In this document: one piece after another, positions 1 to 64,000 of the stretch
Numbering within the stretch: position 1 is the stretch's first letter
Layout: each line of letters starts with the position of its first letter
Source of the DNA: Lophium mytilinum
Taxonomy: Eukaryota
Direction: 5' to 3'
Length of the DNA: 64,000 bases
Assembly (NCBI GenBank): GCA_010093605.1
Contig: MU004181.1
Coordinates: 3,534,001 to 3,598,000 of the forward strand
Position numbers and translations under genes: made by a program
The notes under the pieces: model-generated
What the model saw: the letters and a program-made list of their open reading frames with translations, nothing else
The model's database searches: none
Told to the model about the DNA's origin: nothing

Positions 1-1522
1 TGAAGAAGTTGCCCTTCTTGGCCTCTCGCTGATGATGATTGGCTACGCATTCGGACCACTTATCTGGGCGCCCCTGTCGGAAACCTGGGGACGCAGGGTC
101 GTTCTCTTCCCGACTTTCGCCTTGTACGTATTCTGGAGTTCTGTGTGTGTAGCCTCACAGAACATCGAGACGCTACTGATCTTCCGGATGTTTGCTGGTC
201 TCTTTGGCGCTAGCACCATGGTCATTCCTGGCGGGATTGTAGCAGACGTCTTCCCAGCGGAGACTCGTGGGGCTGCCCTCGTCTTGTTTACTGCTACTCC
301 GTTCTTGGGCCCATCTTTGGGTCCAATCGTGGGTGGCTTTCTTGCTGAGAGCGGCGGGTGGAGATGGGTGCTGGCGCTCCTGGCTATTTTTGCAGCAGTC
401 ATTACCGTCATCGGTTTCATCTTCATTCCGGAAACTTTTGCCCCGGTGTTGCTGAGGGCTCGAGCGAAGAGGTTGTCTGAGGTTTCTGGGAATGTCTATC
501 TCACAGCCATGGATGCAGAGCGTGTCGTAAGCGTCGGACAGGTCCTTCGAACCGCGCTGGTGCGACCTTGGGTCCTGCTGTTCCGAGAACCCATCGTGAT
601 GATTCTGACCGTGAGTCTGCACCTGAGCACTGTTCTGTCATGTCTGGCGAATACTAAACTCAAATGTGGTTTGAATAGATATATATGTCGGTCATTTACG
701 GAACGCTTTATCTATTGTTCGCAGCCTACCCCATCGTGTTCCAACAAGGCCGCGGCTGGAGTGAAGGCATCGGCGGTCTCGCCTTCTTAGGAGTCTTTGG
801 AGGAATGATGATAGGTGTCGCTATTGGTTATTGGGACAACGAACGATACAAGAAGTTGCATGCTCTCCATGGAGGATTCGCACCTCCAGAGACGCGTCTC
901 CCACCAGTCATCTACGGTGGAATCGCGATTATAGTGGGTATTACTTGGTTCGCAGCCACCAATGCGCCAAATATCCACTGGGCGTCGAGTGTTTGCGCTG
1001 GAATCCCATTTGGACTAGGATTTGTCTTAGTCGTCGTGTGTAACACGAATTATCTGTAAGGAACCCCCGCACCAACCCCGAGGAAATGCTGATGTGAAGT
1101 AGGATCGACTCTTATGTAATATACGCTGCCTCAGTGTTAGCGGCAAATAGTGTGATAAGGTCTCTATTCGGCTGTGTCTTTCCATTGTTTGGAAAGACTA
1201 TGTTTGAGGTATGTCAGACCGAGTGACGTACAAAACACTGCTTCTAGGCTCTCACCTGCTGACTCGAGCGTAGAACCTTGGTATACACTGGGGGTCTGCC
1301 GTACCCGGCTTCATCGCTCTTGCTTGTTTCCCTTTCCCGATCCTCTTCTACCTCTACGGGGCCAAGATTCGAGCCAAATGCAAGTATGCAGCCGAGGCAG
1401 CAAGAGTGCTGGACCAGATGAAATCGAACCTCGAGCGCCAGCGTACAAGAGAGACAGCCGAGAGGAGGGTATCGGTTGCATTAAGCTTTTCTGGGGAGCC
1501 AGAGAACAAGAAAGGCCCTTGA
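1..1522 (+). CDS. MFS multidrug transporter, DHA1 (drug:H+ antiporter) family; 5'-partial
   Basis: Frame is open from the window start ([32 protein letters not shown]) with DHA1-type motifs GPxLGPIVGG, WRW and PET. Exons <1-610, 679-1055, 1103-1208, 1274-1522 are joined by GT-AG introns and give ...[19 protein letters not shown]...RSLFG...LGIHW...; stop TGA 1520-1522. Confidence 0.9.
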
Positions 1523-4500
1523 GCTTATTTGAAGTGGATACCTTAGAAGTTTGTATGAGGACTGATCGTATTAGAACTAGAATAGACAAAGTAGATGTTC
1601 CTGGTGCGGGATTGGTGCGAGAGTGTGATATATAGTCACCCATATCAATAGAACTTGGTTCTTGTGAGGGACGAGGCCGAAGAATTGAGAGTTACTTGTT
1701 GAAAAGACGTGACATGAGAAGAAGAAGCCTCGCGACGTAGACAACGCCCGGCCTAAAGAAATGCGACCCTCGACCGTGGTTTTGGATGATCTCTCAGCTA
1801 TTCCTGAGAAGAGCATGGCAGCTCTATTCCGCAAAGTTGAAGTAAGGAAAGCGGAGCTAGGAGGCATGAAAGTAGGAAGATCACACGCATGCGACAGTCT
1901 CTCGAAGTTGTTTGTTCGTTTAGTCTGGTTCTCTACAATGACTGGAGCACTTTGAGTAGGGACAGGTTAGCGGGTAATAGCCCGTGTTCCAGATATTGCG
2001 CGCCGTAATAGGACTCGAGCAAGGCGAGAATTATGTATACCCAATGAATCTCAGACCGTGTGGAGTATGCGGGGAATGTGTCAGCAGCGAGCCGTGCCGT
2101 GCCGCCCATGGTTTGGCCCAGTGCCGAGTCTTTGGAAGAATCATTTCTCGAATGTGATCGGTCATACAAGTGATCAGCTACTCGGCGATGCCGCACATGA
2201 TGACAGTCAAATCCTCGCGACTCGCAGCACTGATCTGCACAGGCTGAAGTTAATAGTGGTAGCCGTCACCTGATACAAGCGAGAAAATCGCGCAACCAGA
2301 CGACGGAAGCTCAGCTCCAGGAGGGGCCTGCACTGAAACATAGTCGACAAACGGCCTGGCAATATCGCTTCCTTTTAAGACGCGAGAATGCGGAGACGAG
2401 CCGCGCTGAAGGGGCTGGATGAAGCATCTTCTGAATGGATCTAGGCTCCAACTTCGTGGCCGTCGTGCGGGAAAGAAAGAACGGATGATGTTTTGACAAC
2501 AATGCATAGTGCCTTACGATGGGTGTTCGTTTCTGCTACTCTCAGCGTACATCAAGAACCTTTTAGGTTCTCATAAGATGGGAGTCGATCATTCCGGGGA
2601 ACTGATCAAATCTTTTAAAAGATTTATTCCGAGGCGTCTGCATCTAGTAGCTGGAGAATCAGATTATGACGATGCCCCCTCTACGAAGGGGGATGTGAAG
2701 CGCCGAGTATCTGCTTCGACTCGGCATTGTTTGGGCGCAGATATAGATCACGTGCCTACAATACGAAAATTGAGTTTACGAGACATCTGTAGACCTCACT
2801 GATTCACAGGCATAGAAATTGCACTCTCGATGATCGAAAGGGACCGGATCTTGGACGCCGTCGAAGCGGTGGAGAGGGCGACCGGTCGTCGGAAAAGTCG
2901 GGTGAGTCATGCTGGCTGGCCTTGACAGCGGCTACAGGAGGGCATGCATGGCGACGTGGACGCATGCAGCTGTTGATCATGAAACGGCAAACCTGGAGTG
3001 TCAGTTGATCGATTGGCGGTGACGATGCTGCCGTGAGCGGGCAGAGAAGAAGCTTGCAATGTGGCGGGCAGAGGAGAGGTTTTGGACTCGTCGCCTACCG
3101 TCGGCCGACACAGCGACTGGCGACGTCGGGCTCACCTGACCTGGAGAGATACCCTTGCGCAGCTGAGGGCGCTGCAATGAAGCATGAATTCATGCACGAT
3201 GCTCCAAGCTTCCAGAAAGCTTCCAATGGCGAGGGTGTCGCCACAGCCGAGTGGGGAGACGAAGAGCACCGACGACAGGATTCGGCGACCCCAGACTGGC
3301 ATTTGGGTGAGGCGCAGTCTGTGCAGATGGATTTTCCCGAGTCACAGGGAGGGCCGCCTTTGGGCTCGCTGCAGATTTTGAAACCTCGACGCCATGGATA
3401 GCTATCGATACCACCCAGATGGCGCACTCGATAGGCACCAAGCAAATCCGGGGTCGCGCGCAGTCGCGTCGCTGGAGCAGAGGCAGCCCAATGGACCGAA
3501 GTGCAAGGAAAGGAGAGAGCCACATTGAAACGGCCGCAAGCGCGAGGCCCGGCCATCTCTCCGAGCATCGCAGCCTTCCATCTGGCACGGCGCCGCCTGT
3601 TGCCGGTACTTTCCAAGACTTGGAGATGCTGGAGACATGGTGGACGTGACTGCAGAGAGACAAGAATAGACTCGGCGAGGGCGAGTCACGTGGCGATACC
3701 AACTGCTGGTCCCGGGCCGGTACCCTGCCGGTGAAGACGCAACCTTCGCTCGCTCGCTACCTCTCCTGCGGCCCTCGGGGTCGCCTACGCCACAGCGCTG
3801 GAGGTGTACCGAGTGCTGCACCGCCTCATCATGCGCGCCGTCGATCATGTCGAAACATCGCATTCACGACGCGGCCTCCGGTTGAAACACATGCCAGAGC
3901 AGCTCGTCGTCATGGCTCGCCGCAAACTTTGCATGGCGCGACTCTGCGGTGCTTCACTACGCGCCGAGACGGATGCGACTCTTCGGCCCATCTTTGGCCT
4001 CTGGTGGCAGTCGTCGTCCCAAACAGCAGCCCAATGAGACCGGGAAGCAGGGATGCGATCAAGATGCACTATGCCGGGGTAACGCTTTCATCTTCGCCCG
4101 AACAACGTCAGCCTACCATCCGACTATCGTCCCCTGCGCGACACCACTCCCTTCCACCGCCCACTGCCCACACGAGGCCCACCAGAGCCCAGCCGACCAG
4201 AGTCCCCTCCATCGTCTGCCCGTCCCGAAGCAGCATCTGCGCCGGCTGGGATCTCCATCGGGAGGGCCAAATCGAAGCTCCCATTCTTCTGGAATCCCAG
4301 ATCACCTCGCAGACAGCCGCGAGAGACCCAACCACGGCCAGCGCTCCTCCAGCTGCCGTCGTCTGCGGCGTGTATCTGCCCGCTCGCCTGATGTCCAGCC
4401 GTGCAGATTGATCGGGGAGAGCGTGAGCGGCCGCTGAAGCCTGCTCTGAAGCCTGGTGGATGCCGCTGCTGCCACGGCAGGTCGAGCCTCGCCCTCAGCG

Positions 4501-5105
4501 CCGCCGTGAGCCCTTCGACTCGGCCTGCCCTGCGTACTTCCGTGGCAGCCGGCCCAGCTGCAGCCTCACGCCGTCATCTCCGTGGTGCGTGAGGGCCTTG
4601 GAATAAGGCCAGACTGGAGCGTGGAGAGGCAGCAGGTCGCAATTTCTGGCAGCGCAGCACCGGCGAACCAGGCCTGCAGGCTGGCGTGCCTCTCGCGATG
4701 CCGGGCGCGGTCAGCTTGGACGTCGACCAGGCGTGCATATGCACCTCCGATTAAACAAGTAAGTTCCAAAGCGTTGAATGCGCGCGGTGCACAGCCCGTT
4801 GGGGCTACCTGCAGTAGCTGACCTGGGTTTGCCGAGTGGGTGGCCACTTCGGCCTGCTCCACCCACTGCCTCTTTATATCCCGACCACCCCACTGCTAGC
4901 CACGCTGCCCTCACCTCTCACCCTCCTCTTCCGCCCCCTCATTCGTCCGTCTCCTTCTTCTCTCTCACACAAGGCGTGCAACCGTAATTCCTGTATTGGA
5001 CCGCCTGAGACTTTGTTTTCTTCTCTTTTGTTAGTCTTCGTTGTTACCACCGCCCATAATCGTCGCATACATCACATATCTCACACATCTCACCTCGTCG
5101 TCGCC

Positions 5106-6149
5106 ATGCCGATCCAGCTGCTACCCGCCTCAGCGGCCGCCTTTGCGCCGCGCTCCGCGCCGACCATCGTCCTCAACAACAAGGTGGAGCCGTGGCTAAC
5201 GCAGACGCTGAAGCGCACCAACCGAGTCAAGCGCCCGCTCAATAGCGTGCCCCAGCACTATCGATGTCTCACCGAGACCCTCTCCGGCTCGGGTGCCATC
5301 TGGACGCTGTGCTCCATCATGCTACCGAAGGCGCCCGACGCTGAGCTGCGCAAGGACCATAACCCATTGATTGAGGCCATGTTCAACTACCAGCTCATCC
5401 ACATCGAGGCCTACGTCGTACATGTCGACATGGTGTCACAGCATGAGGTTGCATTCAAGCTCACCCCCGAGACTATTGAGGCCCTCATCGAGTACCACAA
5501 GGACATCTACTCCGTCGACGTGTCGGCGAGCACCTGGAACTGGGCCGAGAAGGAGGCCCAGCTGAAGAAGTTGCAGGAGGAGTTTGTGCAGGCCGCCAAC
5601 CGCTTCGTGTTTCGAACAGGCTCCCGCGCCCTGGAGGGAATGGAGGAGGATGGTGCCGGAGAACTGCTAGATGGCAGGGGAGAGGACGTCAAGAACTCCA
5701 TCATGGGACTGTTCCTCCCGCTCCTTCCTCCTCCACCAAGGATCGTCGACGTCGTTAGGCCCGCGCCGCTTCTCCCAAGCTCCCCTGGAGGCGTTAACTG
5801 GTGGCAACCGACCCAGCATGTCCCACCGCCTCACCCGGCCCCGGTTGAGTCGTGGAGGGTGCTGCCGTCGACACCAAGCCCGACCATCGCGACCTGCTCC
5901 GAGCAGCAACAGACTTTCTGGACCACCGTGGGCTTCAACGACATTCAATTACCGTCGCCGACGCCGTCGTTCAGCCAGCCTTTCTACACCTCGAGCCACT
6001 ATCACAGCCCTCCTATGGCGACTGCTCCCATCCCGAACCTCCCGCTGCCTAGTGTTCTCGCACAGCAATGTGGGTCGAGCGCTATGCACTCGTTTAACGG
6101 GTTCGGATGGGGCAATGAGTTCGCACCGCAGTACGCCGCCTTCACCTAG
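5106..6149 (+). CDS. Fungal hypothetical protein (347 aa), intronless, Pro/Ser-rich C-terminus
   Basis: gccATG at 5106 follows a pyrimidine-rich leader and TATA-like TTTATAT (~4873). Strong GC3 codon bias. Globular-looking N-half (VEPWLTQTLKR...IHIEAYVVHVDMV...FKLT) and low-complexity C-half. Confidence 0.8.
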   Translation: MPIQLLPASAAAFAPRSAPTIVLNNKVEPWLTQTLKRTNRVKRPLNSVPQHYRCLTETLSGSGAIWTLCSIMLPKAPDAELRKDHNPLIEAMFNYQLIHIEAYVVHVDMVSQHEVAFKLTPETIEALIEYHKDIYSVDVSASTWNWAEKEAQLKKLQEEFVQAANRFVFRTGSRALEGMEEDGAGELLDGRGEDVKNSIMGLFLPLLPPPPRIVDVVRPAPLLPSSPGGVNWWQPTQHVPPPHPAPVESWRVLPSTPSPTIATCSEQQQTFWTTVGFNDIQLPSPTPSFSQPFYTSSHYHSPPMATAPIPNLPLPSVLAQQCGSSAMHSFNGFGWGNEFAPQYAAFT

Positions 6150-7513
6150 GCGCCTACAGTAGCGCTCAGACGTCAAACCCCCCTAGGAGCTGTGATGTGC
6201 TCGTGTCTTCACTTCTGCTCCCCCCTTTACCGCGACCAGGCCCCTGCGCAGAGCCTTACGACGCCCTACACGAGACGAGATATGCGATGTTGCACGAAGT
6301 GATGTCTATCGAACATCCACAATACAGCATGGGCCGGAGTTTCATCGATTTAGCGACTGCTTTACTCTCTTCTCTCGTACAAATTTCCTTGGATATCCGT
6401 GTTTAGTACTGTCTGCTTTTTAGCGAGCGTGTTTTGGATTTCCTTTGTGGTTGTTTTGCATAACACCGGCCGGACCAGCCTTTTCCTTGCTGTTCTGCAT
6501 CTCTGGGAGGCTTGCATGTCGCGCATTTAAAGACGGGTACAGCCTCACGGCTACGGGGCGGGCACACTCGGTTCGTTTACTGTTTTTCCTTGTCGTTACG
6601 GACGACGTTGCACATGGCACGAGACTGGCATGCCACTCGACCAATTCTGCACGCCGTTCTTGTTTCCCGGACTGGCATTGAGTGCCAGCAGGACATGCTG
6701 GGAGGCACGACAACAACAGCATATGCTCATCTGGTATGTCGCATTATGTTGTCCTGCGCACTGGGAATTGGAGGGTGCGGATACAGCCAAGGTCGAGTCG
6801 TGGTTCGCCTGCGGCGGATGGCTCTCGGAGACTGTTTCTTCTGCTTGCGGAAGGACAGCGCTGAAGTACCTCTGGCTGCAGTCCTTAATCCTCCCAAACA
6901 CTCTGCGCGGGACTGTAGGTTCATCTCCTACTCTCCGGGACTGGTCCCGGGGATGCTCTCCATCGATGGAGAGAATCAGATGCTGGACAGAAGCTAGCTT
7001 CTCATACACGCTAAATCTAATAAAACAATGAAAGAGATTGACCATACAACCACTTTGATACTGCCTGTCCTGGTGATGATTCTTATCAGTCGAGCATGTC
7101 TGAGCGATGGTAATTCACATCAATGTACCATGTGAGATCGTGAGACGGCAATGGCAGCCGGGATGTGTTGGAGCCTCAGTCCCCACCAGCGCTGACTCGC
7201 GAACGGCCAATTGCTGCAGCGGAATGTTGGTGTTTGCAGGCCGGAAGCAGCAGCAGCACGGCGGACTATGGGCCCTCTAGGACGAGGGCAGTCATGTTCA
7301 CGACGGCGTCTATCCTTTGTCGCTGCCTGAGGTTCCTACCCTGTTGCTGGGCGTGCTCTCTCCTCCGCCAGGCCGCCGCTTTGTGTTTCGTGCTCCGCCC
7401 AGTCTCCAGACCTCCACCCATCAACACCATGCTGCCTTATCGCATCACCATCGCAGTCCCTCGGCCATCCCCCCTCGCATGATCGCACCGACGACACCTG
7501 CCCGACCCGAGCG

Positions 7514-9604
7514 ATGCCACCCGCAAACTCGAGAGCCATCAGCCCCCTCGCAGTACGTATTCCGCTACGCGCCATGTCTCCGCTGCCCGCCCGCCCGCAG
7601 CTTCATCCGCCGCGATTGAGCCTCAGTTGACCTGTTCGTCTTGCGTAGGAATCTGCGTCGCGCGCTGCCACCCCTCCGTCTTATCTAGCGGCGCTGCGTG
7701 AGTTGGAGAGCCCCGTCTCCAGCTCTGTCCTCAACCTCGCGGCCACACTAACCACCCAGGCCGAAGACGACGCTGACGCCGAGAACCTGCGATTCCTGCG
7801 GTCGCCCTTGGATCCCCAAGATGAATGGCGGGCGGAGAATGCCCGGGAGCGATTGCGGCGGACTTCGGAGGAGCAGAGCGACGATAGAGAGCGCCACGAC
7901 AGATTCCGCCGCGTCATGAGCCGACTGAGTCGCCAACACGAACCTCCTGCCTACGGAGACCGCATACCGAGCCAGAATAACCTGTACGACTGGTCCCCCG
8001 CAAACGAAGCCGATGGTGACGAGGAGCTGGAACAACTGTTGCAAGAGCTGGGGCAGCGGCAGCCGAGTACCCACCCCGACATACTGCGCGAGCTGGCCCG
8101 CTCGCAGTTGGATGCTGAGCGGGAATCGCGGCGCGCATACTCGTCGAGGCTCCTGAGCTCTAACCAGCCGTCTCAGACGTCGGAGAGCTCGCTAAGGTCT
8201 GCAGCAATCTTGCAGTCTGTTCGAAGACACCCCAGATTCTCAGCCCGCACGCGAGACTATATGCATCGGTACATTTCTGACAGAGACTCTGCGGATAGGG
8301 CGACGCATGATGGCGAATCGAGAGATCGTCGTAGCCCCTCCCGCTCCGCTGCGACCAGCACGGGCTTGGGAGAGCGCAGCCGTTACGAAGCTAGCCGCCA
8401 CGCATGGCAGGCCCAGCAGCAGCTACAGCGGTCGGACCGTGACCGAGCTATCGTGGATCGGAGCCTAGAAAGAGATCGGGTGGCGCGACGAGACTACCGC
8501 CGCGAGTATCTCGAGAACCCTTCGAGTTATCCCGCCTCCACATCTCCGTGGCTGGAACAAACCATCAAGTACCTCTCCCGGCTTCGATCTTCCAACTCCT
8601 ACGAAGACAGCCTCGGATACGCTGTGGATGGCGGCTTCGTGAACAAGGACTTCTTTGGCGATGACCACGATGACTTCATCCTGGATACTAGCACCATCCT
8701 CCCACCTGCTGAGACGTCCTGGTTGGCACCGGGAGCAGTCCTGTCCGGATCGCAGCATGCTACCAACGTAACTTCAACTTTGACTCCAGCCGCCGCCGTC
8801 AGGGGAGATTCACTTCTATACCACTCTCGGAACGCCGATTCTACAGCTCCCACGCTTTTTGACGGCGCACGCCCATCACTAAGCCATAACTACATACCCC
8901 CATATCGCCGATCCGGCGAAGTGGTAACGACTTTCTCTCCCCAACAGGATCGCTGGCCCGTCAAAGTCACAATACACGCTGTAGATTACGACACCATGAG
9001 CTTATCTGCAACCATGGAAGCATACAACGTTCCCTCGCACCCACAATCGTTTGTCGGCATGCTCAGTAGTGCCAACAACTCCGCCTCCTCTGATAACCCC
9101 ACGCCAATACGAACATCGAGCATAACAACCTATCTAGAAGGCGAGATTCTCGACTTCCGAACACACACCCTCCTAACCGAATCGTTCAAGTCAAGCTCGG
9201 TCATCGACGCCACATACTGGAGAAAATTGCCACCATTCTCCAACCTCACAGACGACGAATTAGTTCACAAGCTCGTCTCGCAGCGATGGATGGAGCAACT
9301 TAGCCAGGAATGGATCCTCATGCGATGGAAAGAACGCTGCTTCGTGAAAAACACACGCGCGTTCAACTCTGCCAACCCCACCCCCACAGACTTGCATCCG
9401 CGGAACTTTCTCAACCCTGATCCCGAAGACGATGTCACCGAGGATGGATGTGGACTAACCATTTCGGGCTTTTACTACGTCTGCCTCCGGCGCAGCGATG
9501 GCGCCGTGGAAGGCTTGTATTATGACCCACAGAGCTCGCCGTATCAGCACCTCAAACTCGTGCCCGTGAGCGGGGGCGTGTTTCCAAAATGGGAGTTCAG
9601 GTAG
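7514..9604 (+). CDS. GID4/Vid24-family (vacuolar import and degradation) protein, long form
   Basis: Exon 7514-7552 (MPPANSRAISPLA), intron 7553-7648 (GTACGT...TTGAC...TAG), exon 7649-9604 in frame with the long ORF. C-terminal Vid24 motifs ITTYLEGEI, ILMRWKERCFV, GLTISGFYY, GLYYDPQSSPYQ. Confidence 0.85.
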
Positions 9605-12117
9605 CCAACACCTACCTTCACACATCTCAGCATTGGCCAGAGAAAGCGCCATGGGACGGGCGTCGTCCTCAACACATGCACCTCCATGCCGTCAGCGTAC
9701 TCAAAGACCCCTGACTTCCCTGTCACCTCGTCGAGCGCCCCTTGATTCATCCTGCTAGAGCAGATAGCATCGGAGCAGTGCACACTGTTGGTATTTCGAT
9801 GAAGCACCCTTCCTTCTCATCCCTCACCTTGAATCTCACTCCTCTGCATATCCTCTGGCGTTTTCTACGGTTTCAACGCCCCTCGTTGGGTTTGGTCATG
9901 GGGGCCGGTCAGGCGTTTGCATACTATATACTTAGTCTGAGTCTTGGGTCAAGGTGGCTGACCTGTCCCTACGAATGGTAGAACGAATGATGCATCAGTA
10001 TTCTTATCACGCGCTCGTATCGAAATAAGTGAGTGATTGGTGAAGCGTTTCTATGGCAAGACCTGCCTTCACGGTTTTTCTTCGATGTTTGTAACGGTAA
10101 AACAAACAGGGGGCGTGCTATGTGCCCGCCACCGCCTCTCTGCGTCTATCGAATTCATGCAGTTGAGTAGTGAGTATCCGCACTTAAAACGCGCAACGCA
10201 GTGATGAGATACCGCAATGACTTCTCTGCCTACTCATAGTATAAGAACGCCTTCGCTATCTCCGTTCCCTTTGCTCTGAAAAGTGGCTTTGCGTTGAGCA
10301 CGCCATGTCTTCTCCGCTTTCCAATCGCGTTTCACGCGGTCAAATTCGTGACTTCTAGCGACTAAAGCGGGCAATGCGTGGCAGCAGTCCCTCCGCAGCC
10401 TGTTTAGGTCTATGTACACACGTATAGCTTCTAGCTTGTCGTTTGTGGGAAGTGATAGGCAAGGCGTAAGGAGGACGCCCTGTGATCCTCCTCTACGTGG
10501 AGGCGGTATCTACTCTGCGGCTATTGATCATATCTGTATGCGGTTGGATTGGTGGCTTTAAGCAACAAAAGAGGCGGGGGTGACCAAGCTGGGCATGTGA
10601 ACCTCCTTCTTACAACAAGACATCAAAAGAATCAGTAGAAGGATGGTAGAGACACGTTTGTAGGTGAGAGTTCGTGGTAAGACGAACTTGTAGCTACTTA
10701 CAAGTCCGATGGCAGCAGAAAGGTCCTGGTGGCTAATGCGAATGCTAGTAATTCTCCCTCCTGGTGTCAAACATGGTGGGTGGATGCGACTTCCGGGGTT
10801 CGATTGCGGGTGACGCTGCTAATGCTATGTACAGTATGACGGTGAAATGCACCTTGGAGTTGGCAGAGCTTTGGAACATGACTGACAAGCACCTATAGCA
10901 ATCACTGCCGGTAGCAAGCTGGGGTCCTTTCCTGTATATCAGTTCATCTTCCAGCTAACATCAGACGCTACGGCCGGCATTCAACACATGAGGGTCTGTT
11001 GAGAGAAGCGAAGAGCTTGTTTCGTGGACTGGATGTGGTTATGGCTGAATAGGAGCGTTATAGGGGGACCCAAGGGCTGACGATACTAGATGCATAGGAC
11101 CCTTCTTGCTCTTATTGCGGTTGGAGTGCGGTTGCGAAGTAGGAGGCAGAGGCACCAGGCTTGGTTTCGGGGTGATAGTAGCTTCTTTTAAAAAAAGTAT
11201 AAAGAAAGTAAGTCCTACTTTGGGAATCGAACTTGGGACCAAAAGGAGAAAAAAGCAAAAGATATTCAAATCCCATATCACAAAGGAGCTAGAGAGCTTC
11301 CCATAACCAACCGGGCCATGGGTGTCTCATTGCACTTGTGAGGACGAGAATTTCTGAGGGAATGGTAAAATATTTTGACATATATACCGGTAAAGAGTGC
11401 GCAGAGGAAGATTGACTGTCGCGCGGTGGTGATGATGATGGGGGGAGGGGCAAGTTGGAAGCTGGGCTAGTCATTACAAGCTCTTGTAAGGACCGAGTGC
11501 TCCAGGCATGTCGACACTATTCGAAGGGTAGACCGAAATCGTAAAAGGGGGTTGCTACAGTGCTCAGGTTGGAGCTGCTCTGTTGCAAGGTAAGGCTGGG
11601 TCGGTTTTGCCTTTGGGTAGTTGGGTTGAAAGTGCCTCTTTAGTGCCACAAGATAAAAATATGAGGGCTAAATGCGTCAATATAAACTTTTGGACAAGTT
11701 GAGATATAGTTTATTTAGCAAGGGGAAGCTTGATTCAGACGTTTCATTCTTTTGATGAAATGAGAGTTTGATTACAGAATTCTGACATCGGACGCAAAAA
11801 CCTCTACATATCTCTCAAAGATGTCAGTGATTCTGACTGCCTGTCGCACTTTCTCATGGTCTTTAAGTGGCTTGTTGAGGTCTGGGTTCCCACCGAACCT
11901 ACTGTAAAGTTAGGGAGTTGCACCTCCCACTGCAATACTATCCTCGGACTTGAAGCGCGTGCTAGGAGCTGGTAGCCATGCCACATTCACCTACTGTCTC
12001 TTGGAAGTTTGCGATCTCAGTCTCCTTGCGTCGGCCTTTCTGCACTCCGCCGTAAGCTTTGGTCATCTTGAAGCTTTTATTCGCCCTCTTGAGGCTATCA
12101 CTCCGCCCCTCGTTCTC

Positions 12118-12640
12118 TCAATTTGCTACCGTTCCCCCAGTAGACTCAACTACCCTCTTCACATCCCCTTTCAGTTCTGGTATGCCAGTCATTATCTCCT
12201 TTGCGAGGATGTCCCTCAACTGCGCAAACGCCTCGCTCTTGCCCTTCAGCAACTGGTTCGACCGCTGGAGCTGTTCCATCATCTCGCGGGTGTAGATGTC
12301 GGGGTTGCGGGCATGCTCAACATAGCTAATGACTTCAGGCGGGATTTCGACGTTAATGTGGGGGGCGGTGCTTTTGAGGTCGTTGAGGTTCCTCAAGAGG
12401 CTCATACTGGTGGGGCGTTAGCGGCGTAGGCCGAGGATTCGGGGTAGAAGGAGGCTGTACATTTCTTCTCTCATGGCGTTCACGGAGGGCGCGCCTTCAT
12501 GCTGGTATGCTGTGACAGTGAGACTGTAGAGGTTCTGGACGATGGCTTTGAGCTGGGCTGCAAGTTTGTCAATATAAAATACTCAACGGCTACAGGATTT
12601 AGTCTATACCATCTACGTCGTCTAGCGATGGGGGCGCCAT
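12118..12640 (-). CDS. MED10: Mediator complex subunit 10
   Basis: Three exons give MAPPSLDDVDAQLKAIVQNLY...EEIMSLLRNL...IPPEVISYVEHARNPDIYTRE...NQLLKGK. The IPxEVIxYVxxxRNPDIYTRE motif is the Med10/Nut2 signature. Confidence 0.92.
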
Positions 12641-12936
12641 GTCTGCAGTGTTCACGGAGAGTGATTGTGTGCGATGAGGTTGAAACAAGGTCAAAGTTCG
12701 CGCCAATGTGAACCGCGGAACGACGCGATGCTAAGCTTTCCGCCCGGAGCGCACGTTGTTCCATCCCCGATCCGCATATTGCGTTGGCAGTTGGTGTTGA
12801 ACTTCCTGCCCAACGTCACCACGCCACTTCCCCACGATATTCTGGACATCCCGAAAGAGCTGTTCCTTGCAGCACGCCCCTTGCAGTAGCAACATCGCAC
12901 ATCACACCGTGGTATCGAGGGAACCATGAAGCGGCG

Positions 12937-15824
12937 ATGACGCAGACAGCATCGCGCGAGACGAATCTCCCGCAGACGCAGCCACCAACATCCAAAGCGA
13001 CCTCCACCGTCCCAGCGGCCGCCGGAGGTAACCTGTCAAATCCCCTTCGTGCGACTGGCACCCGGTCCACCGAGACACCAAAGCATGCGCCTGATACAAC
13101 CTCCGACAAAGCCACAGCGGCCTTCATTCGACGCACCCTTTGCGCGCATAACGTCCTTTTGGGCAATGGCGAGAAGGGCCGGAACACGCCCCTCCCCATC
13201 GATGAGCTGCTTCCGCCCCTGACGAGCTCCAACGACGTTGATCTGCAGCTCTACGCGATCATTGCCGTGATCATCAAGGAGTTCGTGTACACCTGGTACT
13301 CCAAAATTACGCCGGATCAGGTCTTCGTGAACGAGGTGATCCAGGTCATTGCACACTGTACGCGAGCACTGGAGCAACGCCTCCGCAAGGTCGATCTGGA
13401 GGCCCTGCTGCTGGACGAGATTCCCGAGCTGCTGGAGGCTCATGTGAATGGTCGGTATATCGCAAGCATTGGGCATCACCACGGTCGAGAGCTAACCACC
13501 CCGTACTCCAGCCTACCGCATCTCGCACCAGAGCCTACATCACAATCCACTAGTCTCACATCCTCGGACTATCTACCACACGCTCCACCCGCATCCTGCG
13601 CTCTCGCCTGTGCCGCTCGAATCTGACCCCGCAAGCGTCGCTGCTCAGCAGCAGAACGAGGCGGCATGGCGCCAACTGGTCGTCCAGGGTGTATTGGCTG
13701 TGCTGCTGCCGACGGAAGACCTGGAGAATGGCTGCTTGCGCCTGCTAGTGGCAGAAATCTTCGCCGAGATGATTGTCGGTAACGGCATCAGTGAGAAAGC
13801 GTGCGAGGGCTGGCTGCTCTGGGAGGGTGTCACGAGGATTGCTGAGGTCCTACAAGCGGGCGCCGACGCGGACGACAGGTCATCAAAAGAGATGAAGCCA
13901 GAGCAAACAATGAGCCGTCTGGAGCGATACGGGCTGCTCTCGTCATCCCTCGAGGAGGCCGCCGAGCCTGTCAAGGGCCACAAGACGCCATCGCCGCGGC
14001 GCGCGAGCAGTCATGGGGGCGCGTCGACGTCGGTGGCCAGGGCGTTCTGGCTGGCGGTCCAATACGCATTTTTGGCGTGTAATGCGCTGCGAGCCGTCAT
14101 TGTGGCTCTGGCAACCTGCTCGTCTCTCCCACCAAGATCTGTGGCAGGAGTCAGTGCCCCAGCGTCCACTAGTGAGCATCGCCGATTGCTGCCGCAACCA
14201 GCAGAGGGTGCAGCAGAGGGCGGCCACGGGGCAGGGAAGCGGGCCATGGTCAGCATGAATGTGTGGTCCTGCACGGCGCGATTGCTGTCGCTGGAGCGTC
14301 GCATGCCATGGCTGGCGGGCGTCGTCGCGCTGCTGCACTGGATGGTGGTGCGCGGGCCGGGCAGGGTGGGTGATACAGATGGCGTATTGGATAGGTGAGT
14401 TGCATTCTCACGTCTCTCTCTCTCTGCTCGTTGGGCAGCGCTCGGGGGGGCGCTTGGCCCTGTCTCCGAGGTGCATTTAGTGTCCGCTTCCTTTTGTCAG
14501 ACCGCATCGCCGGTCGGTCACTTGACCTGGCTGCCGCCCAATGGCCGTCGCCATCAGGCGTCGTGCATGCGCCGGCCGTGCCATCCCTCCCGCCATCGCG
14601 GCCCGTGGTGGCAGGCGTCTGGGCTGTGCGTCGCACTGCCGGCCGACTTTGGCTGCACGCCTGCACGCCTGTTACCTGCAACTCGACGACGACATGGACC
14701 AGCGCGCAGCGGGTGGGTTGCAAGCCGCTGCCCGACCCGGCGCCAGCATGGGCTCCCTTCACACCGAAGCTCTCCCCGCCGGACGCGAAGGAGCGGGACG
14801 TCTTATCGCAACGCCTACGCGCCGGCTGATCTGGCTGAGCGCGGCCAGTCCCGTCGCCCGCCTGCGAGAGCCTGGTCAGACCTGGGAAGCACGCAAGCCT
14901 CACTCTCACCACCACCAGGCCACCCGAGGTATGCCACCAAGACGCTGGCTGCGATGTCGCTGGCGCACCATCCCCGCGCGCCCTGAGACACCGGCCCTGC
15001 GAGCCTGTCCGCCGTGCATTGCGACCCCGCGCCGTCGAAGAATTGCTGGCCTCAAAGCGCCGCAACTGGCTCGACGGCACCGCGCTGCTGGACGCTGCTC
15101 GACGCTGCTGGCCTAGCATCTCGTCGCTGTTCCACCATGGTGATTGCGGTCGCGGAGGCAATGTCCTCACATGCACCCGGAGCATCCGCTGATACCGCAG
15201 CCCTCACTGCAATTACCAACCCCATGAACAATCCCAATGTCGCTATCGGCCAGCCATCCATCCCCAGATTCCGCCCTGTGTCACCCGACGGACGACGGTT
15301 GCCCTTCGCAGCGCGCAGCCCTTGTTTCCCCTGTCAAGCTCCGAAACTCTAACGCAACCCTTTTCGCTGCCCATCGTATGACTGACGTTGCTTGGGCCCA
15401 GAACTCACCCCCCCGCTAACGCCTTCTCTTCTCCCACAGGCTGCTCTCGCACACCTTCCACGCTCGCGTCCTCAACCCTTCCAACCTGCCCCCGCTCCTG
15501 CGCACCGTCCGCGCAACCCTCTTCCCCAACAACGGCCTCGCGCCCCCACGGCAGCCTCCCACCCCCGCCGAGGCCCAGGCAATCAAGCACCGGTGCGCAG
15601 CCACGTTGCTGGCGCTGCTGCCGGACCCCGTTGTGGCTACCTTCTACGCGACGCGGCAGCCCGACCAGATGCGTGTGCAGGTCGAGTCGCTGCTCGACTG
15701 TCTCGGCGACGCTTACCTGAACAAGCATCTCGTCTTCGCCATCCTGGAGCTCATTGTCGTGAGGCTGGTGCCCGAGATTGCGGAGAAGGGTGTTGTGGAG
15801 CTGATGGAGGAGCGGTTGGGGTAA
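12937..15824 (+). CDS. PXA-domain protein with C-terminal PXC (sorting nexin C-terminal)-like segment; no PX or RGS domain seen
   Basis: PXA motifs LYAIIAVIIKEFVYTWYSKIT and QGVLAVLLPTEDLEN. Exons 12937-~13450, 13511-14394, 15440-15824. Last exon encodes LLRTVRATLFPNN...NKHLVFAILELIVVRLVPE (PXC-like). Confidence 0.85.
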
Positions 15825-17976
15825 GGCGCAGTAGTAGTTTCCCTTGTTCAAAAGTGGCTTGAAAGGAAACCCTCCAATTCGCATGTACATACTGTGGTAT
15901 CCGGCGTATCTTTTGTGAGTGGGGACTGAGGCGCGTCAGCAACAGGGGATTAAAACACACACCAAAACAAGGGTTTCCACCAATTATTTCTTCAGCATTT
16001 ACGTTACCGCGTAGCCGTGCGCTTACCGAGATGAAAACGCCACAGTCCCCACTCACAAAAGATACGCCGGATACCACAGTACGTAAATGCGGCAAATTGT
16101 TTCGAACTAGCGCCTCATTTTTCTTGAGAGAGCGGCATTATTGCCGAACCCAGCCCCTACCAGCCTCAGCCAGCCTCGCGAAAAAAAGGGTGATCGACTC
16201 CAAGCTCCCGCCAAGCACATCACGCCGTTATTTGCAGTGCGGAGGATCTCCCCCCTTCCCCCCCTCTTTTCTCGGAGGTGGGATTCGGAACCGGTAAGGT
16301 GCATTTTCTGCCGATTTGCCTTGTAGGGCAACACGCGGAAACGAAAACAAGATGAGAAAAGAAGGGGGGGCAAAAAACGGTCCCCCGGGCGGCTATCGCA
16401 GCCTTCTTGTTCGTAGATCTGTGGGTGCCCGGTTGATGGAAGATGGGGGCGATGGAGCTAGTATCCCGTTTTTTCCTTGGTTAAGAAAACGTAGACGTGA
16501 CGGTTGGCTTTGTCTACTAAGCTAGCGTTTCTCGTAGCTTCAATTTGCGATGGCTCTGGAACTCTGGACTAAACTACTGGGACACCCCTTCTGCGAAAAT
16601 CAAATTAAATCTGCCCTGGTTTTGATGCGATTGATGGGTGCAGGTCTATATCTTCAGGCGAGAAATGGGGGGTGCTTGTGAGACACAACCCCCCCACCAC
16701 ACAAAACTCCCCGTCGGTGAATTAGAGCGGGCGGGGAATTCTCCGTGGAGTGGAATGCCCAAAAAGGGCCCAGGCCAGACCCTGTCTAGCTTTTCTCTCG
16801 CAACTGTATGTAGATCGGGGCTGGCTCGCTCGCTCGCATCTGCCCATCGGCTAAGCATGGGGTTCGCAGTATCTGTCAAAGCCCCGTTTTCCATCAATCA
16901 AGCGATCAGTATAGTCGCCGTAGCCCCCCCATGACATCTCCGTGACATCTTTCGTGCAATGCAGGAGTCCGTTTCCTGTCGCCAGCCCTAGACGTCGCCT
17001 AGACCACCATTTCAGCCCTGTGGTACGCCTGAAACTAGCCCTCTTTTCTCGCACGCATTGCACAAGGGTCTACTGTGTTGTCCCCATTCCAGGGCACGCA
17101 CGACGACGGCGATCAGGTACAAAAACGATTTACCAGCAGAAAAGGTGCATCAGATGACGAAAGTGAGGCTGCGCGTAGCCGAAGACGTTTGTTTGTTCGA
17201 GAGCGGCTAAAGCAAAGAGAAACTACTAACGGTGGGTACACACACATGCGCACGTCTCTCTGTGTCCAAAAGCGGCCCGAACCGAAACACCAACACACCT
17301 GGCGACACAAGAGGTGCCCGAAGCGCCCCCCCAAGTCCAACCTGACCCGGCAACCTGCCACCTAGCAATCCCCACCCCCCTAGTTGCTCCATCCCAGGCC
17401 CTTAAGAGCAGTTCAATAAGGAAGAAAAAGAACAAAGAGTAAGCAAAGTAGGGAGAATCTCGTGGGCCGCGCGCGTACCAAAGGCCCCGCTTTCAGGAAA
17501 GGGGAACCAGGAGTTTGCGCGACCAGTATTCATTTCCGGACTAGAGAAAAAGCAAAACAAGGGTAGTTAGTAGACAACGCTTGGATAACGTATGAGAATG
17601 AAACATGCCCGAGAAAGAGGCGCTAAGAAGATGAGATAAGAAGATGGTTAGTAATAATAGAAGGCCCGCGTGAGCAGTTATTCGTCTTTTTTATAGAGGA
17701 AAGAATGGAGAGCGTATAGAGGCACACATAGTGCTTGCTCAGCCGATTGAAAGGCTAAAGAAAAAAAGAAGAAGGGTTGGAAATAGTAAAACAGAAAACA
17801 ACAGACAAGAAAGTCCCATGAAACGATAGCCACAACGTCCGAAAATATGCCGCCCAAAGTGTTGCGAGGATGATGTGAATGATGCTGATGCTGCCGCTAA
17901 CCAATGACCGTAGTGTGCGCCGTCAACGGTTATGAGGGAATGATGCAAGCTCCAGAGTTCCCAAAGTCCAGCCGGT

Positions 17977-18005
17977 TGTAGATGTAGATGTAGATGTAGA
18001 TGAGA
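17977..18005 (+). repeat. (TGTAGA)4 microsatellite in the 3' flank of the CENP-B-type gene
   Basis: tgtagatgtagatgtagatgtagatgaga read directly. Confidence 0.8.
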
Positions 18006-18162
18006 TGTGGCCCCTCGCTTCCTGAATCCAAGCTCTTCCCAAATCCGTTTCTCCTGGATCAATAGAACACCCAGTCCGAACCCATAACAGAAACCCCAGA
18101 ACACGATACGACCAGTCCAATTAGGACTCTTAGACATCTCGAAGACTTTGTAGCATTCTCAG

Positions 18163-19889
18163 CTACTCCACCTTCCTCACTGCATACTCTTGCTCGGGAA
18201 TTCGATGCAGTCCTCCCGGCAAATGCTCTCCCTGCCTCTGCAATTTCAGCTTCTCCATCAGCTTGCCAATGGTCATGTAATCCTGGGGCTCCACGAAGCC
18301 GGTTGGCTGATGCTGGAAGAAGTTCATGACAAGCTCAAGAGCCCGTCGAGCGTCTTCTTGAGACGGTGAAACCGGTGAATTATTCTCCGGACTCATCGGA
18401 GACGAATGCTGTCTCTGCTGGCCGACTGGGAGCACAGCTGGTACGGGTGGAGGCTGCATTGAGCTAGTCACAATCTGTGCCTGCGAGGTTTGCATAGCGT
18501 CGTCCATGCCGCTCAGCGATTGCATCTCCGACAACGGAGATTCGAGGGCGGTGCTGCTGAGGAACTTCGGCGTCATTGGTTCTGATGATGGCGGTGGCGA
18601 CATATACTGCTCCACACCGACAAGCATCGGGAATGTCTGGCTTCGAGGTCGTTGGAAATTACTGCTTCCTGGTTGTCCTCTCGCCTGCTGTGAAGGCATA
18701 AATGGGCTTGGTCCACACGCCGAGTCTGGAGTGAAGAACGGCGAAGTAGGGCTGGTAGGTCCTGCCGAGAAGGATGAAGGAGCAGTGTCAGTGAAAACAC
18801 TCGAAAGAGACGTAGTACTCTGCGAATGGAACGGTCGATGGCCGTTCGTATAGTCAATGAAGCTGTCCGGGCTGTCCGTTTTTAGGTTCTCCTGGCTTTT
18901 CGAGGCTGACATGGTGAGAGGCGAAGGCGCCCCACTCGGCGATATTGGAGAGATGCCGCTGGGCGTCTGTGAGCTGGACGGTGGGTTCGAGTGACCTTCT
19001 GATTCTTCCGCTATTGAGTTCTTTCGAGACTTCGCACCCATGAGATTGTTCTTCTGCTTGAATTTTTCGAGCCAGCTGGTACTGTTGGCCTTGAGGTGGC
19101 TGTCTGAGTTGCCGACTGTCGTCGCAAAGAACCGCGCTTTCTCCCTTATCATGGCATCATTCAAAGGAAGGCCTTGCTTCTGGTGATTCCGGGCCCAGTT
19201 GGACAGGGCCCTTTCGATGTCTGGAAACTTGCCTTTGGATCTCTTCACAGGCGAGCGGCTGCCGTCGTCCTGGTAGAGGTATTTCTCCTTCTGCCGCAGG
19301 ACTTTGGACACAGTACTATACAGCACAATCAACAAATGCAACACCGTTAGATTAATAGTTCAAGTACCTTCTTTCGACACCGAACATAGCTGTCCTTCTG
19401 TCAGCTCGGACGATTCTGCAAGATGCTTGGGCACTTACCTCCAATCTCTGTCTGCTTGACCGTTGGGTGCTCTTCATGATAGAGACACATTCGCCTCCGA
19501 TCCGAGTCGGTCAGAGTCTTCCTTGGGGTCGAGGTGCTGTGCGAGCGGGTCGAGGTCGCTGACACAGGCGTCGCCGACGCAGGCGTGATGGGGACGGGCG
19601 CAGTGGGATACACTGGGGCGACATAGCTCGAGTTGCTCGTCAACATGCTCGGCCATTGAGGCATGATCAAGGGCTGCAGCTGCTGGTGCGTCGTCCTGGG
19701 CGGATGCATCTGGTGAGCTGAATACATGGGCTCCATGGGCAGCGGGGTGAAGGCGAAGCCATTGTACTCCTGGACGGGCGACTGATGCTGCGAGTGAGAG
19801 TAGGCATTGGAGTCGACCCATTGGGCATTGGGGTCGTGGTATCCAGGCTCCTGATGGTGTTGCTCGTGCTCCATACCCATCTGGCTCAT
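18163..19889 (-). CDS. CENP-B-type helix-turn-helix DNA-binding protein (CENP-B_N + HTH_Tnp_Tc5-like), no DDE domain
   Basis: Exons 19889-19439, 19389-19368 (22-nt micro-exon), 19315-18163 give RKTLTDSDRRRMC...KQTEIGAMFGVERSTVSKVLRQKEKYL...KFPDIERALSNW...IREKARFFA...SWLEKFKQKN. The remainder is Ser/Pro-rich. Confidence 0.88.
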
Positions 19890-21496
19890 GTCGGCAGCAG
19901 GCTCAATGCAAGATTGCGCGCGGTCGACCGTGCTATCTGGGAGTCCGTGTTTAGATGTCTGGCAATGGGGGTGGCAAGGCGGGCATTTGCGCCCAACGGT
20001 CGTGTGCCTGGACTAGAGGGAGCTCGTTGTCGGCAGCGTGCATGCATGCATGAGAAGGTGCTGTTCCTGACGAAGCGAAACGCACTGTACCACGCGGAGG
20101 GGGGGCAGGCGGATGGGTGGGCGACACAAGGGGAAACGAAACGAGGCTCGGGCCCAGCTGGGGGCAACGACGTCCTTTTGCAGCACTGGCAGCACTTTGC
20201 AGCACTGGCGGGCAGCAGCAGGTGCGACGGCGGAGACTCTGGGAGTAGATGATGCAGGACGGCGGAGCGTAGCGGGCGGCGAGGTAGCTCTGGCGGGACG
20301 GGTGAAGCGGGAGGGACCGTAAGGTAGATGCGCAGCAAGAGGACCGTTTCGAGCTCCGCAAAAGCCCCGTTCTGCCCGTCGACGACGCCGTGAGCGAGCC
20401 GTGGGCGCCGCGGACAGGGCTCTGCTGCTCGCATGGAGCTGGGGCTTGAGCAGCAGTAACGGCTCCGTCTGGGGGTGAGTGCACGGCGCCGATGGTGGCA
20501 GCTCGCACACGCCCTGGACAGCCAGGAAGCCGGCCTCGAGATGGGCCTCTCGCCGAAGCGACGCTGGGCACGGCGGCCACAGAAAGGCGGCCGCCAGTGG
20601 TGGAGCCAGCGCCAGCAGCGACAAATCGGGAGCCCAGGCGGATATGGTGGCACTCGGGGCCTGTCAAGCTGCTTGCACGGGGGCTCCACGGCTGCTCATC
20701 CTGCTCATCGCAGGCAGCTCAAGCCCAGGACCTGCTGGAACGGCATCCCCCAGCACGCACCACGGCCCCAGAGCGGCCGCCGTCCGACGTCCCTGGCCCG
20801 CCGGCTAAGGTCACTTGGTACCCCAGCGGCATGCCCTGTCTGCCGTGCGCGCAGAGTGGCAGTCGTCGATAGTGCCATGGTGCGGTCGCGGCGCTGGGTG
20901 CTCGTCGCCAATGGGCGCCCTCACTGGTCAGGTACCGGAGCGCAGCCACGCCGCATGGCCAGGGCGTGGGAGGCATGCTGGAAGCGTGCTCTGCGTGTGG
21001 AGCGGCAGCGTGGGCGTGAGCGTGTTGGAGTCGTCGGGCTGTTGGGGCTGTTCCCAGGTTGGAGGAGCGCTGGAGGCATGTTGGAGCGGCGTCTGCGGGC
21101 TGAAACGCATGCCGACATCGCTGCGTCTTGGCCGTCGAAGCCACCGAGACATTTTAGGTTTGAGCTTCAGACGGGGACTTCGGCAGCCACTCACACGCGC
21201 CTCCTCGGCGGAGTCGACAGGGAGGCACCTGGCGAGGCCCCATTTAGCGCTCCGTCACCACCAACGAGGCGCTGCGCCAGGGCCTGTCATCCTAACTCTC
21301 CGACGAAAACTGCCGCCTCCAGCCAATCAGTCGCGCAGACAGGGAAAAAGGGCGTGAAGGCGATCGACGCATTTTCTGCATTTCCGAAATAGCACGCGAA
21401 AAACAATAACGGGTGAGACCATCCCAATCGCACCGCTCACTTTTCGAGACACCCGCCCGCGTGGGCAATCAAGCTCCGTGCAAGCTTCACTGTATT

Positions 21497-21526
21497 ATAG
21501 CGGTTTTTCTCCCTTACACACCTCCG
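21497..21526 (+). repeat. Left terminal inverted repeat
   Basis: ATAGCGGTTTTTCTCCCTTACACACCTCCG matches the reverse complement of 25293-25322 at 29/30 positions; the mismatch is a CpA>TpA change. Confidence 0.92.
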
Positions 21527-21789
21527 TGCTAACACCCCCCCGGATGAGGCCTAGCGGCCTCGCACGGGCGTAACGCCTATACAAATTGAGGTTAGCCGCG
21601 TATTTAGTGTACAAGGAATATAGCAAGAGGGTCCCTGTAGTTTAGCTAGCTAAATAGGGCAATATTAACGGGATTTTTAGCTAAGGTTCCGCGGCTAAAA
21701 AATTACTACCTAGAAATTATTTTTTTAAGGTTTTTTATAAATATAAGTAATAATAAGTTTAATAATAGGTTTCTACTACTCTAGGTAGC

Positions 21790-22970
21790 TTTAAATTAAT
21801 AGGAAGCTTAACTCTATAAGGCTTAGTGTAGTGTTAGAGCCCTAGATAGGCATATACACTTCTAAATACCTAATTTTAAGTAGAATCTTAATAATATAGA
21901 TAAGGAGGTTTACTATTAAGAGACTTAGTAAGTATATATATAGTAGGGCTGCATAGCCTTACTATTAAGCTATTACAGCCTTTCTATTTTAATGCTGTAG
22001 CTAATAGTTTATTAGGTTCCGCCTGTATAAAATCTAATATTTAGCACCTATATTATTTAATATAGATAAAAAGATAAGGTTTAATATATACTCCGCCACG
22101 CCCGAAAAAGTAATATATACTGTAGCTAAGCGCCTAGTATACCTAGAGAGGTACTACTTGCACATAATGCGCATGGGGCGCAGTAGATTCTAGATATTAG
22201 AGGTTTTTAATAGCTTAATTAAGCGGCTATATAATAAGTAGAAGGACCTACTATATTAAAGGCCTTAGCTTAATAAGTATATAACGCTTAAGAGGTATAC
22301 TAGAGCCCTTAAGAGGTAGGGCTATAGTAGAGGTAGAGTATAGAGCTCTATAGATAGTACTTTTTTTAGGTTTTATAGGCCTAAGGATAGTTAATACTAG
22401 CTTACTATATACTCTAGATATTATAAAGGAAATAGACTAAAATATTAGTCTATTATAATACTAGATGGGCTCGCCTCTTATATCTTTCTATCCTTTCTAG
22501 CGCTAAGTAATAATTAGAACATCTATTTATAGTTAGGAGTAATTAAGAGGCTCTAGAACCTCTTTATTAGTAGGCCCGTGTTGTATTTATATAGTAATAA
22601 TGCGTACTAAGAGAGCTATAGATATATTCCTCTATAGAGCAATTAGAGAGGGTTTAGATAGTTAAGCTATAAGTAACTATAGTTAAATTATAAGCTTAGC
22701 AGCGCTAGAATTATAGTAGAGAATACCTTTAGAAAGATTAAATAGCTATTTATATATAATTACCTTAAATAGAGCCTCTAGTATAGTAGCTAGCCGCTTA
22801 CCGCATATTTTATAGTGTTAGTACTCTTCTATAATATTTTAACGTGCCTCTAGAGCATAGTAGATCTAATTATAAAGCGGTTTAATTATAAGCCGCTGTC
22901 TATAGAGAAGTATCTTAGTATAGGTATAGTAGAAGATAGGCCTAAGAATAAGGCTATAGAAAATAGGTAG
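21790..22970 (+). pseudogene. Harbinger/HARBI1-like DDE transposase, RIP-mutated
   Basis: One frame from 22092 to 22970 has no frameshift but many TAG/TAA stops. It reads KRLVYLER...MGRS...V*SSIDST(D 22353)...RP...YSRYYK...KY*SI..LDGL...NN*...YLYSNNAY...LSSARIIVENTF(E 22719)...NILTCL...RF...EKYL. Reversing G>A/C>T gives the IDGT / YSG.K / PDG / YGD.AY / R..VE.AFG pattern of Harbinger transposases. 5' boundary approximate. Confidence 0.85.
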
Positions 22971-23299
22971 TATGCAGGAAACGGGTTATATATAGAAAAA
23001 TAGGTAGTATATAGAAAGTAGATAGTTTCTAGGCTATAGAATAGAATAGAAGTATTAAAATTACACTAGTATATACTAATAGCCTCTTAGTAATTTACTT
23101 AATTTAAACTCTACTAATAAGAACGCATAGATTCTCGCTAAACCTGCTACTGCCTACTATTACCTAAACCTTATTCTTGCACCTGCCTAGCTTAGCAGCT
23201 ACTAATTAGTTAGATTCTCTTATTAAGGCTCTTTTAATATACTTAAACCTAACCTTCTATACTAACCTACTACCCGTTCTATCTACCTCTACGCTTTAA

Positions 23300-24950
23300 T
23301 AGCTGCCTTATTATCGCCTATAGGTTATTATTTACCTTCTACTACTTAGTACGGTCCTTCTATATCTTCTAGTAAAGTCCTGCAATATTGGCCGGCCTAG
23401 AAACTATCCTCTTATAAAGTTTAAGCTTACGGCGCCTTATTTCTAGTTCCTTCTTTCTCTCTTTATATTAGATAGCCTCTTAAGACGCTATAGCATTAAA
23501 ATAGTAGTTAAATAGCTAGTTTATAGCCTCTATAGAATACTAAGTATCTACTACAGCTTAATAGTAAGAAGTATCTAGGTTTATACTAGTATATAGCACT
23601 ATACGTCTCTCTCTATTCTCTTTCTCTTCTCTCTTCCTCTTTACCACGCGCTAGAGGCAGCTAATAGCTACCTTATTCTTCTCTTTCTTCTTTCTATTAA
23701 GCTCCTCCGTTAATTTCTTTTTATCTAAAGCCTTCTTATTTACTATAGTAATAATATTATTAACTCGCGCATTAAATTAATCCGGATTCTTACGCCCCGT
23801 GCCCTTATTCCGGCCTATAAGATAGGCCTCTTAGTAGCCTATCTAGCTCTTAAGAATCTTTAGGCTGCCGTTCTTATATATACTGTTCTTGGCGCTAAAG
23901 ATTATTTAATAGAGATAGGACAGTTTAAAACCTAGTTTCTTTTTATACTTAATTATTATATTCTTATAAAATAACTTATTTAAAGTAGCCTTTATATATA
24001 ACTCTTTGCGGGCAATAAAGAGAGTAGCTATATTAAGCTAGAGGCCTTTATTCTATTCTATAGACTTACTATGCGTCTTCTACTTACCTCTACTATTTAT
24101 ATAGAACTTATAAATTTTACTAGTAATTAGGGCAACGTTCTTATCTATAGGTGCCTTAGTGGCCTTCCTAGAGGCTACTTATTTCTTTAGCGCTACTATT
24201 TTAGTAGGGGTAGAAGAAGGTATATTCTTCTTATTATTCTCCTTATTATTATTATTATCTATTATTATAGGCTTATTCTCTCTATTTTTCTTAGCCTTGC
24301 TATTATCCTCTATAGCCTTCCTATTCTTCTTTCTCTTCCTCCGTGGTGTAGCCTTTCCTTTACCCTTTAGCGCGGCTACTTCCGTAGCTTAAGGCGCGCC
24401 TAGTTCTATAGCCTGCGGCGCGCGCGGTTCTATAATTAAAACCGGCGGCAATAAAGCTATTATAATAGGCGGCTGTAAGGGTGTTAATATAGTAGTTAAC
24501 TATAGAATATACTAAAGAGAAACTAGATAAGTTTAATACATCTTATAATACAGCGGCAGTATTAGAGCTAGTAAGCTCGCAAGTATTAAAGTAATAGGCG
24601 ATAAAGCAATTATATATACTTTTAGCTAACTATTATTATAGTATAGTTGCAGCGCGTACTACTATTACCTCTATAGAGAACTTAAATTCTATAGCGCAAT
24701 GTTATATATATTATAATACTTATAGCCCGTGCTATTATAGAGTAGAGGGGGCCTACAGGCCTAAGGCTAAGAAGGCTTATAGGCCTAAGGTTAAGGAGGC
24801 CTATAGGCCTAAGGCTAAGGAGGCTTACGGGCCTAAGGTTATTAGCTAAAAGGTGCAGGAGAATTATATACCGGCCGCGTAAGATAGAGAGGGGGTAATT
24901 AGGTATCTATAGGTATATACGGGTTATACCCTATATATAGTAGCTAGTTT
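23300..24950 (-). pseudogene. Second (accessory, putative Myb/SANT-like DNA-binding) ORF of the transposon, RIP-mutated
   Basis: Minus strand keeps coding-like runs: Pro/Gln repeat, basic KGKGKATPRRKRKK, N/K-rich tract (de-RIP D/E), IATLFIARKELY...LFYKNI...KETR, GTGRKNPD*FNARVNNII and a coiled-coil-like K/E stretch. The Myb/SANT call is inferred from Harbinger architecture; boundaries approximate. Confidence 0.55.
24757..24840 (+). repeat. 24-bp tandem repeat (~3.5 copies) inside transposon ORF2
   Basis: aggcctaaggctaagaaggcttat / aggcctaaggttaaggaggcctat / aggcctaaggctaaggaggcttac / gggcctaaggtt. Confidence 0.85.
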
Positions 24951-25292
24951 AGATTATTTAAATTACTATAATAACTTATACTAATAAAACTATAGGTATA
25001 AATTAGAATAGTATACGCAACGCGTTAATACGCGATACATCTAATGTTAATTCTACCTATACGCTAAGCTACTACACCCTCCTTCTAAACCTTATACGGC
25101 GATTATTAAGGTGTAGTAAGTACTACACTAAGTGTAGTGCTTACTACACTCCACACTGTTTATAAAGGAATTGTGTAAGCCATCTTATTTCCGTACTAAC
25201 GCGTTAAATTAGTGGCGTACAGGGGCCTCAACACCAACCTTTCCTCTCACGGGCGCGCTAGGCCGTGCGGGGCCGTGCGGGAGGTGTGGCAG

Positions 25293-25322
25293 CGGAGGTG
25301 TGTGAGGGAGAAAAACCGCTAT
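25293..25322 (-). repeat. Right terminal inverted repeat
   Basis: CGGAGGTGTGTGAGGGAGAAAAACCGCTAT, preceded by subterminal GGCCGTGCGG x2. Confidence 0.92.
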
Positions 25323-25678
25323 ATTTCCTATTGCGGCCGATGCTGCCCGTTTGCTAGCTGATCGAGCAAGGCCGTTGCCCGTATCGTGCGGGAGCGACGG
25401 CGCAGCCAGAGAGCTGCCCCAGAGCCGATCCGCGTGGACGCTACGCCGGCCGGAATGAGCGTGCTGGTGCGGATGCAAATGCCATTGGTGCCGCCGCGGA
25501 CCACTCCTCCACCTTTGCTTGCAAGTGCCAGGGGTCCTCGAGATTCGAGCTCCCTCGTGACGCAGTTGGGGACTGATACGAGAATGAGACACTCGATAGC
25601 ATCCTTCACGTCCGTCCATCGCGCCACTAGCAAATCGTCCTTTTGGCAGGCCGCGATGGGTGCCGCGAGTCGCGCTCT

Positions 25679-27326
25679 TCAGCGTTTGACGATCGTTACT
25701 GGTTGCGCCTGCCGTTAGCCAAGAGATAGACCGAGATAGCCTGCGTTGGTGTTGCACTTACTGATGTCCTCGTCCGCAAGCTCATGGGCCAGTCCCACGC
25801 GCTGCGGCTGGTGCTTGACCGACTTGCCGTACACTATTGCGTGCTTGAACGTATCGAGGATCGTCTTGTGGATCGAATTACACTGCAGATGTCAGTCAAT
25901 ACTCCTAATTCTTCCCGGACCGAGGGAAACTAACAAAGTCCTCCACCGTGCAAGCCGTAGACCGCAGCACCACTGGAGCAGTGTAGTCGGGCATCTTCCC
26001 CTTGGGCTTCGTATAGATCCGGCGCAGCGTCAGCTTCTCCCACATCTGCTCCATCAATTCGTCGACGTTCCACCCGTGCTCCGAGCTGATCGGGCAGGCA
26101 TTCGGGATGCGGTATAGCAAGTCGAGCTCCTCGATAGAGATTGCGTCGATTTTGTTTAGCGCATAGATCACGGGAATGTAGCTTCTGCTTTTGGCCTCGA
26201 GAACATCGATCAAATCGTCGACCGTCGCATCACAACGAATCGCTATGTCGGCGGACCCAATTCGATACTCGGACATGACCGCTTTGATCTCCTAGAAGAC
26301 ATGTTAGATTGGCCATGGGTCCATGGGAGGGAGACAAGACGAATGGCACCCACGTCATGGCCGATATGTGTCAGCTGTACAGTGCTGGTGATGTTGATAC
26401 CGCCCTTGTCCTTCTTTCTGAAGTGGATGTTGGGAGGCTGCTTGTTGATCCTGATCCCAAAGCCTTCCAGTTCGGCCTCGATGACGCGCTTGTCGGTAAG
26501 TGGTTTGTTGACGTCCAGCACGATGAAGATCAGATTGCACGTCTTTGCGACTGCGATAACCTGTCGACCACGACCTTTGCCGTCCTTTGCACCCTGGATG
26601 ATACCGGGAAGATCGAGCATCTGGATCTTGGCACCATTATATAGGACCTGGCCTGGCACGGTCGTGAGCTATACAATCGTCAGTGGTAGTAACTTGGGGG
26701 TCGTGATGGATGCGGTACAGTTGTGAACTCGTACGCAGCAGCTACAGTCTGTTAGCATGTTTGGGTGAACAGTTTGCGAGCGTGACGCAAACTTACCTTC
26801 CGAGTGTTGACCGGTCAATCTGCTCATCAACGTACTCTTTCCCACAGAGGGGAATCCGATAAACCCACTAGCCTCAGGTCAGCCTGATTCGAAACAGCAA
26901 AGCTCATGCTAGGTAGACATACACGCTGGCAACGCCGGTTCTTGCGACATCGAAGCCAACTGTATAATTCGTGAGACACAGCTCTTGTCCGGACCAGAAG
27001 CCGCAACATACCGCCAGCTCCTCCTCCGCTAGACGTCGGGGTCAGCAGTTCGCGTTTGAGCTTCGCCAGCTTTGCCTTGAGCATTCCTGTTTCTCAACTT
27101 AGATCGTGGCCGACGGAGACTCGGGGAGTATGGCGTACCAAGATGGAAAGAGGTCGCCTTGTTCTTTTGCGTCTTGGCCATCTAAATCGGGGTCAAACGG
27201 GGGTTCCAGCGGGGATTTGGAAGAGCTCACTTCGGCCTCGATATCCTTGATCTGTCGGACGGCATATTAGTGATGGAGTGCAAGCATTGGCTCGAGGCAT
27301 CGTACCTTATCCACGGTGGTCGACAT
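25679..27326 (-). CDS. RBG1: Developmentally regulated GTP-binding protein (DRG1/Rbg1)
   Basis: About 11 exons give [43 protein letters not shown]...[13 protein letters not shown]...[14 protein letters not shown]...[24 protein letters not shown]...NKID...RIYTKPKG...DIITIVKR*, with G1-G4 motifs and a TGS domain. Confidence 0.95.
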
Positions 27327-27822
27327 GTTGAAGGATTGGGGACACTGAGCTCAGCGGCGTGCTGTATGTGTAGTGGTCTCTCGTCCGGTCGAGATTGTAA
27401 GTTTGAAGGCGGTTTCTTGGTGATAGGCCTGGCATTTTTTGAGGCGGAAGTGACGCTGGATGGCGGGGCTCCGGAGAAACAAGGCCCCGGCGAGGCTGAG
27501 ATTTACGACCACGTCGAGGCTATTCACGGAGCCCGCCCGATGCCAACCGTGAGAATGCACATCGGAGGGGAAGCTTGGAATGCTAGGCATGACACAACCA
27601 CCGCGTTTGATGCAGATACCTCCGGGCTTGGTGTCACGTATCCTTAGAACACCATCATTACTGTCGCGGTTCCGGTGCTCGCCATCGCTATTGTCTGACA
27701 TCGAACTCCGCTAGACCAACGTGGCTTGTTCGCGCTTTGTTCCTTTGTATAAAGCCAATACCATACGCTGCATAACTCGCCGCCTATCTTCCCACCAAAC
27801 TCAATTCAAACAACGTGTTCAT

Positions 27823-27843
27823 TCCATCCATCCATCCATCCAT
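27823..27843 (+). repeat. (TCCA)5 microsatellite immediately 5' of the CDO start codon
   Basis: tccatccatccatccatccat followed by cATG. Confidence 0.75.
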
Positions 27844-27844
27844 C

Positions 27845-28646
27845 ATGCCAGCCCTTGCGAGAGACGTTCTGTTCGGCCCAACCTCGAGCCCTGCTAAGCA
27901 ACCCGATAACTTCCATGCCCTCGTGCATAAGCTCAGTAAAGTTCTGGGGCCCAGCTCCGGCATCGACTCTCAAGACGTCGACCCTCAGCAACTCCAGACG
28001 CTGATGGAGGAGTACGTGTCCAATCCATCAGAGTGGGAAGATTACGCTCTGGGCGATTTGTCGAGGCCATACACAAGAAACCTTGTAGATCGAGGGAATG
28101 GGAAGAGCAATCTGGCACGTCTCTAGTGAACGTCTTACGGAAGCTTGCTGACCCACTTAGCTCATCCTAGTTTGGACGCCAGGCAAAGGCAGTCCCATTC
28201 ACGAGTAAGTATAACTGTCAAATAACTACCAAAGTCTCTGCTAACAGTGTCTAAGCCATGCAAACGCCCACTGCATCATGAAGGTCCTAAAAGGGCGTCT
28301 CCAAGAAACTCTTTTCGACTGGCCGGACAAGCTTGCCCTCAACAACGGCCAACCCTCACCCCTAAACGTCAAAAGGGATACCATCTACCGAGAGAACGAA
28401 GTCACATACATGTCAGACACGCTCGGCCTACACAAGGTCCGCAATCCGGATCCAAATGAGATTGCAGTCTCACTACATCGTAGGCATTTGAACTTTGATT
28501 GATGCATACAGCATGCTAACAGTGATTTAGTGTACACACCTCCCAATGCTGCGGTTTACGGATGCCATACTTTCGATCCCAGTACGGGTTCCGCCGTCCA
28601 TGTCAAGCAATGCAATTTCTTTTCTGATCGAGGACAGAGGATCTGA
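27845..28646 (+). CDS. CDO1: Cysteine dioxygenase
   Basis: Exons 27845-28114, 28161-28204, 28256-28479, 28531-28646 give [43 protein letters not shown]...LGLHKV...AVSLHLYTPP, with the cupin His triad and the Cys/Tyr pair of type I CDO. First intron is GC-AG. Confidence 0.95.
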
Positions 28647-30063
28647 GTCTAGTTTCTCCTGCGTCATCCTTTTCCCATCTCAAGCTGTTAGCGTTGCGAG
28701 ACTTCTTCACAAGCGAATCCTTCAAGCAATCCTAGGTTCTACTCAAACGAGATGATTGTGAGGCGTTCGGTCTTGTTTCACTTGGCGCTCTATTCTGGTT
28801 CATTGTCTTTGGCGCATCTAGTCTCATATCCAAGCGTTCAGAATAGATTTGATGGCATCAGCTCCACGTCCCCACTGCGGCGCAGAACCTTCACTTTGCT
28901 TTCATTAAACCCTCTCTCCACATCCAACTTCCAATTTACCAGTTTCTCAATCCTTGCGAAGCCATCGTTGCTGATCCTCGGCAAAGCTCCTAGAGCCCCT
29001 TGCTTTACACTTCTGAAAGCCACCTGTAAACCACCATCAGCCCATCGCTCGGATACCTCGGCCCTCTGATCACATGACCGAATCTTCATGCGTGGCTGCG
29101 GCGAAGCTGTCTCAAGGATCCTTCCGCGGGACCGCTCCCGAGTACCCGCGTCCCCTGTCGTTTCGTTAATCTCTGCAAGGACGCCGCAGCGAGGGATGAA
29201 GACCCTCATCGGAATACGAGGCGAAAGGAATGTTGATGCAGTAACGCCAAGTCTCATGAGCGGCTCCACCACCTCCTAGCGACGTGCGTGGGAAAAAGCA
29301 ATAGTTACAGGTAGATGCTGTGTCCCCAACTCCCGTCCAGAACCCAAGCCACCAAGTCCCTTCCCTGGTGGATGCTTCCAAGAGATTTGCTCTACTCCTT
29401 GCTCGAAGCAGCCTAATAGCTCTGTATTTGTTATGATCCTGTCTTCTTGACTATAGGTTCCTGTCTATGAAATGAGGAGTGACGACACCGGGTCTCCCCA
29501 GCGTCCACGCCACAACTACAGCAATTGATCACTCGGTTTGACATGTGATTCTTTGCAACTTTACTCACTGAGGAGGCCCCACACAACGTGCTGGAAGTGC
29601 CACCCAAGGCCATAGACACTTTGCAGTGATGCGTCGCAAAGAGTGACGGATCTGACCGTATGAATGGATTTAAGCAGATCGCGGCGGGTTCATTCATCAT
29701 CTTGATTAGCACTACTACCTCGAGCAAAAGGTCAATCTGTCAAAGCGTAGAGAACGCACCGGGGAGTGCAGAAGTGATCTACTGCGCGCCGTCATAGCAT
29801 TCAATCTACTGCTTCCTCACTTGCTGCGCTCTGAATGTATGTGCAAGCGCTACGCGCTGATTACTGTAATTTCATACGAAGCGAAGGGTATATGTACGAA
29901 ACAGGGCATGATCCATCTCCATAAAGCATACATCTCACCCGTATCCAATGCAAACCCGTGCCCACGAAAACAAAAAGGGGCCACGCCCATCGATCCATCG
30001 TGTGTATGCTGCGAAGGCTGAAGTCCAAGGTCATTCAAAACGCCCAAGCACGTGAACCAGGGA

Positions 30064-33000
30064 TCAAGGCCCAGCATATCCTATCAATTCCCTGTCGTCA
30101 TCGATGAGTCTTCCGTATCTGCGGTATGTCAGTATGTAGCTCAAACTAGAAAGCTGCGCAGAAAACGTGGGCGGATAGACTCACTCTAGTAACAAGCGGA
30201 AAAACCACGCTTCAAAGTCGCTGTTCCTAAGCACCTTGTTTGCCCACACGCGCCCAGCCATTGCCATCTTCTCTGCCTGCTTTCGGCCGTCTTCCTCTCC
30301 AGACATGTACCGCACAGCCTCTAGGTGCTCGTCTCCCCTGAGCGACAATGGGACGTAGTGCACCCACGGCTTCAGCCACTCCTTATGCCATTCCTGGAAG
30401 ATGGCCATCTTGTACACCAAGCTCTTGCTTTTCAGGAACGCGTAGAATCGGCCACTGAAAGCGTTGCCATCCATGTCGAGAAGATGTCTCCATTTCCAGG
30501 CGTCCTGTCCATCAACACGGTCTACAACCTCGAAAAACTCTTTCTGTGCATCGCAGTCTCCTTCGTCGCACTGGCCTAGATGGGAGAACTTGACGTCGAT
30601 GACATTTTTGAAGTCGTCACGCGGGACTTCTTCGATCTGCCAATCTGGTGGGGTAGCTTGGCCGTGTTTGACAATGATCTTGGCCGTGTCTGGTGCGTTT
30701 AGTCGCTGAACGATGTGCTGCCGGTGCTGTCGCCTCCAGCCTCCATTGCGACTGAAACCACCAGTCGTCGATCCACGCCAATAAAGACTGTCGGTCTTGT
30801 TGTCCCAGGTCGTATCGCGAGTTTCATCATAACCCACTCTTGTATCCCAGTACCAAGGACTAGGGTACAAGATATCTTGGTACGACGATACTTTAGACTG
30901 CGAAAATATCGGGATCAAGTCGTGAACAATATTGTAGGCGTTAGGACGCTCGAAGAAGCCGTAGGTGTGGCTCAGCGAGGGAGAGTTGCAGATGTTTCCA
31001 AAAGCAGAAGCATTGTAGACAAAGCCCAGAGAGGTTGCCGAATACGAAGTCAGATTATCAGCAGTATGATCTTCATAGCTCCTGGAAGGACTCTCTGGAG
31101 AACAAGACATGCGAGAATGTGTCCAGGTCTGCTGGTGTGCAAATCTGTTGAAACGGGTAGTCTTGAAGTCTTCGATACGTTTGCCGTCATTCATATCTTT
31201 TGGCCGGGTGGAGAATTTGTTCCTCGGTGTACGGTTCCCGAAAGCTGCAGGCATCCTCTGATCTTTTGCAGCTTGAACCATTTGGGACAGTTGATCATGC
31301 GGCACTACCACACGAGGTTCGTCGTGAACGTTGAAAGCGAGATCCATATCAGGCAAGAATTCCATGAACTGGCTCATCATGCCGACAGTGGCTTTTTGTT
31401 GCCATTCAGGACCCCCTTCGACTTTGACAGTGACTCCGTCCCGTATCAGAACACCGATCAATGCGTTCTCTTCCATTCCCAAGGCCTCTCTTACCCGAGC
31501 CCTAATAGTCGATGGCTTCAGCGCCCAGAACGGGAGAAGTGTTTCTTGGATGGTATCAAACTCGTCAATCAGCTCAACTCCAGACCTCTGCGCGAACTCA
31601 TACCAACGGTCGAAGTTCGGCGGAGGTGGGATTCCATATCTACGCCGATATTCTGTGACTGCTGCCGCCAGCGACTTTGATTGTCGGTCTTGTAAATCCC
31701 GGAAATCTTGTTCTGCCGACTTGATGAGCTGGTCAATCGGATGACCTAACTTGGTGTCCAGAGGAATTGGCCCAAGCGCTGATTCGGGAGGCAAGTCAAA
31801 AAACGCGCTAGGTGGATCCATAGCATCCCCTGATCTGAACGCAACATTACCGTAAAAGTTTTTCGTGAGCATTACGAGGAAAGACACTGATACAAGCAAG
31901 AAAAGGAGGCGCCGGGCTCGCGTCGTCATCCTACGATCGGTTGACGCGTTCGACGAAGACGATGGATTGAACAAGAACAGGATAGACGCGGCCCCAAAGA
32001 TAATCAGGAACCAAACGCCAGAAAATGATGCTCCCATCTGTAAGCGCGCAATGAGGTAAGAGCCCACAGCGATGAGAGCTGTCGGAAGGGCGCCTTGGTA
32101 ATGAAGCTATGAGGAAGCAACGAGTGTTAGCGAAGTCCGTAAAATGTTGGGGAAACGAGAGCTCCTGTCAATAGCAGCGGAAAAGCGCGAGGAACAGAGA
32201 AAGATGGTGAGTCCCCCGCTCATGTGGCCCAGTCACGAGATAGCACTGCCGCATTGGGTATTATGGAGGCATTGCGGGCCAAATTTGCCTAAGGGAAGAA
32301 GAGGTCGGCATACCGTTACAAAGAGTAGGAAAGACTTAAGCGCATTGACGATGCTCATGACCAGGCATTGTCGTATCATTCGCCCTGGACCTTGGACCCC
32401 CCTCCAGTCTTCGCGACCTCCTTCCATATCCCAGATCTCAGGACTCCATATCAAAACCTCTGTCCTGAAATCTTCCATGCAAAAGGTTGCGATTCCGGTT
32501 GTCACGGCCATGACGATCGCGACATCTCTGAGCGATGTCAAGTAATGGCTCTGCCTTGCACCACTCATAGATTCTCGCCTTGAAAACGAACCATTGGCAG
32601 AGACAAAGCCTCTGCTGCTAGCCTTTTCAGCATCCTTCGTGCTTGTTATCGCGTTTTCAAAGAAGACCAAGCCCGCGGCTGTGAATATAACGGTACTCAA
32701 TCCAAGAGCAGACGTGGGGGCTGTGTTGTAGGGAGTGCGAAGCACAATCGCGGCAGTTACTGTGATTACGAAGATGAGGCGCGAAGACCCGGTTCTAGTG
32801 CTCTTGTCTGCGCTAGAGTGACCGTCGATTGCGTGGTCTGTGAGAGGAATGAAGGCGGGGACAATTCCGGTATTGGTCCATAAGTCGGTCTCGAGAAGAA
32901 AGTAGACGACGGCAGGAAGAAAGGCCTAGGAGTTGAATTAGCTAGCGGAATGCAAAGTATAGAAGTGTCGCCAACCTGCGCCCACCACATTCCTTCTCGG

Positions 33001-33278
33001 TCGCGGGCAGCTCGATCACAGATCTGGGCTAATGCGAGCAGCGCTCCTGCAGCCCAGCACGACTTTCTCCTCTTCACATTGTCTAAGCCTGCGAGGACTC
33101 CTGCTCGAATTATGCTGAAAATCCACACCAGGGCCCATGATATGCTCGTTATAAGGAGGGAGTGTCGTTCTGGAGTGTTGACGGCGGTGGACACGCTTGC
33201 GGCCAGGAAGACACACGGGAGGAACAGGTGCGCGTGCTGAGCAACATTTTGGAGCACTGCTGTCGCGGCCGGGTGCAT
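30064..33278 (-). CDS. Glycosyltransferase family 90 (CAP10/Cxt1-like) protein with multi-TM N-terminus
   Basis: Exons 33278-32976, 32925-32314, 32106-30185, 30118-30064. Motifs EYRRRYGIPPPPNFDRW, PDMDLAFNVHDEPRV, FSQSK...DILYPS, LYWRGSTTGG, DMDGNAFSGRF, LKPWVHYVP, FRLLLEYGRL. Confidence 0.92.
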
Positions 33279-34663
33279 TGGGAGGGAGGGCTATCGGATG
33301 TCGAAGCACATGTCCTGACTGTCCGGTGCATTGGTCGAATCGTGAAAATGGGTCGTCTCGACAGGAGATGGTGAAGTTGGCAGACGCGCTAGAAATCCGG
33401 CGGGACGCCAAGAAGGCTAGATTCCTACCAACGTCCTTCCATCCCGGTCTCATTACCCCACGACATCTGCCACCGTCAGGGGCACCTAAAAGCTTCATGA
33501 CGCCTTCAGAATACTGACACCAATTCGGACGCTCTGAAAACGGGCTGGCGAAGAGGATTGTCGATTCAACGCGGACGAACTCATAAAATGCCATTTGCAA
33601 AGTTTTTCTGAGAATCAAAGCATCCATTAGGAAGCAACTTTGAAATCTCCCAAGTCGAGTTCGCGTAATCATAGTAATATTTCTTTTCTTCTTGATAAAA
33701 AGGTGGAGCGCCTTTAGCAAGGTAGGGTTCATTGGGCTGAGAGGTTGAGATTCTTTCATAAGGCAACAAGATGAGCCTGCTGGAGCTATTCAAAGCCTCG
33801 AACTCTGCTTCTCTGATGCTTCATTACCTAGTCAACTTTACGAAGAGATGTTCGTTAGAGACCAGCAAAAACACATGCAGCAAGTGACAGTCCTCCAACG
33901 ACTTGGAAGTGCATTCGAGCCATGTTTCGTAAGCTTTGAACGGTTATTCGGCACTAAAAAGAGGTGGCGAAGAGCAAGGTGTATTTTCAATGGAGGGAGG
34001 TTCAAGTTTGGGCTTGCAAGGGAGTGTGGTGATGGGGCCTAGTCGTAGAAGGAAGAACGACGAATGGCAACGAGGATGAAGTACTTCTAAAGGTGTAGAT
34101 GACATCAAGGGTCATTGGCTTGATAGAAAGCAATTCCGGAGGAAGTGAACCAACTTATCGAGATTACGAAATATATGGGTTATATGATGTTGTATTACTT
34201 GAGCTAATTGCTTACATGCTAAGAAATCCTCTAATCTATATCTGCTTCGGAGAGCCTGGAGGTATGAAATAGCACCACGTTAGCTAGAGTACCTGGCACC
34301 GCAGTAGGCAAAGTACCTCGCGTCACAGGAGAGGGCCTTCGCAGCAACTAGAGATGAAAGGTTTCATCCTCCCTTGCTGTAACTACGCGTAACAAGAGTA
34401 TTACTGTTCATCATTCGAATATCCTCCGAGGTTGCAGCATGTAAGGGCCGTATTCACGAAAAGCAATGCAGTGGACCATCTCAAACGCCACCCGAGTTTT
34501 CCCAACCCCACATCGCACATCCTGGTACCAGAAAAACTCTGCAGATTCCACCTGTACTACGTAAAGTCATAAAGCTCCAACAGTCACGACGTTCGAGTAT
34601 CGCTTTCACTATGCACTTTAGTCCTGGGATATTTAGGCAACAGTTTTCATCGCCGTCATCTTC

Positions 34664-34762
34664 GCCCGGTTAGCTCAATCGGTAGAGCGTGAGACTCTTA
34701 TCACGGCTCTGTTAGCAGCGGTTGCAATCTCAAGGTTGCGGGTTCGACCCCCGCATCGGGCT
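34664..34762 (+). tRNA. tRNA-Lys(CTT) with 26-nt intron (34701-34726)
   Basis: Acceptor stem GCCCGGT/ATCGGGC, D-arm AGCTCAATCGGTAGAGC, anticodon stem TGAGA/TCTCA with CTT at 34697-34699, T-loop GGTTCGA, and an oligo-T terminator near 34796. Confidence 0.96.
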
Positions 34763-37700
34763 CAATTCCCGGTGGTTTCAAATCATCCTAATTAATTTTT
34801 TTTCCTTAATTTTTGGTTGCTTGGTGGTGGGTGGGCATGATCACTTCGCTATAATGTTTTATGCCGCGAGTGTTTGATCAATTCTTTTTGCTAGGAAGAA
34901 GCTTTGGTGCATGAAGCGTGCACTTGCAAATCATGTTTCACAATATGGGGGAATCAAATATTAAGTGTGGGCAAATTTCGATTTTGCAATTCTGTTCGGT
35001 GGGTATAGAGGCTATTCGGAGTTGAGACATCCTTAGCGCATTCGCGAGCAACTTTCCAAAACCACGACCTTTGCGACCGAAGATCACAATCTGCTCGTGG
35101 ATTTTACGACATCAACTCGTTGCCAGATCCAGTCATCGGTCGTGACGAGGTTGCTTGATGTTCACCGTTCAGTTCTGTATTGCTTTTGGTTCTGCTATCT
35201 TAACATCTTAGAGTCATCCAGCCACCACAGCATGCGCCTGGGGAATAGATACCACCCGCTTCCATCCCGCTTCCTGCAGTCCTTCGCCGCTCCGACCAGG
35301 TGGTGTGTTGTTTTACGCTAAATTGCGAATATTCCTTTCTCACCACGCAGCCAGTCAGGCCACCGCATCGAACTGTCGCTCTCTGAAATTCGTAAATGCG
35401 TCTCCCGTAGCCTGCAACGCCGTCTCAGAATCAGCCTTACCCACCGACCGCGTTTGTCGTTGCTTTTCGACGTTGAAACGGCTTAAACGCGCGTGGGGGA
35501 GGCAGCCTATCCGCCAGATTTTTCCAGAAACGGAGGTTTTTTGGGGGTTCGAGTGGGATGATGACAAGCGCCACCCCATCCTACGTTCACCGATGGCGCC
35601 CATTGAGGGCTTGACTTCCCTTCCCTCCTTCCCATCGCGGATCCTCTGAAGCAGCGTCATGGCCTGTCACCTGCTATCATAGAACCACTGTATCACCTTC
35701 GCGGGCGCAGCTGAGATGAGAAGCTGCGTGTGCCGCCTGACGGGGCCTCTCCCCCAGGGCAGGGGTTGGCCTGGGAGCCTGGCTCAATGCAACTTTGTCA
35801 CCTGGAAGGATTCACATGGGTCTGCCGTTCGTCGTCGCCGGCAACGTCAGATTTAACGTTGCAGCAGCAAGCAAGTCCTAGCGGGCTGCAAGGAGCGTCG
35901 AAAAACGTTGTTCCTGCATGGCGTCTGCTGGTCTGCCCCTTGCGGATGCGGACCCGGGTTCGATAATTCCGTTGGGACTACTCACCCCACAATTGGCAGG
36001 CCTGCGTACCTAAATGGCGCATATTGGAGGCTTGATCCCTCCTCTGATCAACTGCCTCTCGGGTCAGGCCCAGGCAAGGTTACGCAGAGGATTGCATTAG
36101 CGGTGCGTTTGTCGGGTCCGCTGGTCTACTACCAGTAAGCAGTTCACAAGGTCATCGAGAACTCGGGTCTGCAAACCGACGGGTTGGCAATTTGCATGGG
36201 TTCGGGGACCGTTTACGTTGATGTCCGCAGCGAATCCATGTCCCGCTTCCATTCATCTTGGAACCGATGCTTGGACGGATGCAAGAATCCGCAGTGGACT
36301 CGATTTTTGAGATGACGCAGTCTGCCGACGGGTAGCGGTGCAAGGACGGATAGCAGGTCACAGCATGTCCCTCGCCGTGATGCTGGGAGGCGTTTGGGAT
36401 GTGAAGAGGACAGCCATAGGTGGTACAAGGAGCGAAGCCTGGTCCTCGGGCCGAGTGATACCGTAGAATATTTGGGCCTGTGGCTCCAAGATTTCGTAAA
36501 CATATAGGCTTGGCAAGTTGATCTAATGATAGGTAGTAAAATGAGTGATTCGGTGCAGTTCAGGGCCAGCCAAGCGAACAATGATGTAAAAGAAGCAGAG
36601 ACTGTGTCCCGATTCGCTATGTGGAGTTACAATTATCCCAGCACCCTGTTGATAGAGTGGAGCACCCGTGGAGGTTTCTCCCGGCTATTATATTTGACGT
36701 CGTTTGGTGACGGTGCTACATCAAGCAAGAGTCTGGAGGGTGATAATCTTGGCGATCCCATCCAAACCCGACATCCTCACACAACGGCGCCAAAACACAG
36801 ATGCAGATCGCCGAGGTCGGCAGAACCTGTCGGAGCTTGAAAAATGGCCTAGACGAGAGCCGTGGCGGCCGTGGAACGTTTTGACGATGCAGCTGGGCAA
36901 CCTCTTACGGCGCGTCTGGTCAGTCGAGTACTCGACGACAGCTGCAAACGGAACGGTCGAGAGGTCACAAAAGTTGTCGTACGCTGCTCACGGGACCGAT
37001 CAGGCAAGGCGTGGTCCAATTAGGCCGCGTGGAACACGGCTGGGGCTATTTCTGCGAGCCCACGTTACCCCGTCGTCCCGGCAAACCCCCTTTCTGCAGC
37101 CTGCAGGACGAGACTCCACTGCCATTTCTTCTCCACGTGTAAGCCCTGCCTCGCTTCCGCTCCAATGGGTTTCCTGCAGACGCCTGCTAAGGGCGCCATA
37201 CCGGTCTCCCCGCAGCCTTGATTGTGGAGATGGCCCATAGCACAGCCGTATAATAGCACAGCGACCTGGCTCCAGGTCGCACCGCGTGTGCAGAGTGCCA
37301 GCCCGGCCTGCGCTGCGATGTAGGGCCTGAATCGGTGCGGTGCCGAGCGCCCTTCCTCCGTTACCCTTGCTGCGACGCGGACACGGAGCCGGCTGGGGGA
37401 GGTGGCAGACACTGCCAGACGGCTGCGAAACGGCCATTATTGATATCGGTGTGCGGTTGCAACGCGGTATGGACATGGTGAGCAAAGGAGTCCCGTCGGC
37501 GCAGAGGACAGGTCTCACTCCCATTCTGTCCGGCCCCTGTCAGAAATCGCAGCTGAAAGGTGCGAGTCGATCGTGGCATGTCGAAAGGGCCTAAATTGGT
37601 GCCCGCTTTTAGTCGATGCTGCCGCTCTGTGAGAGTCAGCGAGGCTGCCGCACCCTCATCCCTTTTCTTTATGCTTTCACACTGGGCAGTCTGGCAACAA

Positions 37701-39799
37701 TGTGACACATCGCCGCGAAGCCTGGAGGCTGCGTGTCCGGCGTGCTTGACAACGCACCCATCTGCCATGTCATGATGGGATCCGAGCCCTGATTCAACGT
37801 CTCGGGCATGCGAGACTGAGAGTCATCCAAGGGCCTTGCCCGCCGCGAACGGGTAGAGAATCCGCCTCCTGCAGCCTGCTTAGATCTGCTGCTGGTAGCA
37901 CCGCGGAACGCCAGATGAACATCCCGGACCAGGGAATCGCTGGGACGGAAGCATCGCGAGCACTTCCGCCAGCTGTAGTGCAGCGCGGCGCGGAAGGCTT
38001 GCAGGGCCATGCTGATCAAGAGTCGGTTCCAAATGCGACATGTTTGAGGTGTAGCGAGAGACTGCTCAGTCAGGCTCTGGCGAGCGAGCAAAGCGGCATA
38101 TGTGACACGGGAACCCGCACAGCAGCTTCACCTCTCTTTATGACCGGCTGAATGCCACTTCTAGGCGTCAGCGAGACGGATATGGGCCGCATTCAGTCGC
38201 GCGTTTGCTCCTCCATGTTGCGTTAGGCGCACGCAGGGGGGCCGGGCGCGGATGCAGGTCCGCAGCAGCAGGGAGATCAAACGCGTTTCTAGACTCCTTC
38301 CAGAAGAAAGCAGCCAAGCGACGCCATTAAAGCGGCGCGGAGCGAGTAATTCATGGAATTGTGCCGCCGGTGCGAGGTGTGGCACAGGGCGCGCCGGTGA
38401 GCCTCCTGAGCGTCTGGAGGCCTGACAATAATGACGCCGTCCATCGCCCATCGCAACGGGGAATCGGTCTGCATCCGCCGCCTCAGGGTGCTGGAGAGCG
38501 CGTGCGGCGACGGAGGGCCCGCGATGCTATGGACGGGCAGAGAGTGCGGGTCGGCACAGCGGGATGCAGGCTAGAGTCGTGGGCAGTTGAGATATCCCAC
38601 GTGGATCAGACGGCGCCTATCACGAGCTGGGGGCGCGCACGCCGGGGGCGCTGTGGCAGAGACAAAAGAAACGGGGGCGTCGTTGAGATAGATCCGCCAA
38701 AAGCAAAAGCGACTGACTCCGTCCCTGAGGGTTGGGACGATGGAGCTTACCAGGCAGCTGGAGTGGGCCCGACGGGGAAGACATCCGCAGCCTGGAGGCG
38801 CTTCCACGGCCGTTCTGGCGAGTCAAACAGGGCAGATTGGGCGCAGGGGCAGAGGGAGGCAGCGGAGGGTCGCAGAGCAGCGGAGGAGCACAGGAGCAGC
38901 AGCGGCACAGCGGCGTCGTCGGCTGGCCACCGCATGTCAGTTGGGCCGCTCGCCATCAGATAGAGGCGGTCCGCAGGCGGTGGTGTGGGTGAGCACATGT
39001 GTGCATTGCAGCTCGGGAGACTGGCGGCGAGCGAACAGTGAAAGAGGCCGGCAACGTGGACGCTCGGCCGGGCTGGGCGGCCCATGGAACACGGATTCAG
39101 TGGTTCTAGCGCCAGCTGCAGGTACGGCCTTAGCGTGCAGCGCCGGCAGGGTGTGCAGGGCAACCCTTTCGTTTGGGACGGACGATCCGCGCATTTGCAG
39201 GGAGGCTGCAGGGAGGCTGCGAGAGTGAGTGTGAAACAGGCCGCCGTCGGTCCCGGCACGTCATGTAAAATGTTGCCTCTGAAAGCACACGGACACTGGC
39301 CAAATTTCACCTGTCTCGCCGCGCCGCTCACCCCTTAACGGCCCAGCTTCTTACATATATGCCTGGCTCGCACCCGGAGCTCTCACATTCCTCCTATCCA
39401 CATCCATCATCTCTACCGTTTCCCGCCTCCCTTCACTCACTCTAAACACACTCGCCAGAGGCTGCCCGGCTGTAGCACTCTGCTCTCGACCTCTCCATCT
39501 CTCGACACGTCTGCCACAGCTCCACTGCTCCACCAACACGAGACTCGTACCTCTTCCTCGGTCACCACCACCCCAGCTGTCCGCTTTCGACGCTGTCGCG
39601 CCTCGCACACCGTCGACCAGCTCTGCGCACTGCGTCTGTAGCCTGCCCTGTTGCAACACCAGCCGCCGCGCTGCAGTACCTCGTGAGTCACGTCGCCGCT
39701 GCATAAGCTGACCGCATCGCGAGCCCTCGACTGACTCCTATAAAGGACCTCACGCCCACGCTCTCCGCCATGATACTCCGGGAAACCGTCTCTCTCAAC

Positions 39800-39868
39800 A
39801 TGGGTCGCGGTGCTTACGATACCACGGGAACACCCAAGCCCCCACCGCCGCCGCCCAAGCGACGATAG
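39800..39868 (+). CDS. Putative 22-aa micropeptide / uORF MGRGAYDTTGTPKPPPPPPKRR (optional in-frame ATG at 39770 gives 32 aa)
   Basis: aacATGG context. First ORF after an ATG-free leader that contains an apparent intron 39683-39745. Confidence 0.5.
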   Translation: MGRGAYDTTGTPKPPPPPPKRR

Positions 39869-39905
39869 CGAATTATCCCATCATCGACAACCACCAGCGG
39901 TGGCC

Positions 39906-40109
39906 ATGGTTGCTTTTTCCCTTGACGACGCCCCTCGCCTCCAGCAGCCGACGCGCTCGCCATCGTCAGAGTTCCACGACTTTCGCTCGGTGTCTATCGA
40001 ACAGAGGGATGGCATGTCCTGCGATGTAAGTACAGTCCCAGCGGATCGGCACCGCACCTTGCATGCGTCAGCGCCCTGACTGATTACTCGGCAGCCCCCC
40101 TGCGCCTAG
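39906..40109 (+). CDS. Putative 44-aa spliced small protein MVAFSLDDAPRLQQPTRSPSSEFHDFRSVSIEQRDGMSCDPPCA
   Basis: gccATGG start; phase-0 intron 40026-40094 (GTAAGT...CTGAC...CAG); last exon CCC CCC TGC GCC TAG. Confidence 0.55.
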
Positions 40110-41103
40110 CTCTCTCACTACCACCTCAACCGTTCCCATCCTACGCGCCTTGCGCATTTCCCCCTCGGCTGTTCTCGCGATTACGCTTTTTAATATCGAG
40201 CGACTCTTTATCCATCCCGGCGCGCCTAATACCCGTCAGCGTTCACGAGCGACCATCTGCGACTTTTCCCTTGCACATCCCGGCCTGGCTTACGGTTCAA
40301 CATCTGGCATATCGACACCCCTGTATCACTAGTTTGCTCAGCGACGTTTCTCCTTGCTTTCATCAGCACCTTTAGCGACACATTTCCTTGCGGCTCAAAA
40401 AATTTCATTTCGGCGTTTTTAGACAGGACGGCTCAGGCACAAGGATACCAAAAAATCAGGTTGTTTCTTTTCATGGATTAGCATTGGGTAGAATTTCATC
40501 GCCTGCGGCTCGCGCTGCAATCTGGCATGGATTTTTTGTACTATATAGCTCGGCAGCCGTCGGCGAGGTTTGTGGGTGCCACTGCACCCCGATATCACTC
40601 TCGCCGGGCGGCCTTTCGTCTGAGCGGTGACGAGATTGATGCTCAGTGACGTTTCGGAGCTGGAGGTGCCTGGTCGGGCCTGTGTATCGTTAGACATTGC
40701 TGGGGCTGCAAAATAGACTTGTAATCATCACAATCAGATTTCACATTCTCCAAACACTCTACTGGCCCATACCGGGGAATGCTCTCCCGCCGTGATGGAT
40801 TGTGGTACACGGCGTTGCGGACCAGCGCCGTTTGGCGTAGCGATAGGCTGCACTATGCAGCCGCTCCCCATTCTAATTCCACTGAAGGGAGTAGTGTCCC
40901 TTGCGTGCGCCACCAAAGGCATCCTCATTCTCCTGTCGGAGCCTTGGCGTGGAGGCCACAAACCCCCACCTGCAAGTCGTCACGCCGCTGGACCTCACCT
41001 CCACCATCACCAAACGCCCGCAACCAGCCACCCAGTCGCTCCCTGCCGCCCGCTTCGAAATTCTCCTTCCTTGCCTCGCACCAATATAGTGGACGCCGCC
41101 ACC

Positions 41104-42279
41104 ATGGCTGCTGTCAACTGGCGCACTATCAATATCGACGCCCTCGACCCCGACTCCCCCGCCAACTTCGATCTCACCTCGCTCGCGCCCGCGGTTGCGC
41201 CCGTCTCGACGGCTGATGTGCAGAGTCTCGCGGGGCAGATCCGGCAGCTGCTGCGAGGCGGCGACAGTGAGGGTGCGCTGAGGGGCGCGCTGGAGAACCC
41301 GCCGTACGGTGCTGATGAGAGGGGCAAGGTGTGTACTCCGTCGCCATTCCACCCCAGGCCATAGCAGCGGGCGGACTATTGGATGTCTCTGGGACCTGGG
41401 CCTCGTGAATACGGCCGCCACTGGGCCTCTGTGAGCAGAATGGGGGCGCCAGCAGCGTGGAAATGCGCAAACACCGAAACACACGCACACAGAGTACAGG
41501 GCTGACTGACGGTTTCACCGGATCAATAGGACGTCCACCTAGCCACCGTCATCGAGATCCTCCAGTCCATCAGGCAGTCGGACATGTCCCCGATCCTTAG
41601 TCGGATATACGAGTCGGATGGTGGGACCGAGGCGCTGGATGTCCTGATGAAATATGTGTACGCGCTCCCCATACTGCACACATGAATAGATCTCTCGTCA
41701 GCATGCTCTCCATACCGCTATCTGGGCTCAAGGAGCTGTCCATGGTGTTCCGTATCCCGCGTTGGACAACTCGCTTGATATCGCTCGACTTGGTAGAGCT
41801 TACAGCTGACGCTTGGTTGCTCTCACAGGTACAAAGGCATGGGACACTCGAGCTCGGCAACAGCAACGAAGCAAATCACACCTCAAGCGACCGGCTTTTC
41901 ACAAGTCCACGGGCGCGGCGGCGGCGAGGGAGGTGGGCAGGCCATGAGCGTGCTGCTAAGCTGGCACGAGAAGGTATGCACCGCTCTACGTTACTCTGTT
42001 CGCCCGTCTCTCAGCTTTCGACTCACGAGCAGCCTGCGCATCTATTGCTGGCGTCATTCATGAGATCATTCGCGAGATGTTTCGCGAGTATCTTCGTCTT
42101 GATTTTCTTTTTTGTCGTCATTCGCTGCCCCTAACATGTCTTTCTCCCAATCACGCCGCGAAGTCTCCACCCGCTTCACACATTGGTCCGAGCTAACACA
42201 TCACCTGCCACCCCAGCTCGTGGAAATCGCAGGCCCAGGCTGCATCGTAAGGACAATGTCAGACAGACGGGTGGTTTGA
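41104..42279 (+). CDS. ARC15: Arp2/3 complex subunit 5 (p16-Arc)
   Basis: Exons 41104-41328, 41530-41657, 41829-41973, 42217-42279 give MAAVNWRTINIDALDP...ALENPPYG...DVLMKYVYKGM...[29 protein letters not shown]. Confidence 0.95.
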
Positions 42280-44405
42280 ACACGCGCCAGCACAGCTCAA
42301 CAAGCATGACTCACGATCAGAAAGCGTCATTGGGGTGGGTTATTTTGGACACTCAGCAGAAGAAGCGGTTTCACGTACCCGCTAGCCCGGCCTGCCGGCG
42401 ACAGGCAGCAAAATCAAAAAGAGCAGAGAAGAGAAACGGAGCTCAGGAAGCCGTCTAGGCCGTACGTAGGCAAATGCACATGCTAGCCATTACCACTTCC
42501 TCCCGTCGGTACTCAAGAAAGATCTCGGCGACTCCCCCGGTCGTCTGTCGAGGAATTCACGTGTCGAGCCATGCATGCACACAATACGTCTTTGCTCACA
42601 CGCCCCCTGCTCGCTTTTTCAGCCTCAAACCCGCACGCCCTAACAGGGCCAAAACGCGCGTAGGTGCATACATGCTTCGGAGGTGCTTCCATGCGCAAAA
42701 GACGGGTCAATAGAAAATGTCCTTCTAAAGGCGGAGCCCTCCCCGATCCCCTAGCAAACTCAAAATATCCCCCATCGCATCGCCTCGACAACGTTAACCC
42801 GGGAAAAAAATGTACTCGCCTGGCCAGCAAGCGTTTTCTAGAACAACAGGCATCGGAACAACAGCCGCGCTCCCCCAGACCAGTAACGAGTAACCTGTCC
42901 GCCAACCAGCTTTTTCCATCAGCTCACCCTCGTCAGCCTTAATAGCAGTGCGTCGCGAGCCCACACGGCAGAACGTGACACCCGCGCCCCCCTTTCTCTA
43001 CTCGATGATGCAGTGCCTCGGATCTCGTTGTGAAACTGGTGCGGAATACTGTGATTTTGCGCAGTCACCTAATTTTGACTTTTTGTGCTTTGCGCGTAAA
43101 AAGCTCTTTGTGGTCTGCGAATAGAAAATTGCCATTTTTACCCCGAAATGGCCGATTCGTGGAGTGACTTGCTTTGCGCAATTGATGCCGAGGGCGGATT
43201 GGTTTGGAGGTGCAGGGATGGATGGGGGTAAAAGCAGCGTTGAAAACCAGCCTGCCAGCCAGGTTTTAGAAAGCCGTTCCCTGTAGACTCAAAACCTACA
43301 AGGCTGGCAGCGACAAACTCTCTCGTCCACTTTGCTCGTGTTGGCATTGTGTGTAACAGGCATCGCCCTGCGTGTGGATTCTGCACTCACGTGAAATCGC
43401 AGCGAGTTGAGTCAAGAAGCCGTGAAAGATTATGTAAATGTTCGATTTGAATCTTCCGCGCACGCGCGCCTGCGGCTATGAGACCCTTTTTTTTCTTTTC
43501 CCGCGACCGACGTTGTGCGTGTCAGCATGCATGCTTGTTCTGCTTGCTCCACTGTAATTCCTGCCATGCCCTGCCCTGAACCTGCCCTGCACATCCCAGC
43601 AATCCCAATGCTCCGTCTCTCTCTCTCTACTTTGGCGCGCTCGGCCATGCGCATCCGGAGCTGTTCGTCGAACAAGGAAGAAGGAAATCTTGGCGTAAGA
43701 TGGATTAATGAGGCTGCGTCGATCTCGGGGCCCTGTTGGATCGCGAGACCAGGCGGTTTTGGGGTATGGGATCCGATTTGACTGGGGGAGGGGTGGACGT
43801 GCGGGTTGTGCGTTCGAGAGGGTGGAATTGGACCGGGTAGGTTTGAGGGTGCTGGAGGATGATCGCACGGCGGTGAGGGAACAAGAGGTGGATGTTGGGG
43901 AGGGCGGGCACAACCGACGGGCTTGAAAAATTGATATGGAATCGGAATTTCTCAGAAGGACTTCTAACGCCGGCGAGAGAATGTTAAGAGCTGGTCGAGA
44001 AGGATAATGCAAGTTGCGGGCTAAAAAAATTGGTAGCATCCTCAACGATTTGACGTCGGGAGGCAGTTCTTTTCCATGTGCTGAAGGGTATCGGACGACG
44101 GTGAACGAATCTATCAAAAGCCGTAAATGTTGGTAGGGTTGGTGGATTCCGACCTTTGCAGATGTGCGCAGTGGTTCATGGTTCCAGATGGGGCTATGCC
44201 CACTCGTCCACTCGTCCACATACCAGCTTGTAGGCTGTTCACACATATTCGTCCAGATCATTCATACCGCATCGAGAATTTCAGAAAGCGGCAGGCAAGT
44301 GTAGAAAGTCTTTCATTTCCCATTACTGCATGGTTTTACCACAGGGTCCTTGGAAAGTCCTTTCTTTGCCATTACTGCATAATCCACCAGAAGGATTATC
44401 TTCAA

Positions 44406-45259
44406 CTATTCCATCTCAACTTCTTTGTCTTTGGGGTCAACTTCCCCGCGAGCGTGGGTTGATTTGGGGCCAAATTCTTCGTTGTGCGCGTAACTCTTCC
44501 ATAGCAAGAAAGTACTACAAGCGTATTAGCAATCTTCACTTGATCCTTCTGGGGTAACCAGAAGAGTTTTCGGATATATCATTTACCTTGCCACTGTGCC
44601 GAGAAACCCAGGCCAGATGAAGACCACGCTCGCAATCGCGCGCCCATTCTTGCGATATTGGAAGGGAGTCAGTCCACGCTTGAGCGCCAAGGGTCTTGCA
44701 CCAGCTCCTTCAAGTCCGGATACTCCAACCCGATGCGTGGCTACGATTATCGTCAAGGTCAAGGCGGTCGATAGCGCGAAGATGGAGGCAAGGATGGCAC
44801 AAATACGCCATGCCAGCTTGACGGCGTAGGATTCATGTCGTTCGGGCCAAAAGAGATCGAAGAAGAAGCCGGCACCGAATATGGTCGCTACGAATACTCC
44901 AACGAATATGTTGTACGAGGCCGCGCCAATGAAGTCGTCGTTGTGAAGAAATATGTTTGAATTATGCGTCTCGACGTAATCTTGTTGGTCGATATAATCT
45001 GAGGCGGAAAGAGTCAGATTTCTGATACGAGCGAAAGCACCTGGGGCAGTGGCCAGCAGGTTCACATAGATGAGGGGAGAGAAGTCATACCGGACAATGC
45101 AGCTGTGCCTAGAGATTCCGAGACGACACAGAAAATCATGGCGATTTGATAGACGATAAACTTCGTTCGACGCAGGTGATACTCGTTGTTCCACATGTAA
45201 GAACTTTTAAACTTCCACCACTGGATCTCACGCAGGTCGAGGCCCCAAATCACTGTCAT
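44406..45259 (-). CDS. Fungal membrane protein of unknown function (~4 TM)
   Basis: Three exons give MTVIWGLDLREIQW...HLRRTKFIVYQIAMIFCVVSESLGTAALSDYIDQQ...FGAGFFFDLFWPER...WPGFLGTVASTFLLW...EME*, with canonical introns. Confidence 0.8.
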
Positions 45260-46461
45260 TTTGGCGGTCGGTGGGGATACGCTGAAGCGTTTGAAACGGT
45301 GAGAGCGGACTGGTTATCAAAGGAACGCCGTTGTCGATACGAGGGTAAGGATGTATCAGCGGATGTGGATGGATGGATGGATGCGGCGTTGTGCTTCAGA
45401 CAATACAAAGCGGGTAACGTATGTTGACGGAGAAATGGGAAAAAGGCAGCGAAGAGCTTTGTTGATGTATGCTACGAAGGCTGCTTCCGTCTTTCGGTGG
45501 GAGCAATTGGCAGTAGTAACCCAAGGGGCACGTACAAAGGGGAGGAAGAGTTTTGTGGATTCAGGAAGGACGCGGGAAGGCTAGAGGACGGGGCAGATTA
45601 TTGCTCATCGGCTTCGACGGTTTATCATCAGACAAGGGCGCATGCATCGCGGCCATATTTTTCTAAGACGATCGGGTGATTTGCAATGCTGCTTGCTGAG
45701 CTGAGGTTGGCTTAGACGCCGGAACGCTTCGCTATCGACGTCATCGGCGCGGGGCAAACCTACCAGCGCTTCTCGCCAAATAGAGTAGGGCTGATCGCGG
45801 GCACCTCCTTGCAGCATGCAAAAGCCTTTCTGCCCGTAATGCCCTCCGAAGACTGCTAAAAAAGCTGCCGTCCGACCGACAGCGTGTCTGCTGCCGGCAG
45901 TCTACGGATAGTGACATAACTTCGGTCATCAGCTTTGCAGCGGCGACAGTTTGACTCGATGAGAGAGATCCGACAATTCACCGGATGCTTGCGCTTGGAG
46001 GGGAGCGGGTCCTGCGGGCCACGGGTAGATCGGAGAAGTGCTTATCCCCGTAGGTACACCTCTTCTTCATCGTTCAATTATTTTCCATCGTTAGCAATGC
46101 CATTCCTCAGCTTCTACTCGGGCTTCTTTTGAGTTGCCTTTCCGGATCCATCGTACAAAGATTCAACGGCACTTTCGTCCTGGTAGAAGTAGTCATGAAG
46201 GCATGCCGGCATGAGCAATAATAATTGTGACACCTGGGCTCTCCGCGGAGGTCAACATCGGTATGCACCCCTCACCAAAATATGCTGTCAATTAGTCTCT
46301 CATCCAGGACGCGAATTTCTTTTGATTTCTCTTCCAATAGTAGAGCTCGGAGAGCGTCAATAGAGTTTCGACTGTCTGAACAAGGCTCTATACAAGATCC
46401 GAATATAGTAAAGGATGTTCTATCATGTCTTATTTCCGCAAGAACTGAAAACATCTCATCT

Positions 46462-47379
46462 TTAGTCCTCTATGCTGATGTAGGACTTGCTACATCGTTC
46501 CCATTCCGTCAAATCCTCCTCTAATAAACTTATCATTTTCATCCCGCATACATCATTACACTCAATCATCACCATATTGTCCATCGCCAGATCCCCAACT
46601 ATCTCTCTCACCTCCTTCAACCCTTTCTTCCCAAGCTCCTCTACCCCATCCAGCATCCCCTTCCTGAGCACCTCCAGAAGGCCAGCCACGCGCCAAACCT
46701 CCTCTTCGTAGTCCTCCACAAAGCATTCAGACACATACCGCAACGCCAATCTCTGTAGCTTTCTCTTCTGAAACACCTCTAGCAGCTCTTCTATCCACGA
46801 CACAGGTTTTGCCAGCCCAGCCGACAAACAATCTGCACCAGGCAGCCTCCCCACCATATCCAGCTTCAAAGCTCTCAGCCCCGTGCAGCCCCCTAAAGCC
46901 GCACAAAAGCCCCTCCATTCCTGTTTCTCAGCACCATCCAGTGGTGCTAGCTCAGACCCCACCGACCCGAAATGGATCTCCAGCGAACGGAGCGCACGGA
47001 ACGGCACACTCCTCAAAAAGCAGCTTGCAACGTTCGCCGGACACAACCACCCCTTTGGATCCTCACGCACTAGTCGTCGAAGCGCAAATGTATTGACATT
47101 GTACACTATCTCCCTCGCCTCGGCGCGGATCTGCTTGTTGGCCAGCAACAGCGCAAACGGGAGGCGTGATGAAAGACTGGGCATGGAATAGGAGGGCTCG
47201 ACTGCCCAACTTCCATTCGAGGGGACGATGCCGATGGGGTCGTTACTTTGGAACGCGGCTTCGTAGACTTGGAGCCGCAGCTCGGGAGGGAGGTGGAGGA
47301 ATGGGAAGGGCTTTTCGTGGGGTTCGGGGGTAGGGGTGCTGCGAGTGTCGCACTCCGTTATGGTGCTGAGGGTCTGCAT
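46462..47379 (-). CDS. Hypothetical protein with N-terminal F-box-like motif (paralogue 1 of 4)
   Basis: FPFLHLPPELRLQVYE...LLLANKQIRAEAREIVYNVNTF...LRSLEI...LRKGMLDG...GKKG. Confidence 0.75.
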   Translation of the reverse strand: MQTLSTITECDTRSTPTPEPHEKPFPFLHLPPELRLQVYEAAFQSNDPIGIVPSNGSWAVEPSYSMPSLSSRLPFALLLANKQIRAEAREIVYNVNTFALRRLVREDPKGWLCPANVASCFLRSVPFRALRSLEIHFGSVGSELAPLDGAEKQEWRGFCAALGGCTGLRALKLDMVGRLPGADCLSAGLAKPVSWIEELLEVFQKRKLQRLALRYVSECFVEDYEEEVWRVAGLLEVLRKGMLDGVEELGKKGLKEVREIVGDLAMDNMVMIECNDVCGMKMISLLEEDLTEWERCSKSYISIED

Positions 47380-48218
47380 AGAGTGGTTTGTGGTTATGAT
47401 ATAGGCATATGTGGGTTGTACGGCATTTGGCGTCGTGAATGAGGGAGGGCATCATAAAGGTAGAGCTGTGAGATATATGACGCGATCATGGGTATGACTT
47501 CGTGGAGGTGATGATGCGTGTTCCTACGTGTGAGCCAGGGCAATGTGAAGGGGATCCGAGGAGGAGATGGTGAAGAGTTGGACCGTTTGAGTTCCATGGC
47601 ACCGCGCCTTGCAATACGTCACGGATCCATCAAAGGCTTTCCAAAGCCGGCTAGATTCAAAAGGTAAGAGGTTCTACATCCTATTCTGATTTCCGAACCT
47701 ACGCTGAGGGACCTCAAGTAGCGGTACCATAGTATACACAGTCACCTAAAAGGCTGTCTTGTCTTAGTTCTCGGAGTCACATAGATGGACCCCAAGCACC
47801 GGCAAACCAGTATAGCCTAACAGACATCCCCAGAATTATTCAACTATCATGTTTGACATCCCGTGAAGGCGGGAAGTCAAGACGACGTGGGGGAACTGCT
47901 TGCAACTGTATGGGGTGGCCCAATACGCTTTCAAAATTCCGAGCACGATGTAAAAGTCAATAGAGTTGAGATTAGGCTACCCTTTGACGAAGCCAATACT
48001 AGCTGCCAGGGGTCCTCCTCACAGTGGTGAGGAGCGAGCAGGAGGGGGAGCAAAGAGCACATCTGTTCATCACTAAAAGGATTTCAAGCCTTTGAGTACA
48101 ATGTAAAGGTAATTGTAGTTGAAATTAGACTTCATTTTGACTGAGGTAGTACTAGCTAAATGAGACACCCTTCACAGCGGTATCGAGTGCGCAATAGTGA
48201 AGCCGGAACCGTGAGATA

Positions 48219-49925
48219 TCACGTTAAACTCTTCAGATACCCGTCTTTCCACTCATTTATACTCGCACGGCTATCCCGGCTTCCACGGTGGCTATGAATG
48301 TCGACTGGGTCGCCGGGGATGCTGATATTAGAATCCACGGTATCCTCACTGAACTTGTCGAGGTCCGTAGCCGCGGGCTCGCTGGTGTCCCTTGTGTCTT
48401 TGCTGTCGTTGTCGGGTACAGACATCTGATCGTTTTCAGCTTCTGCCGGTTTCCTCCTGATCCACCACATATCCTTCGGAGCAGTTCGTTCTTTGATAAG
48501 GAGCGATGATCCCTTGTAATGGTCATGGCTGGTGAGCTCCCAATACATTCCCTCCTTGTATCGGTTATAATCCTGTCCTGCTGTGTGTCTCCACCTGGCC
48601 CGGATGCCCTCGATGCCCCAGCTTTCAGATCCAGGCAAGAGCTTTATGCGGAGATATCTTAGCATGTCCACTCCGGCGCGCAAGAGACCGTCAAATTCGA
48701 ACTGGATTTTCAAGTCTTGAACACCTATTACCGACGCCAGGAGCTCCTCCACGGCCTCTTGATGCTGAGCAAGTTGCCGTACATTGTCGGGGTTATCCGG
48801 ATCATGAGACTGCCAAACGGCTTGCCCGTTCGGTTTTGAGATCCCTAGAGGCTCCCGTGATAGGACGAGGCCGAGGTGTTTCAAGCGTAGATGTCTACTG
48901 AGTTCCTCGCATATCAAGGTCCGGTGCATCTTATTTAAAGGCAAAAGATTATGCGTACTCTCCTCGTAACCTTCCCAGCTTTGCTGAGAATGCACTTCGA
49001 TGGAACGAACCTTCTGCAAAGACCTTTTGGGGAGGTCCATGAGAAACTGTACGGGCGTCCAGCTCGTCCACGGTGGCGATATGCAGTGATCAAACTCGAA
49101 TGTATTCTTGCCATAGTACATCTGTGTTGCCTCTTCGTACACTTGCTTATTCACCAGAAAGATGTGGGTATCGGCACGAGGTTCCTTCGTTTCGTTATAC
49201 CGCTTCTCCATGCAGTGAGGCGCAAGCTCGTAGTCGTAGGTGCGAGGTTGATTATGGAAGTCGAGCTGGGGTGCCTCTAGGCCACTGTCTTCAAAGTCCA
49301 CATCGATTGATTGACTTAGTGCTGGTTTAGTAGTGCTGGGATGAGGATCACCCGCCTTGTGCTCGATATTGTACAGTACGTGCTGAATGCCGATTCGCTT
49401 CCTGACAAGGCTGAAGTGGTAGATCTGGTCCCGGAGCTCTCTAGGAAGGTCAAGAAAACGGAACGGTTGATACACTGCGGGTGGACACGATGGAGGGTCG
49501 TCAGATTCCATGACCTCGTCTTCTCCATCTTCGCGCAGTCGTAATGATATGGTTGCCTTGAAGTGTTTGTTGTTGGGGTTAAGAAAAGTACTTCTCCAAT
49601 CATCCCAGTCTATGGCCAATAAGTCTTTCTCAACAGCTTTGCCTTTGCGGTTGAGGTACCCTAATAGAATGCCGCCTAACTGAGTATTGTTTCCGATGCA
49701 GTTCAACTGCGCTCGTAGGACGTCACGCCAGGTCGGAGGCTGAAGTCGTCGCGGGTCTCCAGCGGCGATGAAGGTCTGGGGGAGGGGCCGAAGTCCGTTT
49801 TCTTCGATATGCTTGGAGACCGTGGAATGCCATGCGGACTTATCATCAATGAAAACGCGCAGAGGAAGCGGAGGAAGCCCGTCAGCGGCTCTTAAAGCCT
49901 CATCAGCCAGGGGAGGCTCCGCCAT
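48219..49925 (-). CDS. Hypothetical protein with F-box-like motif and extra N-terminal domain (paralogue 2 of 4)
   Basis: Likely start MAEPPL at 49925. PFRFLDLPRELRDQIY...IFLVNKQVYEEATQMYYGKNTFEF...VQFLMD...KVRSIEV...LRLKHLGL. Confidence 0.78.
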   Translation of the reverse strand: MAEPPLADEALRAADGLPPLPLRVFIDDKSAWHSTVSKHIEENGLRPLPQTFIAAGDPRRLQPPTWRDVLRAQLNCIGNNTQLGGILLGYLNRKGKAVEKDLLAIDWDDWRSTFLNPNNKHFKATISLRLREDGEDEVMESDDPPSCPPAVYQPFRFLDLPRELRDQIYHFSLVRKRIGIQHVLYNIEHKAGDPHPSTTKPALSQSIDVDFEDSGLEAPQLDFHNQPRTYDYELAPHCMEKRYNETKEPRADTHIFLVNKQVYEEATQMYYGKNTFEFDHCISPPWTSWTPVQFLMDLPKRSLQKVRSIEVHSQQSWEGYEESTHNLLPLNKMHRTLICEELSRHLRLKHLGLVLSREPLGISKPNGQAVWQSHDPDNPDNVRQLAQHQEAVEELLASVIGVQDLKIQFEFDGLLRAGVDMLRYLRIKLLPGSESWGIEGIRARWRHTAGQDYNRYKEGMYWELTSHDHYKGSSLLIKERTAPKDMWWIRRKPAEAENDQMSVPDNDSKDTRDTSEPAATDLDKFSEDTVDSNISIPGDPVDIHSHRGSRDSRASINEWKDGYLKSLT

Positions 49926-50577
49926 CTCGATTTCACTTCTACGATATTGGCGTCGCTCGGTGGAGTTGTTGGTGGAGGTGAGGAAGTGGAGAAAGCTTGA
50001 AGGGAGTAAGCTAAAGCAAGTGCAACGATAAGAGCCAGCGAAGGACCTCCTGCCAAGATGAAGTGGTGTCGAAAATGAGTCACAAACAGACTGGTAAAAC
50101 ACGGCTGTGCGCGGGAAAACGTGGCTGGTGAATAAGTGAAGGTAACGCGCGAGTAAATAAGGCACCTTCCATCACGGGGAATCTGGACTGGATTTGAGAG
50201 AGTCGAGAACATGATTCGGAGGTGGCGTTGAATATTGATAATCAACTACTTGACCACAATCTTGACATACGAAATCTGGCGATGCTTTTGGACACAGCAA
50301 TTTTACTCAAGTAACACTACTTCCTTACAGCTAGTCCCCGGAACATATTCTGGCTGGGTGCTGTGCGCAAGTATACGCTGCCTTGAACTGCTAGTGCATT
50401 ATGATCAACTTTTCCGAAAACGATTGGCCTATACTTGAAGCTCATACTAAGTAAAGCATTTTCGAAGATTTGACGAGATCGCTCATAGTCCCTGGATAGC
50501 ACTCACCACCCTCCCGAATCGTCCGGAAAGCTCACACCGCCAGCCAAAGTTCAATCGAGATCGTAAGCGGCAGTGTA

Positions 50578-52061
50578 TCAGTCGGCTCTGACGAGATCCC
50601 AGTCACCTAGTAAACCTTCCTCGTCGGCATAAGGCTCCCAGCCATGGATACTCAAAGCACTATCCTACAATCAGTTAGCGTGGTACCTAGGCCAACGATG
50701 AAAGTTGAGGTCCTACTTACCACACTACCGCTATGGCTACCTTCGTCGCTGTCGTACCATAGACTTTCGCCAGTGTCAGGGTCATGGTACGCATTGTCGT
50801 CCTCTAATGCATCTCCCGGCAAGTCATCTACAGTGCCAGTAACCCTGAAATCGAAGCCGATTTGATGGCTATCAGTGCTTAAAACGACCGAGCCGGTACT
50901 GACGTTGGCTGAATCGTTCGCATTCGCACTTTGCAGGATTTCAGTATGCACCGGGTCGTTGGCCTTTGCCTCCGGCTTCCTTCGTTGCCACCACATATGT
51001 TGCTTTGGCGTAATCTGATTCTGAATGAAGGAATGCCCTTCCTTATCTTCGAAGGAACTTATCCTCCAATCTTTAGACATCTTGAAACGATTGCGACCTT
51101 CCATGTGCCTATTATAAACACTAATTCCTTTATTTCCCCACTTATGCGCATCTGGTAGGACCAACCCCCTGAGCATCTTCATGAAAGCTACAGCTTTTAC
51201 GTTAGGATGTAGTTGATCTCCTCCTATGTGAAAGTCCAGTTCGAGGGTTGAAGGTCCGCCGGAGGAAATGGCACCGAAGATCTCTTGTATCCAGACTCTC
51301 ATCGAGCATAATTCAACCCCTACGGAATCGAGACCATCCGCCTGCGCCCATGGCCAGACACCTGGATTCAGCGGATTCTTGTCGACATCGGGTGGCAATA
51401 TGATCCCTGATAGAAACAAACGATGAAGTTGAAGGTTGACGCGAAGATATTGGCATGGTGCTGTCCGCTCCAGATCATTGATTGGAGGTAACAACCCAGA
51501 AAATCCGATCTCATAGATATCGACATCAATCCATAGCTGACGAATCTTCCTCAGAGACTGCACAGATCGATCTCGTAGGAATTGAACGGCAGTCCAGCCG
51601 GGGATCTCGAGAAATTTCCCGGGAGGTCCAGACTGGTGAAAGTCGAAGATATTCCGCGAGTAGAAGACAGTCTGGGCGTGTTCAAAAACCTCTTTGCTCA
51701 CATAGAACAACTGCAGTTGTATTCTGAAGATACAACAAGAAGAGCACAACTCTGGTGCCAACGGTTTGCATCGTTTGCACGGATACGGCGCTGATTCGTA
51801 GCCTCGGAACTCTCGCTTTCGGCAAGAGACGGTGGCTTTGGAGACGTTTGACTGCTCTGATCCTGCTGATGATGAAGGGTCCGAGAGAGGTAGGATTGAA
51901 AGCGGTTCGCTTGGATTTGTATTGATTTGTTGAGCCTGAAATGATATTTCAAAGGGAGCGACGAGGCATAGTTCGAGCACCATGTCGCGGAGCTCAGTTG
52001 GAAGATCGAGAAACCGAAAAGGCTGATGACATAGCGTAGGTGTAGACTCCGTCACATCCAT
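50578..52061 (-). CDS. Hypothetical protein with F-box-like motif (paralogue 3 of 4)
   Basis: PFRFLDLPTELRDMVL...LFYVSKEVFEHAQTVFYSRNIFDF...VQFLRD...KIRQL. A probable phase-0 intron 50720-50665 (GTAAGT...CTAAC...TAG) adds DSALSIHGWE..., resembling the paralogue-2 tail DSRASINEWK. Confidence 0.78.
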
Positions 52062-52398
52062 TATGGCTAATTTGCGTCAGCATTGGCTCGACACATGAGG
52101 TAGAAATAAGGAGGCGGGCAAAGTAAGGATAACTCACCAACGGAGATGGAACATTTCAAACGAAATCATCAGTATACCGCATTCGGCTTGAGTTGAATGA
52201 AATGGTTCATAGAGGTTGAGACGGAAAGCTTGAAGGCCTGACGTTGACATTAGCTCCGCTACCTTATTATATGGTTTTGGCGCCTGCCAAGGCATCAGAA
52301 CTGGAAGCCGAACATCGCACTCAACCTCATCTAAAAGCACATTCACATCCTTCTCCACCGCGATAGCACAGTCTCTGCATACCGACATGCATTACACG

Positions 52399-53901
52399 AT
52401 GTCTGCCACGTTCCGCCTCCTCGACCTCCCGCGCGAACTGCGCGACCGCGTGTATTACTTCGCCCTCGTACAAGACAAAGTGACCATCGAGCCACTCGAA
52501 GTGAGGAGCCGCAGAGATGTAGCGAGCTTCTCCCCATCCGAACAGCCGCGGTACAGCTTCAATGAACGCCTTGCCTTTATGGCCCCTCTTCCCCTTTCTG
52601 CCCCTGTGGCGCCTCTCGCCTTTGTGAACCCTCTCGCCTTTGTCACGCCTCCGCAGCCCCATCCGCATCTTCCGTTGCCTCAAGGCCTTGGTCTACCCGG
52701 CAGCAGATTGCGTAGCATTAGACACACGGAGGAACGAGCAGAAGCTCCCTCAACAGACAAAGACCGCAATGGCACTAAGTGGGACGAATGGCACCTCGGA
52801 AAACACAAGATCTTCACCTACAGCTACAAGCACGGCCTTCGAGAGGGACACAACGGACAGCTTGAGCAGAGCCCCGCGCCGAGCGTGAACATTCTCCTAG
52901 CATCTCGTCAGCTATATGAAGAGGCAGCAGAGGTGTTGTATGCCAAGAACATCTTCTCCTTCACCCAGCCATACCCTGAGGGATGCTCCTCCAAAGTCGC
53001 GGCGTCCTGGCTGGCAGATAGACCGACCACCGCACTTGTCCGCCTGCGAGCCGTGGAACTATCCGTGACGAGATACAATCGGTTGAGCCCCAGCCTACCC
53101 AATGATGAGTGGTTCAAGCTTTGCCGTACACTGGGAAGCGAGCTCAAGCTACGACATCTCGGTCTCAACTTGGTGGGTACGCCTGCATTCTCTTCTCCAG
53201 AGCAGATGCGCACTTTCCGCCCAAAGGCCCCCGGTCATTTAGCGGACGACTGGGTCCCCATACTCCTCGATCGTGTACGAGGCCTCGAGAGCTTGACGAT
53301 CCAACTCTGGGTGAGTCATCTCGCTGCAACTAGCAAGATAGTGGAGTTCTTGGGCGAATTGAGAGCCGGCTTGCTGAAGGGTGGCGCAAAGCTAAGCAGC
53401 AAGGGAATTGTCATCGGAAAAGGCTGTGAAGGGTGGCAGCTGGCTGGTTGTACCGAGTCTGCTGATGGACATTCGGTATTTGGGACGAGGGAGGCGGAGA
53501 CGAAACTGGTGGCTCATGCTGGGTCGTCTAACGAACAGCCAGAGGATATGGACGAAGATGCAGACGCGGCTAGCAATGCGGCTACCGATGGGCATTCGGT
53601 ATTCGAGTCGATGGAGGTCGAGACGAACCTGGTAGCTCATGCTGGGTCCTCGAACGAGCAGTCAGAGGATATGGACGAAGATGACGACGCGGCTAGCAAT
53701 GCGGCTACCGCTGGGGGGTCTGAGGATTTGCGGGAGCCACATGTGAAGATCACACACGACGCTTTCGGCGTCGCAGTCGACATGGAATGCATCTATGGCT
53801 TGAGCAAGGACGACGCTCCCTATATGGAAAACAACTATATCGAAAGAGATGACCTAGAAGAAATCATGCAATACGTCAACGATATGGTTGGCGCGACTTA
53901 G
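52399..53901 (+). CDS. Hypothetical protein with F-box-like motif (paralogue 4 of 4)
   Basis: FRLLDLPRELRDRVY...ILLASRQLYEEAAEVLYAKNIFSF...RLRAVEL...LKLRHLGL. Alternative ATG at 52387. Confidence 0.78.
   Translation: MSATFRLLDLPRELRDRVYYFALVQDKVTIEPLEVRSRRDVASFSPSEQPRYSFNERLAFMAPLPLSAPVAPLAFVNPLAFVTPPQPHPHLPLPQGLGLPGSRLRSIRHTEERAEAPSTDKDRNGTKWDEWHLGKHKIFTYSYKHGLREGHNGQLEQSPAPSVNILLASRQLYEEAAEVLYAKNIFSFTQPYPEGCSSKVAASWLADRPTTALVRLRAVELSVTRYNRLSPSLPNDEWFKLCRTLGSELKLRHLGLNLVGTPAFSSPEQMRTFRPKAPGHLADDWVPILLDRVRGLESLTIQLWVSHLAATSKIVEFLGELRAGLLKGGAKLSSKGIVIGKGCEGWQLAGCTESADGHSVFGTREAETKLVAHAGSSNEQPEDMDEDADAASNAATDGHSVFESMEVETNLVAHAGSSNEQSEDMDEDDDAASNAATAGGSEDLREPHVKITHDAFGVAVDMECIYGLSKDDAPYMENNYIERDDLEEIMQYVNDMVGAT
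53464..53709 (+). repeat. 123-bp (41-aa) in-frame tandem duplication
   Basis: DGHSVFGTREAETKLVAHAGSSNEQPEDMDEDADAASNAAT / DGHSVFESMEVETNLVAHAGSSNEQSEDMDEDDDAASNAAT; copies start at 53464 and 53587. Confidence 0.92.
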
Positions 53902-54586
53902 CTGCTCATCTTTCCATTTTCTCGCCACTGATAGCTAGCTATCAGTGTTTGTGCGAGAGGGCGACGGCAACGCTCAAGCAGAACCCTGGGAAGAAGCAAG
54001 CGGCGATCAAAACTCTATGGTCCTGCAAAGCGTGTACGATAGGTTGGAACGATTTTGCGATAGTTCTGTCGGTAGTCGGACATGAATGGGATCGGTGCAC
54101 TGTCTTCCAATAATTAACAATAAAACCAATTTGATCCAAAATAGTAAAGTGTTGCACTCACCATGTCTGCTTCCGCACGCCTTCCATAAAGCATCACAGT
54201 CAAGGAAAAGACACTCATGAACATCGACCTTTCAATACCATTACCACCGTCCCTCCCTACTGCATCCAAATACCCCAAGGCTATATACAGCGTCCTCCCT
54301 TTTAGCCCTCATCATCCGCTCCGGCACACGCGCCCATTACTCCTTCCGCCTTGAGCTTTTCCCTGTCACCACCACCCACCGTTTTGACAACTAAAATCTG
54401 CAAGCCTCGCTCTCTGGTATAGAATAAATGCTTGCCAAGGATATCGGCAGGAGAAAAAGTGCGGGATGCATAGAGATATGCACATCACTCCCGCTATGCA
54501 GCTCGTTCATTAAGTAAGTGTCGGTCGATCCATCATGGATCGAAAAAAAGAATTTGCGTAGGAATCTTGCGCCACGCTGAGGCACT

Positions 54587-56431
54587 TTACGGCTTGTCCT
54601 TGATAGTGAGACGGCAGTGGTCCTGCGATGTACGTTAGCTGCAGGCTCATCGAAATGCGAGAGTGGCGCTGCATACCACGGGGAAGAGAGTAGCGAACAC
54701 TTCAATGTCCTCGCTCGTTGGGGTGATTTCGTGTTCCCAGTCTAGCATCATACACGCTTTCCCGATCATTAGGATGAGATTGAGCTGCGCAAAGGTCTGG
54801 CCCAGGCAGTAATGCGGGCCAGTGCCGAAGACCAGCCAGTTCTTAACCTGTTGCTCGGCGGTGCCAGTGATCCACCTTTCAGGGATGAAGCTTTCGGGGT
54901 CGGGGTACGCTTCGGGGTCGTGAAGGGCGGGGTAAGTGGTTGGGATGAGCATGGAGCCTGAAAAATAGTTAGTTTCGTAAGCCTTTTTAAACTGCGGAGC
55001 CAAATGAAAGAAGCCTCACCTTTTGGCACTGTGTATTCCGGGGTGATGGGGAAGTCTTTCTTGGTAAGGTATGGGACCATGATCACGGGTGGGCGATATC
55101 TCAGAGTCTCCTTGACAACAGCACGTGTGTAGTTCATGCTCTCCAGCAGCTCAATTGAGACCGGCAAGTTCCTGTCACCTCCTCTCACGCGCAAGTTCTC
55201 CTCTCGCACTTTATCACGGATATCAGGTCGATCTGCCAAAATTTGGAACAACCATGTGGTGGCGGAAGAAGTAGCATCTTGACTCGCGAAAAGGAACGTC
55301 AACAACGTCATGGCGATCTCGAAATCGGTGAACTCGCGAATCAGCATGGAAGGCTTCTCTGAATCATCAACCTTCTCGCCCGCAGCCACCCTCTGGCGAT
55401 ATTTCTCGGACTGAATCATGGATGAAACCCAACCGTCAAGAATGCAGTTTGTCTCGCCGCCTGCGGCCATTTTGGCCTTGCTTTTCGCGGCGCATTTGCT
55501 GAATTCCTCGAGTACCATATCTGCGGCCTTCTTGCCATACCAGGTCTTGGTGAAGGGCAAGATGATGGGGAAGTTGACGAGCTCCAGGGCGGCGGTGATG
55601 AGCCAGTAATCATCGGCAATCTTTTTCATGGCAGCATCGGAAATGTAGTGTCCAACAAAAGTTCTGCAGCTGACCGCGGTCATGAGTTCGCGGAACTCTT
55701 GCATGAATTTTGTGGGCTTTCCTCCGTGTTCCACCTGAGAGTACTCGACAAATTTCCTGAAGTACGTGTTGTAAACATCCTCCTGGCCAGGCAGGTAGGT
55801 CTCGAGGGCCTGGCGGGTAAACAGGCCATTGAGGCCTTTGCGGTAGTCGACGTGGGCCTTGCCGTCGAGGAAGACCCAGTTCTGGGGGCGGAGGAGCTTG
55901 TACGCGGCGTCAACCACGCAGGGCTTTACGAAAGTGGGAGAGTTGAAGACTTTGCGGGCCATATCACGGGTAGAGGCAATCACAACGAATCTGAGTGGCC
56001 CTTAGTCAGATATGCGCCTCAACAAGGGAATAGGAGCGGCTTGGTGAAGTAAACATACTTGTGGAACACGGAGACACAGCTCAAATCCCCAGACATCCAT
56101 TTCTCATGGTACTTTGTGAACTGGGGGTTTACGGATTCCAAGAAAGGCCCAATAAAGGGCACCTTGAGCGCCGGGCCAGCGATTGAACCCTTGTTCGAGA
56201 TATACTTGACTGTTGAGCTGTTAGCATGCTCCCGGAAGCGCGGATCCCTACGGAAGCACTCAAGCACTCACGCTGATCGTAGACAACAAGCGCCAGGAAC
56301 AGCGTCGCGGCGATAGTCCAGGCGTTTGTGCCGTTCACAATGGTGTTGAGAATGCCATTGACATTCTGCTGGGCAATGGCGGCGAACTTGGCGTCGGCCG
56401 TGGGCGAGGCGAAGGTCGTGTTTAACGCCAT
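54587..56431 (-). CDS. ERG5: C-22 sterol desaturase, cytochrome P450 CYP61
   Basis: Five exons. [20 protein letters not shown] (CYP61 I-helix), [10 protein letters not shown] (ExxR), PERW and heme motif [10 protein letters not shown]. Confidence 0.96.
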
Positions 56432-57990
56432 GTCGAGGCGCGGAGAGAGAATTCGCCGCAGAGGTGCGGAGAAACTGTAGAGGATGCGAGAGAGATGGTG
56501 GAGAGGACGAGGACCGGACTCGAAGGGAGGCAATTGACAATTCGCGGACGGACCAAGCGCAGCGTGACAAAGATTGCACTCAGGCAGCGCGCGATGCAAT
56601 GGATGGTGTGGTCGCCCATCTTCTTCACCGCCCGCGTACAGAGCGACCGCTAATTGGACACGATACTAGCTAGGGCGGAAGCCGCCATTGCCGTGCTGCC
56701 CCTGATTTTGGATCCTCAACACAATTGCGCGAGATTACCGTCGTCAGCACCCAATCTCCATCACCTCCAACCTTCTTCTCGCCGTCCGCACCAGGATACC
56801 GCTCCCTAAACCGACACCGCTAGCCGCAGCTGTGTGTCTATTTCTCCACCCGCCTAACTGCAATCCGTGCCTATCTCCGTTTTCCTTAGCTTGTTGCCCT
56901 GCATGAGCCTATTTCGACATCGCCCTCTGCTGATACTCCTGGTGGAAGAGGCGTGACATTTGAATAGTCCCACAGAAAGCTGCATATTTCACGCACATAA
57001 GGCCTACTTTCATTCTTTCCTATGCACTGCCTCATTGTGACCTCGTAAGCATCGTTCCAGAGCTTGCCACCTGATCCTTTGATTCGTTCTGCCGTTCTCT
57101 CCATCAATGCTCGCGTCATAGATAGCTATCAAAGAAGAAAACTCTGCTCGCGGCTTCAGATAAGGGATGTGGCGTGTGCAAAGAAACATTTCCCCCTTGT
57201 GGTTTCCTCAGTGTGGTAAACTATCATACTTAACCAGGTCACGTGCCTCTCGCACTCCAGCCTGAATTCTCGAATGCTATAATTGCTGAGACTTGCTCTG
57301 TCGGTCAGGGTGTTCCTGATGTCATACAAAACTGACCCGCAGAGGTCCAGTATGGGATGATACTTGATTATGCTGTAACAACCTGTTGTGGAAACTTCAA
57401 AAGACTATGCACAAGAGCAACTCGATCTCAGATTGGCTTAAGCGACTTGACTTCATGAGATAAAGCACGAAGGCGTGCCAACTCGGTGACATGAGTTCAA
57501 TTCTATCTGTATATCAAAGGCTTCGTTCCCAATCTCTCTCATAAAAGATCAGATGCTATCTATCATGTTAACATTCATACATCACCGCCTCAGGTGGGTA
57601 AATGCATCTCAAACTCTCGAAAGGTCTGCCGGTGTGTTATAAGATGCTCAGCACATGTGCCTTTTATAGCGTCATAGCGAGAATCGCAGGTTGTTTTAGA
57701 TGTTTAAGGTATGTCTCATCTTGTCCTCTTGCATGGACTGGTGAGTGTACGCCGTGCTGGTACTATCCACCGTGCTGCCAATTCGCACACATCTCTGGCG
57801 ATGCCAATGGACCGTCTCGTAAGCTTAAATTGGTGAAGTGTTCTTAATTGCGTCTTTCACCTAGATACGAAGATGGTCGGCGCAGCCTCGCTTGACCAAT
57901 GGGCTTCACTCTTTCACTTCACCTCACTCTCGTTTCCTTCTTCAACAGCTTATCTCTGCTCTTCCACCGTCAGTCTCATCTTCTTCCACC

Positions 57991-59378
57991 ATGGCGGAGC
58001 CTCCAGACCCGACCCCCAGTGACGGCACTGGTTCACCCTTTGCCACCATGGCGAAACCCGAAGATCCGTCTTCCATCACCACCACTACCGCGTCGCCAAC
58101 TCGCGAGCCCCAAAATTGCGGACATTGCAGGAAGGAAGCCACTCTGAGGTGCGGTCGCTGCGCCAGCGTTGTCTACTGCAATGCGGATTGTCAAAAGGCC
58201 AACTGGATGACTCACAAGAAGACCTGCGGGACTGGAAAGATCCTTCAGCATGCGGCAGAAATCTACAAAATGGCTTGGCTCGCCTACCGCGAGCAGACCC
58301 TCGACATTGATATTGTCAAGGTGGAAGAGCGAGGCAACCAGCTCCTTCTTCATCTCAGACATGCAGGCTGGAAACACAGCATTGGAGGTTTCTTCTTCAA
58401 GTTCCCAACCACCCAAATCCACAGCGACGAGGACAAAGAAGCTCTCCTGACATCCATGATGTGCGAAGATGCCTTGGCCCACCTTCACGAGTTCTTCGCC
58501 AGAATGGTCCAAGGTGAGTCTTTGAATGAACAGATGAGCCTTTCAGGATTTTCGAGCACCTATTAATCTCTTATGTAGGTTCGTACGAGAATATCGAGGA
58601 AGTCGCTGTTAGGCTGAAGCCGCCGAGACGCACCACTGCGCACTGCCTCCCCGACGGCAAAATTGATCGTCAAACCTACCAGCACCTCTTGCTAAGGGTC
58701 ACATCGAGAGATGGGTTCAAAATTGCTATTGACCCTACAGGCGCACAGAATGCTCAGATGAAAGCATGGTTGCCGTGGCGTGAGTACGAAAATCTCTACG
58801 TCGAGCGTGTCTTGAACATTCTCCCATTCGGCACCTATAGGGACATCAGCATCAACGAGGCAGCCAAGGGCAAAGGAGCACCGGGATTCATTGCTCGTAT
58901 AAATTGGGAAGCAATTACGAAGGCCTTCAATGAAGGCATCAAGACCTGGGAGACTGCTTCCCAGCTGACACCTTCAAGACTTGTTCGCAAGTGGGACGAA
59001 TCGTCCTACTCGGAAGTCGTGAAAATGCAACTGAGCATTACCCAGGCCCTGAAAGCGCACATTGCGACCAAAAACTACGAAAAGGGTTTCCAAGCTGCCT
59101 TGGATTGGGATGTTGCAAATCAAGGGTATCATGTGTTCAAGGCTCGGCAAAAAGATATACTGGACAAGGCATCTCTTTTGCCGAAGCCTCAGCCGCTTGA
59201 GGTACAACATACGGTGCACGACAGTGGCGTACATAAACTGAAGTTTCCGGGATTCACGCTGCTAGACATGAGCGGAGGAGCCACTGAAATGCTCAGCGGA
59301 CACATGAGGCCTGGTATGACTTCGAAGGAAGTGTTGGATCTCCTTATGAGGAACGGCGGACTAGGCGTCACGAAGTGA
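57991..59378 (+). CDS. MYND-type zinc finger protein
   Basis: CGHC...CGRC...YCNADCQKANWMTHKKTC. Intron 58514-58578 joins to a C-terminal region containing IAIDPTGAQ. Confidence 0.85.
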
Positions 59379-59503
59379 TGATCATATGGACACCAGAGCA
59401 GATGCAAGCTCCTGGTAGGGACCAAGATCTATGAAGTAGATGAGATCAGGGGCCTGGAATATCTATTTAGGTGTTACTATCCCTGATAGAAATCCATTCT
59501 ACC

Positions 59504-60701
59504 TCACAACTTACTAGAGTTTCCGCTGCTAGGAAGCTCTATGACCAGCTTCCCGAATTGACTTGCTTTCTTCATATCTTCAAAAAGTCCATCAATTTCG
59601 GCGACATCCAGTCCCTTAACGACTCTCGATACTACAGGCTTCAGGTTCTTCTTGTTCACAAAGTCCACCATATCTGCAAATTCCTTTCTTGACCCCATAG
59701 TCGAACCGCGGACTTCGATATTCTTCAACACAGCGCTCATGAGCCAAGGCATCTTCGGGCTCGTCGTCATTCCGTAGATAGATATGATACCACCAGCCTA
59801 TACAGTTGTTAGCAACTTATACAACATCAGCTGCATGTCCAAACATACCTTTAGGAGCTTCACTCCTTTCGAAACGATATCCCCACCCGCGCCATCAACA
59901 ATGGCATCGAGATATTTCCGGTCCTGCGGTAATAACTCCACCAACTTCTTCTCCCACCCTTCTTCCTTGTAGTTCACACCACCTGCGGCACCTAGCTCCT
60001 TCGCCTTCGCAAGCTTCTCCTCACTCCCAGACGACACATACATATTACAGCCCAGCGCCACGCCGTACAACAGCACCATCAACGCCACACCCCCTCCAAT
60101 CCCAGTAATCAAGATATTCCTCCCAGGCTTCGCATTCCCCGACTTCGTAAAAAAGGCCCTCCACGCCGTCAATCCCGTCAACGGCAGTGCCGCCGCCTCT
60201 GCATCGCTCAAATGTGTCGGCGCCTCCTCCAACTCCCCGGCCTCCATCAGCACCACTTCCGCCAATGTACCGGCTGGGTTGAACTTAGTCCCGCCCATGA
60301 TGAGGTAGCCCTTGGGGCCTTCAGGCCCATCGGGATCCGAAGTCCATCCCAGGCCTGGGTTGAGGATGACGCGCTTGTTGAGCCATTTCTTTGCGGAAGG
60401 GGAGGAGCCGGTTGAGGTAACTATGCCGGCGCCATCGGCGAGGAGGGGAACGCCGAAGGTGGTGCCGGGGTAGAGATGTTGGCGGATGAAGAGGTCGCGG
60501 TGGTTTAGGGCAGCGGCTGTTAGGGAGACGACGACCTGGAGGGGCGGTCAGTGGTTGAAGGAAAGAAAATGAAGCTTGCTGGTATAGAATACTAACTTGG
60601 GTTTCTGATGGTTGAGGAGACGGAATAGTTATTTTCTCCAAGGGGTAGTATACTTGCCCTGGCTTTCCAGGTACTTGCTTGATTGCGATTGCGGATGGCA
60701 T
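59504..60701 (-). CDS. Medium-chain dehydrogenase/reductase (quinone oxidoreductase-like) ending in PTS1 (SKL)
   Basis: Exons 60701-60597, 60535-59849, 59797-59504. AAALNHRDLF, AAALPLTGLTAWRA, ILITGIGGGVA, GSTMGS, QFGKLVI...SSKL*. Confidence 0.9.
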
Positions 60702-61001
60702 ATTTGCGATTACGGGACAATAAGGAGATATCAAACAGCTTTCTCAGAGGTTTCGTGGGGAGAGCTTGGTGGTATGCACAGACTCCTTTCATGAAGGATA
60801 GAATATAGGTACAGTACAGACAAAGACGTCAATTGGTTTCGCAGCTAGTGACACAATAGGCGACCACTGATTATATAGATAGGCGAAGGGCGGTCTGCGG
60901 GAAATAGAGATGGCTTTCATGGTGTTTGCTGGATGACGAAGGCCGACTCGCAATTTCGCGGGGTCAAGTTACCGAGGTCGGATGTAGCTCGGGTTTAACG
61001 A

Positions 61002-61048
61002 CCCTTTCTTCACCCCTTTCTTCACTCCTTTCTTCACTCCTTTCCCAC
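61002..61048 (+). repeat. 12-bp pyrimidine-rich tandem repeat (~4 copies), intergenic
   Basis: ccctttcttcac ccctttcttcac tcctttcttcac tcctttcccac. Confidence 0.75.
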
Positions 61049-61743
61049 CTCCATGTCACTTAACGCAGCTTTGCAGTTCTTTCTCGCGCAATGACTGGCT
61101 CCAAGATGAACAGATTGATAGACCAGCCCAAATCTCACGGCCAGAGAAACCCCCCCAAGCATTCTACCTACCACATTAAGATATTTCTACCGAGGACTAA
61201 TTCGCGTTCTCAAGCCATGAGCGACTACTGCGATTAGTAATCTGAAAATAGGATAGAGCATTCGGGATCAGAGCCTCTCCGAATTCCATTTCGAGGAAAT
61301 CGGGCGCATAAACTTCCCGAACTCCCCACGAACGACGAAGACTGCGTGGTCTCCAACTGGCCATTAGTACTGGAATGCAAGTGAAGAGATTGTTCTCTTG
61401 GCATACATCTAGAATGCACCTAGATATCTGGGTGGTCATTGTGAGGAATCTAACTTCCTCAAACATTCCGATGTAACACTCCCTTATTGACTATATGCAC
61501 GGAGAGTCTCCAGACTGGTGGGAGTATTTTGACCAATTGCTTCGCGCCTACAGATTGTTGTTTTGGTCTGATAGGAACGCGAAAGTAAAATTCCATTATA
61601 AATCCTGTATACAGATGTCACTCTTCTAAGTTGGGGCTCTTTCGTCTTTCCTCACGCTCGTTTTCCCTCGCAGTTTCTTACTTCATCCCACACTCGTTTG
61701 CCGCGGTTGTCGCTCTTTCGATCCCTTTTCGCTGCCCTTTATC

Positions 61744-62646
61744 ATGAAGCTCCTTCTCTCCGCGGCCATATGCCTCCAGATTCTACATTTCACGAGTGCC
61801 CAGGGCTTCCAGAACATCAATCGCCCTCAGCCTGGAGACGTGAGCAATCACTACCCATCCCCTGAAGACGAGGGCAAGAATGTCAACATCAACAAAATCA
61901 CCATTGCGATCGGAGACGATGACGATACGAAGGGCAAACCCAAACATCCCCACTGGGATGGTGGCAGCAACTGTGATTTGCCACCAAAGAAGGAGGATGA
62001 CGATGGATGGGGCCCACCAAAGAAGGAAGATGACGATACGTGGGGTTCACCACGGCAAGGGCTAGGTCCCCGTGACGAGCGACTGGAAGCACGCAAGCCA
62101 TGCCCCAAGGAAGGATGCGGCCACAAGCATCACTCCAAATGGATCTGGCACCACAAGTCTACGAGGACATCGACATCAACATCGGTGTCTTTCCCTGTCT
62201 ATACCTGGAGTTTTACCACCAAGACTGGAGAAGCGACTGCGGCCCCAACTAGACATGAAGAACCCACTAGAGTGGTAGAGCCACCTAGAGTGATAGATCC
62301 ACCGAGGACTACGCTCTCGCTTGTCCAAACTTCACCACCTGCACCCATTCTTCCTGCTGGAGGGGCAGGAACCTGCCCGGCGACTTGCAACCCGGCCAGC
62401 GGCAAAAACTTCTGCGACGTCAGCACCTCGTGCATTGGTATCACTGGTGGCAAATACATGTGTGCTTGTGTCGCTGGATTCCGCGCCTCCGACACGTCTC
62501 CTACCGACTTCAAAGTCCAGGTTCGGGTTGACGGCTTCCCTTGGGTACTCGTTAAGCCAGGGCAAAAGTGCAGCCAGCTCTGCACTAAGCAGTCGGCACC
62601 GGATTGGTGTGGGGAGGTGCCTATCGACAACAAGTGCAAGGCGTAG
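61744..62646 (+). CDS. Secreted protein with Thr/Pro-rich linker and C-terminal 10-Cys EGF-like domain
   Basis: Signal peptide MKLLLSAAICLQILHFTSA; upstream TATAAA (~61597); CPATC...C...C...CAC..G...C...C...C...C; 33-bp duplication at 61981-62046 (PPKKEDDDxWG x2). Confidence 0.85.
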   Translation: MKLLLSAAICLQILHFTSAQGFQNINRPQPGDVSNHYPSPEDEGKNVNINKITIAIGDDDDTKGKPKHPHWDGGSNCDLPPKKEDDDGWGPPKKEDDDTWGSPRQGLGPRDERLEARKPCPKEGCGHKHHSKWIWHHKSTRTSTSTSVSFPVYTWSFTTKTGEATAAPTRHEEPTRVVEPPRVIDPPRTTLSLVQTSPPAPILPAGGAGTCPATCNPASGKNFCDVSTSCIGITGGKYMCACVAGFRASDTSPTDFKVQVRVDGFPWVLVKPGQKCSQLCTKQSAPDWCGEVPIDNKCKA

Positions 62647-63260
62647 GAACGAGTGGGCAATGGGTTGATCTTGAAAAGGGTGGTCATGTATCAGCTGTTT
62701 GGATGTTCGTGTCTCAGAATGAAGTATTCATCATCCAGTGTTCTCTATTTCATACGTGTCTTTTTGCTGTGATGTTTTGCCAAGCCGGCTTTTGGCGATG
62801 AGAGTTGTCGTTCTTGTACTAAAAGGCGGAGAGTTTATGAATAATCTATAATCAAGTCTCTCAAGTTACCTTATTCGAAGTACACTACTAACTGTAGCAA
62901 TTGATTTATGATGATTGAGCGCAAAAACTACGCCTTTACACCTCGTAGGAAACAGCAGCCATATGTGATTACGTCATGGTCAATCTGTGGTGCCGGAAAT
63001 AAGATTGTACTTAATAGCGCCGACGCGTTAGAACAGGGGCGCTACGTAGCCCGAAATAATCTCCACTCTCCCTCCCACTTTCTCTCCACTTCTGCGGGAG
63101 AGGACCGATGCCGCATCTCTTCCGCAGGCATTGTGGCCTCTACGTACATAACCTTACTTCCATGTTACAACGTTACCAGAATATCTCGTGAAGTCATAAT
63201 TCCTTCAAACTTGTTCAATGACTGGAGTGAGAGGAGAACAAATAAAGCCATATATTCGTG

Positions 63261-64000
63261 ATGAGCGAAGATCCAGAAAAACACGAAATCTCCCCCGCGA
63301 TCGAGGTTTTCGTCAACCCAGATTCCGCACTCCAAAACAGTTCGCTAGAATCGACGGATGCGATTCCCGAGGGAGGGTATGGATGGGTCATCGTTGCTTG
63401 CGCTGTATAGGCTCCCCCTACGCAACTCTCATCTATTTCTACGAAACGTTCTAACAAAGCGTTCAGTTCACTATCAACGGCTTCACTTGGGGGGTGGTGG
63501 CTTCGTATGGTGTTTTTCTTGCCTATTATCTTTCTCGTGATGTATTTCATGGAGCCACTGCCCTTGACTATGCTTTCATCGGTGGGTTGAGTTTCGGACC
63601 CGCTGTGCTTATAGCATCTCCTGTCACATACCTGACCAGACATCTTGGGACTCACATCCCCATGTTTATTGGCATTGTGCTCCAGACCGGCGGATTCGTT
63701 GCCGCATCATTTGCAAAGACCATTTGGCACCTATACTTGAGCCAGGGACTTCTTGTTGGAATTGGGGTTGGATTTATTTTCATTCCAAGTGTAGGCGTTA
63801 CGTCTCAATGGTTCGAGAAGAAGAGAAGCCTCGCCAATTCAATTACCAGCGCTGGCTCTGGCGTTGGCGGAATTATCGTCGCATTTGCGACACTGCCCAT
63901 GATCGAGAACATCTCCCTCGGCTGGGCTCTACGCATCATCGGAATTATCAGCGGTACGGTGAACGTAATTGCCACTTTTTTGATTCGCAACCGGAACAAG
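63261..64000 (+). CDS. MFS monocarboxylate-transporter-like (MCH family) protein; 3'-partial
   Basis: PEGGYGWVIVACA, intron 63405-63466, FTINGFTWGVVASYGVFLAYY...LYLSQGLLVGIG...QWFEKKRSLANSITSAGSGVGG; runs off the window end. Confidence 0.9.

Follow-up and report, generated by a model that had tools for sequence, protein, structure and literature searches.

The DNA upstream of ARC15 in the window (the whole 64,000-nt stretch of Lophium mytilinum contig MU004181.1 that was analyzed) contains a real spliced gene, overlooked by gene finders, that encodes a single 32-residue protein. Its 5' untranslated region (UTR) intron, 32-codon open reading frame (ORF), 3' UTR intron, and tail of about 0.8 kb form one spliced mRNA. 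A sequence-only reading of this DNA had proposed a spliced Pol II locus missed by gene finders, with an ATG-free leader (39362-39682) and two tandem micropeptides of 22 and 44 residues; the splicing is borne out by joints in transcript-type runs X1 and X5, the leader is indeed free of ATG, and only one of the two micropeptides remains. Four of the seven listed runs were compared. Of these, X1 (99+% identical), X5 (a relative), and X2 (more distant) are regarded as transcript derived because the three ARC15 introns are spliced in them, although X5 has no recorded type and for X1 and X2 the type "RNA" is a guess. The features are given below with their basis in parentheses.

39117..39123, + strand: TGCAGGT, conserved upstream motif (15/38 upstream regions versus 3/28 background, one locus per distinct peptide)
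39232..39238, + strand: TGAAACA, Ste12-type site at -538 relative to the start codon (15/38 versus 4/28)
39257..39265, + strand: CACGTCATG, which we take to be a CRE/ATF-like site (same position in several close orthologs; 14/38 versus 6/28 overall, not significant)
39352..39360, + strand: TATA-like element (sequence; similar ortholog position by eye; transcript contigs start downstream)
39362..39682, + strand: non-coding exon 1, the 5' leader (no ATG; exact start approximate; contig cover from 39445 in X2 and 39510 in X1)
39683..39745, + strand: 5' UTR intron (joint in X1 and X5)
39770..39868, + strand: gene, 32-aa ORF MILRETVSLNMGRGAYDTTGTPKPPPPPPKRR plus stop (start conservation, selection, relatives)
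39770..39799, + strand: 10-codon leader, M-I-x-R-E/D-x4-N (column counts, pN/pS)
39800..39829, + strand: core X-GRGAYDTTG, X being Met here, with the inner ATG in AACATGG context (column counts)
39830..39865, + strand: Pro/Lys tail with basic residues at its end (loci with leader and short frame)
39906..40109, + strand: ORF2, an unconserved frame in the 3' UTR, not a gene (tblastn, shuffles, alignment)
39988..40025, + strand: conserved non-coding block before the 3' UTR intron donor (13-sequence alignment with frame-breaking deletions)
40026..40094, + strand: 3' UTR intron, 157 nt past the stop codon (joint in X1 and X5)
40095..40740, + strand: 3' UTR with conserved short motifs (end approximate; contig ends 40706 in X2 and 40584 in X5)
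41104..41325, + strand: coding exon 1 of the neighbor ARC15 (Arp2/3 p16), a syntenic separate gene (PF04699, E 4e-15)

Transcript structure and untranslated elements

Checked in the sequence, the first intron measures 63 nt (39683-39745, GTGAGT..CTGAC..AAG) and the second 69 nt (40026-40094, GTAAGT..CTGAC..CAG), and both are spliced as predicted, X1 and X5 carrying the GT..AG joints 39682>39746 and 40025>40095. Both introns are likewise skipped in X2, whose sequence has diverged where the exons join, and the coverage of X3 includes neither joint nor the ORF. Intron-like sequence is present in 50/72 loci in the 250 nt ahead of the start (a raw count without control) and in 33/51 loci no more than 280 nt past the stop, where shuffles would give 3.3 and the next block gives 0/46; the 3' UTR intron is position-conserved among related loci, yet several loci have none on inspection.

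Upstream of the transcript, TGAAACA is enriched (p 0.03, uncorrected for kinship), and 9 of the 15 regions carry it between -511 and -599, with variable flanks; the available text of bioRxiv 10.1101/2021.09.28.462209 describes it as a Ste12-type motif. In the 3' UTRs of 46 loci, three motifs exceed dinucleotide shuffles: GGCGTT (53 versus 9), ATAGAY (61 versus 10), and TGTAYA (40 versus 9). An RNA structure at the 3' UTR intron was rejected (4 pairs, none compensatory, -0.33 kcal/mol), and the only Rfam match over 38500-41200 fell far below threshold, so a snoRNA-host reading was dropped.

The 32-residue reading frame

The peptide frame starts 30 bases earlier than had been read. An in-frame ATG at 39770 (TCCGCCATGA), missed previously, lies between the first intron and ORF1 and gives ORF1 32 codons; of the 22-residue ORF placed at 39800-39868, the frame and the micropeptide therefore stand but the start does not, and the 22-residue form is at most a processed or leaky-scanning product. 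The equivalent of ATG 39770 is retained in 78/85 related loci among the matches listed, counts of loci across the family being not independent of kinship, and an in-frame ATG stands 9 to 14 codons upstream in 76/82, the other two frames having 2 and 2. The pN/pS of the leader (versus 54 loci) is 0.46, that of both flanks 1.04, and that of the other frames 0.91 and 1.17; as judged from sequence comparison, the extra 10 codons are evidently under amino-acid selection. A conserved microprotein is recognized by a spliced transcript and purifying selection on its ORF, and both were found here.

Among 55 ten-codon leaders, Ile is kept in 50, Arg in 51 (with four codons used), Glu/Asp in 49, and Asn in 53. 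The inner ATG has a purine at -3 in 78/78 loci possessing that ATG; the inner Met is absent from 32/128 single-copy units, 29 of which have the upstream Met. Core and tail together span 19 to 24 residues in all 78 loci with leader and short frame, and residues outside the search pattern are conserved as well (K13 in 76/78, P14 in 77/78). The window peptide has no Cys and no hydrophobic stretch (best 7-residue mean hydropathy 0.81) and is probably disordered. Neither the peptide string nor the gene name occurs in the readable files of a Sordaria proteogenomics supplement or a Neurospora phosphoproteomics supplement.

Family range, tandem forms, and a second gene with the same head

A degenerate 29-base pattern of the ORF1 core matched at least 113 metagenome stretches, and the family extends over Dothideomycetes, Sordariomycetes, Leotiomycetes, and Eurotiomycetes with the core nearly unchanged. 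Its members, among them Neurospora NCU03451 and Sordaria SMACR_12796, appear in databases only under the label "hypothetical protein," in most cases on an incorrect gene model that is much too long. Two to three cores per protein are carried by 12/150 relatives listed, all predicted proteins, with tandem-copy forms in Xylariales; acidic spacers occur in 5/12 and are absent from 7/12, most inner copies come after N or D plus one residue, and dibasic KR/RR is present in 1/14 spacers. No second same-strand core was found in the 113 loci listed. A second gene in the genome encodes MGRGGYN-stop twice (C15:1491056 and 1491193; reversed-pattern control 0), so the shared head also stands at a free N terminus, with neither leader nor tail.

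Neither the peptide nor any of 10 relatives matches a Pfam family, PDB sequences gave two chance-level matches (E 1.5 and 4.3), and the ESM Atlas, queried with the window peptide and with a tandem form, returned no usable match, a result uninformative on novelty or absence. Literature searches, from which most subscription papers fall outside, returned zero for the peptide strings, NCU03451, and SMAC 12796, only unrelated number matches for other family accessions, and no fungal paper on GRGGYN, the last two among the matches listed. The family goes unmentioned in the general microprotein literature (among the matches listed) and in the available text of the review PMC11413187. We thus found no description of this peptide family in the literature searched.

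A candidate leader/core precursor

We tentatively favor, at a little under an even chance, a leader/core precursor with neither signal peptide nor CAAX box, from which cleavage after Asn, or initiation at the inner Met, would yield a partner-binding X-GRGAYDTTG-Pro/Lys peptide. The translated precursor would be cytosolic, with a leader of about 10 residues ending in Asn, the core, and the Pro/Lys tail, and the working molecule would be the C-terminal peptide of 20 to 23 residues with its free N terminus at X. Release would occur by cleavage after Asn, probably via an Axl1/Ste23-type M16 protease, and in members with Met at X, including this one, the inner ATG may also be reached by leaky scanning. 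As a trans-acting ligand, either within the cell or beyond it, the peptide would bind a conserved partner through its GRGxY(D/N) head, the tail serving as a spacer or second docking site.

The position before X bears on this proposal. X is not Met but mostly Phe in 34/148 distinct single-copy units, and Asn precedes it in 33/34 of these versus 95/114 Met units (p 0.045, uncorrected for kinship), an excess expected if Asn matters most where the inner start is missing. The genome encodes an M16 peptidase of the Axl1/Ste23 domain type; such peptidases are general enzymes, and its presence therefore says little. The retained upstream start, the selection on the leader, the replaceable inner Met, the multi-core proteins, the leaderless MGRGGYN gene, and the lack of Cys and of a hydrophobic stretch also speak for the proposal. 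Against it, the leader varies more than protease sites typically do, 19/114 Met-type units lack Asn, and the peptide is missing from the proteomics supplements noted above. Since there is neither CAAX box nor signal peptide, the peptide would have no known export route.

Several known systems share parts of this design. MSDIN precursors have a short leader and a core, the core variable and the flanks fixed; the peptide here shares leader and core but reverses the pattern, its core being fixed. Proline-rich antimicrobial precursors of the apidaecin type combine tandem cores, acidic spacers, and a Pro/Lys/Arg-rich product, and these, like Kex2-processed repeat proteins, have signal peptides and dibasic sites. 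In contrast to the apidaecin and Kex2-processed/dikaritin RiPP types, the window peptide has no hydrophobic stretch and the tandem forms almost no dibasic spacers, and the DNA flanking the locus showed no tailoring genes. The GRGGYN heptapeptide gene of the same genome shares the head M-G-R-G-[AG]-Y-[DN] and multi-copy use, but consists of separate 7-codon ORFs at another locus and lacks the leader and proline tail. Cryptococcus Qsp1 derives from a precursor that carries a signal peptide and is secreted. Its mature form, according to the available text of PMC5959073, starts NFG and contains GAY, comparable to NF-GRGAY variants here, but has other spacing and another end, belongs to a basidiomycete, and passed no homology test.

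The closest comparison is with a-factor-type precursors (Saccharomyces cerevisiae Mfa1; Axl1/Ste23 processing), which are likewise tiny (<100 residues; 32 here) and lack a signal peptide, judged here by hydropathy. The a-factor cleavage site is given as "N-X with X aromatic or uncharged," and an upstream Ste12-type motif is likewise shared, in the available text of bioRxiv 10.1101/2021.09.28.462209; a putative counterpart, an Asn-X pair of this kind leading into the conserved core, has its Asn in 128/148 units. One difference lies at the C terminus, where neither the window peptide, 8 relatives checked, nor the endings of 78 loci have CAAX or Cys, and hence there would be no farnesylation and, again unlike a-factor, no known export.

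A wider proposal, which we consider unlikely, treats this gene and the MGRGGYN gene as separate branches within one undescribed signal system of filamentous ascomycetes, in which unlipidated, signal-less X-G-R-G-x-Y-(D/N) peptides would arise by Asn-directed cleavage or direct initiation, leave by unconventional export, and meet a conserved receptor under MAPK/Ste12 control. In its narrower form the peptide would be the self-signal by which hyphae communicate, a signal that had yet to be described according to a 2019 review (PMC6455062); this form has a very slim chance because NCU03451 is independent of ADV-1 (RPKM 27-55 in wild type, q >=0.75; PMC5217103 supplement). NCU03451 RNA is labelled enriched for GUL-1/Ssd1 binding, a weak observation among up to 2,628 RNAs with low counts (PMC10512220).

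Alternative readings

The strongest alternative, possible though doubtful, is an unprocessed, disordered cytosolic microprotein in which RGAYDTTG and a PxxP/PxxxPR-like tail bridge two proteins, such as SH3 proteins at actin patches, tandem copies adding avidity. Presumably the Pro/Lys tail matches SH3-ligand patterns, but tails vary in length and order, the window peptide ending in KRR and PQPQ endings occurring as well. The link to actin comes from the neighborhood: the predicted synteny with ARC15 holds in 17/113 loci listed, where ARC15 lies 1.18-2.38 kb downstream (14/45 among loci with at least 2.4 kb of downstream sequence), and Neurospora Arc15, NCU03438, is 13 tags from NCU03451 (PMC6455062). 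Gene neighborhood is, however, not function, and 31/45 long loci have no ARC15 within 2.5 kb. Repeated GRG-starting motifs with a required Arg do function unprocessed, as far as the available text of PMC4501750 describes, in the likewise fungal and disordered Amu1/Par32, but that protein has about 294 residues and 3-6 repeats of G-R-G-G-X-[AG]-N; against the peptide columns (154 units), GRG[GA] alone is common and the invariant Y-D-T-T-G is missing. A bridge would also leave the Asn-X rule and the leaderless heptapeptide gene unexplained.

Distinctly less probable is a cis-acting nascent peptide, whose polyproline and basic end would slow elongation or termination in an eIF5A-dependent manner and, with the 3' UTR intron, set RNA decay or read-through ARC15 translation. 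Prolines adjoin the stop codon in nearly all members, a 3' UTR intron occurs in the 33/51 loci noted above, and such introns can trigger nonsense-mediated decay in Neurospora (available text of PMC7746235, citing Zhang and Sachs 2015). Although the X1 contig continues unbroken into ARC15, X2 and X5 have separate contigs for the two genes, the distance to ARC15 varies, and several loci lack the intron. Moreover, there is no conserved downstream ORF as a regulatory target, conservation is highest at the head and not at the stop, and tandem copies and a tail-less sister peptide would make no sense in cis. The conserved-peptide uORF class was rejected on the same absence of a conserved main ORF and the same contigs.

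The two-micropeptide model, whether as a dicistronic pair or with ORF1 serving as the uORF of a 44-residue Cys peptide, is highly improbable and largely refuted as a conserved gene. ORF2 does exist in the sequence as a 44-codon spliced frame, with a good start context (ATG 39906 within GCCATGG) 37 nt after ORF1 and a real intron spanned, and X2 replaces 80 exon letters with 77, preserving the frame. However, tblastn with ORF2 gave nothing better than E 1.2 in the 113 related loci (matches listed), and ORF2 beat shuffles in just 1/16 orthologous spliced regions. Within ORF2, the conserved block carries 1-base deletions in 2/12 relatives, its sole shared ATG is lost in 3/12, and frames across the 3' UTR junction have unrelated lengths and sequences among loci. 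ORF2 is 3' UTR sequence spanning a position-conserved intron. Stop read-through, or an 84-codon frame from ATG 40009, was also rejected (3/12 relatives have lost the homologous ATG, which opens unrelated frames, 31-141 codons long), as was a polycistronic smORF gene of the tarsal-less type, with a single conserved ORF and no second core in the loci listed.

Least probable is a new type of mating pheromone: pheromones diverge between lineages, unlike this core, and small size, lack of a signal peptide, the Asn-X site, and the Ste12-type motif are set against the missing CAAX box and an expression opposite to that of mfa-1 and ccg-4. In Neurospora, NCU03451 falls after fertilization (43-54 to 5-13 in light) while ccg-4 rises from 1568 to 62117 in light and mfa-1 from 27 to 1100 in dark (PMC11481897 supplements).

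Significance

A nine-residue core nearly invariant over four classes must, we infer, bind an equally conserved partner, and with the corrected gene model a single gene suffices for a test in Neurospora (NCU03451) and in Sordaria (SMACR_12796). As a processed ligand, the peptide would represent a fungal peptide class that lacks both signal peptide and lipid anchor; as an adaptor, it would be one of the smallest conserved fungal proteins.

Transcript and gene structure

The transcript of the locus is real. All coordinates of the sequence-only reading were found again in the sequence, and its two predicted introns were borne out when region 38500-42600 was compared with four of the seven listed public runs: the joints 39682>39746 and 40025>40095, with GT..AG ends, occur both in X1, a run 99+% identical to the window, and in X5, a relative; in both, the three introns of the downstream neighbor ARC15 (Arp2/3 p16) are spliced too. 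The more distant run X2, with diverged letters, also skips both introns, which lie outside the coverage of X3. We regard the gene itself as virtually certain. The suggested synteny with ARC15 holds, ARC15 lying 1.18-2.38 kb downstream in 17 loci (14/45 of the loci long enough). The gene and ARC15 are joined on an X1 contig, which is not proof of a single transcript, and are separate in X2 and X5.

Upstream, positions 34800-39350 (about 4.5 kb) hold no recognizable gene, and short blocks at 38268-38324 and 38762-38808 match related loci. By eye, 34664-34765 resembles an intron-containing tRNA gene; ARAGORN in bacterial mode reports no tRNA there. At the other end, the 3' end of the gene (40607-40762) has a copy on the same contig (158 nt, 84% identical; G000:C1:444837-444994, L002).

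Start codon and conservation of ORF1

ORF1 had been read as a frame of 22 codons (39800-39868), but an in-frame ATG at 39770 had been overlooked, extending it to 32. A degenerate pattern of the core (X-GRGAYDTTG) matched at least 113 metagenome stretches, and an in-frame ATG lies 9-14 codons upstream in 78/85 distinct loci with the stop codon in view; of the remaining seven, one is truncated by its contig and the other six no longer have the short proline tail. The other two frames gave 2/82 each and the interval 15-20 codons upstream 9/82. Ten-codon leaders (n=55) share Ile (50), Arg (51, encoded by four codons), Glu/Asp (49), and Asn (53). ORF1 is better conserved than its flanks, with a leader pN/pS of 0.46 versus 1.04 in both flanks across 54 loci; the spliced ORF2 (39906-40109) gave no tblastn match at E <1.2 in 113 loci. 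The other frames of the leader gave 0.91 and 1.17, and the four codons behind the searched core 0.26; the ten core codons, conserved by construction in a pattern-selected set, were left out. Judged by these counts and substitution patterns, ORF1 is a conserved gene.

The Met formerly taken as the start is replaced in 32/128 distinct single-copy units (copies of the core with surroundings, from the 150 best of 238 clusters in a profile search), and 29/32 keep the upstream Met; 39770 is very probably the main start. Among 148 units in 212 proteins, the inner position is non-Met in 34 (Phe 24, Gln 4, Glu 3, others 3). An Asn stands before this position in 33/34 of these versus 95/114 Met units (p 0.045, kinship uncorrected) and, since it also stands ahead of residues other than Met, is not merely the AAC of a start context. 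A purine at -3 accompanies the inner ATG in 78/78 loci where it is present versus 51/78 for the first ATG, making leaky scanning possible, which may also produce the 22-residue form.

Family range and related frames

The profile search returned 238 clusters at E ≤0.001 (150 best listed), and a second protein search 242 proteins at E ≤1 (120 best listed). Named members include Alternaria, Venturia, Zymoseptoria, Neurospora (NCU03451), Sordaria (SMACR_12796, 33 aa), Pyricularia (32 aa), Fusarium (31 aa), Trichoderma, Colletotrichum, Sclerotinia, Penicillium, and Trichophyton, which we take to represent four classes. No yeast or basidiomycete names appeared among the matches listed in these protein searches. 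All annotations are hypothetical or uncharacterized, except for "secreted protein" on one extended model and one stray JGI label. The longer entries mostly carry the same peptide terminally, behind unrelated N-terminal extensions, and are read here as wrong gene models; from Sordaria and two further records, rather than its own DNA, the true frame of NCU03451 (annotated at 84 aa) would be about 34 aa. Pfam, Rfam, PDB, and Atlas gave no family match, and the literature searched, which covered few subscription papers, did not mention the family strings or names.

Twelve of the 150 best-listed relatives, all predicted proteins, carry two or three cores; the spacers are acidic in five of the 12, and 1/14 spacers contains KR/RR. 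Among seven tandem forms looked up, the four named are all Xylariales (Xylaria, Annulohypoxylon, and Anthostomella twice). Three proteins (P0044, P0073, and P0117) have two or three cores with no proline tail in between, which suggests that the head can occur alone. L038 and L055 each contain two inverted cores on opposite strands, neither with a leader or normal tail. In the genome, the pattern M-G-R-[GDE]-[AG]-Y-[DN] has three matches, the ORF1 locus and two seven-codon frames on contig C15 (reversed control, 0).

Related frames in the same genome (G000)
G000:C15:1491056-1491216 (L129:1501-1661): two separate ATG-GRGGYN-TAG frames, 137 nt apart
G000:C12:802865-802916, minus strand (L003, L011): second core copy, no in-frame start codon, tail running past the early stop

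The head of the predicted GRGGYN product equals what cleavage after Asn would expose in the ORF1 peptide. Upstream of these frames stand TGCAGGT, AAAGCAC, and TGTCTCG, words conserved upstream of ORF1-gene orthologs. The C12 copy, probably a pseudogene, is matched by a separate X2 contig, and P0172 has the same run-on tail.

Proposed mechanism and alternatives

In its predicted anatomy, ORF1 is a leader/core precursor, with (i) a variable leader, (ii) an Asn-X junction resembling the a-factor site, (iii) an invariant head, (iv) tandem cores in one lineage, and (v) a putative leaderless sister peptide. Such a precursor would be processed to a trans-acting ligand, a reading that we favor tentatively, at slightly less than even chances. 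The peptide differs from repeat precursors in having neither signal peptide nor dibasic sites, and does not fit the description of Par32 (PMC4501750). An adaptor acting unprocessed is the less likely alternative. That the peptide instead stalls ribosomes in cis is improbable; nor does ORF1 qualify as a uORF.

A dicistronic reading, with ORF2 as a second gene, is very improbable. X2 swaps 80 letters for 77 there with the frame kept, but the best tblastn E among 113 listed loci was 1.2, and ORF2 scored above shuffles in 1/16 orthologous spliced regions. By its conservation, ORF2 is 3'UTR: what is conserved is intron 2 (40026-40094) and the block ahead of its donor, which carries 1-base deletions in 2/12 relatives and in which a search for RNA structure found none supported. 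Intron-like sequence lies ≤280 nt from the stop in 33/51 loci versus 3.3 expected (next block, 0/46); in the 18 non-matching loci, the pattern overlooked a donor in a few and others show none, which means that not every member has the intron. The word CCTTGCATG (40057-40065; region 40082-40090) is shared, upstream of the branch site, by most of the 13 introns aligned. Introns in 3'UTRs can trigger NMD in Neurospora (PMC7746235, citing an earlier paper).

A pheromone is hardly credible: the peptide lacks the CAAX of a-factor. TGAAACA, a Ste12 motif according to bioRxiv 10.1101/2021.09.28.462209, occurs upstream in 15/38 loci versus 4/28 background regions; its position is shared among close orthologs, and many loci lack it. 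In published Neurospora data, all counted on the wrong gene model, NCU03451 has an RPKM of 27-55, independent of ADV-1 (PMC5217103); it is light induced (log2 2.26), falls without VE-1 (log2 -1.42, one of 827 genes), and drops 4- to 10-fold after fertilization in light, whereas pheromone genes go up (PMC11481897). It is also weakly listed as GUL-1 bound, labeled enriched among ≤2,628 RNAs on the same wrong model (PMC10512220). In 52 upstream regions of related loci, 135 copies of the Ssd1-type motif CNYTCNYT were counted versus 67 in dinucleotide shuffles; in the window the motif lies at 39430-39441.

To conclude, the ORF1 gene represents an undescribed conserved peptide family, the function of which is directly testable.
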